Positions 1 through 64,000 of a DNA stretch of 64,000 bases are shown here, one piece after another (the stretch's first letter is position 1; each line of letters opens with the position of its first letter). Under the pieces are notes generated by a model. It was given only the letters and a program-made list of their open reading frames with translations. It was not told the DNA's origin and ran no database searches. This DNA comes from Ramazzottius varieornatus (lineage: Eukaryota; Animalia; Tardigrada), in assembly GCA_001949185.1 (NCBI GenBank), contig BDGG01000003.1:1098984-1162983 (forward strand). The letters run 5' to 3'. The position numbers and the translations under genes were made by a program.

Positions 1-105
1 ACTACTTTGAGATCCAACATTGCTTTCAGTGCGAAAAGAGGAGAGCAGTAGTGTAACAGTCATCAGATAAATTCACTTCGGTGCCATAAACGACGATCGT
101 TGAGT

Positions 106-2564
106 TTAATCCAGACTCAGGCCGAAACTGAAGCTTGACTGCGTTACTACAAGGGAAACTGTGACGAACAATAGCTGAAGAACGGTAAGCGGTCCACTTT
201 GCGGAGAGGTGTCAGTTGGGCCGTCATATTCAGCATCATAGTTGTTTCGAGATTCCTCCTGTTTTTGCAGGTATACGATCTGCAAACCGGTTAAAAAATG
301 AAGGCGTGTGCCATGAGTCGCAGCGATGTATTCTATCAAAACGGAAAACTTACAAGATCCTCGTCTAGTTCGCCCTCGCAAAGGTAGAAATTGCGCGCGA
401 AAAGGTTAAGGGCTATCAGGTCGTCCTGGTTGCAGTAGCTGAAGGCGGCGCAGCTGGCTATGGTAGGATTTAGTCGACGACTACAAGGGAAACAAGATGG
501 ATAAGTCGTCAGGTACTTTGGGTGACAATGGGCTCACTTACTGGCAGATCTCGCTGTTGCCAAAGACACTCTGGGCATTCGTCAGATTAAGGAGGTCCTC
601 GGGACCGAGGGCGAAATTCTGACAAGGTACGGTGCTCGCGAAGAACATTTCCATTGGGACCCCCAGCTGAGATGTTTGTCCTGGAGCGCAGTTTTTCATA
701 GCCGTCACCGTATCTGAAACATCGTTGGAATAACTGAAAGAGTCCAAATGTCTTTTCTTGATCTACGCAAAATCCTGCATAATTCTGTACCTTGTAGTAA
801 GGTGTTGTTTTTGGTGGAGTTGGCGTACAGGTGGAAGATATGCCGCATTGCGGTAATCAGCGGCTCCTCGATGGTAGCATTGCCGATGGTCGTGGTAAGA
901 TTAACGCCCTGCAACAGTGCAACAGGTGGAATCCGTACCATCGTTTGGTCACAAATCTACAGTTGGTTCGCGCCGTACCGTGGTGTTTTGAAACCTGCAG
1001 TAGGCGAGATCGTAACCGGCGAAGAGGGTGAAGACATCCGCCGAACTATTGTATGTGTTGTAGGCTTGGAGGGCGTCTTGGAGAAACTGCTGCAAGAATC
1101 TGGATCGAAGAACACATGCGTGTACAAACGCAACCGTAAATACGAGCTATCGTTCTCCGAGTTTTACCCCGATTTATCTTCGGTGGTGTTGCCGGAGACA
1201 TTGTCGTTTGTCAAGAAATGCATCATCATATTCGGAAGCTGTAAAACAAAGTTTGCAGACAATAAAAAGTTTCCACTATAGGGACAAACAGGGAAATGAA
1301 AGTGCTGATGTGATACTTCGGTAAAAGGAAGCTCGCGGTTCCATCGCGCCAACGTACACATTTCGTACTGCTTCTCGACTTTCCGTTGGGTTGGTTGATT
1401 GGAGGTTGCATAGAAGACTGTGGGATAGACGACACTGGTGGGCGGTTGCTTGTACTTGTCACGGAAGGGCACGTATTGCCCGTATAGAGGATTGGTCCGA
1501 TCAACAAAGGCGTGGTATGGTGGCTGGCGCAAACTACTCATGGTCCTAGGGGTAGCTCAGACCAAACGTTAATATCCGAAACTCGGATGTGTCTCTGCCT
1601 TGAGTGGCTGTTACGAACCTGCCCAAATAGTAGGCGCCAATAGCGGCTGTTCCACCAGCAAGAAGCATTTCTCCGCCTGCCGATTTCCGTTGTTCTGAAC
1701 CCATACTATGGTGGGTGTTGTAGGCTGGCGAGTATACAGCACGAGAAGACATGGACTTGTTGGCAGAGGGAGGGTGGACTTGTGGTCGCGGAGCAGCACC
1801 AGTGCGAATTATACCCGGTACCACGAAACCATTGGAGGTGTATGATGGTGACCGGCTTATCGTACCGGGAGAACTTCCAATACGACCACTCGAGCGCGAA
1901 AAGTAGCCGTTTCCGAATCTGAAGCCACCGCCTGTCCAAGAATAGGGATTATGCGTCTGAACTGTCTGCTTCTGCTTTTTGGAAAGTCATTGACGCTTGT
2001 GTGATCACATTATGTACGTAGGTGCACTCACCAGTTGGTGAAGGTCCTGCCGGTGATGCGCTGGAAGAGCTGTAGCTGTTACGGGACGACGATCCGAACG
2101 TGTTGCGAAAAGATGACCCCGAGCTACTTCTCCCTGTAACAGAATGACGTCGGTGGGATAACCGGCTAATCTAGCTCACAATGGAAACGAGGATAGACTT
2201 ACCGGTTGGTGCGCTGCTGCCCCAGCTTGTTGCGCGACCGCCGGAAGAACCGGATGAGCTCCATCCCGATCCAGAACGGGCAGATGAACCGTAACTGGTA
2301 CGTGAAGAAGAGCCGGAGCTACTCCGGCTGGAAGAGGATCGACTGGAGCTGCTTTGACTGGGAGGAGAACGTCCAGGACTAGAAGAGCGTCCACTCGCGC
2401 TTTTGGCCCATGCTGCTTCCAGCCAACATAACGTGATGAAAAGGACACCTAAACAAGACAATGTTTCAACCGGAGAATAGTAACCGACCTTTCGTACGTC
2501 TGTTTTTTAAAGATCACTTACCGAGGAATATAATGCAGAGCGAAATTGGAAAAGTTCGCACCAT
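106..2564 (-). CDS. Multi-exon secreted, putatively GPI-anchored protein with Ser/Gly/Arg-rich N-terminus (PrP/Shadoo-like layout, family unknown)
   Basis: ATG at 2564; exon 2522-2564 splices (GT-AG) to 2448, giving signal peptide MVRTFPISLCIIFLGVLFITLCWLEAAWA. Then an S/G/R low-complexity tract, hydrophobic MLLAGGTAAIGAYYLG, a Cys-containing region with N-glycosylation sequons, and hydrophobic tail PLTVLQLLFVTVSLVV before the stop at 106. Some internal exon junctions were not traced exactly. Confidence 0.7.
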
Positions 2565-4389
2565 GTTGCAGCTACAGTGAGAGGTGCGGACTGTTTAGCG
2601 ACCGTACTCCATCTGCAGGAGAACAAATCAGGAAGGTTATTCTGCAAGACTAAGTTGATCGAGAAGGGGATAAGGAGTATCGTACGAGCGAAGAAATCAA
2701 ACCGTGAGACTAATAGCGAAACCTCAACCTATGGGAGAGGAAAATAATCGCGGACTCTTCTTTGCTGTATGACTGATGGTGTAAGACTACTGGGCAATTC
2801 TTGTTTTTTCTTGTGCTATGTTGACCGTGCCCATTGACGACATTTCATCAGGCAAAGATTGGCGTCACTGCGAATGGGTATACTGTACCTGCCCAACCTG
2901 CTGACGGAAGCAGACTTTCAAGTGAAGCTTTGTTTTCTCAAGGAGTGGTACTGTAATGAGTCGGCAGTCTGACCAATACGCAGTCGGTTAGTTAAACAGG
3001 GGCTTGCGCAAGCAAGGGAAAAACTTTGTTGTTAACTCTTTTTAGATTCAATCATGGCCAAGCAATCACTAGACCACAGCTGTCATTCTCTGCAGTCAAC
3101 CACCAGTCACTTTCAAGGAAAAACCAAGGCATCTGTGACCTTTCGTACAAAACTGAGTCTTGGATTAAAAATACAGTAATGTTTACCAAAACTCGACAGT
3201 TCTAAGCGACCACGTTGACGGAAGGTTTGATGTTCATGTCGAGCTCATTCCATCGGGAATGGATGAGAATAACTGCAAGAAGGAACAAACAAGAAAGTTC
3301 AGTTTCACCGGTCCTGAAAAGTGGTACTGCCAACGAAACTTGGCGTAGATTATATAACTCTAAATACTCGCCGACGAGCTTATCTATTTCACAGTGTTCT
3401 GAATCTTGTTCTTCCGAATAACAACGTGGGAAGTGTTTCATCTCCCAGTACATCTCATCTGGAACTCGACGGAAGCCGTAAGCATTGAAATTAAACTATA
3501 CTGGTTCGGAATGAATACGTTTTACGAGTGATTCTGGACGTTCGGTTTCAGCAGTACCGGTGCAAGCTGGTTTCGTTGTTTTGGTGTTATTCGTAAGACG
3601 TGCTTCATCGAATCTTGTGTGTGAAACGAAGCGTCAGTCAGTCTCCGTACGCCTTTCAACTTCCTCTTTGTCGACATAGCCATTGAAGATGCATCGATCG
3701 ATTGGTGCCTCTGACATGCCACTTGCCGCAGTACATCGCGAGATACGTATGTTTCTGAATCTGGGCTTACTCTCAACAATAATGCAAATTTTGGTTGTCC
3801 ATCGACTTCGTGATGCCGCCAGTAACATTGAACAGCATGGCCATTCTGTCCTTCGATCGTCTATAGGCGGTTAGTTACGGTGAGTTACTCCACCGGCTAC
3901 ATGACTTACAGTCACACTCATCGTACACCCATGGTCTTCATTTTTGTCTGCTTGCCTCTTTTGAGCCAGTCGTCCGGTATTTCTAATTCAAACACCACCA
4001 AGTAGAACATATTTTATACTTCCGTGTCACCTGACAGGTGGTTTACTGGTTCAATCAATCAACCGGGAAAAGTCGCTGATTCAGACAAGGAAATATGGGC
4101 CATTTTCGACAGCCGCCCTTCCGTTCACGGTAAAACCTAAATGACCGAAATGTAGTACAAACATCCAGTACAGAAGGAGATGTGCAGCAAATTTGTCTTG
4201 TGGAGTCTTTCAATACAGGTTCTGAACCTCATTTTACAACAATTTTTTTATGGACGAAGGACTTCAATATTGAATATCCTCCGATCTTCTCGTTGTGAAT
4301 TTTAACTGATACCACGGAGTGCGTTCTCCACAGTGAGCATGGTTTTATGGCGCAAAGGGTAGAGATGATGGAGAAGAGAAACGCTGGAA

Positions 4390-5770
4390 GAAATACGATG
4401 AAATCCGATATTCTTCGATAAAATATCGCAGGATATTTTATCGCAGTCTTCGATCTTCATTCAGCATCGATGTTTCGATATATTTTTCCGAAACCTTATT
4501 TTCGATGTATCGTCTCATATCGCAGCGATATATCGACATTTCTGCAGTTTTACTTTTTCCGCTATCCTACTGGTTCAAACCCAAGAACTCAAAAAGTCGT
4601 TTTCCGCATCATTCTTTAGTAAGGTTGGAAGCGTCAGTTGCATGCAGCAAAAACGTGACTGTACCAAGACTTCAAACTCATGGAAACCTTGATAAAATTA
4701 CTACCAAGACCAAATGGACGGAGCGTGTTCGCCTGCCCGGCATGCGATGGCCAGAATCAAGGCTTTGAAATCAACAATAGTTTTTCGTAAACCTGATATT
4801 ATCCGATACATTATTACCTGATATTATTGCCGAGTTTTGCATTCAGCAAAATACCGATATGTCGAAAGTATATCGTTATGGCGCGATACGGTATCTGCCG
4901 CATATTTTATCACATAAATTCGGTATATCTTCGATACGATATCGGTATGTCGTATGGTTGCCAGGACTACATAAGGGTATTGCGACTTAATCTAATCTTA
5001 ATTTAATAAGCCCGGGCGGTCAGAGTTCTAATATAATCTTGATACAATATGCCCCGACCGCAGAGCATCTAAAATAATGTTAATATGTCAACTTGTGTCG
5101 CTGGGTTCTTATTATAATTTATTATAATATTTCATCCATTTCTAGTTCCGCATATCAATGGGAAAAGTTAACTCTCTTCCTTCACAAGTTCATTAGTAAA
5201 ACAGTTTATCCAGATCCAGCAATAAAACGGTCATGAATTATCAGTTGAAAGTACCACCAAGGAACCGTCCAAAAATAACAACAGTTTTAGCGGCTGTTGT
5301 CTCTGCTGCCTGGTGCTCAGGGAAGTCCCTTCTTTCAAGCCGCGCTGGCATCCTTGGGACGAAAGTCGTCCTAAACGCATTGCAGGATCACGCTGCAATG
5401 TGTTTTTTACAGCGTGAGTGGCGGGTATGCAAGTGAGTCCCCGAAATTGCAGTCCTTCAGTCAAGTCACCACATTCGAACGTTCGTGAGTGTAAGACACG
5501 CGCAGGTGCTTGATGCGTAAGATTTACTGGCATACAGCACACTGCGCACAGTTCCACGCCGGTTGCGGACGCAAATCAAGGATTACTTTAATCAACTGAA
5601 GCCAAAATCCGTACCTTAACAATGTTAATACGGGGCGCCCTGCGAATTGATTTTATTATGATAATTCTAGCTCTGGCTTTCATCTAATCTAATACTAATA
5701 AATATCCCACCTCGGCCGAGGCATCTAATAAATGTTACTATGATATACTAGATGCAAAAAGCATCTAATA
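4390..5770. repeat. Fields of short dispersed motifs (CGATA/TATCG, then TAAT/ATTA), probably subterminal repeats of decayed DNA transposons
   Basis: Dense CGATA/TATCG at about 4395-4540 and 4790-4955, ending in GGTTGCCAGGACT. TAAT-rich blocks at about 4985-5130 and 5580-5770. No paired TIRs found. Confidence 0.3.
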
Positions 5771-7822
5771 ACATTTCTGGTAGCTGTCCTGTTCGTTGCA
5801 GATGCGCCTTGAGTTGTTTATTTGATCGAGTGAAACTACATCGATCCTCCGGTCTTCTATCATGTGGCTTCTTGGATGGGCTACGCGCTTTCCGCTTTTG
5901 ACCCCTGTACGTGCTTTGCCGGCAGTCGAGACGTAAAGAACGCGTTCAGAAGAAAGGCTGATGGGACAGAAGAGAGCCAATGGTGGATCAACCGAGTACT
6001 AGTAAGCGTGGAACTGCCGGAACCTGTGGACGAGCTAGTGCCGTGAAGGGAAAGTATAGCGTAAAGAACTCTCACCACGGCAAAAAGCCTGCAACAGAAC
6101 TTCTGGCTCAGGCGGTGGGCTAATTCACACCGCACCTCGATTAATAAGTTTTATCGTCCGACTAGCGAGGAACTTCAAACTTCGAATTGATAGAGAACCT
6201 GACGGTGCCGGCGCTCTGACTGTTGTTCAACACAAAACCCCACTCGGCAAGTCTTCCAGACAAACCACTACTGATACTTTCCTGTCCGTCACATGAGTCA
6301 CCCTTTCTTCCTTTAGGACCTGTAGGCTACTCGTTCGTTTCAGAGACTTACCTCGCCAGCGTCCTCGACTTTGATCCTACAGGAACCTCAGGTTTCGCTG
6401 ACCATCGACAGTTTTATCCACTGAGGAAGATTCAAGGACCTCGTAGACCCCTCAGTCAGCCAGTTAGGCTTTACAGAAGACCGGCAAAAGCTGGAGTTTG
6501 TACTGCACTTTACTAATGAATATTCAACTGAAGGAAAAAGAGTGTCGAACAACTGACAGCTTCCAGCTTATATACTTTTAACGAAGCGCCGCCTGTAGGG
6601 CTGGCTTATTACCTTGAAGAAATCCCTATCAGTCGTACACTCGTCGTACTCTTACTCTCGTAGAATAATTCTAGTTTTAAATTGCGAAGGAAATTCTCGC
6701 TACGAAAGACTCTTTTGGGTCCATGGTTCTGCGGATATGAACGGGACCCATATCAGTTCGAACCTACGAAGAAGCTACGCTCCATTATTTAACCCCCGTC
6801 GGCTTCTAGCACCGACATCCGTCAAAAATAAATCATGGCACATGAATGATTCTTATCTGGAATACCATAGTCATGTCACTTATATTGAGAGGATGGCAGG
6901 AAAAACCGGTCCTGTGTCGATGTCACCGTCATCGCATTTGGAAGCACGATTAGGCTCTCCGGTACAAATGGCGCTATGAACGGCAGTTATCAGTGTATGA
7001 CCGTCCTCCACGTTGTGATAGTCACTGTATGCCGGTTGCTACGATGTACTGACTCCACTGGGATTTTACCCACCAAAGGTCCAAAACAATCGCTCGCATG
7101 TCCCACCATTCAGCCGAAAATGATCGAAAAATCAGCTGTTCGGTGGGGATAACCGTGGAAACTATCACGGATCTTGAGACATTCGAACGCCTTCCATATC
7201 GATGCTAGAAGCTTCTGGTTTGTAAAGATTGCCTTGTTGAGGCTGCGCCGCTGACCAACGCAACAATCATTCCTAAAACGAAGGTGCTACCTCGTCAAGA
7301 TGGATTCATCGAGCACCGAGATGCGCCATGGGGGAAGCCACTCGGATCATCACCACCACCATGGTACTGGGTGCTGCATTTTTTACCACTTTCCACAGGC
7401 AGTTTCAATCAGATCTGAGCTTTTTTTTGTTATTTTGTTCACGTTGACAGAGCGAAACACGGTACCGGAAGCGTGACACGTTCATCACCGATATTTTGAA
7501 AATCCATTTCCCCAGAATCATGGTGCACTTCCTCGTCGTCCGGAGGAAAACCTCGAACAGGCTTTCAACCTTCTGCAGAACGTCGACCACTACTACCGTG
7601 ATGAGAAGCTGGACCACGAGAAAGCCGACCTTTACACTGGAACAGCCGGAGTGGCATACGCTTGTCATCGCTTGATTACTATCAAAGGCGTCACTCAAAA
7701 AATGCAGCAAACAGCTGTCGATGTGACCGATCGATTTCTGGGCTTCGCTCTGCGCCCAGGAGCCAAAACTCAGGTAAGAAAAATGGGCATTATTCTTGGT
7801 TCTACCTCAAACGCGCGGCTAG

Positions 7823-8017
7823 TCAAGACGAGCGAAGCGAGGAGTTTATAAGTCTATCACAATCTCAATGGATGTCGCTAATGATGAAGCTTCCTGAAAT
7901 CGCAAACTTTGCAGTTTAAAATAGTGTGTCAGTTGATCCGGGTAGCAAAAAAGCTCTACTCGCACACGCTGTGCGTCTACGCATTCGCTCGTCGTCCCCA
8001 GTGGTCAAAGCCACTAG
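7823..8017 (+). mobile_element. Non-autonomous Helitron/Helentron-like element, copy A
   Basis: 5' TCAAGACGAGCGAAGCGAGG; 3' TTCGCTCG...CCCAGTGGTCAAAGCCACTAG (hairpin plus CTAG). Same termini as copies B and C. Confidence 0.65.
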
Positions 8018-8482
8018 TTTAGGGTAGTATAGCGGCGGAAAGAACAGCCGTCTTGTTGGGAGGCGGTCCGACGACTGGCCTATGGTCACTGGTCACTGGC
8101 TGCGAAGGCTGCGAGAGGGGGTGAAGGCGGCCCGTTCCGATGATAGTATACAGTCCATTCGCTCGAGATCTGTTATCTAATTGGACGGTTCAAAACTGAA
8201 AGATCAGGAAAATTAACGAGCCTGCTCGCCATGCCGCAACTCATCTGGGCGCATACGACTTGATTACTTGATTACATCGGTCGAAGCATGGTGTTATCTT
8301 ATGTTGTGTAATATTGAATATGGGCTTGGCATGCGTTGTGGTGAATGGATGGCGGGCCCAGAATTGAAGCCGTGAAATCAGGTAACAGATCTCGAACGAG
8401 TGGACTGGAAATAGGATTTTCAACGAAATCCAACCCAGTAAAAAGAATACCAGGGCAGACTACTCGGACAGGACTTCAGATA

Positions 8483-9497
8483 TCAGACTTCCTCTTCGAA
8501 GTAATCACCAACACTAGCGAGGCACTTCTCCCATTTCTCTGGAAGAGAATGCATGCCAGTGCGATAGACGTCCGGTGAAAGCGAAGAAATAGACTCTTCG
8601 AAGGCATCTTTCACAGCTTGCTCTGAGAAAAATGTTTTGTCTCGCAGGAAGTTATCTAAATTTCAAGAGAAGTGATAATCTGTTGGAGAATGGTCCGGAG
8701 AATACGGAGGATGAAAGAGAGTTTCCAGTCCCAGCTCCTGCAGCTTTGCGGTAGTTTTTTCCGCACTTTGAAGTTATCATGCAACAGGAGCGGTGCGAGA
8801 CGATTGACTAATTTAGGCATTGGAACGGCAAGCTTCTTCATGACCGTCTCGATTTCCAAACAGTAGTAGTCCGCATTGTTCGTTTTGCCCGGTGGAAGAA
8901 AGTCATAGTGCACGAGGCCGCGAGAAGTCCACCACACAGTGATCATGACTTTCTTTTGATGGAGTTCTGGCTTCGGAATTTTCTGTGGCTCTTCCCCCTT
9001 GTCCAACCACTGCCGCTTACGGTTGCTGTACAGGATCCATTTCTCGTCACGAGTAATAATGCGATCCAAGATCGATTCGTTCCTGTTACAGATCAGGTGA
9101 CAAAGAAAAGCCATAAATCTGAATTCTTTTTGGAGTGCGCCAAGTGAGTGAGGCACCAACTTTTCCGAATTTCTTACCTTCCCAGGTTATGTAAATGTTC
9201 GGTGATGAAACGAGAAGATACACCGAAGTTTCTCGATAATTGCACAGTAGTCTGGGAAGGATCGGATTCGACGAGCGTTTTCAGTACTTCGTTGTCCACT
9301 TTCAGCTTTGGTCGTCCCTGGGGGTGATCTTCGAGTGAAAAACCTCCAGAACGGAAGCGTCCAAACCAGCGACCTACCGACATCTTGTTAGCAGTTCCTT
9401 TCCCAAGTACGCGGTTTGCTTCTTTGACGGTCAAAGATACGCTGGTGCCTCAGCGAAATTCATACTCCAAAACCTCTCGTAGTTTCGCTTTATCCAT
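8483..9497 (-). mobile_element. Decayed mariner (Mos1/SETMAR-type) transposase
   Basis: HTH region (VGRWFGRFRSGGFSLED..GRP), ITRDEKW, LLHDN, PYSPDHSPTDYH in a shifted frame, C-terminal LPEKWEKCL..GDYFE. Contains stops and frameshifts; a TIR pair was not found. Confidence 0.9.
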
Positions 9498-9696
9498 GGT
9501 CCAAAGAAAAGTCTTCTCGCTCAGTGCCGAAGCAACCGACTCACAAAACTAAACTACTAGACGAAGGTAAACACTTGTAGGAGCGACTGAAAAAAAAGTT
9601 CAAGACGAAAGGAAATGGGGGAGCAGAGATGCGTATTTTTGAATTCAAAGTGTTTTCAGGAGTAAAAAGTCATACTTCCGCATCTGATATGACTAG

Positions 9697-10078
9697 CTAG
9701 TGGTCCTGACAACTGGGAAGGCCGAGCGAATGCGATAACAACAAAAGAGAAAAAAAGGGGGATGACGGATTAGGCTCTTCTGACCACTGAACCCCCTTCC
9801 CCTTCCCCCATTCCCTTTCCCCTTTCCCCCTTCCCCCATGGTTGCCAATGTTTTTTGCGTAAGACTTCTGCAAACTGGCAAAGTCTTTCTCGTGGTCGGA
9901 CGTTTTTCTTAATGCTCTCATTGTGACAGGCATATCGAGTTTGCTTAGGATTGCGAATAAAAAGTTTTTGCAACCCCGGTCAACTCGCGCGTCGTTGGTT
10001 CACATAACGGAGTTTGCGATATCAGAAAGCTTCACCATTTTCGACAGATCTATAAAGGTCTCGCTTTGCTCGTCCTGA
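9697..10078 (-). mobile_element. Non-autonomous Helitron/Helentron-like element, copy B
   Basis: Reverse strand starts TCAGGACGAGCAAAGCGAGACC and ends TTCGCTCGGCCTTCCCAGTTGTCAGGACCACTAG. Contains an internal (TTCCCC)n-like tract. Confidence 0.65.
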
Positions 10079-11249
10079 AAAGCTGCAACGCCTGGTGTTG
10101 TACATAACTATAATCGAATTTATCAAACCGTATAAAGTAGAGAAGTCTGTGGAATGTTTTCTGTAGGGGTTCTTGACTGGGGACCCATGTGTTTTGGTGG
10201 TGTCCGCTCTGTACTACAAGGACATTGGTGATTCCAAGAAAGCGAAAGAGTGCATTCACGAGTATGTGAAGATGTGCGCCGACGTCGACCGGATGAAAGT
10301 CAAGGATTCGACGGGTGGTGTGCCGCCGAAAATCGGTGCACGTGGCGACCCAAAGTCCATGTTTTCGTGATACGGTACCACTTTAGGCGCGGCTCATGGG
10401 ATTGCTGCTATCCTTCAGATACTTCTCTGCTTCCCCGGGGCTTTGTCAGTCGTACAAGGAGCCGAACACGACATTCGAAAGGGCATCGATTACTTTCTGA
10501 GCCAGCAGTTGCCCAACGGTAACTTCCCAGCGAAGTTTGGAGAGACGGACCGCGAAGACTTGGTTCATTGGTGCCATGGCGCTCCAGGTAATTGCCATGT
10601 CCAAGCAAACCATTAGATCTTCGCTTCTTCAGAGCCGTTAACCTTACTCTCTTCTAAGCTGTATTTTGTGCGCTCAGGAGTAATCAACATGCTGGCCAAA
10701 GCATACCTCTACTTCAACGACAAGCGCCACCTTGAGGCTTGCGGTCGCTGCGCGGATTTCATCTGGCAGAAAGGCCTACTGCGAAAAGGTACGGCTTTAT
10801 TTCAATCTACACGGGCTCTCCAGTGGAGAAAAGCTCATTGGGGGTGAGTTTCCAGGTTCTGGTTTGTGTCATGGCATTTCCGGGAATGGCTATGCATTCC
10901 TGCTGATGTACCGCCTGACAGGGAACGAAGAGTTCTTGTACCGAGCAAAATGCTCCGCGGACTTCCAGTTCCAGCCGAGTGTTCTAGAGACATCTCGCAC
11001 GCCCGATCACCCTTACTCGTAAGCGAGTTCGCGTTGAGCAGTTATCCTCAAGAAATCTTGTACTATAATTTGTATCATAATCTTGTATTATCTTCCGGTT
11101 TGATTGCTCGGACAGACATTCATTAATTTTTGTAGCTGATCTGTCGATGTTTCTTGGTTTGGGTTACATTCTGTCTGCAATCAGTCTCCGCTTTATCATG
11201 ATGGGGCATAATATTTATGTTGAAGGCTCGTGTTGAGTTGTGCTTTAGT

Positions 11250-12724
11250 TTAGAGTTTGGCGATACGACCGAGTAACAACAATAGACCGCTGGCATCATG
11301 TCGAACGGCGAACAGGAAAGGATGATCGGCGTGAAACTCTAGTGGCTCTGGCTCGATCGAAGCGGAATACTCGATCACCCCTACGAACGTTGCAGCAGTG
11401 GCTTCCGTGGACTCTTCGTTCACATCTGTAAACCCGATCGTTATTATCAAGCTCTTTTGATCGGCGAATCCGAGTTTGATCCGTAGATCCCAATGGTCTC
11501 AAATCTATACTGATCACTTACCCACGAATGCTTTGTGCACCACAGACGACACCTTCAGCGCATCATCGGCAATCCCACTCAGGTCTCCTCCCTCGCAGAT
11601 CTTTACCACGCCAAGCGCTTTCAGTTCTTCCTCCAGATCATAACATTCCTCCAGTTTGAACTTCGGCATTTTCAGGTGGATCTTCGTTCTTTCTGAAGCC
11701 CCGTGTATAACTCCGCCTAGTTTCTCCGCAGTCAACGCTTTCTCCAGCGCCGCTAGCCCGTCACTTTTCCCTGGCAGTAACACCAATAGGGAAAGCTCTC
11801 CTCCTTCGTAAGGCTTAGAAATCATGTGGAACGAAGGCAGATCGTTTCTTGTGCCGGCCAGATTACTGTAATACTTCAAAAGACTGTTGTCTTTTTCCAT
11901 CGTGGGCACTTGGCTCGTACTGCCATCTAGGTTCGTGAAGTTTCTCGATTTCGTCATGGCGGAATCCAGCACATCTGCCCATTTGTTTTTGAAGTAGATA
12001 GCGTTGATCAAGGTCAGGATTGTATTCTCGTTAACGTTCTCCTTCGTCACCAGGTTCTTGATCTGTCCGCTGGTCTGTTGTTCGACCCACTGGTTGATTT
12101 CTTTTCTGGCGTCTTCAGGTCTATCCTTGAAATCTATCGTTTCGATCGAACTGTTCAACGTGGACTGGACTATCAGTTCGAACGAGTCTTTCGCTGTGAA
12201 AGTCTCTTCCAAATAAAGGCGATTAGCCAGGTCGAGACTGTAGCTCTTTTCGCAAGACGGTTGGAAGATTGGCATGATGGTGTGGAATGACTGGAGGGTT
12301 GCTGCAGCATCCTGGCTTCCGTGGAACAGACGCAAGGTTCTTGTTAGCTCCTTGGCGGTTTCACCGTTCGCGCCTGCGTAAACCAGCATCAAGGCCGAAG
12401 CGATGCCGATCGGCGAAAAGAAGATATTGGTGTTGTTGTCCAATTTCGCTGCGATGTGCTTGTACATATCCAGAGAAAAGTGGTTGAGTCCATCGTGCAG
12501 ACTGCTGGATTCCACCTTGTTATTGACTACACCTGTAAACAACAAACAAACCATAGCGCAGTAACTAGCGTGGAAATTCTTCTTCGTATTTGTTCGCTGT
12601 TCGAATAATTTTAATGTTAGCGTAAATTAATCAGATTTTTACCCTTGTCGGACGAGGTTGCGCCAGCACGGAGCGACACTAGTAACGACGACCCAAGGAA
12701 CACAACTGTTATTGGGAGATGCAT
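11250..12724 (-). CDS. Secreted serpin (serine protease inhibitor), 3 exons
   Basis: Exon 1 MHLPITVVFLGSSLLVSLRAG (signal peptide). Motifs NIFFSPIGIASAL, INQWVEQQTSGQI, LINAIYFKNKW, MPKFKLE; intron about 11427-11521; then DVNEESTEATAAT and FHADHPFLFAVR. Confidence 0.93.
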
Positions 12725-12983
12725 CTTTCCGTGCAGAGGAAGTGCGGGGAATGAGCAGTCGCGAGTTCAAAATAGACAGCTGACGATAATAAACAGATAA
12801 TGCATTAGGGACCATACATCTATTACGTAAGCCTTTGATACTAGGATGTCCGACCCCTACCACCCCATGTAAGCAAATTCAATCAATCAACTAGCCTTTC
12901 ATAACGGGCTGTAAGATTCCGGCGACCACTACCCGCCCCTGCCTGCTTACGTAATAAATGTACGCTCCCTTTTGATCCAGATA

Positions 12984-14723
12984 CAGTCCTACCTCCGAGA
13001 TGTGTCAATTCAAACCCTTGATTCCTATTTGCAATGACCCATCTGTTCACTACACGGCAAACCAGAGCGCCCGAAATATGGTTAGCCATACAGTACAAAG
13101 CTGCCATTTAATACCAAGTATTCTATCACAGTCAGAAGTTCAGATCACGAACTCAGCTTCTCTCGGTCATGTGGTACACTCCAGCAGCTCTAAAACAGTT
13201 CCGAATAGTGCTTTCTTTGACTTCTGCCCATCCTCTGACAACCCACTTGACCGCATCCAAAACGTTGATAGACTTCGTATAGTCAGAAGCACTACTGAAA
13301 TTATACAGGCTCTTTCTTCGATGTTCAGCCTTGAATCTTTGCTCGTACTTCTTGTAGGACGCTATGATGCCTTTGTCGAGAGGTTGAACCTTGCTTGTCA
13401 GGTTCGGTGGAAGGAATACAAGTCTGACGTTCGACTTGCTATCGACGCGATGGGCTGAGAAGTTATCAAGGAGCAGCAGGATCTTTCGCTTCTGGGCTTT
13501 CATGCTGTTATTGAGGTTCGTAAGCCATTCTTCAAATATTCCTGTCTTCATCCATGCAGTAGAGTTCGCGTACCAACTGAAGCCCGCTTTTTGGATATCT
13601 AACTTGGCTTTCGTGAAGATGCGAGGTTTCTTCGAATTTCCAATGATGAGGGGCGGCAATTTCTTTCCGGCTGCGCTGCAACAAAAAAGAACTGACAGTC
13701 TTTCTTTGTTGACTTTTCCGCCTTTCTTCTTCTGTCCCTCCTTCGTCAGAGTCTTCTTCGGTAGAGCACGATACTGAGTCCCAGTTTCGTCACAGTTAAA
13801 AATGTCTTCGTTCTTGTAAGACTGTATGATGGTTGGGATGTCGTTGGATATCCAGCTGTCAGCAACGTCTTGACTTGCAGAAGCTTCTTCGCCTGATAAC
13901 ATGAGTAACGAAACCTAGTGAAATTGGAAGGAGAGAATTTTATATTCAAAGCCAGAGCATTACCGTGCAGCACGACGGATCCGAGGTCATATCGCTTCAT
14001 GAATTTATGTACCCATCCGTTACTTCCGGTGAACCCTTTGATCTGCAGTCTTTGCGCAATGTCCAGGGCTTCTTGCTTCAGATCATTCCTGGAAAGCGGC
14101 ATGTCTCTCGCATGACAGTCCTCCACAAACTTCAGCAGTGCTTTCTCCACTTCTTCGAACTTTCGTATTGTGAAGATCTTCTTCGGAGCTTTGTCATCCT
14201 CTGGAGCTGACAAAAACAACTCTCTCTTCTTGTCCAATCGACGCACCGTGGTTTTAGACTTGATATTAAATATTCGCATTACCTCACTCAAACACATCTG
14301 AAACCAATCGCGAGATCACAACAGCACGATTGAAAATCTCGAACGATGAAATCGATGACTTTGGCCAAGCGCAGGCTTACCTTCTTCGGATACAGTCGCA
14401 GGATTTTTTCTTGTCTTTCAGCGTCAAACGTTTCCGTGCTCGTCCACCCGTGTTAACCTCCATCTGCGTAGTCATGGTGGAATACAGTAAAAATGTCTGG
14501 AAGCTTTGAGGAGTAAAGAGAGAGATTGCTTGCGAATTGAGAAAGAAGCGATCAGTCAAATGTGCAACGGTGCTTGTTGCACGAGTAGAACGAATCAAGT
14601 GAATGGGGAATCAACTACAATTTCTTGTAGTCCCTATGGACCGCCATGTTTTTGGTTAGCGATACGGTGATCTGCATGATTCGGTCAAATTAAAGCAATT
14701 GACACATCTCGGAGGTAGGACTG
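12984..14723 (-). mobile_element. Full-length pogo/Tigger-type DNA transposon (1740 bp)
   Basis: Perfect 27-bp TIRs CAGTCCTACCTCCGAGATGTGTCAATT (12984-13010, 14697-14723) with TA on both flanks. Confidence 0.93.
13153..14475 (-). pseudogene. Tigger/CENP-B-type transposase (HTH + DDE_1) with two introns and a probable frameshift
   Basis: RKRLTL, GFTGSNGWVHKFMKRY, FNCDETG, LLLDNFSAH, VQPLDKG. Introns at 14298-14380 and 13893-13963. Exon 1 needs one extra A in an A-run to read KILRLYPKK in phase. Confidence 0.85.
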
Positions 14724-15535
14724 TATTATGATCAGCAGGTGCGCCACTTCGGTCAGTGACCTGTTTGATTCAGGAGAGCCTCCTTCTGAACAGGCTAGCG
14801 CGTTCTTTCACTAGAAGCAGCAGAAAGGCATGGTCGAAGTTTGAAGTCGATGAGAGAACAATCACGTCGCCGCTCGATGGACTCTGCTCGAGATGGGAGT
14901 TACGGAAAACTTGTCGACGACTAACTCGAGTTTAGCTACGATGCTATCAAGTCCCAGCATTGCCTGAAGCCCGTGGTTTCCGAGCTAACGTGACCGCGAA
15001 TTATCGCATTGGTTGGGTGTTGGTTGGATACTTTTTGCTGCTTTCGGGGCGAAGCAACTACTGAACACATCCAGATTGCTACCAAGCACGGTACAAGGTA
15101 AACGCAACGGAGTGGTCATAGCAAAATCACATGGGAAAGTGGTCATAGCTGGATCTCAGCAACTGGTGGCTCAAATCGTTTCAATTTAGGCTGAATCAAC
15201 AGGGAGAAGCCTGTAGATTCATATGGTATCCACAAGAAGCGAGGATACCGTCCAGCATATGAGATTCTGCTCCTCAAAGTAAGACGACTCGCTCCTGTGT
15301 TAAAGAGCCTACGACAAAATTTTAATACAGGCCACCAGAGGCGCCTGCGTAGGCGCGTTCTTCTCTTTGAAGCGACGTCGTCCATATGGTTTATGCAGTG
15401 CAACCCGGTACAGCTACGTCAGAACCTTGTTACTGACGTATACTGAACCGATTTTCCTTGTTCGGTAAGATGATACGACTTTGCCAAAATTCATAAAGGA
15501 ATCCTTCAAAGTTTGCTTGTCCATGTTATTTCATA

Positions 15536-17721
15536 ATGGCTTCACCTAAGTTAAAGACAGCTGCTGAGGTCAGCAAGGAGCTGATGGACTCTGCCATCTC
15601 TGCAGTAAAAGATTCAGGAATCAGCAAGAGATCTGCTGCACGGTACTTTGGCGTAGCGCGCACAACGCTGGTACGACGTCTTCAAATTCCCCATGCTCAA
15701 AGACGCGGTGGTCCAACGAAGTTTCCTTCACGAGTGGAAAAAGAGCTGTCTGAAGTACTTGAGGCTTGCTGCACTATCGGGATTCCCCTAAATAGCTACC
15801 ACTGTTACCAGTTGTTCTCCCAAATTGCAGTTGAGTTGGGTGAGTTAGGGTGTGCATCACAGATTGAGTCGGTATTTTGGGTAATTTTTCTCAAGCGTTT
15901 TCAGGGCTGAAGAATACGACCTGTAACGCCAATTCATTCCGGAACTTCTTGAAACGGCATGTCAAACTATCGATGCGAATAACTCACGCTTCCAACCGGA
16001 AACAGGATCGCGCTTGGACTATGGAAGTCTGCGACGAATATATCTCCAAATTACAAATGTTGAACAGTGGAGGATTCCTCGATTCAGCTGAGCAAGTTTG
16101 GAACTTGGACGAAACTGCTTTCCATACTTCCGAACTATTCGATAAAGTCGTGGGGATCAAAGGGATGAAGCAGATTCCATCACAGTACAACGGAAACGCG
16201 AAAGAATGTGTGACAGTGCTACCTTTTGGAAATGCAGGCGGACTCCAGCTGAAATTCTTAGCCTTGTACGCGGGAAAACTGCACCTCCAGTCACGACTAG
16301 AAGATACCCACAACATGTGTTATCAAGCGGTAAATGATTCTGGTTACATGGACCAGTTGATCTTCGCAAATTACATCAAAAAGGTTGTGTTTCCGGCAAT
16401 GAAGTCCATGAAGGTAAGCTCTCATACTGTTGCATATGACGTCATATTCGACACGATGGTTAAGCTGCCATATTTGTGGCGTCGCACTTCACATGATCAA
16501 AATGAGCGGTTCGTTAGTTATTTGGTCTTTGTGCTTGCAGAATGTGATATTTGTGGACGGTCACTTCAGCCACATAAATAACCTGCTGCTCGTCCGATAC
16601 TGTCGCGAATTCTTCGAGGAGACGGGGACACGAGTGGAGGTGTTCTGTTTCCCAGCTGGCCAAACATGTCGTCTGCAGCCATTCGATGTCTCATCTCTGG
16701 TCCAATAAAGAAAAAGTGGGCCGATTATCTTCAAGATCGTCGTGCGAAAGGCGGAATGGTGCGTAGGGAATCCCTATATTACCAAATGACTTGTTTGTAC
16801 GAGTTCTGGCTTTTGCTTGATAATGTTAATTTCCGCCAGGTCACAAAAAATAACTTCCTTTCTCACCTCGTTATGTTGTGGTTCAAAACAGAAGGTTGCC
16901 CCGAAAGATTCGCGTTCAACGTAGAACCAACACTGCAGTCTGGCTTTGCACGTTGTGGCCTGTTTCCCTTCAGTCCGGAGACCATTGGAGGCACCGTCAA
17001 ACTTTTCAACGACCCCACTGTAAATGCAAGCGGAATCCGCCAAATTGAGCCAGGCCAAGATCACGAAGAACTGCTCGAGCTTCTGCGCAGACGATACGGC
17101 ATCACGTCCGATATTCATCATGAAGAAGTAAGGGACTGTGTTTAGAATGTTCAAAAAGGCACTACTTCCGGTAAGGTGCTTGCGGGTGCACTGGCGAAGT
17201 CGTTGATGGATGACGCCCCGAAGAAGAAGCGAAAGCAAAAGAACACCATGCTCAATCTAACATCTGGAGCTATGGTGACGTCAGACGAAATCGTGAAAAC
17301 GGCAGAAATGATTCAAGCTGAGAATCTAGGAAGGAAAACAGCACTGAAGGCGACGAACGCAGCAGAGAAAGCAGGAAGACAAGCAGGGGAAAAAGTCGCT
17401 TCGAAAGCAGCGGAAAAGGCGGCTACCAGGGCTGCGAAGGCAGCAGAAAAGGAAGCAGAGAAAGCTGCAAAAGCAGCGGAAAGAACGGCCAAAGCAGTGG
17501 AAAAGGCCGCGGTCAAGGCTGCGAAGGCAGTGGCGAAGGCTTCCGCAAAACTCTCCGCAAGAGATGCCAAAGCAAGCAGAGTTAGCAAGCGGAAGGCTGC
17601 AGAGCCTGCATCGATGATCAGTTTTTCGTCGAAGAGGTTCAAGCAAGCTTCAAGCAGTAAAGACCCTCCGAACTTTTCTTTTATTTCGGATATCATCGCA
17701 GCGGAATCCGTCTTAAACTGA
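15536..17721 (+). pseudogene. HTH-psq + DDE_1 transposase with three introns and an Ala/Lys-rich C-terminal tail, disabled
   Basis: SKRSAARYFGVARTTL (psq HTH), VWNLDET, IFVDGHFSH, LQPFDV, SGFARCGLFPF. Introns at 15840-15904, 16414-16540 and about 16759-16839. Frameshift near 16692 and TAG at 17143. Confidence 0.85.
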
Positions 17722-18016
17722 TCAGGTCTTTTTGACTGTGGAAAAAATTTCTATTGAGCTGTATCATACGTAGGGGATTTCCTAATAATTTCACCTCTGA
17801 AAATCCCGTGTTGGTTAAATGGTATGAAGTTTTGGTTGGACAAGTAATCGTAGTGCCGTAGTGCGTAATAGAGTACAAGTAAGCTCGACCATGCGCGAAA
17901 TGAAACTGGGAAATTATACCGCAGTTCATCAATACCGTACCCCGGACTGCGGTCTGTTTGCGGTACAAAAGCCTATGCTTCACGTGCTGCCATCGCATAC
18001 CGCAAAGTATGACCGA

Positions 18017-18100
18017 TACGTTGCGCAAAATCTGCTGTGACCACTACGTTGCGCAAAATCTGCTGTGACCACTACGTTGCGCAAAATCTGCTGTGACCAC
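18017..18100 (+). repeat. 3 x 28-bp tandem repeat at the transposon right end
   Basis: TACGTTGCGCAAAATCTGCTGTGACCAC repeated three times, running into the TIR. Confidence 0.95.
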
Positions 18101-18349
18101 TACGTTTCGTTTACCTTGTAATTGTAGCGAAAATAATCCGGATAACCCGAACCGATATTAGGTTCTGGTAGTTAAGTTCATCTGTAGATAACGCCAGTCC
18201 TGAAGTTCCGTAATGTAATGTCTGATCGAAGCCCGCAATCGACAACACTTTAAGATCGGTGTGTCTTCAATTTTGCAGATTTAGATCGTGGAGAAATAGC
18301 TGTCGTGGTCATGATCCACCGGGGCAGACTGGGGTGGACAGGTGGGAGT

Positions 18350-18790
18350 ACCTTACGCTCAACACTTTGAGTTCCATTGTAAATGGTAGATTTTTTTGAC
18401 CCAGGTGGCATTCAGCTCGGCTACCCATCCATGCTTGCCATCGTACAGTTTTCGGAAGAATTGTCGCTGACCAATGTCGTTTTCCCGGTATTAATCCACC
18501 CTCTCATCGTCTGCACTTCCATTCATAAAGTTTACCAGGTCTTGTAGTCCGTTCGGCCGGCAGATTTCGGATGACCCAATGCCGCATCTCAAAACAGGCG
18601 CAGCCAAGCTTACAAACAAAATAGCCCCTGCAACAAGTAATAAGCTTCGGGGTACACGACGAGCACGATGAATGTCCACAACTTGAGCCTTCATCGTAAC
18701 TGTCAGGTGACTCTGATTATCGAAAGGTTCCGGTGGAGGTGTCGCTTTGTGCGCGGAGCAGCACTTCTGAATTGGAATTGCTCTGGACAT
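18350..18790 (-). pseudogene. Possible type II membrane protein first exon with an in-frame stop
   Basis: MSRAIP...SLLLVAGAILFVSLAAPVL hydrophobic segment; TAA at 18491, after which the frame continues briefly toward a GT donor. Family not recognised. Confidence 0.3.
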
Positions 18791-19008
18791 CGTGAGGCGC
18801 AAGGTTGAGGTGAGCACGTACTCAAAATTGTACACCAGCGCGGCGGCGCACCGGCCTGCTGTTCTTGCTGTACAATAATATGGAAGTCGACACACGCTGC
18901 CGGCATTTGCTATATTGCGTACTAAGTCGGACCGTAAACAATCATACGCTCTCTAGTATTGCCGATGTGAAGAATCTGTGATCATGTGGTCACGATTACT
19001 CCTCTACA

Positions 19009-21979
19009 ATGTTTGAACCAATAAGTCTTCTGATTCTACACGTATCATTAACTTCGAGATTTGTCATTGTTACTTCCCAGGCTGCACGTGAAATTTTTCG
19101 GGACGATTTCGACTCTTCCAACCGGAAACCTTCTACCTATCGCTGGAATACCATCGCAGACTTCCTGAGCGACGACAAGAGGTACAATGGTGATGTCGAG
19201 GATATCTTCGTTCGAGATGGTTTTCTTAAGCTCTCTGCCGTCAACAGTAGTACGAAGTATGTTATGGCGGTCACCACCGGAAAGTTTCGCTTCCGTTATG
19301 GCGAAGTGGAATCTCGGTTACGTGCGCCACATGGAAAAGGTTTAATCTCAAAGTTTATCCTCGTTCCCGACCGTTGCAGTCTGCTCCGCTGTAGCGACAG
19401 CATCGACGATAACTATCCACGGATGTACATGACGGAGCTCTCCGGTATCAGTCCTTTCAACCAATCAAGTCTTCGGTCGGACTACTATCTGAAATTCGGC
19501 AACCAGTCGATAGCGGGTAACGTCGTCCAGAACCCAACGATATCCGGTCAGAATTTCTACTCTGATTTTCATCTGTACCGTATGGTTTGGAAGAAGGACA
19601 GTTTGACATGGTTTATTGACGGACAAAAGGTTTTCGAAACGACCAACAAGGACGCTATTGCTCATGCGCCAATGCGGATTGAGATCTCGCTGTATGTCAA
19701 CACAAAACGCGGAGGTGGGCAACCGGATGAAAAAACAGTGTTTCCGGCGATATTCGAGATTGATTACATTGTTGTTCGCCAAGAGAATCCTTACGCCGAG
19801 CCTGACTTGTTATTTTCCGCTGACTTCTCTAAAAACGTCACCCCGGAATTTCTTCAAAGCAGTTTTATTTACGGTATTGTCAATAGCAGCTTCATACCAC
19901 TACCGGCTGATTCAGTGAAAATAGCTAACGGTTCCCTCCAGCTATCCTGCTTTGATAACTCGCGGCAATATGAAAAATACCGTGTGACGATTCAGAGCGT
20001 CGGCCACTTTGACTTTCTGTATGGTGATCTACAGTTTCGGGCTCGCTTTCCTTCTGTTCAAGATGGATCTGCATATGCAATAATCGGCCTCCAAAACTAT
20101 CTGTGCGGCGCTGATAACTGTGAACGGCATGATGATACGCCGGAAGTGGCTCTTGATCAAGAACCGGGAAGTCCAATGGACAACCACGCCCAGGTCTCTT
20201 ACACTACCCCTCTCACAGCTGAAGTGACGCAACGTTACACAGCTCAGCTCACTGAACAGCTGGATCTGTCAGCTTCCGGGCATAACTACAAGTTAATATG
20301 GACACCAACGAGTCTAAGGTGGTTCGTGGACGATCAGGCTGTTTTTATCGTGGCGGATGTCAAGAAGATCCCGAAAATCAGGATGTACATGTACTTTACC
20401 TTGTTTTGCAATCCAGGGGTGGAGAGAGACGGAAACTCTTCGAACGTGTTCCATCAGTTATGGATCGAGTCGATCAGCGTTCGAAAATTGAGTAATTTGG
20501 CTGAAACGGAAGAGGTCGTAAAAACATCCGTCTGGGAAGGATGGAAATATGGGGTGCTTTTCGGAATATTAGGTGGTGTGTTGTTCTGCTTGAGTATCGC
20601 AGGTGCAGTTTTTCTAAAAAAATGGCGCGCAAAGGAGCGGCTTGGCTGGCGAAGCCGAGATCGATTGTCGTTCAAGAACAACTCGCTGAAGATGAGAATG
20701 GAAAACGACTATCTACACCGGACTATATCTGTCCCGCTCAGTGCCGGAATTTACGTGATTCCCCCTGAAAACCTTACCAGAAGCAAGTTTGACTCGATAG
20801 CGAAAATCTAAAAACACTTCAAATCGTTTGTAACATGCCCAAAATGCCTATAGGTGACATTGTGTTGGGGAAGGGAGAGCACGGTATCGTCTTCAAAGGT
20901 ATCGCGACTGGACTATACGGTAAAGTTGGGCCAACAGTCGTGGCAGTCAAGACTCTCTTCTCCACCGAAGACAACACCAGTGCGGATGCGTCGTTCAAGA
21001 AAGAATTGGACGTCCTTGCAAGATGTGGTCACCATCTGAACATTGTGAACTTACTTGGGGTCGTCACCACGGGCAGACCATCTCTCCTCATCGAATATTG
21101 CCAATATGGATCACTTCTAAGTTACCTCCGTGAACACCGACCACCCTTCTTCTTCAGTCATGTCAGTTCCGAAGGCCAGTTGTTGCCTCTCGATAAGGAG
21201 AAGTACGAGAAAGAAGGCAATCGACTGCACCAGAAACTCCGCAACGACACCAGCGATCACGCTTTGCTGTCCACGAAAGACTTGATCAATTTTGCCTACC
21301 AATTGGCACGTGGTATGGAGTACCTGGCCTCACGACCGATAGTCCACCGGGACTTGGCAGCGAGGAACGTTCTAGTTGACAAGGGGAAGATCGTCAAGAT
21401 CTCCGATTTTGGTATGGCGCGCCAAGAGGGTGAGTACGTGCTGCAAGATGGCAGCATTGCCTTGCCGATCCGCTGGATGTCACCGACTGCTGTATTGAAC
21501 AAGACGTTTAACCAGAGCACTGACGTCTGGTCCTATGGAGTATTACTGTGGGAGCTGTTCACCCTGGGAGAACTGCCCTACGGGGATCGAAAGATTGGCG
21601 GGAATACGGAGGCGTTTCTGCAGGAAATCATTGACGGGTTACGACTGCCCAAGCCCGAGCTTTCTCCGAATGATATGTAAGACAACTTACGGTCTTTCTG
21701 AGCACAAATTCAGCTTTCTATGTTCGTGTTCGAAACAAGTTGCTTTATGATTACAGGCACGATTTGATGAGAGACTGCTGGGTACTCGGTCCAGACACGC
21801 CCTGCCCGACTTTTGAAGAGTTGAAGAATAGACTGGACAGCTTGATCTCACAAGAAATTTCAGAGTACTATACAAGTCTGGACGCTCTATATGAGAAGTT
21901 CAACGAAGAACACGAGCGCGTACACGGCTCGGAACAGCTATCCGATCAGCTACTAGAAGAACAGAATCCGATCCATTGA
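19009..21979 (+). CDS. Receptor tyrosine kinase with tandem GH16-like ectodomain (paralog A)
   Basis: Exons 19009-20782, 20854-21676, 21757-21979, phases consistent. Signal peptide; two GH16-like repeats (IFRDDF, TGKFRFRYGEVESRLRAPHGKGL, DFHLYRMVW..LTWFIDG, FPAIFEIDYIVVRQ; second repeat HFDFLYGDLQFRARFP, HNYKLIWTPTSLRWFVDD); TM YGVLFGILGGVLFCLSIAGAVFL followed by KK; kinase GKGEHG, VAVK, HRDLAARN, DFGMAR, DVWSYG. Confidence 0.92.
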
Positions 21980-22448
21980 GACCAGAACAGCGAATCGTAC
22001 CAGCCAAAACTGTGCTAACATGTAGATGCTTGGCGAAACGTACATAACTCTGCGCCAAGCAAGATCTGCATTACCTGTTTCTCCACTACAATCCGGTCGC
22101 TCGAAATCTGGTACCTGGTTCCTCGATTTCGCTTTGAACTTTGAAGCTGCTTTACTTTCACCACACTGCACGACAAGCTCAGGTCGAAATTAGATAACAC
22201 GTACATTAAACCGTAGTTTAACTGGTGTGACCAAGTGATCATCTCACATGTAGACCGGCTGTGTCGGTATGGCGCGCAGTATCGTTAACTTCGCATGATT
22301 TATTTATTTTGAAATCGGAGAATCAGATACCAGATTTCGAGCAACTTTGACTGTATTCCGCTTTTTTACTTGTTGGATGCGTATTTGTTTCATTTCTCAC
22401 TTCTTTATTTGCTCGATGCTGTTGTATACGGTATTCTGCTTATCATAA

Positions 22449-22640
22449 TCAGGCCGAGCGAAGCGAGGCCCTTGTAAGTCTGTCGAGATTTCAATGGACG
22501 ATGAGATTGTTCGAGCTTTCAGATATTGTAGCCTCTGTACTGAAAACAAATGCGCAACGTGATCCGAGTAACAAAGTTTTACTCGCAAACCTTGTGCTTC
22601 TTTGCTTCTGCTCGGCCTTCCCAGTGGTCAGAACCACTAG
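22449..22640 (+). mobile_element. Non-autonomous Helitron/Helentron-like element, copy C
   Basis: A|TCAGGCCGAGCGAAGCGAGGCC ... CTCGGCCTTCCCAGTGGTCAGAACCACTAG|T: 5' TC, 3' hairpin plus CTAG, inserted between A and T, no TSD. Confidence 0.75.
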
Positions 22641-22841
22641 TTAATTAATTACATAGTACTTACATCCAATAGAGGAGAAGGAAATCGACCTAGTGTTCCC
22701 ACCGACAGTAACACGTGCATTTGGTTTTATTATGGCATGACTCTCGGTCAGGAAACTCTCAGAACGCACATAAATTATTTTCACTCAGACAATTTCAGAT
22801 CTCTGTGAGCAGGTAATACTACAAATCGTAACGAAAAGGGT

Positions 22842-23384
22842 TTATCGCCTTCGCCGATGTCCATAGCCTGATGACGAACCGCTTCCGTACGAAGAGCCAC
22901 CGTTGGAACCATAAGAACTGCCACCTCCGTACGAGTTACCGCCACCAATACCGCCGCCAAAACCACCACCACCGATACCTCCAAAGCCTCCTCCACCGAT
23001 CCCTCCAAAACCTCCACCGATTCCGCCGAATCCACCTCCTCCAAAGATGTCTCCGCCGAAGCCGCCTCCGCCAAAGCCGCCAATTCCACCAATGAAACCA
23101 GCATTAGGATTATTCAGTTCGTTGACAAAAACGTTGTTGTTGGGATCTCCCCCGAACCAGTTGTAGGCGTTGAGGACGCCAGGCGTCAGCCAATTGTAAG
23201 CAGCCAGGGTTCCAGGCGTTAACCAGTTGTAGGCATCAAAGATGCTTCCGCCACCACCGCCATGTCCTCCACCATAACCGCCACCGCCGTATGCACGGCC
23301 ACTGCCGTAATATCCCTTATTGTAGCCATTTCCGGCGTACACAGCACCAGCACAAAGTGCTAGCGCTACCACAACTGACTGCAT
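22842..23384 (-). CDS. Secreted glycine-rich protein with AYNW repeats
   Basis: Single 180-aa ORF; signal peptide MQSVVVALALCAGAVYA; GGY/GGF/GGI tracts; upstream TATA; AATAAA about 110 bp downstream of the stop. Confidence 0.85.
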   Translation of the reverse strand: MQSVVVALALCAGAVYAGNGYNKGYYGSGRAYGGGGYGGGHGGGGGSIFDAYNWLTPGTLAAYNWLTPGVLNAYNWFGGDPNNNVFVNELNNPNAGFIGGIGGFGGGGFGGDIFGGGGFGGIGGGFGGIGGGGFGGIGGGGFGGGIGGGNSYGGGSSYGSNGGSSYGSGSSSGYGHRRRR

Positions 23385-23495
23385 GGTACCAAGGAGATAT
23401 TCCAGAAGGAGTTTTCAACTAATTGTTGGACCAAGCAGGAAAAACCAAGGAGAGAAAAAACGTCCAACACTGTAATGTAACGGTTCGTAAACAAG

Positions 23496-23503
23496 TATAT
23501 ATA
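23496..23503 (-). promoter_or_regulatory. TATA box of the Gly-rich gene
   Basis: TATATATA about 25 bp upstream of a CAGT initiator-like motif and about 110 bp upstream of the ATG. Confidence 0.5.
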
Positions 23504-24043
23504 CGCGAACTTGAAACATTAGAATTCGGAGTTAGTCGATCGAGAATGTGATGCCTAGCGCGGACTTCTTCGTCGAACGAAGGTCGAGTAAAAATTCTTT
23601 CGCGTGGTCGACGAACCAAGTTCAGGTGGGAGAGCGAACGCGCAAATCTTTCTTCACTATATGATGTCTTCCGTAAGCTTTTGTGTAAGCGAGCGGAAAA
23701 GTGGCGCATGACCATCTGTTTCTTTCGAACAGTGTTTGGCACTATCGACATTATCGACAGTGATATCAGTCCATAATTTACTGATCGCCAACGAACGTGT
23801 GCATTCAACCGCGACCTCAATACTCATATTAATTGTTCAAGGCGCAGGTCTGCGATCAAAGCTGTAACACAGGCGGACTATGACAGTTTGTCAGTGTGAA
23901 GAAACTTCATCAGCACTGGAAAATATATTCTATGGTGAGCAAGTGAGTAATGGACAATTAAGTCTCTATAAAAGTTCAGTCAAAACAGCTCGAGATAAAA
24001 GACTGAAATATCGAAACTGGGTTAAACTGGAAACTCGACACTC

Positions 24044-25323
24044 TTATTTTCCAATGAATTTCGGTTTTCGTTTTTCTTTGAAGGCCAGAAGCCCCTCACG
24101 CCGATCCTGCGTTGGGGTAATTTGAGCGTAGAACTTTTGTTCCATGAGGAGGCCTTCCTCCAGGCTCCTTTCGATGCCATGGTTTATGGCCATCTTTGCC
24201 ATACGGACTGCTACCGGTCCATTACTGTTTATCCGGTCAGCCAGAGCTAGCGACCGCTGAAAGGCAGCATCGCCGTTGGCGTTCTGCTCTACGACCTCGT
24301 TCACTACACCTAGGTCCTTTGCTTGATGACCATCGAATGCTGTTCCGGTGAAAATCAGCTCTTTCGCGTTCGATACGCCGATCAAACGTGGAAGGTACTG
24401 TGTCCCGCCAGCACCTGTACGATCAAGAAAGAGAAACCCATTGTGAACACGTCTTCTCATTAGGTCAGAAATAAAACCTGGTAAAACCGAAGGGTACAAA
24501 AACAAGCTGTGTAAACAGCGTCAAGTCTGAACGGCGCAAACCACGTGGATGGCGTCAGGAAGCCAACAGGAAACCTCGGTATACTTCCTGACGACATATA
24601 CGCCACGTTTACAACAACCCCCCCCCCTTGTAGCATACATCATGCGTTGATTGGAATTGCGGTTTACAAGTTGATTGACCGGATATTCCACCGCTGATCT
24701 CTCCGGTGCTTCAAAGTTCAGAACTTCATACCGGGAATGATCCCAAGCGTTGTTTCTACCAGTCCCATCTTGGCAGAGGAGCTAGCTATGCGGATATCGC
24801 AAGCCAGGGCCATCTCTAAGCCTCCACCGAGAGCAGCGCCGTCCAAAGCTGCGATGGTCGGCACAGGGAATTTAACCAAGTCAGCCGTCATTCTCCTCAG
24901 CGTCGCCACGAATGGATCCACTTCTGCATCGGTCATCTTCGCTCGTTCTTTCAGGTCAGCACCTGCGCAGAACACTCCCGCGACTGTACTACGAATAACC
25001 AGCACGCGCAGGTCGGCATTCTTTGCTTGGGCCTCAATGAATTGCGTGAAGAGATGAACGAGATTCTTGCTCAGAGCGTTCCGGGCTGAAGGACGATTCA
25101 GGGATAAAATACCGATGCCCTGACGTGCTTCCGTAAGTAACTCCACCGTGACGTCGTCTCCTACTTTCGGCTCAGGTTCCGGAATTTTCTGAGTGGCATA
25201 ATTTCGCAGAGGGCAAGGAAGGAACGTTTTAACACCTGGCGCGCCTCTCTCGTTCCCGAAGGCGGCGATATTCCAGCTTGAACTTCCCAATAGACTTCTT
25301 CTCAGCACTTGTCCCACACTCAT
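24044..25323 (-). CDS. AUH: Methylglutaconyl-CoA hydratase, mitochondrial (crotonase family), 2 exons
   Basis: LNRPSARNALS, FCAGADLKERAKM, ALGGGLEMALACDIR, MGLVET.LGIIPG|AGGTQ.LPRLIG, DRREGLLAFKEKR.P. Intron 24415-24731; N-terminal transit-peptide-like sequence. Confidence 0.93.
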
Positions 25324-25806
25324 CCTAAAAGGCAAGGTGAAGACTTATTACCTATCTTAGCTGTGACGTCCTGCTGGGAAAGCAAAAATTCATGCAGGCT
25401 GCACTGTTGCAGGGGAGGAAATAAAGGCTTATAACGAAGCTGGAAGAAATGTTCACGACGATTTTTCGTCGTTGATTGATTGAACACAAACAAAAGCGCG
25501 AACAGCTGAGCGATGACGTCATCGCGAACTACTTTGGTTTGGTTTGATTGATGTGTTGGACCACGAACCGAAAGTTCAATCAACAATCAAACACAGTCAA
25601 GTTGATTATTCGCTCTGACTGCCAGAAATCCGGATGCTCAGCGCCTCCCGACCTGTGTCCGAACTCCAAACTCAGAGTGGACCTTCATAGTTATAGCGGA
25701 ATTGACGTATACCATGCATGACACCGGTTATAGGTTTCTGGGGTTTATTCTTGGAAGCAGTTATAACAAGAAAACAAAAAGTATCACCGAGAAAGTGAGT
25801 TCACAA

Positions 25807-28622
25807 TCACAAGTAAGACCGTACAAACTCCGACGCGGTTCGGAAGTCGCTTCGCAGTCGCAGGAAGGCCGTAATAGGTTCCTTCTGTTTCACCATGGCA
25901 AAAACCTTACCGCACATTTCCAACAGATTCTCCGGCTGGGCCACTAAAAGATTACACAGGGACAACAACTGATCGAATATTTCCACGACGCTGTACACTT
26001 TCATCGATCTGACACATTCGCGATACTCATTCACATCACAAATCAAAATCATAACACCGTCAGAAGTGTAAGGAAGCTCTTGGAGGCGGTCGAAGATTTC
26101 TCGATGGAACTGGAAGCCCATTTCCAAAAAAACATTCTGCCGGTTCGCTCCGTCTACCGAAACCTCGATCTGCCTGACTATTTTCGTGAAGTACTGGGCG
26201 ATCTTTCTGGCGGTGTTCGTCGTGGCGAAACTGTGTCGGGTCTCGGCATATTCCGTCTTCCTTTGCTGCTGCAGAAGAACGTGGATCCAGTTCATGGCCG
26301 AGTTCAAGCAATGTTCCATTCCGATACTGCATTTTCGCTCGAGACGTTCGCGCGCTTCCCGTATCTGCTCACGAAACTTCTGCTGTTGCAAAGTGTACCG
26401 AGATAGACCTGAAATAAAAACATGTCGGTTAGTACAGCGGTAGAAGCGTGTCCGACGAATCGTCAAGTACATGCATTCAGAGAAGCTATGCTTCATAACC
26501 TATCGGCTGCATGCAGGTGTCTGACGCTTCTACCTTTGAGTGATTCTTCCAGTTGGCGCACCGTCAAATTGTGCATGACGGTACTTTGGTGAATCAGACC
26601 GAAGAACTGTGTGCTCGGCTCGGACTTTGGCTCCAAAGGTGGAAGAATATTGATGCCAATCTCCAGTCCATAGTCGACATGGATGAGCAGGACTTGTGTG
26701 ATGACAACCTGGCCAAGATGGAAGAGGCATCCGGCCTGCTGATCCTCAGGCGCCAAGGCGGAAGCGCGCGAAGCAGACTGACGAAGCTCGTGCAGGATAT
26801 TCAGCGCCAGGGACTCACTGAGAATCTTGTTCTCCACTGATATTGCTGGATTTTCCTGTAACACGAAAGAGAAAAATTCAATTGAATCGTTACAAAAGAA
26901 GCTTCGTTCAACCTGAAGCGCGCCACACAACACGCAGCAGGCACGCATATGCGACGAGCACATACATGCACTTCCGGGTAAACTCTAACAGCCGAAATTT
27001 TACCGTTCGAAAATCCATTCCCTCCGAGAAACATCCTCCAAAAATTTTCGAAAGCGAAAACTAACCTTCAGGAAGTCACTTATAGTAGAAGGAATAGTCT
27101 TGGCCGCCATGACGTTAAAGAAATCCTTCTTCTCCGAAAGGACTTGAATGGGACCAAGAGGCTTGACCAAGTTCCATTCGGAGAAGATCGCGTCGTAATA
27201 CTGCTGCACCATTCCCCCACAACGTCCTCTCAAGAAATTACATTCAGTCTGAACATAGGAAGAGATGTATGGCTCAAACACAGCTCGCATGGCTTTGTCG
27301 AAACGGAACTGCTTGTACTTCTCCATCAGTTTACTCTCCAACGCCTTCGCTTTCTTGCTCAACTCGTACAAGTCCCTCAGGTAGCTTTCCCTTCCTTCTT
27401 GCTGTCCTTTCCCTTCCAGTTTCTGCTTGACGTATACCTGTAGTTTCTCTTGAATAACGTAGAGAAGAAACTTCTCCATGATGGCATCAGGTGAAGGGAA
27501 GATGTCTTCGATCAACTTCCAGGTCACATCACACAAGTGGTCGATTGATTGGAAAATGTCAATAGTGCTTGACTGGTACGAATATGACGGACCGGAAAAC
27601 GTCTGAATGTTTATCGTGTCTGCGCTTCTCTGAATAAAGTTCGCCACACACTGCGACTGTCCTGCTGGGAAGTTCTGTAGAACGAGAGCAGCTCGTTTCA
27701 TGGTGGTAAGGTCAATGGGACGTTCCCGATGAGCGTTGATGAAGAGGTTGATGAGGTCGTTTTGTAGCTGGCTGTACAGCTCGAAGATGCGATCGCGGGC
27801 TTTACTGTATATTTTGTCTTCAGCTGTGCCCATGTCTTTTGCGATTCGGTAGAGGCGGAGAATAGTACTTGCTGCCTGCTGGAAATCTTCAATGGTTTTC
27901 CGCGGCTTCGTCAGTTCAGGGAAGGTGAATTCTTGAACGGAATCTTGGTTTAGTTCCATGAAGTGCGTCAGAATCTTCCGAGCTTCTTTCAGCCTTTCTT
28001 GAGGTTCGCTCACCGCATTTATGCTGTCACTTAACGTGTAGATCCTCCGAGCTAAGTCGCTGACGTCCTTCTCGAAATTCTCAACCTGTAACAAGCACAA
28101 TAATGTTCGCCTTCCGACGAGGACACATTTGCAAGCACCCAGATGGAGCAGCCTGTGACGTCACGGGTAAAGCGAAAAGTTACACAGGATTACCTTCATA
28201 CCTGACGTCATGGGCACTATACTACAATATTTCACCTGTATCATATTCTGCTCAGTTTGCTCCAGTCGCTCCGTCAGATTCTTCACTGTCTGTTTCTCAG
28301 TCTTCACAAGCGCTGCTTCCGCTTGAGCGAACTTGTCCCCAAACTTCTTGTTCATCATGACCAAAGAGTCGAAAAGATCGTTGAAACTTTGGAGGAGACG
28401 TTCAGGGTCGAAACAAGCACGGCCTTTGGAGGCGTCGTTCAGATTTCCGTTCCGTTTCGAGTCAGCTAAATTCATCAGCTGGGCTCCATCCCCGCTTCCG
28501 TTCCCACGAGTCAAACCCATGTTGCGCTGGATGAAGGACTCCAGATACTCGTCCGCGTTGAAGTTTGAATCCTGAACTTCATGCCGTAGATCGCCGATGT
28601 CCGCTAGCGCTGAAGTCAGCAT
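25807..28622 (-). CDS. EXOC5: Exocyst complex component 5 (Sec10), multi-exon
   Basis: N-terminal FNADEYLESF; C-terminal DGANRQNVFLEMGFQFHR..GVMILICDVNEYREC..LCNLLVAQPENL..FLRLRSDF matches the Sec10 pattern. Four exons with GT-AG introns. Confidence 0.88.
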
Positions 28623-29114
28623 CTTGACACAAAGATATCAGATCAGCAACAGTACACGCAGCTATCGAATTTGCCGGATAATCATCAGTACTCTGTCAAT
28701 ACTACTCCTCACTTAGAACTTTGAACGTTAGTCGGGAACAGCGACGGCTATACAAATTTTTTCTCCGACAGCTAATATTACTAAAGACAGCTAGTATGAC
28801 TAAAATATGATCCGTCGATGACGTAAATTTTAAAGTGGAGCGGAAGTACGATGACGTAGACAGGCAGCGAAAATTCATTTTCTCAATTTTCGCATTTTGA
28901 CTTTCTCCAAATGCTAAAAATCTGTTGGCCCACGTCACGCAACTCAAAACTATCGTTCAATGGTACAAGGGAGGTGGTTCCGATGAGACCACTCAGACTC
29001 CCGCACCCTCGACCGGCTCTGACGTTCATCTGAACGACTTACAAAGCGGCCAGTGCGTTATGTCGAGTTGTCGACCAACGAAGAACTAGCAGATAACATC
29101 AAGCACGTACTGGA

Positions 29115-30290
29115 GAGGGGGGGGGGCAGCAACTCTGCAATTGCGGAACTTTTCGGTTTTAAAAATTGCGGATCTGCAATTTTTTGAGACAGGCTTTGAG
29201 AAAATTGCAGATCTGCAATTCCGGAGAAGGTGTTTTCCAGAAATTGCAGGTCCGCAATTTCTGAAATTTTTTTGGATTACAGGAGGCGAAGGTGGGTGAC
29301 TCCGAAGGGGTGACAGAGCTGAATTTACATTACGCTCATGCGCGAAGTACAGTAACTCCACGAACTGCGCTATGCACTTGCTTTGTAATTTGTATGGTTC
29401 CCGTACTCGCAAGTCGGAAATACTCGCAGACTACGTGTTCGTGTGGGATGATTACGGGCTGTTTTGAACGGCTTTGAAAAACTATGGACCAAAGTTTAGG
29501 GCATCGCAACCCTATACTTATTCCGAACAAGTCCGCATACGACTTCCTCGTCAAATTATCGGTTCAACACCACGAATAAATATCATTTGAATATAACGGA
29601 AATTGCCCCCATCAATTTNNNNNNNNNNNNNNNNNNNNNNNNNNNNNNNNNNNNNNNNNNNNNNNNNNNNNNNNNNNNNNNNNNNNNNNNNNNNNNNNNN
29701 NNNNNNNNNNNNNNNNNNNNNNNNNNNNNNNNNNNNNNNNNNNNNNNNNNNNNNNNNNNNNNNNNNNNNNNNNNNNNNNNNNNNNNNNNNNNNNNNNNNN
29801 NNNNNNNNNNNNNNNNNNNNNNNNNNNNNNNNNNNNNNNNNNNNNNNNNNNNNNNNNNNNNNNNNNNNNNNNNNNNNNNNNNNNNNNNNNNNNNNNNNNN
29901 NNNNNNNNNNNNNNNNNNNNNNNNNNNNNNNNNNNNNNNNNNNNNNTAAAAATATCTTAGCCGCGGCTAAAGCAGCCAAAATACTTCTAGCCACGCCTAA
30001 AATGTATTGTGCGTTCGATTGATTTATTGATGTTGAGTCGGCTAAAATAGTTTTGGCATCAATAAATCATTCGAACGCACAATAGATTCAGCCACGGCTA
30101 AGAACGGCCAAAACGGCTAATTTTAGCTTCGTCGAGCCTTCTATAATTTCAATGAATCCAGCGAAAAAATATTGCAGGTCTGCAGTTTTCCGAACTTTCG
30201 ACAAAATTTATTGCGGATGTGCAATCTGAGCAGTATCGTTCAAAAAAATTTGCGGATCTGCACAGTTTGCGATAGCGTTCCACCAACCTC
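29115..30290. repeat. Probable non-autonomous element with palindromic TTGCRGATCTGCAA subterminal repeats, spanning an assembly gap
   Basis: Clusters of this motif at about 29135-29265 and 30170-30270; TAGCC/GGCTA repeats at 29955-30130; Ns at 29619-29946. Confidence 0.4.
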
Positions 30291-31149
30291 AATACGTCCT
30301 TGGATGACACGGAGTCTTTTGATGTTGCCGACATCGGTTCTTTTTTACCTGAAGATTGATCGAACTAATATTTCAGTTCTACACTTAATTCTTATTAACA
30401 CCTTCCATCTGTACAAAGTCATATCGATGAGTTCATTGTGATGCCCGAATGCAGAACACATCTAGGTCGGTTTTTTCCCGGGGGCTTTCTTGTCTGCGTT
30501 CTTCCACAAAAAAAGTTTCTGTTGCGTTTTGTGAGTATGCGGCGCAGAAAGTTCCCAAATAAAGGCCAAAACGCAATCTGGAATTTACGGTACCTTGCGT
30601 CATCAGGTTTTACCTGTGTTTAAAGTTTACGTCATTCATAGGTCTCGCTCCATGAAGGAGCCACGGTGCGTCGAATAGGCGTAAACTTGAACCTCACTGG
30701 AGAAACAGAACCCTAGCCAGGTCCGCCGGGTGCTTGTCACGTGTGCGTCATACAAGGACGAATCGCAGCTTCGCAAAGCACTTCGTACGCATTCTGATTT
30801 TGCTGTGCACGTGCACCAGCGCACCGTTAGTCACTCAATCAAGCACTGACGGTGCTTCACAAGGCGAGAAAGTGATATATCCACCTGCATTTCGCGTGCC
30901 TCTTTGGTGTCAGTTATCATTCAAATTACCAATATTTCGGATTTCAATTTTACATTGAAATATCTTCTCGTTCTTGGAATTCAAATTCAAATCCGATTAA
31001 AATCGAAATGACCAACCCAGAATTTGCAATTTGGATTGTTATATCGGAATTCCAAAACCGTCAAATTTTGGCCATTTTCAACCACGAATTACAGTAATCT
31101 GAACAACACTGACCGCTCCGGAACAAGAGCGAACCCCTATCTTACACTA

Positions 31150-31428
31150 CGGTGGACGGATGATTTTCTCAGCGAATTACTGAAAACACGGAACGGCGCA
31201 ACATCACCGAGTACAGCCTAACTCAGGAACGGCAATCAGTCGATCAATATTCTTCATATGAAAAATACCATTCCGAATGTCCTTCGAACACTGGGTCTCC
31301 TGTTCATCAGGGTATTAATAGAATCTGCGCACTGATGACAAAATTGGCCGTTATAATTGTTCATGCCAGGTCATACGTGACAGGTTAGAAAATCTCGATA
31401 TTAGGCTGAGAAAATCATCCGTCCACCG
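31150..31428. mobile_element. MITE (Tc1/mariner-like)
   Basis: Perfect 24-bp TIR CGGTGGACGGATGATTTTCTCAGC; TA on the left flank only. Confidence 0.75.
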
Positions 31429-31729
31429 CTGACCTAGAGGACAAGAAGTAGTGTACCAATCTTTATTTTTCTAACGCTGTACGGATACCGCTTCAACATT
31501 CGTTACGGGATCACGTAAACGATATGTGCGAAAAACTAGTGTTGTCGGAGTTCAAAAATGGTCGATAGCTACAAATCCAAGATATCAGGTGGAAGATAGT
31601 CATCACACCAAAAGACAAAAGCGTACAACGACATTGGTCCTAGCGATGCGAGAACAGAGTCAGAAAGATCCTTGTGAGAAAAGTGACTCAGGAAGTACAG
31701 TATCATGCCACTACCGGCTTACGCCATGA

Positions 31730-34700
31730 TTATGTCATTTCGAAATCTAAGCTTTCCTGATCCCCAGGTTTCTGCAACGCTGAATCAGATTGCTCGTCCA
31801 TGGCTTGCTGCTTGTACTGATGATCCTTATTATACTGCTCGTATGGTGCATCCAGATTGGTATAATACTCTGCCACATCACTCGTTATCAAGGTATCCAG
31901 TCTATCTTTCAGGCCTTTGAATGTCGGCGAGGGCGCGTCCGGTGATAGCGACCAGCAGTCCTTCATCAGCTGATACCTGACAACAACCTCTCGATTATAT
32001 TATTTCAACCAGGGCTGAAACAAAACCAGGACTTACAGATCGTCGGGACAGAAGTCAGGTTTTTGCAAGTGCGCTCCTTCAATTACTTCCTGAACGAATT
32101 TCTCTATATCCCCACCAATCTTTCGGTCTCCATACGGGAGTTCACCCAGCGCAAACATCTCCCACAACACCACCCCATACGACCACACATCGGTGCTTTG
32201 GTTGAACGTCTTGTTGAGAATTGCCGTGGGCGACATCCAGCGTATTGGTAGCGGAATACTCCCGTCTTGCAGCAGGTACTCCCCTTCGTGCCGGGCCATG
32301 CCGAAATCGGAGATTTTAACAATCTTCCCTTTGTCAACCAGGATATTCCGCGCAGCGAGGTCTCGGTGCACAATTGGTCGTGAAGCCAAGTATTCCATGC
32401 CACGTGCTATTTGGTACGCAAAGTTAATAAGGTCTCTCGTCGAAAGTAACGCTTGGTCGTAGGTGTTAGCTTTCAGTTTTCCGTACTGGTTGTTACTCTG
32501 CGTCTCGTACTTTGCTTTATCGAATAAAAGGAGGTTTCCTTCCGAATCGACGTGGTTGAAGTAAAAGGGCGGACGGTGTTCGCGGAGGTACCCAAGAAGC
32601 GAGCCGTATTGACAGTATTCCAAAAGCAGAGAAGGTCTGCCGATGGTGACTACTCCGAGCAGGTTTACAATGTTCAGATGGTGCCCGCATTTTGCCAGGA
32701 CATCCAGCTCTTTGAAGAAGGCCTTATCTGCACTGGAGTCCTCTTCAGTAGAGAGTAACGTTTTGATTGCCACCACGGTGGGACCGCTTTTTCCGTATAG
32801 TCCGGTGGCGGTCCCTTTGAACACGATGCCATGCTCTCCTCGTCCCAAAATCGTATCACCTATAAAAACCATTTCCATTAATATTTGATGATGCTGTACC
32901 GAACAGGTTCGGGACCCATTTGGGACCAAGGCAAACACACTCACCATAATCGTTTGTCGCAAGTGGCGCACCATGCTCGTTTTATTAGCTTCAAGAGTGC
33001 GCCACTTTGAAGAACGCACTTGTCGAGTTTGTTTGACCAGCTCCTGTTTAGCATTATGTCAAACTTACTTCGCGAAAGATTTTCAGGCGGAATACGGTAA
33101 ATATCCGCACTCGATGGTATCGGTATAACCCGAGTTAAATAGGCGTTCTCCGCTGTCAGTGAGCGTCGCAGCGACAAGTTGTCCCTGCTCTTCCACCCTA
33201 GCCGTTCTTTTTCTCGACGCTTCTTCATGATCATGAAACACAAAGCAATCACCAGCAGCAGCGTGATTCCCAGAAGACCAAACACTACTCCGTACTTCCA
33301 CCCCGACCAGCCGTAATAAGCATGGATTTGCTCAATTTCACCGAAATCCACCAGCTGTCGAACACTAACGGATTCGATCATGAGCTGACTGGTCTCCAGC
33401 GACTCGTTGTCATCATTGGTCGAGTCGCAAAACAACGTAAAGTAAATAAACATTCGCACATTGGGAATCTTCTTGACATCCGTCACAGTCAACACTTCCT
33501 TGTCGTCCAAGAACCATGTCAATTTCGAAGGCGTCCATGATAAGTTGTACGTGTGAAACGCTCTCGACAAATCGACGCTTTGTGCCAAGGGTTCCTTGGA
33601 CGGTTGAACATCATCAGGTGAAAGCGGGTTGCTGTAAAACAGCTGGACGTGATTGTCCAGTGGTCGACCTGGCTCCTGATTGAGCGAGACCTCGGCAGCG
33701 CAGTCACGGGGACGACCATCGCGCTTTCCGGGCCCACACAGATAGTTTTGTATTCCGACCACGGCGTAAGGTGAATTTTCTTGAGCCGAAGGAAAGCGCG
33801 CTCGGAACGAAAGTTCCCCATAGAGGTAATCAAAGCGGCCGACGCTCTGCAGTGTCACGCGATACTGGGTCTTCTGGCCCGCATCGCCCAGGCATGATAG
33901 CCGCAAGGAATTGTTGACTGTTCTCACCGTATCAGATGACAACTGTGTGAATGTCTTGCTATTATCGACGGTACCGTAGATAAAGTGGTCTCCAAGGAAT
34001 TCCGCAGAGATAGTTTTGGTGAAATCTGCGGAGAGTAGTAGATCGGGTTCCGTGTACGGGTTCTCTTGCCGGACGACGACGTAATCGATTTCGAACACGG
34101 CCGGAAAATGCGTATGTTCATCGGGCCATCCACCACCGCGCCCTGTGGCTATGTACATCGACAGCTCCAGACGCATGAAATCTTGCGCGATGGCTTTTCC
34201 ATCTGTCGTCTCAAATATCTTCACTCCGTCGATGAACCATGTTAAACTGTCGTTCGTCCATACCATGCGGTAATCGTGGAAATCGTTGAAGAGGTTCTGG
34301 CCTGTGATATTTACTGCTTGGTTCACATCGCCTCGGACTGATCTGTTGTCAATGTTGATGTAGAAGTCCGAGCGAACGCTGGCTTCGGTGAACGGAGATA
34401 CGCCGGACAGCTCGACGATATACATTCGCGGGTAGGTATCTTCGATGCTGTCCGTGCAAGACAGAAGGCTACAGCTGTCTCTGACCAGGATGAGCTTGGA
34501 GACGAGGCCTTTCCCATGTGGAGCTCGTAAGCGCGCTTCCACTTCACCGAAACGGAAGCGAAACTTGCCACTGGTTTCAGCCAAAATGTATGTTGTCCGG
34601 TTGCTGCTGACGGATAGCTTGAGGGATCCATCTGCAACACAGACGCCGTCAACTTCGGCGTTGTATCTCGTCTCAGCCGTGCGTAATCTTTCGATGGTAT

Positions 34701-34842
34701 TCCATCGAAATGGTGAGGGTTCTCGTTTTGCTAAGTTAAAATCATCTCGGAATATCTCACGCAGGACATTCGTACCATCGGTATGTATTAGAGCAGGTGA
34801 GTTTACGCAGAGTATCACCAGAACGCATTTGAGGAAATGCAT
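31730..34842 (-). CDS. Receptor tyrosine kinase with tandem GH16-like ectodomain (paralog B)
   Basis: Exons 34842-33069, 32859-32037, 31976-31730, with the same intron positions and phases as paralog A. Signal peptide MHFLKCVLVILCVNS; two GH16-like repeats; TM YGVVFGLLGITLLLVIALCFMIM; kinase GRGEHG, VAIK, HRDLAARN, DFGMAR. Confidence 0.92.
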
Positions 34843-35512
34843 TATGACGAAAGCAAATCTAACTTCACAGAAAAAAATGGCTAGACTGCCACAACTGCTG
34901 TGAGGACTTCTTGTGAGCGTGTTTCGCCACTGGCATTGTTTGTCAAAAAGAGACAATGCCGAGTGTGACGTCAATATACTGTAAATAGTTCAGTTTTGTG
35001 GCCGCAAGTACTTCATCGAACGGTGATGATATCTTTGTCGAGGTTCGGCGAAGAAAGACCGATATCGGCCAGATCAAACAGCCTGGCCACATGCTGATGT
35101 TGAGAATGTTCTGGGTTTTGCCTTTAGCTGACATTTTTTGTTCCCTGTCATGTCAAACATCCGCTTTGTTTTTTATTGCTCAAAAACTCATATGCATATC
35201 AATAGCACAAGACAATAAGAAATACCGCGCCGCAAAAACTGGAAAAAGTGCGCTTATGTGGCACTCAAAACTGCCGCTGCGTAAGTGGTTCTTCGACGGA
35301 CCAAACAAGTGGTTCCTGTCCAAGCTTCTGCAGGTTGAAGGGACCTGGCTTGCCTGTCACTGTCCACACCGTTACCTTTCTCGGGCTTCTTTATGTTACG
35401 ATTGCGGATAACGCTGGGGTCTTGCGTGGAACGCGGAAACCGCTAAATCTTCGGCGATATAGGCAGTCAGCATAATTTCCTCCGGGAAACCCTACCACGT
35501 ACAACATCACAC

Positions 35513-35851
35513 AAAGACCATCGGGGGTTATCGGAGATGCGCAATGAGTTTTGTTGCTCACGAATGGTTAAGTTGCAGGAAAAAATGGTCACCTCTCATC
35601 TTCGAAAAATAAAATAAAAGTGTTACCGAAGGATAAGATATCCGTACAGCGAAATTTTCGACACGGGAACCAGTAATCATACGCTGTACAATAAAGAGGA
35701 GCGCCTGAGCTTCGAATAGGAACTTTAAAGTGGTAGTTTATCCGCCCGCTGCATTTCTACCGCAAACGCTGAGGCAATTCCTCGTGTTTCCTAAGCTTCA
35801 TATCATGCGTTAGAGAATAAGTATTGCATCTCCGATCCACTGGATGTCTTT
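35513..35851. mobile_element. Possible degenerate MITE
   Basis: Imperfect inverted repeats AAAGACCATC..ATCGGAGATGC(GC)AAT and ATTGCATCTCCGAT..GATGTCTTT. Confidence 0.4.
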
Positions 35852-36316
35852 AACCATTACGAAGCGGTGCGGTTCCGTAAGAGCCGTCTGAGCGACCGCC
35901 GTTGGGGTAATTTCCGTTTCCACCCCGATCTCGACGATACCTACGTTTCAACACAGCATAAGGTTTAGGTGAATACCGTATAACAAGCAGCTTCTAACTG
36001 CGATTCGGTGGAAAATACAGTCGGCTGTTTATTTGCAGCTCACTGAAAGATGAACTGTCCGCCTTGTGCGACGACTTACGAGACAACTTTGCCGTTGACG
36101 TGGTAATAGCCATACAATCCGTTGTTGTACTGTCGCTTATCGCGGTGCAGAGCTTTTGCTGCCGGGGCTGCTGACGTCATGGTGGTCAGCAGTAACATAC
36201 AAACAACTGCTATACACAGGGACTTCTGCGAAGAAAACTAATTATGTAACAGAGTTGAAACCAAGGAACGACGTTAGCACCATATTTGAATTTTTAAAAC
36301 GAAGTTAACATACCAT
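35850..36316 (-). CDS. 79-aa secreted peptide precursor (3 exons; absent from the ORF track)
   Basis: Exons 36316-36314 (ATG), 36225-36080, 35940-35850 with GTATGT and GTAAGT donors and AG acceptors, all in phase: MKSLCIAVVCMLLLTTMTSAAPAAKALHRDKR QYNNGLYGYYHVNGKVVSYRRDRGGNGNYPNGGRSDGSYGTAPLRNG*. Confidence 0.75.
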
Positions 36317-36547
36317 GTTTACAGTACAGCCAACAGATATTTTTGAAATCAACAAGTTCACTAAATGATGGGCGTCTTGAGAAAAATGTTAAGCAGACGG
36401 CAAAAAGTTGCAGAGATATGGGGAATCGTTAGGCAATAACACGTGTTCGTGGCTGCGCTGACTGAATTGTCGAACCTTGTGGCCTTGTACTCTGTAGATG
36501 TAAAGCAGCCGTCAAACCTTTGACAAACGTATGACGCGTACGTTCTA

Positions 36548-36711
36548 CAGTGTACGACAAAATAAACTACCAAAAATGGGTGTATGGAGCCAGATGGTTC
36601 CAGCCAATGAAATTTTCGCATACAGCAAGACCTAATTTTCATTGGCTGAGTCGTGAGTAAGCTCCGCTAGGGTGTTGCGCCTATTTTAAGGGTTAATTTT
36701 GTCGTACACTG
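36548..36711. mobile_element. MITE (Tc1-like, 164 bp)
   Basis: TA|CAGTGTACGACAAAAT ... ATTTTGTCGTACACTG|TA. Confidence 0.8.
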
Positions 36712-37086
36712 TAACTGCAATGATCGTGCGTTACTCAGCACACCAGCATATCTTGAGGTAGGGCAAGAAAAAAAGCAACAACAGAACACGTCAATGACAT
36801 GCTGGGACGACATTTAATAGCTTATATTTTTGCATGCGTGGTCAAAGCTGCTAATGAACTGTTTACTGTAAAGTATGTATGCAAGCTCGTTCAATGGAGC
36901 AGGAAAATCAGAAGTATTTGCCAAGAGGGCAGAATGTAATTGTTTGAAAGGGATCCGACTTTCAGAAAGTATGTACCGCTCAGCAGGAAAAAACAGCATG
37001 GAATTTCAAATAACCGTTCTCTGGAAGGGCGTCAATTGTGCTGCATTCTGCCTTCGATTTTTCAACAGCTATCGAAGGTCGGAGAC

Positions 37087-37745
<659 letters not shown>

Positions 37746-38539
37746 TTTGCCGTCAAGCAGGAACTGGATTAAAGAGCCTCGATTGAAGGTAGAAATGACT
37801 TGAACGTTCAGGCGATCCTCGACAACTACTTCTTTAATAGAAGTTTCCAAAATACGATTTCGGTTCTATGTTCCGTTGGAATTGGCTCATAGACTTCGCT
37901 GCACCGGTTAGCACTATCGTTACGTTATTCTTGAAGTAAACAATTGTATCGACGATAGACAAACATTCGGTCAAGTTTATCGATGAGCTAATACACGCGA
38001 ACTTTACACTTTAATTTCAAAGTGCGTCAGTCACAAGGAATAAAGCTGTTGAACAATCCAAATGCATTAATAAGAATGAAATACGGGCTGTAAAATGACA
38101 TCACAACTGCGGGTTTTAGCTGTAGCGGTGAGGTCATGACATTGAGGCTCCAGGCTGAAGAGTTGGTCTAATGCGTAATATCTGGTGCCCGAGCCCAAGT
38201 TGGGTGAACGCGCGAAACGGGGTAGGTGCGCCGCGAGGGTGGTAGTACGTGGTCCGCACCACGAAGGGAGTGACGGCCTGGATCGAGGGTTGATGAGAAG
38301 GCACGAATCTAATCGTTCGCAAATTTGGTTCTCCCTTACGAACGCTGTTCCACCTCTTTCGTGTCATCTACCGAGCAAGAGGAGTGTCATACGTAATTTG
38401 GACATTCCGCTAGCTACTTTTTCGTCGTACCGCAAATACAGCTGAATCTCCCGCTTTAGTCTTGAACCGAGCTCCGATAGACGGTCATGTCGTTCCAGTC
38501 TCGGCTGCAGTCAGACACGAATGGATGTATTCTTGTGTG

Positions 38540-38735
38540 CAGGGGTGGACGAAGGGACCGAAGTTGTGGAGTGACCGAGATTGAGACTGGGACCCCACAT
38601 TGGTAGTCTTGTGGCTAATGAATAACTAAATCAGCGATCCTCTCGTCCATGGTTTTCACCGCCGAAAGACCTCCATGTGGGGTCCCAGTCTCAATCTCGG
38701 CCACTCCACAACTTCGGTCCCTTCATCCACCCCTG
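38540..38735. mobile_element. hAT-type MITE (196 bp)
   Basis: Near-perfect TIRs of about 60 bp starting CAGGGGTGGA; 8-bp TSD CTTGTGTG / ATTGTGTG. Confidence 0.88.
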
Positions 38736-39530
38736 ATTGTGTGAATCGTTCAGGGATAAGACGACACACTCAATGAGCTCTGCGAGTCCACATAAGGGTG
38801 AGATTTGGCTTTGATCAGCGCAATTTTCTACTGTAATTTTTAAATGTGCAAAGTCTTTATCATGTCATGGGTGTTGGTTTTAAAAAAAATACATCATGCT
38901 GCCAAAGTGGCTATCCAATCGAAATATCCGCTCCTGACAAAGGAGTACAAAAAATACTGGTCTATCTCGTTATTCACGTTCAAAACATAAAATACTTCTT
39001 CAGGCCACGAGAAAAAGACAAAGTTACCAAAACGAGTACTGCGTTCCCACGTTGGATATCAATACTCACTCGTTGAAAACTCGTGAGAATTTCAAAACTC
39101 TCTTTTCTCCGGTATGCGCGACCGTCCTTCTTTATTGACTTTGAGGCCACAGGCCTGAACGTTTCGCAAGTTCCGCACCCGACAGAACAGAAGAAATTGT
39201 TACCCTACAGTCTTTGGAACTTCGTCGGCTTTCTTCCTCGTTCGCCGCGTATCTCGCGCTCTGTCAGACACTGTGTCTGCACACGCTACAATCCAGACCG
39301 AAGCCTTACCTTCTCCCTAGAGAGCCATTGTCATAAGCTCTGGGCGCTTCTTATGCTAACTACTCGTCGCGGAGAACTATTTTGAACTTCCATGTCGTGT
39401 ATCTCCTATCCAGAACAGTGGCCAATTGATCGGTGGTAGCGTTGGCGATAAGTCGACTGACTGCTGTCGGCTTTCCTCACGATTTCACCTTCCGCCATCT
39501 GAGAAAGCTGGCGGACGGGTCCTGTACGTA

Positions 39531-39833
39531 CGAGGTAAACGACATAATTCGGGCATATTTTTCCCAGCTTCTGCTGCGCGTAATGAACGGCTTCTTGTTT
39601 CCTGAGGTAGGCTGATCCCTCTTCTCGAGTTTTAAATACGTTTGAGAACGACAAAGCGTTGTGGATGACAGGAATTCGGCCTGGGAGGTCTGTCTAATGT
39701 TAAAAAGCCTAATGTTGTATCTACAGGCGTATGATGAGAGATTAATTTAGCATTGACCATAATGTTCAAACGTTTTCCGTTGCTCGAGCTATGGTGCGAA
39801 AATCGATATGCCCGAATTATGTCATTTATCTCC
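39531..39833. mobile_element. MITE (mariner-like)
   Basis: TA|CGAGGTAAACGACATAATTCGGGCATAT ... ATATGCCCGAATTATGTCATTTATCTCC|TA; TIR of about 28 bp with 3 mismatches. Confidence 0.75.
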
Positions 39834-40599
39834 TACTGCGCGGACGCAGCGGATTTTTACAGCAACTGAGGTTATCTGCCTTAGTAGCGTGTGACGTTAT
39901 CAATATAGCCACTTTGGTGGCAGTGCGACAAGGTGACAAGTGCACCCTGAGTGCGCCAACTTGCTACCACCTAGCGTTTCGGCGAAGAAAAATTCGGAGT
40001 ACTACCCTAGCATTCATGCTTTCACACCTTCCGTGCAACTTTTAAAGCTACTTCGACTGAGTCATGATACTTCTTATTGTGATGGCAAATTTGAGCAGTA
40101 TGACTTCCGGTGGAGAAGACACACCGCAGCGGGTAAAGCGCTGTCTGTAAAAATTCCGGGTGCGAGTTTTCATCCTTAAATTGACGTAAACAAACTCATA
40201 CCCACGTTGGTGATCGGAAAAATGGAAAAAGAGCAGGAAGGTTCCGAACAACTCTACAGCAGAACTAAAACCGTTGAACTTTTACATTTCGCCGGGAAAC
40301 GTCCTCTGGTGAAAAAATTTCTAGATCTTTTCCAAAACATCAGATTGATGTTCTCCACCTATTTTCCTGTAAGTGAGTGTTATTTCTAATTATTTCTAGC
40401 AGTAGAACTGCGGGACGACAGAGAACTAGAGAGTAATTTCCGAAAAGGGCTCAAAATTTTGCGAAAGTTGTTGTGATTTTCACTTCACGCCTCCCCTAGT
40501 TTAATTTTGATTCCGACTTTTTGTAAATAGATTTTTGACCAGTAATTTGTAGGAATGTAGCAAGCAGGATGTTGGATCAAGGAAATTTGATCTCAAAGC

Positions 40600-41050
40600 C
40601 GAACAACAATTGAGCCGAGAAAAACTTGGTATGATAGGTGGTAGCAAGTTGGCGCGCACTCAGGGTGTAAGAGTAGAAGACGGCTGTACGCGATCAACAT
40701 ATTCTTTTCTCGGCATCTTATTTCGGTGAAGCAGTTGTTGTTCAAGAGTGTCGTTCAGTTAGTAGTGGATTACGCGTCGTTATCGTGGCACTCAAGAAGG
40801 AAAGGACACCAGAAGCAGCTCGAAGGAATCCAGAAGAAGTTCCTGAAAAGTATCCGGCTTGGAAAGATGGTTGGAAAAGAACAGCACGACGGGGACTTCG
40901 AGCAGTATCGGCAACATTTGGCTGAAGTTGGATGGCATCCCCTATGGAGAAGACGGCTAGAAGATATTTTGATAAACACGTTCAAAATCTAGAGTGGTGT
41001 ATTTGCAGGAGGAAGCTTCATCATGAAGAAAGAAATGCCAGCACGAAGTA
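40600..41050 (+). mobile_element. Non-LTR retrotransposon (CR1/L2/Jockey-like) RT C-terminal fragment
   Basis: LFKSVVQLVVDYASLSW...LEGIQKKFLK...YRQHL..VGW.PLWRRR matches the post-RT pattern YKSLVRP.LEYA..VW...LE.VQ...Y..RL..L.L..L..RR. Confidence 0.7.
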
Positions 41051-41099
41051 CGAGAAGCCAGGCGAAAGAAATCGTCGGAAGGAACCTGCGCTCGATCTG

Positions 41100-42449
41100 C
41101 GCTGAGTAGACTGCGCATATCTGTTTTCTGTCCCCTAATCTGATCCATGATTGCAAGAAGCTGAAAAATCAAAGCACATCGTATCAGCGTGAGTGTCCAG
41201 GGTTTCGTCTCGGTCTCTTGACATTCGGACGATCTTACCGATTCCCCGTATTCGTAGTTGACCGTGAAGAACCCATGCGGAGAGATGATCGCTGGATCAC
41301 TTTCAATCTGGTCCACGAAATCTTGCAACTGAAAATGAGCTTCTTTTGTTTCGTCCGCTACTAGTATAGCCCGCTGAAGAACCTGAGCCAGATCGTGACA
41401 ACTGTTTGTCAGTCTCTGGCACAGAAGTACTCGATCTGCAGCATGAATCAGCAAAGTGATCGTCAACGTGATGAGTGATGGATGAGAGGGCTTTTCCACA
41501 AATCTTATAGTCAGCAGCAGCCGAGGGTTCGCGCCTTGCACAAATGGTTTCTGGATCAAAGTCAAAATGGAAAGACATGTCGCGACATCCAAAAGAGACC
41601 ATGCGATATTCAACCGTCCGAATACTTGATTGATAGATTCCACAATTTCCTGTAATTGGGCGCACAGTCTACTCGGTCGCGCAGCACCGTAACGATATCG
41701 CGATCCTACTGCTCTTCGTGCGTTTGATTAGGATACGCCTGGATGTTTTCTAAAAGACTTTTTGCTGACACAGTCAACTGCCGGAACACATCATAAAGGC
41801 GTAGGTAAGTAGCACAAAAAGAACCATTGGAAGCAGTATCGCAAGTATACTCCACATCACGAATAGGGGGTACGTCAAGGCGCTAATCACGAAGGTTTGA
41901 ACCATGAAACCCGGAAAGAAGTTAGTCGGTGTCCACAACACCAAAGCGGCAGGTACCTGTGGGAATACTGATATGAAATGGTCGCGGTAGATGACCGCAC
42001 CGTACGCACAGACGGAACCGTTCACCAGAACTACGACAAAAATCCAGGTGCCGCCCCATCTTCGAATTCCTTGGATAGATCGGAATGCATCAGCCAACAG
42101 TCGATGCTGAAGTCTGGTTACAATAGCATACAGATTTGAACTAACTTTTGGACAAAGAGCCAAAACTGACGAGGATCTGCATGAAGAGGAGGAAGCGAAA
42201 CAACCAAGCGATCAAGATGAAAAAATCGAGCTGGTCAATGAAACCGGCGAAGGTTTTTCGAAACAGCTCGAAATCTAGATACATCAAGAACAGGCCGGTA
42301 ACGAAGAGGACATGGGTCCACAGAACTAGCAACCTTCTGGTGAGACACTTCGGCTCGGCGGAACCAAAACTGTGTATGAATAGTCCGAGTATTCGCAGAC
42401 AACGTACGAATCCTAGTGGGATAAAGAGAGGGGTTGGTTCTCTAGCCAT
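41100..42449 (-). pseudogene. Gustatory-receptor-like multi-TM chemoreceptor pseudogene
   Basis: N-terminal LRILGLF, several hydrophobic helices, LQEIVESINQVFG and ISPHGFFTVNY (GR C-terminal pattern). Frameshifts near 42150 and 41650-41790. Confidence 0.6.
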
Positions 42450-43000
42450 CTTTAGACGTAAGGCTAAAGGTTTCAGTAAAGTGGACTCATCAGTCTGGTC
42501 GAGGGATGGTCAAAGAAAACGAACAAAAAGGCGTGAGATTGATAAGCCCCATTGAATTGTATCACGAAGTGACCAACAACATAACTAAATGCTGTGATGG
42601 GAAGCTCAGTCTGAGCTTCACCGTCGATTGGTCACCTGATCAGTTCGCTTTCGCAATTGCACTCTCTGCACGTCATCTGGGGACTTTCTCCCAAGCGAAC
42701 TGAAGGACATGCCTTCCGCGCAAGCTCGGATAGTCGTCAAACCGCACGCCAGTTGGTTTCAAAGTGCTGCTTTAAGATAAGCTATATACGCCGAGGTACG
42801 AGATATTGAAACACAACACGAGTGGATACAAAAGTACCATTTGTTTGACCTTTCGGTAGGGCAGAATTCACTGTCCACAGCAAAAAGTATAACGTTATAA
42901 AATTTACAAGTAATGATGTGATGAGAAGCAGAGAGGTGTACCAAACACGTCTATTGTTTTCGCGAGAACATGGGGCCGTTGAGCGTAACTAAATTTTGTT

Positions 43001-43765
43001 CTAAATCTTGCTGTATGGTTGCTCTGATTCGTCCCTATAGTCAAAACGAAGAATGCACTTGATGAAGTTAACCTCCGATTTGTCCATCATCTCCATAGCT
43101 CTGGACGCCTGGCTCAGCCTCATGTGATGCAAAAACTTGACCTTCAGGCAGTCCTGCCACAACTTCTGCACCGGGGCGAACCCTGCATCCATGCTCGGAT
43201 GATTGATGTGGAATTGTCCAACGGGAAACCCATTAGCCGTGCCTCCATACGTTCCCACAATGGTCACTCTACCGCAGTACTTCAGGGACTTGGAGCATTC
43301 CGTCAGCGTTTCCGGGGTATCCGATTCTATGTACCGAGCCTGTTGGACCTTATGACTCAGGCTTTTGGCATAGCGCGCTCCGGTACAATCAATAGCCACG
43401 TCCAGGCCATCAGGCACCATTTCAGCCAACTTGGACACCACATCGTTGTCCCGGTGGTAATCGGTGACTTCGATGCCCAAGGAATCGCGATCGACGTCCA
43501 GACGGTCGGTTGTTCCGGAGATGGCGATTACGCGGTTGGCGCCAAGGATCTGACACCAGCGAGCGGTAAGAGACCCCAGATACCTACCACGTCACCAACT
43601 TGGCAAAAAGCATGGTAAGCGATGGGGAGGTTGTCGCGGAGACAGATGGCCTTCTCGTCGGAGATGGAGTCGGGTAGCGGGAGGCAGTTGACGTCGGCGA
43701 ATGGCACTCGAACGAACTCGGCCAGGGTTCCTGGATACTCTCCCATCAGATGTCCATAGCCTGGC
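43001..43765 (-). pseudogene. Zn-dependent MDR dehydrogenase (FDH-like/YbdR-type) pseudogene fragment
   Basis: GYGHLMG.YPG.LAEFVRVPFADVN.LPLPD.ISDEKA, GDVVGIWG, GLDVAIDCTG.RYAKS..HK, ESDTPE.L.E, GR..IVG.YGG..N.FP.G. Frameshifts and internal deletions; begins at an AG acceptor. Confidence 0.8.
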
Positions 43766-45427
43766 CTGCAACAAGCATGAAATCAGTTAAAGCCGGAAAG
43801 CCTTCTCTTGCCAGGTACGTGCATATATGAAATACGAGAGAATGGATGAAAAAGGCGCAAACCGAATTTTTGAACCACGTCGTTTCAAGTGGTAGCAAGT
43901 TGGCCCGAGCGGGCTGTATTCAGTACATTGAAAAAGATGTCCAGCAAAAACTCTATGCAGAAATTTTCCGTACTAGGTGGATGGGCGGAAAAAGGTTACC
44001 ACCACGCATGGAGTTTCTCCGCGCATCCACCCGCGGTGAAAGTAATGTGGACTTTTGAATCGCGCGGCAAGACAGTCATTCTTGAGTCGTTCGTGTCAGA
44101 ATAAGATATTCGCAGTTCCACACTCCACTTTACATGCCACGACGCCATAATGAACTTCAGGTGAGCATATTTCGCATCGACTATCGGTGTATTCGCACTC
44201 CTGAAGGAAGACGGGGAAAACCCGAAGGATCCATCTCTCATGTTGTACAGTAGACACAGTGACAATTCTGCTCCAGTTTTCTCCCGTTATTAGTTGGAGA
44301 ACAGTCTTCTCCAAGTAGTTCTTCAGGTAGTTCCTTCAAATAATACAGTTTGCGTGTTACGTGACCCACCGGGCGTCTCGTTCCACGATGAAGCAGCGGG
44401 AAGATTAGGCAGCAGTTCATAATAAAAGTTCAGATACCGCACAGCATGTCAGAGGCAGTGGGATAAGATGAAGTCGAGGCAGAACGAAATAACATCAAAG
44501 GGTTGATTTCTGATAGTCGGTTTGCCTGCATCCCGACTGGAGAGAATTCCTGGAGGTGCGGAAACCCGATGACGAGGTCGACGCATCATCCTGTCTTTGA
44601 TCCTGTCTCTTCCTGCATCTCACTCCCAGCAAGGGGATTCGGAACAGCAAAATGCAACGATGGCTGGTTTCGAGCCGGTAGCCGAAACGTGTGGTTTCGG
44701 ATCCACGGTACAAGGAACACTGCCTAAGATCGGGAAGCGAATCGAAGATCTGACGACAGCTTTAGATTTGAATTTGATTCGCCCCTGGACCTGCTATTCT
44801 ACACGGCGAACCATCCTCTTCGAGGGAAAATCAACTGCAGCATCACATTGAACGTAAGCGTGTGCGTTGTTACTGTAACCGAAAACCAGCGAAGTTCAAA
44901 ACAGCAGTGCCTTATTAAGCAGTGGGAAATCGATTCTGTTGAGTGTTCAAAGGTAATCCCTTCCCAGTACTTAGTCGTGCTGTATGGCAATGTACCGCGT
45001 TCTGATCTAAACGGATAGGTCCTGCTAAATCATGTTCGAGTCAGGCAAACGCCGTAATCGAACAATATCAACAACTGGTTTTAGACAAACTGTCACACGC
45101 AAACAGGACAATTATTGAGAATTGGATTCCGTCTTTCAGTTTCAAATTCCTAGCGCCGGAATGAAAATGGGGAAAAGGCGGGATCCATGGCACAGCATAT
45201 GTTGATTGCCTTCCAAGTTCATCTCTTGATTGAGTCGGAACGTCTGACCGTTACTCCACGTAGCTCACGTCTTTGATTCTTGATTGTGAATTTGGAATGA
45301 TCGAGATCTGTTTTCGGTTTTCTACCTCCTACCAGATTTTTGTTTTCGCCTCTCGCCATTATATTCCTAGATCTTGCTTCCCGTGAAACTCCCATGTCGG
45401 TCGTCCAGGATTTATAGTCTTGACTGG

Positions 45428-47366
45428 ATGCGCGCGATGCCTGGGAAGAGGAGTTTGGATGTGGACGATGGGCCAAAGCCGTCTGCAGGTGAGTTGTCGA
45501 ACGATCTGCCTTACCCATATGAACACGCGCAATACCTATTCTTCCCTCCACAGGAGCACCAAGCTACATCACCTTCACTTCTGTCACGCAGCACGACGTC
45601 TGGGGACCCGCCAATACCAATACCTTGAGGAAGAACGAGCCCAAGCATCGCATCAGCTACTTCATTTACGCTTTACAGTTTAACCCTGATCCACCAGCCG
45701 ATCTCCTCGGCGACTTCGCCTACGTCATAGCCGTCGTCACTGCCGAACACTGCCTTTTCCTCCGTGTCTCGCACAATGGTGATCGCTTCGAACAGTTTGA
45801 GAACTTCTCTGTACCTGATCAACCTGTCAAAGACAAGAAGAAGAAAGAGACTGAAGCCAAAGAAGATATTTACACGCTGCAGTGGATCAAGGATCCGATC
45901 AACCGACGCGACTGGACTGCCGTAGCGTTCGCAGGATCCACTGGAATCATCCGTCTTGTCGACTTGCAACTCCAACCTCAACGGGTTGCCTTCCTCCGAG
46001 GTCATGCTACAGCTGTTAACGAACTGGCATATTGCAAAGTAAGTCTACGAAATCAGTGTCTCGTTGGAAAAAGGATTTGTGTGACAGGTGTGAAGCTCGA
46101 TGCGGAAATCATACCCGTTCCGATCCGATTTCGGTTTGTCATCGTTTCACAAGTATGGATCACGTGCGGGTTGCGTGGTTCTAGTGCTTTATTGCGGTCC
46201 TCATGCTTTGGCAATGCTATGGCCATGTGCTTTCACTTGACGAAGGCCTGTTTTGAATACTTGTGTTTGCGACGGGTGCTGAAATTTTGCCTTATTCTAC
46301 CGTTTTAGGCTCAGCCAGCTTTTCTGCTTTCCGGATCCAAGGATCACACCATCCGGCTATGGAGCATCAAGTACCTGACATGTCTGGCCGTCTTCGGTGG
46401 TGCTCAAGGCCATAGGGCAGAAATCATCTCTCTCGACGTCGATCTCTTCGGGGCCTACATCGTTTCCGGGTCTTTCGACTCGACCATCAAGATATGGAAT
46501 CTGTTCCAACCCGAACATGTAGCCTTACTGGACAAAGTGAGGATACACGCAATCACATCGGACCCAAAACCCGTTACGGTAATATCCACAGACACGATCC
46601 CTGAAAGACTGTGCAAGTACCTGCATACTAGAAGTTGGACATTTAGCCTGATTACGATGTATGCAGGTGTGTAAATACTCGTGCGACTTGTTCGCCAAGC
46701 TTCACGTTGGTATTTTGTTCTGTGGTAGGTTCCGTCAGCTTGTTTCTCCGTATCAGATATTCACGATGGCCAGATTGACTGTGTTCGATGGGCGTTCGGT
46801 GGTGACAAGAACCACTATGTGATCTCCAAGGCCTCGGACAAGACCGTTCTCATATGGATGCCGACGTTGCCTCAACACGGCGTTCCCGGGATCGGGACCG
46901 AGTGGCAGTTGTGCCATAAGATGAAACTGCAAAATAACGACTACTGGTTTGTCAAGTTCGCGGTTTGGCAGAACGAGGGACAGCATGTTTTGGCTCTTGG
47001 GGATGACAAGGGCTGGATTAGACTGCATGACTTGCAAGCTTTGGCCACCAAACAAAAAGTACGGGAAAATAAATTAGAATTAAATGAAGTAAAATAATTC
47101 GCCTTCGGCTGTAGGCAGCACAGCGGTCTTTGAAGACCAAAGTTAACCGCACAAGTTCGCCCAGCAAAGCTGTGATTCGCGCCGTCAGTTTTTCGACAGA
47201 CGGAAGACTGTTGATAGGTGGCAGTGATGATGGTATCTGTCACATATTCCGAAGGTCCGACTCGCCAACGGGAAAAAGAAGCCCGGCAGCCAGTCAGGGT
47301 GGTCGTGCAGGAAGATTCGAGACCGATGACGAAGACGACCTGGACGATGATTTCAAAGAATGCTGA
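45428..47366 (+). CDS. EED: Polycomb EED/ESC-like WD40 protein, multi-exon
   Basis: [66 protein letters not shown]...IDCVRW, YWFVKF, LALG, IRAVSFS.DG..LI..SDDG: collinear with EED. Start is 45428 or 45437. Confidence 0.85.
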
Positions 47367-48133
47367 GTAGCCAAAAAGAGGCCCTTCCGGTCCCATTTTT
47401 GCGAATAGTGAACCACTAACTTTCGGATTAAGGCACTTTGTGTTGTTTTGTCCTTGTGCCTTGAGAAATCAGCTTTTGCTGTTCGAAATGGTTGCTTCAA
47501 TGAACGAAAAGTCAAAGAACTTGTGGTTCTGAACAGTCCATGATTGGAAATCAAGATCAGTTAAAACCAAGCAGGTCGGCTACAGTCGAACAGTTGCCTT
47601 CAGAAAATGCAGTGAAAAAAATTTTGCGAGGGATTCCGGAATATCCAGTCAAACTTGCACAATCAGCCAAACCTTCTGGAAAGTTTGTGTTGCAAAACCG
47701 GTCCGGGAGGGTCGCTGTTCGTGGGTGCGTTGTCATCAAATTACTTCCGAACGAACCCGAAGTCAATATCTGCCTTATATTGTTCGATCACCTTACTGAT
47801 GCAATCAAATCACTTTTTTTGCAACGAGGAATCGGAATGGCACGGTCGTATTGGACAGTAACACGGTCGTAATAGGCATCAATGCCAAACCTAAAAAACT
47901 TCAGACAAGCGCCAGGCAACTAAAGTGTCGCAGAATATCCGCCGGCTTACTTCCGGAGACTTTCTGCAGTGCCGCACCCGACGTTGCCATATTCCCTGGC
48001 GAAAAGTCATTGTTTAGTGATTGCGGAAGTTTAGTGATTACTGTCTAAGGGCAAAATTTGCTTCCGTAAGAACAAGAGGCTTGGCGGTAAAAATCGTTAC
48101 GTAATCGCATTAGTTGAAGGAGTCAATTTTTAG

Positions 48134-48140
48134 TATAAAA
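48134..48140 (+). promoter_or_regulatory. TATA box of the CBM14 gene
   Basis: TATAAAA about 110 bp upstream of the ATG at 48246. Confidence 0.5.
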
Positions 48141-48245
48141 CGACGGTGCCTAATACGACAAGAGTCGCTCCACTCCCTTCAGTGTTCTCTGCCTTCTTCC
48201 ATCCATTCAGAATCTCCCAGTCCCCTCGACCCACACAGCCTCGCC

Positions 48246-48746
48246 ATGAAGTTCCTCGTTGTCCTCGCCCTCGTCGGTTTCGCCGCTGCCCAGTCCGGCA
48301 ACAATAACAACTCCCAAGGTCAGTTTGTCTGGGATTTGCTGAAGCCTGCTCTGACTGCCGGGGAAGGTGCAGAGCCTCTTGGCTTCTGTTGATGGCAACA
48401 GCTAACCCACCTACAACGAAATCCCCCAAAACCAACTTTGCGTGCAATGGTCGCAACGGCTTCCACGCCGACGTTGACGCCCAATGCCAGGTCTTCCACC
48501 GATGCCACCTTCATCGGAAACATGACTTCATACCTGTGCGTTAACTCCATCGTCTTCAACCAGGTCACCTTGATTTGCGACGCCTGGTACAACGTTGACT
48601 GCGCCAACTCCGCCCAGTGCGAGACCTACGCCAACAGCCGCCTCTACACCGACCTTCCCCTCTTCGATACTCCTCCCGCTGACTACCTGACTCCAGCCCA
48701 ACGAGCTGCCCAGCAGGCCGCTGAAGTGCAGGCCGCCGGTGGTTAA
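48246..48746 (+). pseudogene. Secreted single chitin-binding type-2 (CBM14/peritrophin-A) protein, frameshifted
   Basis: Signal peptide MKFLVVLALVGFAAA; TNFACNGR.GFHADVDAQCQVFHRC, then after a +1 shift near 48514 GNMTSYLCVNSIVFNQVTLICDAWYNVDC. Confidence 0.8.
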
Positions 48747-50350
48747 CAACAACAACAAACCCAGAGCGCCCAGAGCGTACATGCGCGATGGGAAATTATG
48801 GGACAGGCGGAAAGGACGGCAGAATATAAATTCGACCGCAGAAAAGTGTCGAAAAGTGCGTTATTGTGAATCGGTCGCGTACGTACGAACTTCCGTACCG
48901 CCGTAGCGGAAAGGCCTGTCCCATTCTTTTTACTGTCCCAAAATATCCCTCCGTGCTTGTGCATAAAACGGAGCGCACAGGCTGATTTTAATAAAGTCTG
49001 CGCGCCAAATATAGCTCCAGTATGGACACGTATCAGGGCCAATGCGGAAGCTGCCTACTGCAAAAGATGGCTTGACCGTGGACATCGTCGAGCAGATGTT
49101 AAACGCTTGGGTGCATTATTTGTGTGATAATGTAGTTATTTATCATGGTCAGCATACTGAGGGTGTATTTCCATATCCGTTGCGGTATGCCGTCAAGTCA
49201 AGCTCATATCGCAGTCAGCGCCTGTCTTGAAAGTCAAGTCAGCTACCTGCAACAGATGTGTCATTCACATTTCGGACGGACAGTCCACCCATCCCATCTC
49301 CATATCCATTGCGATGATTAGTCCTGCTGCACACATTTTCTCCGTCTATACCCATGAGCAACGGATAGGATATAGCACGTGTTATAAAGCGCGATAAACG
49401 CCCCGGCTGCCGTCTTATATCGTCGCCTTTCGACGTACGAAGTTTAGTACGAGCTATGAAGTTATGCACCACTCAAATGGAAACCGATTCCTGTTCTAAC
49501 AGTCGCTGGCAATGCTGCTGCCTGGTTTCTATTCAAATCGCCTGCATTGCTCACACTGATTTTTATGCCTGTGAATAACGTCCGTCAGAGCAAATAGGCC
49601 GCATCCATCCACACATATTCACACCAGCGTCACACTGCTGACCGACTTTGATATCGGCAGATTGTTCTATTCCGGCTCTGTCGGATCCGTGGACTGTCCT
49701 ATCATTTTCATATCGACGGAACTGAAACACTTGCCAGCAGCACTGCCCAATAGAGTGGTTGCCTTTTCAGCTTCGGAGTGACTATGCAGCGAATATTACA
49801 CGATATTACACTTTGTCCCCTTTGCCGCCTATTGAACCACATAGAATAAATATGCTGGATATTTAACTGCCCATCCCGACCTAAAAACGCTTATTTGCGA
49901 ATAGCGTTTATCGATGTTTGGTAAGCCACTGTCCGCTCTCTTATCTTCTACGAAATTTAGCGGTTTCCACCTGCCAATTTTACGACCGGCCTACGCCAAC
50001 TTTTTTATCCCCTTTTGTCACAGGTCAACAACTCTACGCTTGAATCCTCACGGGGAAATTCTAATGGATTACTAATCTTGGATGATCCAAACATTCAATT
50101 CTGGACCAGGCAGGTGCTCAGACCTACACCCATACAGTGTTTTCCAACGCGATTCTAAACTTGCAGCGTAACATCAGCTCCATCCTGCTCCGCTCAGATT
50201 TTGCTGGGATTTCCGGTCGCTAGTTGGTCACTTCCGGCGTTTATCGCACTTGATCGGATCTTCTTTTTGATCAAAAACCAAGTCGTGTCCACACTGATCA
50301 GCAGCCATTGCAATGCTTTGTTTCAGTTAGACAGTCGGAACTGGCACAAA

Positions 50351-51533
50351 ATGGCGAATGTCTCGGCCAACGTTGATCCAGCCTGGTTACAAAGTCTAAA
50401 TTATCACGAGCCCTTCGTGACAGGCGGATTGTTTATTTTGACAGCAACACTAGCGTTGGGCTATGCCGCCTACCTTCTGCACCACCGCGCTCTCAATCAC
50501 CGCGGTGGTCTGCTCTTCCTCGTCTTCTTCCTCTCCTTCCTCTTTTGTGGCACACGATCTCTCCTCACCGTCGCCCATCTCCATCCTCACATCCCTCCCA
50601 TATTGTCCATTTTGGAGTGCACACGGCATGCCTCCATTTGCTCCCTTTTTGGCCTGGTGTTTGTAGCCATCGTCCGAAGCAGCGAGACGGAATATCAGAA
50701 AACTTCCGCCCTGTCGAAATTCGGATGCCTGTTTTGCATCATCTTCAACTATCTTTTGGGTAAGCTCGCGCTCGGTCCTCATTCGCGAAAAGATATCGTA
50801 AAACTGAGAAAACCCGAAACGATGTACCACCTCTAAGACAAGGCCAGATTCGTGCATGTCACAAAAGAAAATCGATGTAGAAAATGAAAAACAGACTACG
50901 TTGATAGCCTTTGTTTTGAGGCTGGTTGGATCTGTTTTTTCAGGACTATCCATTCCTCTGTCGCGCCATTTCTTCCCGTCGGAAAGCAGCCGGATAGTCA
51001 ACCAAGCCATTCACGCTTCGATCGACGTATATTTCATCACAGTCTTCCTCATCCTGGGATTGGCCTACATTTGCATCTTCCCGCGTCTGATACGCAATAC
51101 GCGGATCAAAGTGCACAATGGCATGTCTGTCAAAAGCAAACATGGCATGACAGGGACGATTATCGGCTTACTCACTGCCTTCTTCCTGCTGCTCCATACC
51201 ACATTACTCCTTGGAGACTTCCTGGTCGTTAATTTCATCGAGGCCGATCCTCAATCACTTTTGCGATCAATACGGCATTGGCAGCAGCTGTGGCTGGCTT
51301 GTGCCTCTTTGTCCGAGGCACTGTTGACCACTCTAATGGTCAGCATCACTGCCTTATTGATCACTACGCCGAATAATGATGGATTATCCCAGACGGATTC
51401 CACACATACGTATGCCACACCGGAATCACAAGGCCTCCTGCTCTATCCCGGACGCAGTGTCCCTATGAGTCCAGCTGCATATCGATCTCCCACCAACAAC
51501 GGATTCTATACCATGTACAAAGGCGAACAGTGA
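50351..51533 (+). CDS. Multi-pass (about 7 TM) membrane protein, 2 exons, family uncertain
   Basis: Exons 50351-50759 and 50944-51533 (GTAAGC donor, TTTTTCAG acceptor). N-terminal NVS sequon, about seven hydrophobic segments and a polar C-tail. Confidence 0.7.
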
Positions 51534-52159
51534 AATTCTCAACCCTGTCCAAATTGGTTACAACATGCCATGTTTCCCACATGCTGCGCTTCGTGAGGGA
51601 AGCATGGCAGCTCTGCCAGACCCGGTTCGAATTAGCCATACAGCATCATGGTTCTCTGAGGACTGACTTGTACTTCAAGGGAGATCGAAGTGGGAGAAGC
51701 GTGACAGAATGGCCAGACTTTGCGACCGGGGAAGTCCGTACTGTAATTCGGTCTGTAAACAGTGAATAAATTGGGCTGTATTGCTGTTTACGTTACGCTA
51801 GACCTTTTCAGCCACCACATGTTCCTGCATGTTCATAATCTCATTAAATTGTTGTGCTTGAGTGCCCAATTCAGCTGCCGGATACAGACGTGTTTGGCCT
51901 TGTTTTATGGCCTTAGTTTGATTTACGATGTCCAAAACTCAAAATCAAGTCTTGTCCAAACTTTTGGCCCCTTTCGATTTCTTGTACTGAAAGATCGTTT
52001 CTGTTGTTTTCTTGACGTAACGTAGTTTCCCGGTTTCTGCAGTACAGCATTAATTATGCAGTAGAAATAACCGTAAGCTGAGCGAAACTTCAGGAATTGA
52101 AGGAACGTATCTTCACCAACACTTTTGAAAAACCTCTCGAGGCGGAGGCTACAAAAGAA

Positions 52160-53368
52160 TTAATCAGTCTGCAAGTCCGCAGTGGACTCTTTCCTTGGTT
52201 GGTTCAACGTCTCTTTCTGCATTTTCAACAGTATGTTATCATTTTCGATCCGGAGTCTTTCAACCGCAAGTTTTTCCATCTTGTAGGCGTGGCGGTTGGA
52301 GAGCTTCTTCATCTTGAAAGCGTGCCGCAGCCGCGTCTTTTCCTGCTCCAGTTTCAACCTCTCCAGATCCAGCTGTGATGAAGGCCTGAAACGGACAATC
52401 CTTTCTAGTCTGGGAAAACAATCGGGCAGAATGAAGGCTGGCTTACTCAGGGAGCTGCGTGAGCACGTCGCTCTCTTCCGAGTACGCAGGAAGACCCGTT
52501 AAAACTTCGTCATCTGGTATCGAGGGTATACTAGGACTAGGCTCATACTCCACCACGTCCAGTACTCGCTCTGAGCGGCTCCGCCGAACAGGAGCCGGAG
52601 AGGATGCACTGAGCTCGAGTGTCGAAGCAGAAAAGGACTCCGTTGGCGCACCCGCGTTGTCATCCTCTGCAAAAAACATCAAGCTACTGCATATGCTTGC
52701 ATACTTTCTGCATCTCTTCGTCTCAGTTACCTCTTACCTGAGCTTACGCAAGACACGAAATTGTAATTACCGATTCCGTTCCGTAGCTTTCTGACAGGTC
52801 GATCTGTTTGTTTGTGGTATGTTTTCGAGTACTTTCTACCGTAGTACTCGACCATTTGGGTCCTCGCTTCCAGCCTGACACTTTCGGGAGCTTTCCAGCA
52901 TTTCGCCAGATGGGCAGCCAATCCTGTGGAATAGATCGAGCTTCTCAAAACATGAAGCAAATTTTTAACGATATTCCGAACATATCGTGTTAGACTCATC
53001 ACGTACCTGCCTACAACCAACCCGGTTTCCACTAAGGCTCACGCGTATGCAGGTACATGACTCACCACACAGACCTGCTAACACAAACCTGGTCGTGATC
53101 CGCAGACGGGCTTTTGTTGTTCAGGATCGCAGAACGTACAAAAGGCTTGCCTCTCATTTACATTTCCATACCGTTTCGTTCCTCGAGTAAAATACTGCCA
53201 GTGTCCAAGCTTGACTCTAAAGTTGGTATCTTTGAAAACAGCCACGCGCGAGTCACCCATCTTGACAAGTTGGTAACATTTCGAGCCTGGCGTTGTCTCA
53301 CTGCCAGATGCTGACTGATCCTCGCTGACGTCTTCTTCCACAATCTCTTCTCCGTTCTCCGCGTTCAT
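52160..53368 (-). CDS. BED-type zinc-finger-like protein with C-terminal coiled coil, multi-exon
   Basis: HWQYF...AFCTFC...GLAAHLAKC (W-x2-F, CxxC, L-x2-H-L-x2-C), acidic/Ser-rich linker, K/E/R-rich helix. ORF fragments are bounded by GT/AG sites; not every junction was verified. Confidence 0.55.
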
Positions 53369-55429
53369 TTCTCGGGTTGGGAGCACCTGTAAAAAACCAG
53401 AAGACAAAACCCGAAATTCACAGCAAGCCAAAGTACAGTTATGCAACTAATCAACAGACTGCTCGTGACGTCATCCAGTTAATAGATGGCGCTGCATATG
53501 ATGGCCGCATTTTCATTATGACAAATAAACTGTGCGATCATCACGGAATAATTCCGCGCCATCAAAATCACTAATGCAGCGATTCCACTTCTCGTAACTG
53601 GCGCGTTTTTGCTCTACGAAAATTTTCCATTACCATAACTGGAAAAAACCATCACGGAAAAAGTCTTCTCGGGAGAGGAGCAATCTTCGGACCCATCACG
53701 TATTTCTGATTACTGGCTGGAACGAGGAAGTAGAATGTACCTCATAACTTTCGTAATTTCTTGTCGAAAGTTCAACATGTATATTCCTCTCATTCGAGTA
53801 TATATACTTAATTATCATAAATTCACAACGAATACAATAATTGAAGAGGTAGCTACAATAATGCAGATGAGAGGAAAGTCAAATCGACATCAAAACATGG
53901 AGTAGAAAAATAAAGAATATTGCCGGCGGATATACCCGGATAACAGGCACCGTTGTTGGTGTTGTGTTGCAATGTGAGAGCACATGGTAGTCGCACGACA
54001 ATGCCATGTAGAGTACACTCATACAAGCAGTACGCACACTTCCGGAGCTGCGTGTCAGAAAATTATTTCGTTCAGTTTGCAGAACGGATATAAAATAAAA
54101 CAGGACCGCCGTAGTAGTCTACGGGAATATAACAGGGATTACGTCAATTAATAAATTTCGGAGTTTTTGTGGTCCTTCCTGGTTGCTCCCGCACTGTATT
54201 TCCGGGTCTTCCGTTCAAACCAACATATATTTCAATCAACCGAATGTTGTGTCGCGTTATCGCTCATGTCGTACGCGGTGCATTTCGCACTCTTCTTAAT
54301 TTACGTAAAGTCATATAGAAGTCATTACGAGAAGCTATCACGGACTTCCGTCAAGAGCTCCGAAATGAGTGATTCCACTTCTCCAGTCATAAAAGATTAT
54401 AACCGACTCGAAATGACCGAAAGTAGAATCACTCATTACGGAGCTCCTGACGGAGGTCCGTAATGGTTCTCCGTGATGAAGTGGAATCGCTGCATAAGAG
54501 GTAATTTGATGCAGTTTGCCGATAAGATTTTGAAATTCTTGATTATGATCACGCGGGAGACGAAAATCTGCTTCAGTCCAGCTTGCGTCGTAATAGCCGG
54601 TCGTAGCAGGACGCTTGTGTGTAACTATGGTATAGTTATAAGAATGACTTCCGGCCAAGAGATTAAGGTGCCTTACCGAACATAGTTGCCGTCTAGCTTC
54701 TAGGTACTTCATCAAAATTGCAGCATGCCATGACAAACCCTTATGCTTCCTTAATGAGGATATCCAACGGCAGACTTTCCTGTGTGCGACGAAGTCGAGA
54801 GCGTCTCGAGACTTGAATTCGTCTGAATATGATTTGAGCCATGTCGGGGTTCTATTTTGTGGTTATTTAGTGGATTTTTGGGGGCAATTCAGGAACTTCC
54901 ATGTCCCATATATATATATAGACTTGAGTTTTTTGAGAAAACTGAGGTAGCTGGAGAAGCCAGCTCTCCAACAGCTGAAATCAAACTGCATTTGGTCGTA
55001 GCACCTCGTCTGACAACCAGAGCGACAATGCCCAGCAAGCCGATCTCACCACCGAACAACTGTAAATTTAATCAGCGAAGCGGCGGCCGTGAACTTGCCC
55101 ACCCAGTGTCTCTTAGAGTTCAGTGCCTTCATTACCGAATTATCATTCCATTTGCTATCATGCTTTTATGCTCTGTCCATCAATGACTTCATCCTCATCG
55201 AGAATCGAAGTCAACTGGTGGAGAGTCTAAACAGAATCTGAAAAACATCGTTAGTTCTCCTGTGCTTTGTGTAACATGCATAAAAAGCGGTAACCTGCGG
55301 TCTCATTACGAGCTGATCGAATCCATGGTACACGTACTGAAATCTTACGCAAGAAGAGCGTAGCACGCAACATTGTTCTACAGTGCACACGCTGCGTGTT
55401 TTTGAACAGTTTTGAATGTGTTGGAAATT

Positions 55430-58400
55430 TTACATTTTTGGACTTGAGGGTGGCGTATGGAACTCATCGGGACTGTCTTTGACCATCGGCGCATCCTTCT
55501 CTTCTGCCTCAAGTTGACGCTGCCGTTCCTCAGTCAGTTCCATGGTTGCCAAAATCCTCAGCTCAAGTTTGGTTTGCATAAAGTAATCTTTGAAAGACCT
55601 ACGAAAGACCGACCATTGCTCACAGCCAACCTTCAGCCCATCACATTAAACTTACAAAGCTTTGGTACAATACTCCATGGCCGCTGTATGGTCTTTGGTC
55701 CGAAGTTTCAGGCAGGCCAACTCAATTGCCGCGTGAGGTGGGAGAAACTTGTCTTCGGCAATGTCGTCTTCACTAGATAGAAATACCCTTCTTTACATGA
55801 TGACGACTACGACGGGAATGGACCATTCTTACGCTTCGACGATGCCGTCCAGAATACCGAACGCCTCGTCCAAGCGACCCAGGTATCCCAAGCAGATACC
55901 CCGTAGCAGGTCCAGCTGGTAGATGCTGTCTGTGTGAAAAGTAAGTCCCGATGGACTGTCTCGCGATGTGGAGTTCCGCACTTCCAATACTTTGGCCTCT
56001 ATCAACACCAATAGCCTCAGCACAAGATCTGGACGGTTGGAGAAGCTAGTCATTCCTCCGAAAAGATAAAAACATTCCTACAAATCCAACAGCGGATTAG
56101 TTTAGTGGAGAATCGGAGACGAGATGTGATTCTGGGTAAGTTAACCGAGCATGGAGAAAGCGATTGGATCATTCATGACGTCACTCAGAAGCTTGTACAT
56201 CGTCATGGTGTCAGGTGACGACTCGCCGTTCTGGGCAAGCTGAGTATTGATACGTACTGTGGCGGGAAAGATGAGTTCTCTTCCTTGTTCGATGTATCGT
56301 TTGTATCGCTTCTCCGCAAGCTTCTCGCTGAGCAGAGACCGACCAGCCAGTTTTTGCTTCTTGGCGAGAGCTTCCCTGTGTGACGTAGCAGTGTTGATCA
56401 ACATGGGGTAAAATAGTTACTGGAAACCGTGTATTCATACTTCATGAGATCTCTCACGGTAACTTTGGTATCCAGATAATGCATTTCCTGTTTGTCCATC
56501 ATAAGGAGGAAGGAAGCCTACATTTGAGGAAAATCGTGGTACGACGAAGTTCGGAAGAAATTATGGGAACGATTTTACAGTGAGATAGGCGTATGTAGCT
56601 TTACTCCACGAATTTTCCTTGTAGAGGTAGTAGGCAATTTCCGCCGCTTTTTGATAATCCATGAGGCAGCTATGACACCTAGAGTGGACCACAGGGGGGA
56701 GATTATGACCAGGAATTTTTAGTGCGCTCAACAACGAAAATGCAACTTACCACATACTTTCCCAAAGGCACATATGTTGAGACTGTATCCATTCCATCTG
56801 CGCCTTCATGGATTTATCAAAATGTTCCAGCGCTTCACGAAACTGTCCTTTCAGCATCGCAACACGACCTTGCAGGAACAAGAAAGGCGCTCCGTTGGGA
56901 TAGGCATGCAAAAGATCCTTCAGGCTGTTTTCTGCCCCGGCCAAATCGCAATGACCAGTCCCTAAAATCCAAACAAAATACATCGCTTGCGCAGTCAGAA
57001 GGATTTCTAAGGGCATTTCTCACCCAGAATGATCTTTCCGTATGTTTCCCAAGCCGTTGCTACCTTCGAAATAGACTCATCAATGAGAGATGCATCTCAG
57101 ACACTGGTCAAAGTCTGCAACTTACCAGTAAGCAGGAAATGTTTCGGCAGCCGTTCGACCGAACCCCGGCTTCCAGCTCGCTGTGCCCGACCTTTGCCAC
57201 GCCCTTGAAGCCCACCATGCTCAGGTACTTGGCGTGTTTCGAAGGTACACAGCTGAAAATGAGATTGAAAGACCCGATGCCCAGTCGGACGCCACTTTCG
57301 AAGTGAGCTTTCAGTTTCGGGTTGCTCCATTCACGCTCACGCAGTATTCCCAGGCATGTTCTGCAACCCCAAAGTGCTGCATGTCATGTTTTGGTCTCGT
57401 TGGTCTGCAGGTAGTAGATAGCCAGTTTGAAAGACGAGGGTAACTCACTGGTATGTGCTGTGAGAGCTTTTGAACTTCCATCCCGCTCGAATGAGCGCGG
57501 TAAGGCCGACATCTTCGGCGAGAACGAGTGCGGACAACATGAGCCCACATTCCGCGTAGCACAGTTCGGCATGTACCTGTTCTGAACAAACTCTTGATTT
57601 TCCTTTCCGATATCAGACACAAGCTTTTCGTCTTGTCTGGCATACCTTCGTTTCTTTTTGCTCGGCTGAAGCGACCTTGGCGTTTGCTCCAGCAGAGGTT
57701 CTGGGCATTCTTGAGAGTTTTGATGGCCGCTCTTGCGTCCTCCTAAAGTAACACAAAGTGGTTTAAAAAGTCACTGCTCTGATCTGGATCCTCGAGATTG
57801 TCCGTGCAATTTTCAAATCACTTACAGCGGTGACAGTCATCAAAGCCTGAAGGTACAGGATAGTGCCGTAGGTAACAGCCGCGTACATGCTGTGATGGAC
57901 TCTGCAAGAATAACATCTTATCAGGGAGAAACTACAGATAGCATGCCGTAGCATCTGACCCAAACATAGTTCACGAAGAATAACGAGAGTACACGCTCGG
58001 CTCGTACACGCACAAAAAAAGTTTAGGCCAGACGATTCCGAAGCAGCGGAACGGAAGTACACGTGTACGTGTGTACGTGTATGTGTGCAATTAACTCCAA
58101 TGAAATTATCGACCAGTTTCTACGGCTGAATCTCAGTGTTCCGCCTTTCCCGTCTGGCCCAAACGTTTTACTGGTCCAAACTTTCTTTTCGTGCGTGTAC
58201 CTGTCTTCCACAGTGCGTTTTGCGCCGGCGATGTCATTGTTGTAAAATAGCTGAATGGCTCGCTGCGCCACGTGGATCTCCTCCAGAAGAGCTTGCTCGG
58301 CGATCGACCTGCAACAGATACAGGCAGCGAAATAACGGCTGAAAAATAAAATACGTCGGTGGCGAAACCGAAAGTTTTACCTCGCAGTATCTTTTTCTTC

Positions 58401-58571
58401 TTCGGCTGTCTGCGAGATTTCAGTTTCGCCACTGGTCCTCTGAGACCCCTCCTGGAGACGGTCGTCAGTGGTTGATCCATTCCAGAACACATTCGAATGG
58501 CCAGTTTCCGGAAACTCCACTTTCGCTAGAGGAGGCAGCCTCGGACTGGAAAGAGGACTACTAGACAGCAT
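55430..58571 (-). CDS. TTC39: Tetratricopeptide repeat protein 39 (TTC39/IML2 family), many short exons
   Basis: SMYAAVTYGTILYLQALMT, EQVHAELCYAEC, HFESGVRLGIGSFNL, YPNGAPFLFLQGR, SKATYAY, KLAGRSLLSEK. The junctions I checked splice in frame. Confidence 0.88.
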
Positions 58572-58951
58572 TGATCGGCAATCTTCACATCCCAGACGAC
58601 GATCGCGAGACAAAGACTTGCCGGATAATCCTCTTCTAGTTCTTGGTCATAATATATATAGCTGCGATCAGTGCATAAGCATTAAATCAGTTTTCGAGCA
58701 AGGTCAATACCGGCGGCAGACATTTGAGAAGTGTTCTGCCACCGCTCGACAATGGAAGGGTTTTCCGACCGATAAAACCGTGGGTGTAATATCGGTAAAA
58801 CACCAAGCTGAAGGTTATGCAAGCTAAACTGCTCTCGGCACGAGCGATTGCTGTCATGTGCAGTGCATTGCAAAGTCATTTGCCTGCAGTTTCACTCGCA
58901 GCAACAATCGATGCTTAGTTTGCCATCACGCAATCGCACGTTTGCACGGTA

Positions 58952-59327
58952 CAGTGTAGGCAAATAAGGTACTCTAAGAGGGGGCAAGGCCAAAATCGAC
59001 GTGACGCATAAAGCAAACAGCTGATCAAGCTGCAGTCCATAGACGTGAACTGCCGCTTGATCTGCTGATTACTTCGAGCCGGAGTNNNNNNNNNNNNNNN
59101 NNNNNNNNNNNNNNNNNNNNNNNNNNNNNNNNNNNAATAAGGTACTCTAAGAGGGGGCAAGGCCAAAATCGACGTGACGCAGAAAGCAAACAGCTGATCA
59201 AGCTGCAGTCCAGAGACGTGAACTGCCGCTTGATCTGCTGATTACTTCGAGCCGGAGTTTCTACGTCACTTGTCGAAAACTCGATTTTGGCCCTCCCCCT
59301 TTTAGAGTATCTTATTTGCCTACACTG
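58952..59327. mobile_element. MITE (Tc1-like) with an assembly gap and a duplicated internal segment
   Basis: TA|CAGTGTAGGCAAATAAGGTACTCTAA...GGCCAAAATCGA and its inverse ending GCCTACACTG|TA; Ns at 59086-59135. Confidence 0.8.
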
Positions 59328-60153
59328 TAACAAAGGCATCAGGACTGTACGGTATACTGTAAGCAAACAAATGGACCTACGCTTGGTTCGAGGCGGGGCT
59401 TACAAATGGCAGTGTGGACTTACACACATGACACAGATAAGGCAGACACTGCCGAAAGCCAGCTCCTCGCTGTTCGTCTAATGTTCTCCATGAGCATTTC
59501 TGAAGCTCTCGAATTGTGTACACACATGCGCAGCACACAGTGCTGCCACCTCAGAAACCACTGTCCAGAAGACAACTGTCCAACAACTCAACACAGTTCG
59601 TACCCAGATTTTCAATGCGCCAGATTGAGGAAGGGCTATGAAAAGTATATGGGAAACCTTCCAAAGCCGAGTGAAAGAGGAAGCAAGACTTTCCGGATAC
59701 TTTTTTTCCTTGAAGTTTTGTCAATGCGAATAACACCTGACCGTTACTGTAAGAGGGATCGAATAGAGACGGAAACTACTTAATCCTACCTTGCAATTGA
59801 ACACATGGTATCCCACATGGAGGGTACGGTATACGCACGAGTGCAGGTGGAACAGCGTTCAAACATCTGGCCGACCGGAAATGGTAAGGCTCATGCTAGG
59901 GGATTCGGTATGCCGTTTCCTTTACGAACTTCCCCCTCGCACCAACGAAATCTGACGGGGAAACTACGGTAACTTTCAAGGTTTTACGTGACTGATTTCT
60001 GATGCGAAATGAATGACTCGAACGAACTCTAAAAATCACATTCGAGTAGAAGTGATTAACCTAGCTCTACTAGGCCGCAGAAACCAGTGGTTTGTTCTAC
60101 ACCGCTCCCGCATTTGACAGTGCGCTGGAAGACGCCTGGATATTTATCCTCGG

Positions 60154-60980
60154 TTGATTCTGAAGCAAATTATCGTGGCAGATCGTGCTTATCAAAAGTG
60201 CAGCGATTCGACTGACAAGAGCTTTTTGGGCAGATACTACTACAGCAACATCGCAAAATGGGATGCTGCGAACGTCACATTGTTTCTCCATCTGGATGCA
60301 GGTAACTTGGTCCGTAGGGTGTGTCACGTAATGTGATTTCGTAAACGGACTGCGTTTCGCTCTGTTTCTTTTAGACTGTGATAGGCACGCATCAGCCATG
60401 CTTGCATCTCAAATAAACAAATTGGTTATCAGACACTTCTACATTTTGTCTCGTGTAGGCACCCCAAAGCACGCATTTTAGGCTTGAATTAATCGTCTGG
60501 CTAGTACTCCGCAGTTGCCCGATGGAGAGAACAGACAAAGATGGCCGACGAGGAGTACGGCAGGGCGAGGAGGAAAATCGCCTGTGATCAGACTCACGGA
60601 AGTTTTCGCCTCCGCCATGCTACATTTTAACTGGACCACGATGGCAATCGTGAGCGACGCTCATAGCTGCCACTGTGGTCCAACAATCCGCTAGTGCCGT
60701 ATTGAGATCTAACGTCACTCTCTACAAACTGGAGTCCAAAACAGACCATCCCGATCTGATGCGCCAGCTAGATCTTGAAACTAGAGGTATGTGAATTGAT
60801 TGGCGGCGCAAGGTACGTATAATACGTTTCGTGTAAAGGCTAGTTTTGTTTTAATAGATCTTCGAAGCTTATGGTAAAGACCATGGCAAACTTCTCCCAA
60901 ATTATCAGTACTCGGCTATCAACATGTTTCTTTCCTTAGCTGACCACTTACAAGTTGAACATGACCCATGGAGAACACGT
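60154..60980 (+). pseudogene. Possible ANF-receptor/periplasmic-binding-fold ectodomain remnants
   Basis: FASAMLHFNWTTMAIVSD at about 60602-60660 resembles the F.WT..AI..D motif; the surrounding pieces are exon-like but disrupted. Confidence 0.35.
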
Positions 60981-62254
60981 ACGTATGAACGGTAATAACA
61001 CTACCCACTCTGGGCTCTCTCTTTTTCAGATTCGTGAGCCCAGAACAAACGTTCTGCAAGGGACATATGAGGACTGTAGAGGACTGTCAAGATAGAACTC
61101 TAGATATTGCGAAAATTCCGAAAAGCGCTTTTATTGACCTTGTTTATTGATCTTGTAGAGCAAAAAAGCTGCATCGAACCTGAAAATGCCGCAAAAGGCC
61201 GCACACAAAGAAGCGGGCAGAAAACTATGGAATTTTGAAGCCCCTGTGAAGAAAAAAACGCTTTCAATGATACTGTTTCTTTTACTGAGCGATTTGCTCC
61301 CAAGAGAAAAAATGCCTAGAAGAGTAATGACCGAAGTTTAATCCGTACTTCCGTTTGGGCCGGACAGGTACCCAGAGTACACTTTTCCCAACTGGCGCAT
61401 ACGTGGCCAAGCGCAGGCTGTACGCCAGTATCTAGGTTGGTTATGCACGCGCAAAGTTGTGGAGTTTCAAACTTCTGAGAGTTGTTGAAGATGAAACTTC
61501 CACGCTGTTTGAATGATCCTGCTAGTTTCGACAACCGACCGCCTTCCTGCACCTTTGCCCCGTCTTCTCAACTCTCATCCCTGATCTTGTTGATTCTACC
61601 ATTTCCTAGACATCTGAAAACATCCAATTCAAACTCTGGGAACAGCTGCTCACCACCACCAGACCTTGCTGCGCTTAATATCCCTGCTGTCACTGAACGG
61701 ACTCTACATTAGGGGATGCTTCGGATCGTTGGCTACTGGAGAGAAAACTTGACAGCGTCAATAGCGCATAAAGCTGCACAAATACTTGGGCTAAAGCTAT
61801 TCAAATGCTTTCATTACCAGAACAGAAACAAGAACATGTTGTGGTTTTTCGTTTTTCCCTTGTTTCTAGACATGGGACTTATTTTAGCGAAGCGCTGATG
61901 ATTCAATCTGCAAGAAATTGCCAAACTGGAAATTCTGTGAAACATTAATCTTCCTTTTTACAGACGATCAAATGAACACCATAATTTTGCCGACACCCAA
62001 CTGGACGGAATGAGATCGGAAGGAGGTAGCAGGAAAGGTCGTTTCAAAAACGTTTGTCGGACGACAGGGCTGAACGAGAGACTGAGACAGCCACGAATGC
62101 GAACATAAGACTTGCCAGAAAGTGGTGAGGCATTGCGTGGCCGACCGTCAGACTGTCATGTCAGATCACGTCCTGACTTGATAACCTGTCAGTCGGCCGC
62201 CGACTTGGCCCGATCTTTCGATCGAAGACCGAACCGAGCCGGCTGTATCGATAA

Positions 62255-63735
62255 TAAATCCGGGTGGACCCGGTCATCAATCAGAGTTCATTCCGATCAT
62301 GAATCCGGGTGGACCCGGTCATCAGAAATCAGTGAAGATCAATCAAAAAATCAACCGAAAGAAAATCTCTCGCACAAGCAAGAACTCAAGCGATCGATCG
62401 AAGAGAAAATTCTGCGATGATTTCCATCAATCAAGCATTCAGATACATTCTTGATTGATTGAGTTGCGGAATCGGAATGCTCATGTGGTGCGCAGGCATG
62501 TGCAGTTTGGTAGGCTCATCGCATATATTGCTACTGACACCCAGGATCCTCTAGTGCGGTGCCCTCCGAATCTACGATTTTTATTCTTGGGCTTCACATC
62601 ATTTCGAATTTCTTTGTTTGTTGTTTTGTTCCTGTTTTCATGGTTTTTTTCCNNNNNNNNNNNNNNNNNNNNNNNNNNNNNNNNNNNNNNNNNNNNNNNN
62701 NNAAACAGGAACAAAACAACAGACAAAGAAATTCGAAATGATGTGAAGCCCAAGAGGTATCCCAATCCGGTTGGCGGCTGGATGGTTGGGAAGTCCTTCC
62801 CATCCGAATTCTATCCGGATGGATCCGGATCCATCCGGAAGAAACCAACCATCCGCTTGGGATCCGGATAGGAGGTCCATCCAGCCATCTTCTATCCGGT
62901 TGGGAACCGAGCAGGATCAGTTCAACCACTCAGAACAGAACAGTCGATCCACCCGTTTATCCTTCAGTTCGGTTCGGACTACGATTAATCTGTCGGCTCC
63001 TTCTGTGGAACAGAAAGTTTACTTGATTATGCTTAACTTGAGACGCGACCTGGGGTCGGACTCGATCCATACCGGATTCAGATTTACGGTTTCACAGTAT
63101 GAAATTGTTATCCGGTTGCAATCCGGATCATCCGGTAGAGAGACCCAACCATCCAGCTTCTATCCGGATAAAGGGTCCGACCCAACCAGCTGCAATGCGG
63201 ATAAAAACCCCATCCATCTGCTTGTCCATCCGTTTAACCATTTAACCATCCATTAACAACCCTGATCTTGGGTCGCGTAAGTCTGCTGGTACCTCTGTGA
63301 AGCGCAATCAAAAGCTCCTGAGTTGCTCTATCGCATCCTACAATAACCCTAAATTCTGCCCCAGATGCAAAAAAAACTGGCTCCTGAACGGCTGAGGTAA
63401 ATTCATTATTATGCATCTTGACAATCCTCATATCTGCTTTCGTTAAATTCGACATCCAGCTCTTGGGAACTATCAGTGGTGATATGGAGATCAATCCGAT
63501 GAGGTATCAAAATGTGTTTATTTACGTGTACGTATCACCGATTGTTGATTGGGTAGCGTCAAACAGAACCCTAAGGCTGCGTTTCGTAGGTGGCTATCAA
63601 CCCTGGTCGACTGTAATATTATGATAAACTGACGTTCACAAAGCCACCCTTCAGTAACCCAACCCTGGTCAACGAAAATCAACCCCAATGCGCTCACAAA
63701 GTCTACAAGTGAAGATGAACCCGCTGCAACCCAAT
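62255..63735. repeat. Repeat-rich region: ATCCGG/CCGGAT field, AACCC motifs, inverted duplication around an N gap
   Basis: AATCCGGGTGGACCCGGTCATCA twice (about 62257-62324); many ATCCGG at 62760-63200; AACCC motifs at 63255-63735. Confidence 0.45.
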
Positions 63736-64000
63736 GTGGTTGTTAAGCGTAGTTGCTTTATGAACGATTCGAGTCGTCTACTCGAGTTGTCAACCACATC
63801 TCATTAAAAAGAGCCTGCCCGATCAACTAGCATAAATATGCTAGTACACCCTTACCCCGCTCCTCTTCCCATGGCAGATTTCCATGGCTTATCGATCAGT
63901 GAGTATCTGTCTTTTTTCCCGTGTTCGCTGGCTTTCTGAACGAACTATGGATCTTCCGTCCAACCAAGCCTTGGCCATCAACATCGCCGTTACGGCAGCA

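What the first reader, a model, noticed from the sequence alone, without database searches (positions are those of the whole stretch)
19009..21979. Receptor tyrosine kinase with a tandem GH16 (beta-glucanase fold) ectodomain: candidate glycan-sensing receptor
Seen: signal peptide, GH16-like, GH16-like, TM, then a tyrosine kinase with a short kinase insert and a PVR-like YY..LD..Y..(F/Y)N tail, spliced in frame. Known: kinases of this class normally carry Ig ectodomains, while animal GH16 proteins (GNBP/betaGRP, factor G alpha) are kinase-free glucan sensors acting through protease cascades. I know of no described GH16-RTK fusion. Inference: a one-component receptor coupling carbohydrate recognition to phosphotyrosine signalling, analogous to plant lectin receptor-like kinases.
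Basis: partly seen in the sequence, partly recalled or inferred. Interest (0 to 1): 0.92.

Follow-up and report, generated by a model that had tools for sequence, protein, structure and literature searches.

The report
Tardigrade receptor kinase with dead-glucanase ectodomain
This tardigrade gene encodes a cell-surface tyrosine kinase whose outer part is two copies of a bacterial-type beta-glucanase fold that can no longer cut sugars; it belongs to a small, apparently undescribed family so far seen only in tardigrades, and it may sense carbohydrates or another ligand.

Summary
The window is Ramazzottius varieornatus, and the gene is RvY_06815.

**Gene model.** There are three exons: 19009-20782, 20854-21676 and 21757-21979. 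They give a 939-aa type I membrane protein:
- a signal peptide;
- two GH16-fold domains (Pfam 84 bits; VIA-align Z 25.9 and 21.5 to laminarinases);
- a transmembrane helix;
- a PDGFR/KIT/VEGFR-like tyrosine kinase with a ~40-aa insert;
- a conserved Tyr-rich tail.

Intron 1 is GC-AG. The paralogue has a GT donor at the same site. The public gene model lacks the first 389 residues.

**The gene is one of a family.** RvY_06820 lies inverted at 31.7-34.8 kb. At least five more GH16+kinase loci occur in this genome, and at least six in Paramacrobiotus. The scan noted such loci on other DNA of this genome before. No non-tardigrade example turned up.

**Catalysis is lost.** Every kinase-linked GH16 domain lacks the E-x-D-x-x-E catalytic triad. 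Two kinase-free GH16 genes in the same genome keep it.

**Glycan sensing remains an inference.** This copy has also lost both conserved Trp of the G-x-W-P-A-x-W strand, which I recall as sugar-stacking, and carries Arg where the nucleophile Glu sat.

**Limits.** No paper describing the architecture was found.

The parts
19009..20782 (+). Exon 1: start codon, signal peptide, both GH16-like domains, TM helix and juxtamembrane segment (592 codons, phase 1 at the end)
   Evidence: ORF. An in-frame stop lies 10 codons upstream. 54% identical over 98% of the exon-1 query to paralogue P0001.
19009..19083 (+). Probable signal peptide (residues 1-25)
   Evidence: Hydrophobic core at residues 5-14 (Kyte-Doolittle 2.36). 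Modelled as an N-terminal helix 4-15. Paralogues P0001, P0003, P0007 and P0160 have clearer signal-like N-termini. No signal-peptide predictor was available.
19084..19794 (+). GH16-like domain 1 (residues 26-262), catalytically dead
   Evidence: Pfam PF00722. PDB laminarinases at E 6e-13. VIA-align Z 25.9, rmsd 2.4 over 213 residues to 2hyk.
19417..19437 (+). Remnant of the catalytic strand of domain 1: P-R-M-Y-M-T-E where enzymes have G/P-E-I-D-I-M-E (nucleophile Glu to Arg, Asp to Tyr, acid/base Glu kept)
   Evidence: Alignment to 3atg. HMM alignment of 213 GH16 domains. Coordinates.
19795..20508 (+). GH16-like domain 2 (residues 263-500), catalytically dead
   Evidence: Second Pfam stretch (31 bits in the genome scan). 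Own GH16 HMM E 2e-20. AF2 of the domain alone gives pLDDT 85.9 and pTM 0.85. Z 21.5, rmsd 3.0 over 218 residues to 8xpk.
20137..20163 (+). Remnant of the catalytic strand of domain 2: T-P-E-V-A-L-D-Q-E (Glu kept at the nucleophile column, Asp to Ala, one residue deleted, acid/base Glu to Asp)
20551..20616 (+). Transmembrane helix (residues 515-536) followed by a basic stop-transfer run
   Evidence: Best 19-residue hydropathy window 2.43 at residue 516. The same feature occurs in P0001, P0003, P0052 and others.
20617..20782 (+). Juxtamembrane segment ending in Y-V-I-P-P-E-N-L, just before the Gly-rich loop
   Evidence: Conserved in the family consensus.
20783..20853 (+). Intron 1, 71 nt, GC-AG (donor A|GCAAGT)
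   Evidence: This is the donor/acceptor pair that reproduces the T-R-S-D-I-V junction of P0002. The paralogue has A|GTAAGT at the same position and phase.
20854..21676 (+). Exon 2: tyrosine-kinase domain, subdomains I-X
   Evidence: PF07714 E 3.5e-65. Apart from an artefactual first row (an EGFR chain holding two kinase copies), the best PDB relatives are PDGFRa, KIT, FLT3, CSF1R and VEGFR1/2 at E 1e-55 to 1e-47. Motifs GKGEHG, VAVK, alphaC Glu, HRDLAARN and DFG are intact.
21147..21266 (+). Kinase insert (about 40 residues)
   Evidence: In one search, query residues 97-139 face 3 residues of EGFR. Coordinates.
21465..21488 (+). P+1 loop / 'APE' region reading P-I-R-W-M-S-P-T (the APE Glu is replaced by Thr)
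   Evidence: The same change occurs in P0001 and P0010. The Paramacrobiotus members keep APE or PPE.
21677..21756 (+). Intron 2, 80 nt, GT-AG
21757..21979 (+). Exon 3: kinase subdomain XI (the usual Arg is Cys here) and the C-terminal tail, stop at 21977-21979
21863..21904 (+). Conserved tail motif Y-[YL]-x-[LM]-D-x-x-Y-x-x-[FY]-N with three Tyr
   Evidence: Conserved in P0001, P0002, P0003, P0052, P0055 and P0160, and in loci L015, L016 and L031.
31769..34839 (-). Inverted paralogue RvY_06820 (947 aa) with the same architecture and the same position of intron 1
   Evidence: tblastn. Protein P0001. Intron.

Best explanation
This is one intact gene for a type I receptor tyrosine kinase. Its ectodomain consists of two tandem GH16-fold domains that have lost the catalytic triad. 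It belongs to a multigene family so far seen only in tardigrades, in which a PDGFR/VEGFR/FGFR-type kinase carries dead GH16 modules instead of Ig domains.

Most likely mechanism, all inferred:
1. The former substrate cleft of the GH16 domains is kept as a ligand-binding site.
2. A multivalent ligand, most plausibly a polysaccharide or glycoconjugate of altered (possibly acidic) specificity, brings receptors together.
3. The kinases trans-phosphorylate the single activation-loop Tyr and the three tail Tyr.
4. SH2/PTB adaptors dock on the conserved tail motif.

Shown here: the architecture, the fold, the loss of the catalytic residues, the intact kinase catalytic motifs, the existence of a family and conserved intron positions.

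Inferred: expression as one transcript, ligand class, dimerisation and signalling output.
For: **One gene**
- The ectodomain, TM helix and juxtamembrane segment up to the Gly-rich loop lie in one ORF.
- Splicing to the kinase exons reproduces database proteins.
- The intron position and phase are conserved in the paralogue. The same exon layout is seen in L016, L019 and L027.
- NCBI models in Paramacrobiotus join GH16, TM and kinase in single proteins (P0003, 863 aa; P0052, 1029 aa).

**Fold**
- Pfam 84 bits.
- Z 25.9 for domain 1 and Z 21.5 for domain 2 against laminarinases.

**Dead enzyme**
- 163 of 213 GH16 domains in the comparison set keep E-I-D-x-x-E. None of the kinase-linked tardigrade domains does.
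- Kinase-free loci L014 and L021 in the same genome keep it.

**Constraint on the old active site**
- Y-P-R-[MI]-[YFH] is conserved in the four domain-1-type copies (window, P0001, P0007, L019).
- Arg or Lys sits at the nucleophile column in 7 kinase-linked domains.

**Selection**
- dN is 0.30 in the ectodomain and 0.15 in the kinase, with dS saturated. The ectodomain is therefore an old, maintained coding sequence.

**Extracellular character**
- There are 7 N-glycosylation sequons in the ectodomain and Cys-x4-Cys pairs in the corresponding loop of each domain.

**Kinase probably active**
- The Gly loop, VAVK, alphaC Glu, HRDLAARN and DFG are all intact.

**Context**
- Tardigrades were reported to lack detectable GNBP1/3, PGRP-SA/SD and the canonical NF-kB pathways (PMC7056985).
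Against:
- In this copy both Trp of the conserved G-x-W-P-A-x-W strand and the conserved His are replaced (I..I / A..G; Tyr / Ser). Canonical beta-glucan binding may therefore be lost.
- The APE Glu and its subdomain XI Arg partner are both missing in the three Ramazzottius copies of this clade. This could weaken the kinase.
- The GH16-like domain of insect GNBP/betaGRP is, from my own knowledge, not the glucan-binding part of those proteins. A dead GH16 fold therefore does not by itself imply a lectin.
Confidence: 0.55

Rival explanations
1. The receptor and kinase are real, but the GH16 fold serves only as a scaffold that binds a protein or peptide ligand, or another receptor. No carbohydrate is involved.
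For: Catalytic residues, both conserved Trp of the G-x-W-P-A-x-W strand and the conserved His are replaced in both domains of this copy. Related tardigrade kinases of the same subfamily carry Ig or LRR ectodomains, which are typical protein binders. A pseudo-glucanase with a non-enzymatic role exists among the structural matches (4wzf, Rv0315).
Against: Other family members (P0055, P0011) keep the Trp pair and most cleft-strand residues. The old active-site strand carries a newly conserved motif rather than drifting. From my own knowledge, dead GH16 domains of earthworm CCF and crustacean LGBP do bind glucans.
Confidence: 0.28
2. The protein is a signalling-impaired pseudokinase or co-receptor. 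Loss of the APE Glu and the subdomain XI Arg disables the kinase, and the protein acts by partnering with other receptors.
For: APE reads SPT, and the subdomain XI Arg is Cys or Ser, in P0002 and P0001. P0010 shares the SPT change.
Against: All residues needed for phosphotransfer are intact (Gly loop, Lys, alphaC Glu, HRD, Asn, DFG). The kinase is the most conserved part of the paralogue pair (78% identity, dN 0.15). The tail tyrosines are conserved.
Confidence: 0.1
3. The architecture is a gene-model artefact. The ectodomain part and the kinase part are separate genes, or domain 1 is not part of the mRNA, as the 550-aa public model suggests.
For: Public annotation truncates this gene (P0002 starts inside domain 2). 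It also splits the C11 relative into RvY_15311 (GH16) and RvY_15312 (GH16 + kinase). Membrane-anchored GH16 proteins without a kinase exist (P0006, P0011, P0067). No reads could be examined.
Against: The kinase exon has no independent N-terminus. The ORF is open and homologous to the paralogue from the first Met to the donor site. The paralogue and several Paramacrobiotus proteins are annotated full length. TM and juxtamembrane lie in the same exon as the GH16 domains.
Confidence: 0.05
4. It is an active membrane-bound beta-glucanase fused to a kinase.
For: Membership of the GH16 fold. One Glu is kept in each catalytic strand.
Against: The nucleophile Glu and the Asp are replaced in domain 1. 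The Asp is replaced and the spacing broken in domain 2. No kinase-linked family member keeps the triad.
Confidence: 0.02

Closest known systems
Class III/V receptor tyrosine kinases (PDGFR, KIT, CSF1R, FLT3, VEGFR; insect PVR)
   Same: The kinase domain is most similar to these in the PDB (E 1e-55 to 1e-47). It shares the HRDLAARN signature, a kinase insert, type I topology and a Tyr-bearing C-tail. A related tardigrade locus of the same kinase subfamily has Ig domains (L030).
   Different: There are no Ig domains; the ectodomain is two GH16 folds. The insert is short (about 40 aa). The APE Glu and subdomain XI Arg are missing in this copy. PVR itself was not compared.
GH16 laminarinases (for example 2hyk, 3azx, 3atg, 8xph, ZgLamA 4bow)
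   Same: The fold is the same for both domains (Z 21-26). Core residues are conserved (Gly, Glu, Arg, His183, Trp189, Trp196, Asp199, Phe-Pro, Asp-Tyr in the HMM numbering). The best non-tardigrade sequence relatives that carry names are bacterial multi-domain GH16 proteins.
   Different: The catalytic E-x-D-x-x-E is lost and the conserved Trp pair and His are replaced. The domains are tethered to a membrane and a kinase.
GNBP / betaGRP / LGBP / earthworm CCF (animal non-catalytic GH16-like pattern-recognition proteins)
   Same: Both are animal proteins that carry a GH16-like domain without catalytic residues and are thought to work in recognition rather than hydrolysis.
   Different: Those are soluble and act through protease cascades. 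GNBP/betaGRP bind glucan through an N-terminal CBM39, which is absent here (only PF00722 was found). None of them appeared among the named members of the 150 best GH16 relatives. Tardigrades were reported to lack GNBP1/3 homologues (PMC7056985).
Plant lectin receptor-like kinases (L-type LecRLK) and other lectin-type kinases such as Hydra Sweet Tooth (the latter from my own knowledge)
   Same: The logic is the same: signal peptide, beta-sandwich carbohydrate-type module, single TM, cytoplasmic kinase. Legume-lectin RLK clusters were among the nearest by language-model features (0.89, a lead only).
   Different: They are not homologous. The plant kinases are RLK/Pelle Ser/Thr kinases and the lectin domain is PF00139. 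Here the kinase is a metazoan tyrosine kinase and the module is GH16.
Mycobacterium tuberculosis Rv0315 (4wzf), a 'pseudo beta-1,3-glucanase'
   Same: It has a GH16 fold without activity and was reported as an immunostimulatory protein. It is a structural match at Z 22.2.
   Different: It is a bacterial secreted protein with no receptor or kinase context.

Membership tests
Glycoside hydrolase family 16 (Pfam PF00722) | Sequence match to the family HMM above the curated cut-off | tested here: met
   84 bits against a cut-off of 22, two stretches. In the genome scan domain 1 scores 56.6 bits and domain 2 scores 31 bits.
Glycoside hydrolase family 16 (Pfam PF00722) | Beta-jelly-roll fold superimposable on solved GH16 enzymes | tested here: met
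   Domain 1: Z 25.9, rmsd 2.4, 213 residues to 2hyk. Domain 2: Z 21.5, rmsd 3.0, 218 residues to 8xpk. The models were built on alignments that contain GH16 sequences.
Glycoside hydrolase family 16 (Pfam PF00722) | Catalytic motif E-[ILV]-D-x-(x)-E on one strand (nucleophile, helper Asp, acid/base) | tested here: not met
   Domain 1 reads R-M-Y-M-T-E. Domain 2 reads E-V-A-(gap)-L-D. The protein is therefore a homologue of the family but not a predicted hydrolase.
Glycoside hydrolase family 16 (Pfam PF00722) | Hydrolysis or transglycosylation of beta-glycans | not testable with these tools
   This needs an enzyme assay on the purified ectodomain.
Receptor tyrosine kinase, class III/V (PDGFR/VEGFR/PVR type) | Tyrosine-kinase catalytic signature (HRDLAARN, DFG, VAVK, Gly loop) | tested here: met
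   PF07714 E 3.5e-65. Motifs located.
Receptor tyrosine kinase, class III/V (PDGFR/VEGFR/PVR type) | Kinase domain closest to PDGFR/KIT/VEGFR and split by a kinase insert | tested here: met
   Except for an artefactual first row (an EGFR chain with two kinase copies), all of the best 60 PDB sequences are PDGFRa/b, KIT, FLT3, CSF1R or VEGFR1/2. The insert is about 40 residues (alignment).
Receptor tyrosine kinase, class III/V (PDGFR/VEGFR/PVR type) | Ectodomain of five to seven Ig-like domains | tested here: not met
   Pfam finds only PF00722 in exon 1. Both halves of the ectodomain fold as GH16.
Receptor tyrosine kinase, class III/V (PDGFR/VEGFR/PVR type) | Single-pass type I topology | tested here: met
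   N-terminal hydrophobic signal-like segment and one TM helix at residues 515-536. Based on hydropathy only; no dedicated predictor was available.
GNBP / betaGRP | N-terminal CBM39 beta-1,3-glucan-binding domain | tested here: not met
   No Pfam family other than PF00722 at E up to 0.1 in exon 1.
GNBP / betaGRP | Secreted protein without TM or kinase | tested here: not met
   TM helix and kinase are present.
GNBP / betaGRP | GH16-like domain lacking catalytic residues | tested here: met
Plant L-type lectin receptor-like kinase | Legume-lectin domain (PF00139) plus RLK/Pelle Ser/Thr kinase | tested here: not met
   No PF00139 hit. The kinase has the tyrosine-kinase signature HRDLAARN and animal RTKs as its best matches. 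This is an analogy of layout only.

The most novel reading that the evidence does not exclude
The GH16 receptor kinases are a tardigrade-specific class of one-component pattern-recognition receptors. Dead glucanase domains would bind microbial, fungal or algal polysaccharides and couple directly to phosphotyrosine signalling. This would fill the gap left by the reported absence of GNBP/PGRP sensors and NF-kB pathways in this phylum, as an animal counterpart of plant lectin receptor kinases.
Probability: 0.2. Interest if true: 0.85.

Novelty: new variant of a known kind. Interest (0 to 1): 0.62.

Why it matters
Animal receptor tyrosine kinases are known for protein growth-factor ligands and Ig, EGF, FN3 or LRR ectodomains. 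Carbohydrate sensing in animals usually runs through soluble lectins, protease cascades or ITAM-coupled lectins.

A maintained, expanded family of tyrosine kinases with glucanase-derived ectodomains would be a clear case of pseudoenzyme recruitment into receptor signalling. There are at least 7 loci in one 56-Mb genome, and the family occurs in two tardigrade superfamilies.

Tardigrade immunity and environmental sensing are almost uncharacterised, and the canonical insect sensors were reported missing. This family is therefore a concrete, testable candidate. The ectodomain is small, made of two well-modelled domains, and suited to glycan arrays and crystallography.

If the ligand turns out to be a protein, the family is still a useful example of ectodomain shuffling onto a PVR/FGFR-type kinase.

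Tried and rejected

This is stated here for transparency.
The origin of the metagenomic relative P0007 and the neighbours of Hypsibius BV898_04404 could therefore not be examined.

- The joined 939-aa spliced protein was never sent to a search or a fold. Exons were searched by reference, and the database proteins P0001 and P0002 stood in for the spliced form. Joining was done only inside a script to check frame and length.

**Searches that gave little or nothing**
- *Canonical GT donor for intron 1.* The nearest GT, at 20787, spliced to the acceptor at 20853 would run into a stop. The GC donor at 20783 works and reproduces the junction of P0002.
- *Word-indexed search with a family profile*. 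It added no new GH16+kinase proteins and was swamped by kinases.
- *ESM Atlas*. There is no large cluster with both domains. The hits are leads only.
- *Literature.* Eight searches were run. None returned a paper on a GH16 receptor kinase or on the locus tags.

**Analyses that were inconclusive**
- *dN/dS.* dS is saturated, so only dN is quoted.
- *GH16 tree*. The tardigrade domains sit near the midpoint root, mixed with kinase-free tardigrade GH16 proteins. The tree does not resolve whether there was one fusion event or a horizontal origin.
- *Kinase tree*. It was built on 124 columns without an outgroup. GH16-linked kinases and those with no GH16 detected interleave, so it does not settle monophyly.

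**Not attempted**
Full report
**Identity of the window.** The exon-1 protein is 100% identical over its C-terminal third to Ramazzottius varieornatus RvY_06815 (P0002). It is 54% identical over 98% of its length to RvY_06820 (P0001, 947 aa). The window is contig C3:1098984-1162983 of that 55.8-Mb assembly. The neighbours are ordinary animal genes: a serpin, a DDE transposase, an enoyl-CoA hydratase and Sec10.

**Gene model.**
- A 600-codon ORF (19009-20811) is followed by ORFs at 20835-21680 and 21740-21979.
- The nearest GT, at 20787, spliced to the acceptor at 20853 would run into a stop.
- A GC donor at 20783 (A|GCAAGT) joined to that acceptor gives the residues T-R-S-D-I-V found in P0002.
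- Intron 2 is GT-AG (21677-21756) and gives N-D-M-H-D-L.
- The product is 939 aa.
- The paralogue on the minus strand (31769-34839) has its first intron at the same codon and phase, but with A|GTAAGT. The GC donor is therefore a single T-to-C change in an otherwise consensus site.
- An in-frame stop lies 10 codons upstream of the ATG at 19009.
- The public model of this gene starts at an internal Met and lacks the first 389 residues. A related gene on C11 is split into two models, RvY_15311 and RvY_15312.
- Exons were used by reference, and P0001/P0002 served as spliced stand-ins.

**Ectodomain.**
- Pfam finds only Glyco_hydro_16, with two stretches, at 84 bits against a cut-off of 22.
- Domain 1 matches solved laminarinases by sequence at E about 6e-13. 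Domain 2 matches at 2.5e-5.
- An AlphaFold2 model of residues 1-508 (pLDDT 75.8) gives Foldseek E 5e-14 and VIA-align Z 25.9 (rmsd 2.4, 213 residues, 2hyk) for residues 23-261.
- Domain 2 folded alone (pLDDT 85.9, pTM 0.85) gives Z 21.5 (rmsd 3.0, 218 residues, 8xpk).
- The ectodomain has 7 N-x-S/T sequons and a Cys-x4-Cys pair in the corresponding loop of each domain (residues 123/128 and 366/371).
- A 22-residue hydrophobic helix (515-536) is followed by basic residues.

**Loss of catalysis.** I built an HMM from 34 short GH16 proteins and aligned 213 GH16 domains to it.
- 163 domains keep E-I-D-x-x-E.
- Domain 1 here reads R-M-Y-M-T-E, and domain 2 reads E-V-A-(gap)-L-D.
- Every kinase-linked tardigrade domain lacks the triad. 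Examples are R-M-Y-I-V-E and E-V-S-L-N-Q in the paralogue, and A-V-S-V-I-D, S-I-S-A-L-N, E-I-E-I-L-N, R-I-H-I-A-E and K-I-V-L-V-E elsewhere.
- Two kinase-free GH16 loci of the same genome (C8:276k and C1:5752k) keep E-I-D-V-M/V-E.
- Several secreted or membrane-anchored tardigrade GH16 proteins without a kinase are also dead. These are Paramacrobiotus 'beta-glucanase-like' P0074 and P0102, and Hypsibius P0067 and P0028.
- Fold-core residues are retained in the window's domains. The two Trp of the G-x-W-P-A-x-W strand and a conserved His are replaced.
- A basic residue at the nucleophile column, within a conserved Y-P-R-[MI]-[YFH] strand, recurs in the domain-1 clade.
- I read this as a cleft remodelled under constraint rather than a decaying one. 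That is inference.

**Kinase.**
- PF07714 matches at E 3.5e-65.
- Apart from an artefactual first row (an EGFR chain holding two kinase copies), the best 60 PDB sequences are all PDGFRa/b, KIT, FLT3, CSF1R and VEGFR1/2.
- The Gly loop, VAVK, alphaC Glu, HRDLAARN, DFG and one activation-loop Tyr are intact.
- About 40 residues are inserted between the lobes.
- The APE Glu is Thr in the three closely related Ramazzottius genes. The subdomain XI Arg is Cys or Ser in the two window paralogues. Paramacrobiotus members keep both.
- The tail motif Y-[YL]-x-[LM]-D-x-x-Y-x-x-[FY]-N is conserved through the family. From my own knowledge, Y-hydrophobic-x-hydrophobic resembles PLC-gamma-type SH2 sites. 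This was not tested.

**Family and distribution.**
- An exhaustive HMMER scan of 1.84 billion cluster representatives with exon 1 found 2628 GH16 proteins.
- Among the best 150, those that also contain this kinase are all tardigrade. They are R. varieornatus RvY_15312 and five Paramacrobiotus metropolitanus proteins, named 'FGFR3-like', 'Kit-like' or uncharacterised. P0003 was already known.
- In the window's own genome, GH16 plus kinase occurs at C3 (two genes), C11, C9, C6:1796k, C19 and C4:749k.
- Related kinases of the same subfamily carry Ig (L030) or LRR (L022) modules upstream. This fits ectodomain shuffling on a PVR/FGFR-type kinase.
- Hypsibius exemplaris has a tandem dead GH16 protein (BV898_04404) whose model ends without a TM helix or kinase. 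Its neighbourhood could not be checked.
- The named non-tardigrade relatives of the GH16 domains are bacterial: Paenibacillus, Gorillibacterium and Granulosicoccus. Most other close relatives are unnamed metagenomic proteins.
- No GNBP-type protein was seen among the proteins I named. The origin of the tardigrade GH16 set, horizontal or vertical, is unresolved.
- The Atlas holds no large cluster with both domains.

**Selection.** Between the two window paralogues dS is saturated. dN is 0.27 in domain 1, 0.34 in domain 2 and 0.15 in the kinase. This is an old duplication with both halves maintained.

**Literature.**
- Eight full-text searches were run. None returned a paper on a GH16 receptor kinase, on tardigrade tyrosine-kinase expansion or on the locus tags.
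- Mapalo et al. 2020 (PMC7056985) reported no detectable GNBP1/3 or PGRP-SA/SD homologues and no canonical NF-kB pathways in tardigrades. They asked whether novel immune mechanisms exist.

**Interpretation.**
- The architecture is real and maintained, and I found no description of it.
- It is best called a new variant of a known kind: a receptor tyrosine kinase with a pseudoenzyme ectodomain.
- Carbohydrate sensing is the most economical reading. It is weakened for this particular copy by the loss of the conserved Trp pair.
- A protein ligand is the main rival.

Noticed in passing
window 19009-20170 versus P0002; also L019 (G000:C11:1712500-1722400): Public gene models of this family are truncated or split. 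RvY_06815 omits the first 389 residues of an open, conserved frame. RvY_15311 (GH16) and RvY_15312 (GH16 + kinase) look like one gene.
   Followed up: partly
L014 (G000:C8:271500-281400, minus strand about 4730-5750) and L021 (G000:C1:5747700-5757600): Two kinase-free GH16 genes of the same genome keep the full catalytic strand (E-I-D-V-M-E and E-I-D-V-V-E). They are candidate active beta-glucanases. A metagenomic protein, P0036, is 55-71% identical to the two L014 exons.
   Followed up: partly
L030 (G000:C4:278000-285000) and L022 (G000:C1:6031500-6039500): Kinases of the same tardigrade subfamily have Ig domains (L030, Ig_3 E 9e-17) or an LRR (L022, LRR_8 E 1e-7) upstream instead of GH16. 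More than 20 related kinase loci exist in the genome.
   Followed up: partly
G000:C3:1700923-1701354: A kinase fragment 61% identical to the window kinase contains two in-frame TGA codons. It is a possible pseudogene of the family.
   Followed up: no
P0028 (Hypsibius exemplaris BV898_04404, 562 aa): This protein has tandem dead GH16 domains without a signal peptide, TM helix or kinase in its model. It may be the ectodomain half of a split receptor model, or a secreted relative.
   Followed up: no
window 13153-13902 (-): An ORF with a complete DDE_1 endonuclease domain (E 1.5e-41), consistent with a pogo/Tigger-type transposase.
   Followed up: no
window 11514-12554 (-): A single-exon serpin ORF (PF00079, E 7.5e-80).
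   Followed up: no
window 22842-23384 (-): A 180-aa ORF with a signal-like N-terminus and long Gly/Tyr/Ser-rich repeats. It is a glycine-rich secreted protein lying directly downstream of the receptor gene on the other strand.
   Followed up: no
window 24718-28100 (-): An enoyl-CoA hydratase exon and three Sec10 (exocyst) exons lie between the two receptor paralogues. The pair is therefore not a simple tandem duplicate.
   Followed up: no
window 40957-41643 (-): A weak match to the 7tm_7 chemosensory receptor family (E 8e-4, below the cut-off).
   Followed up: no
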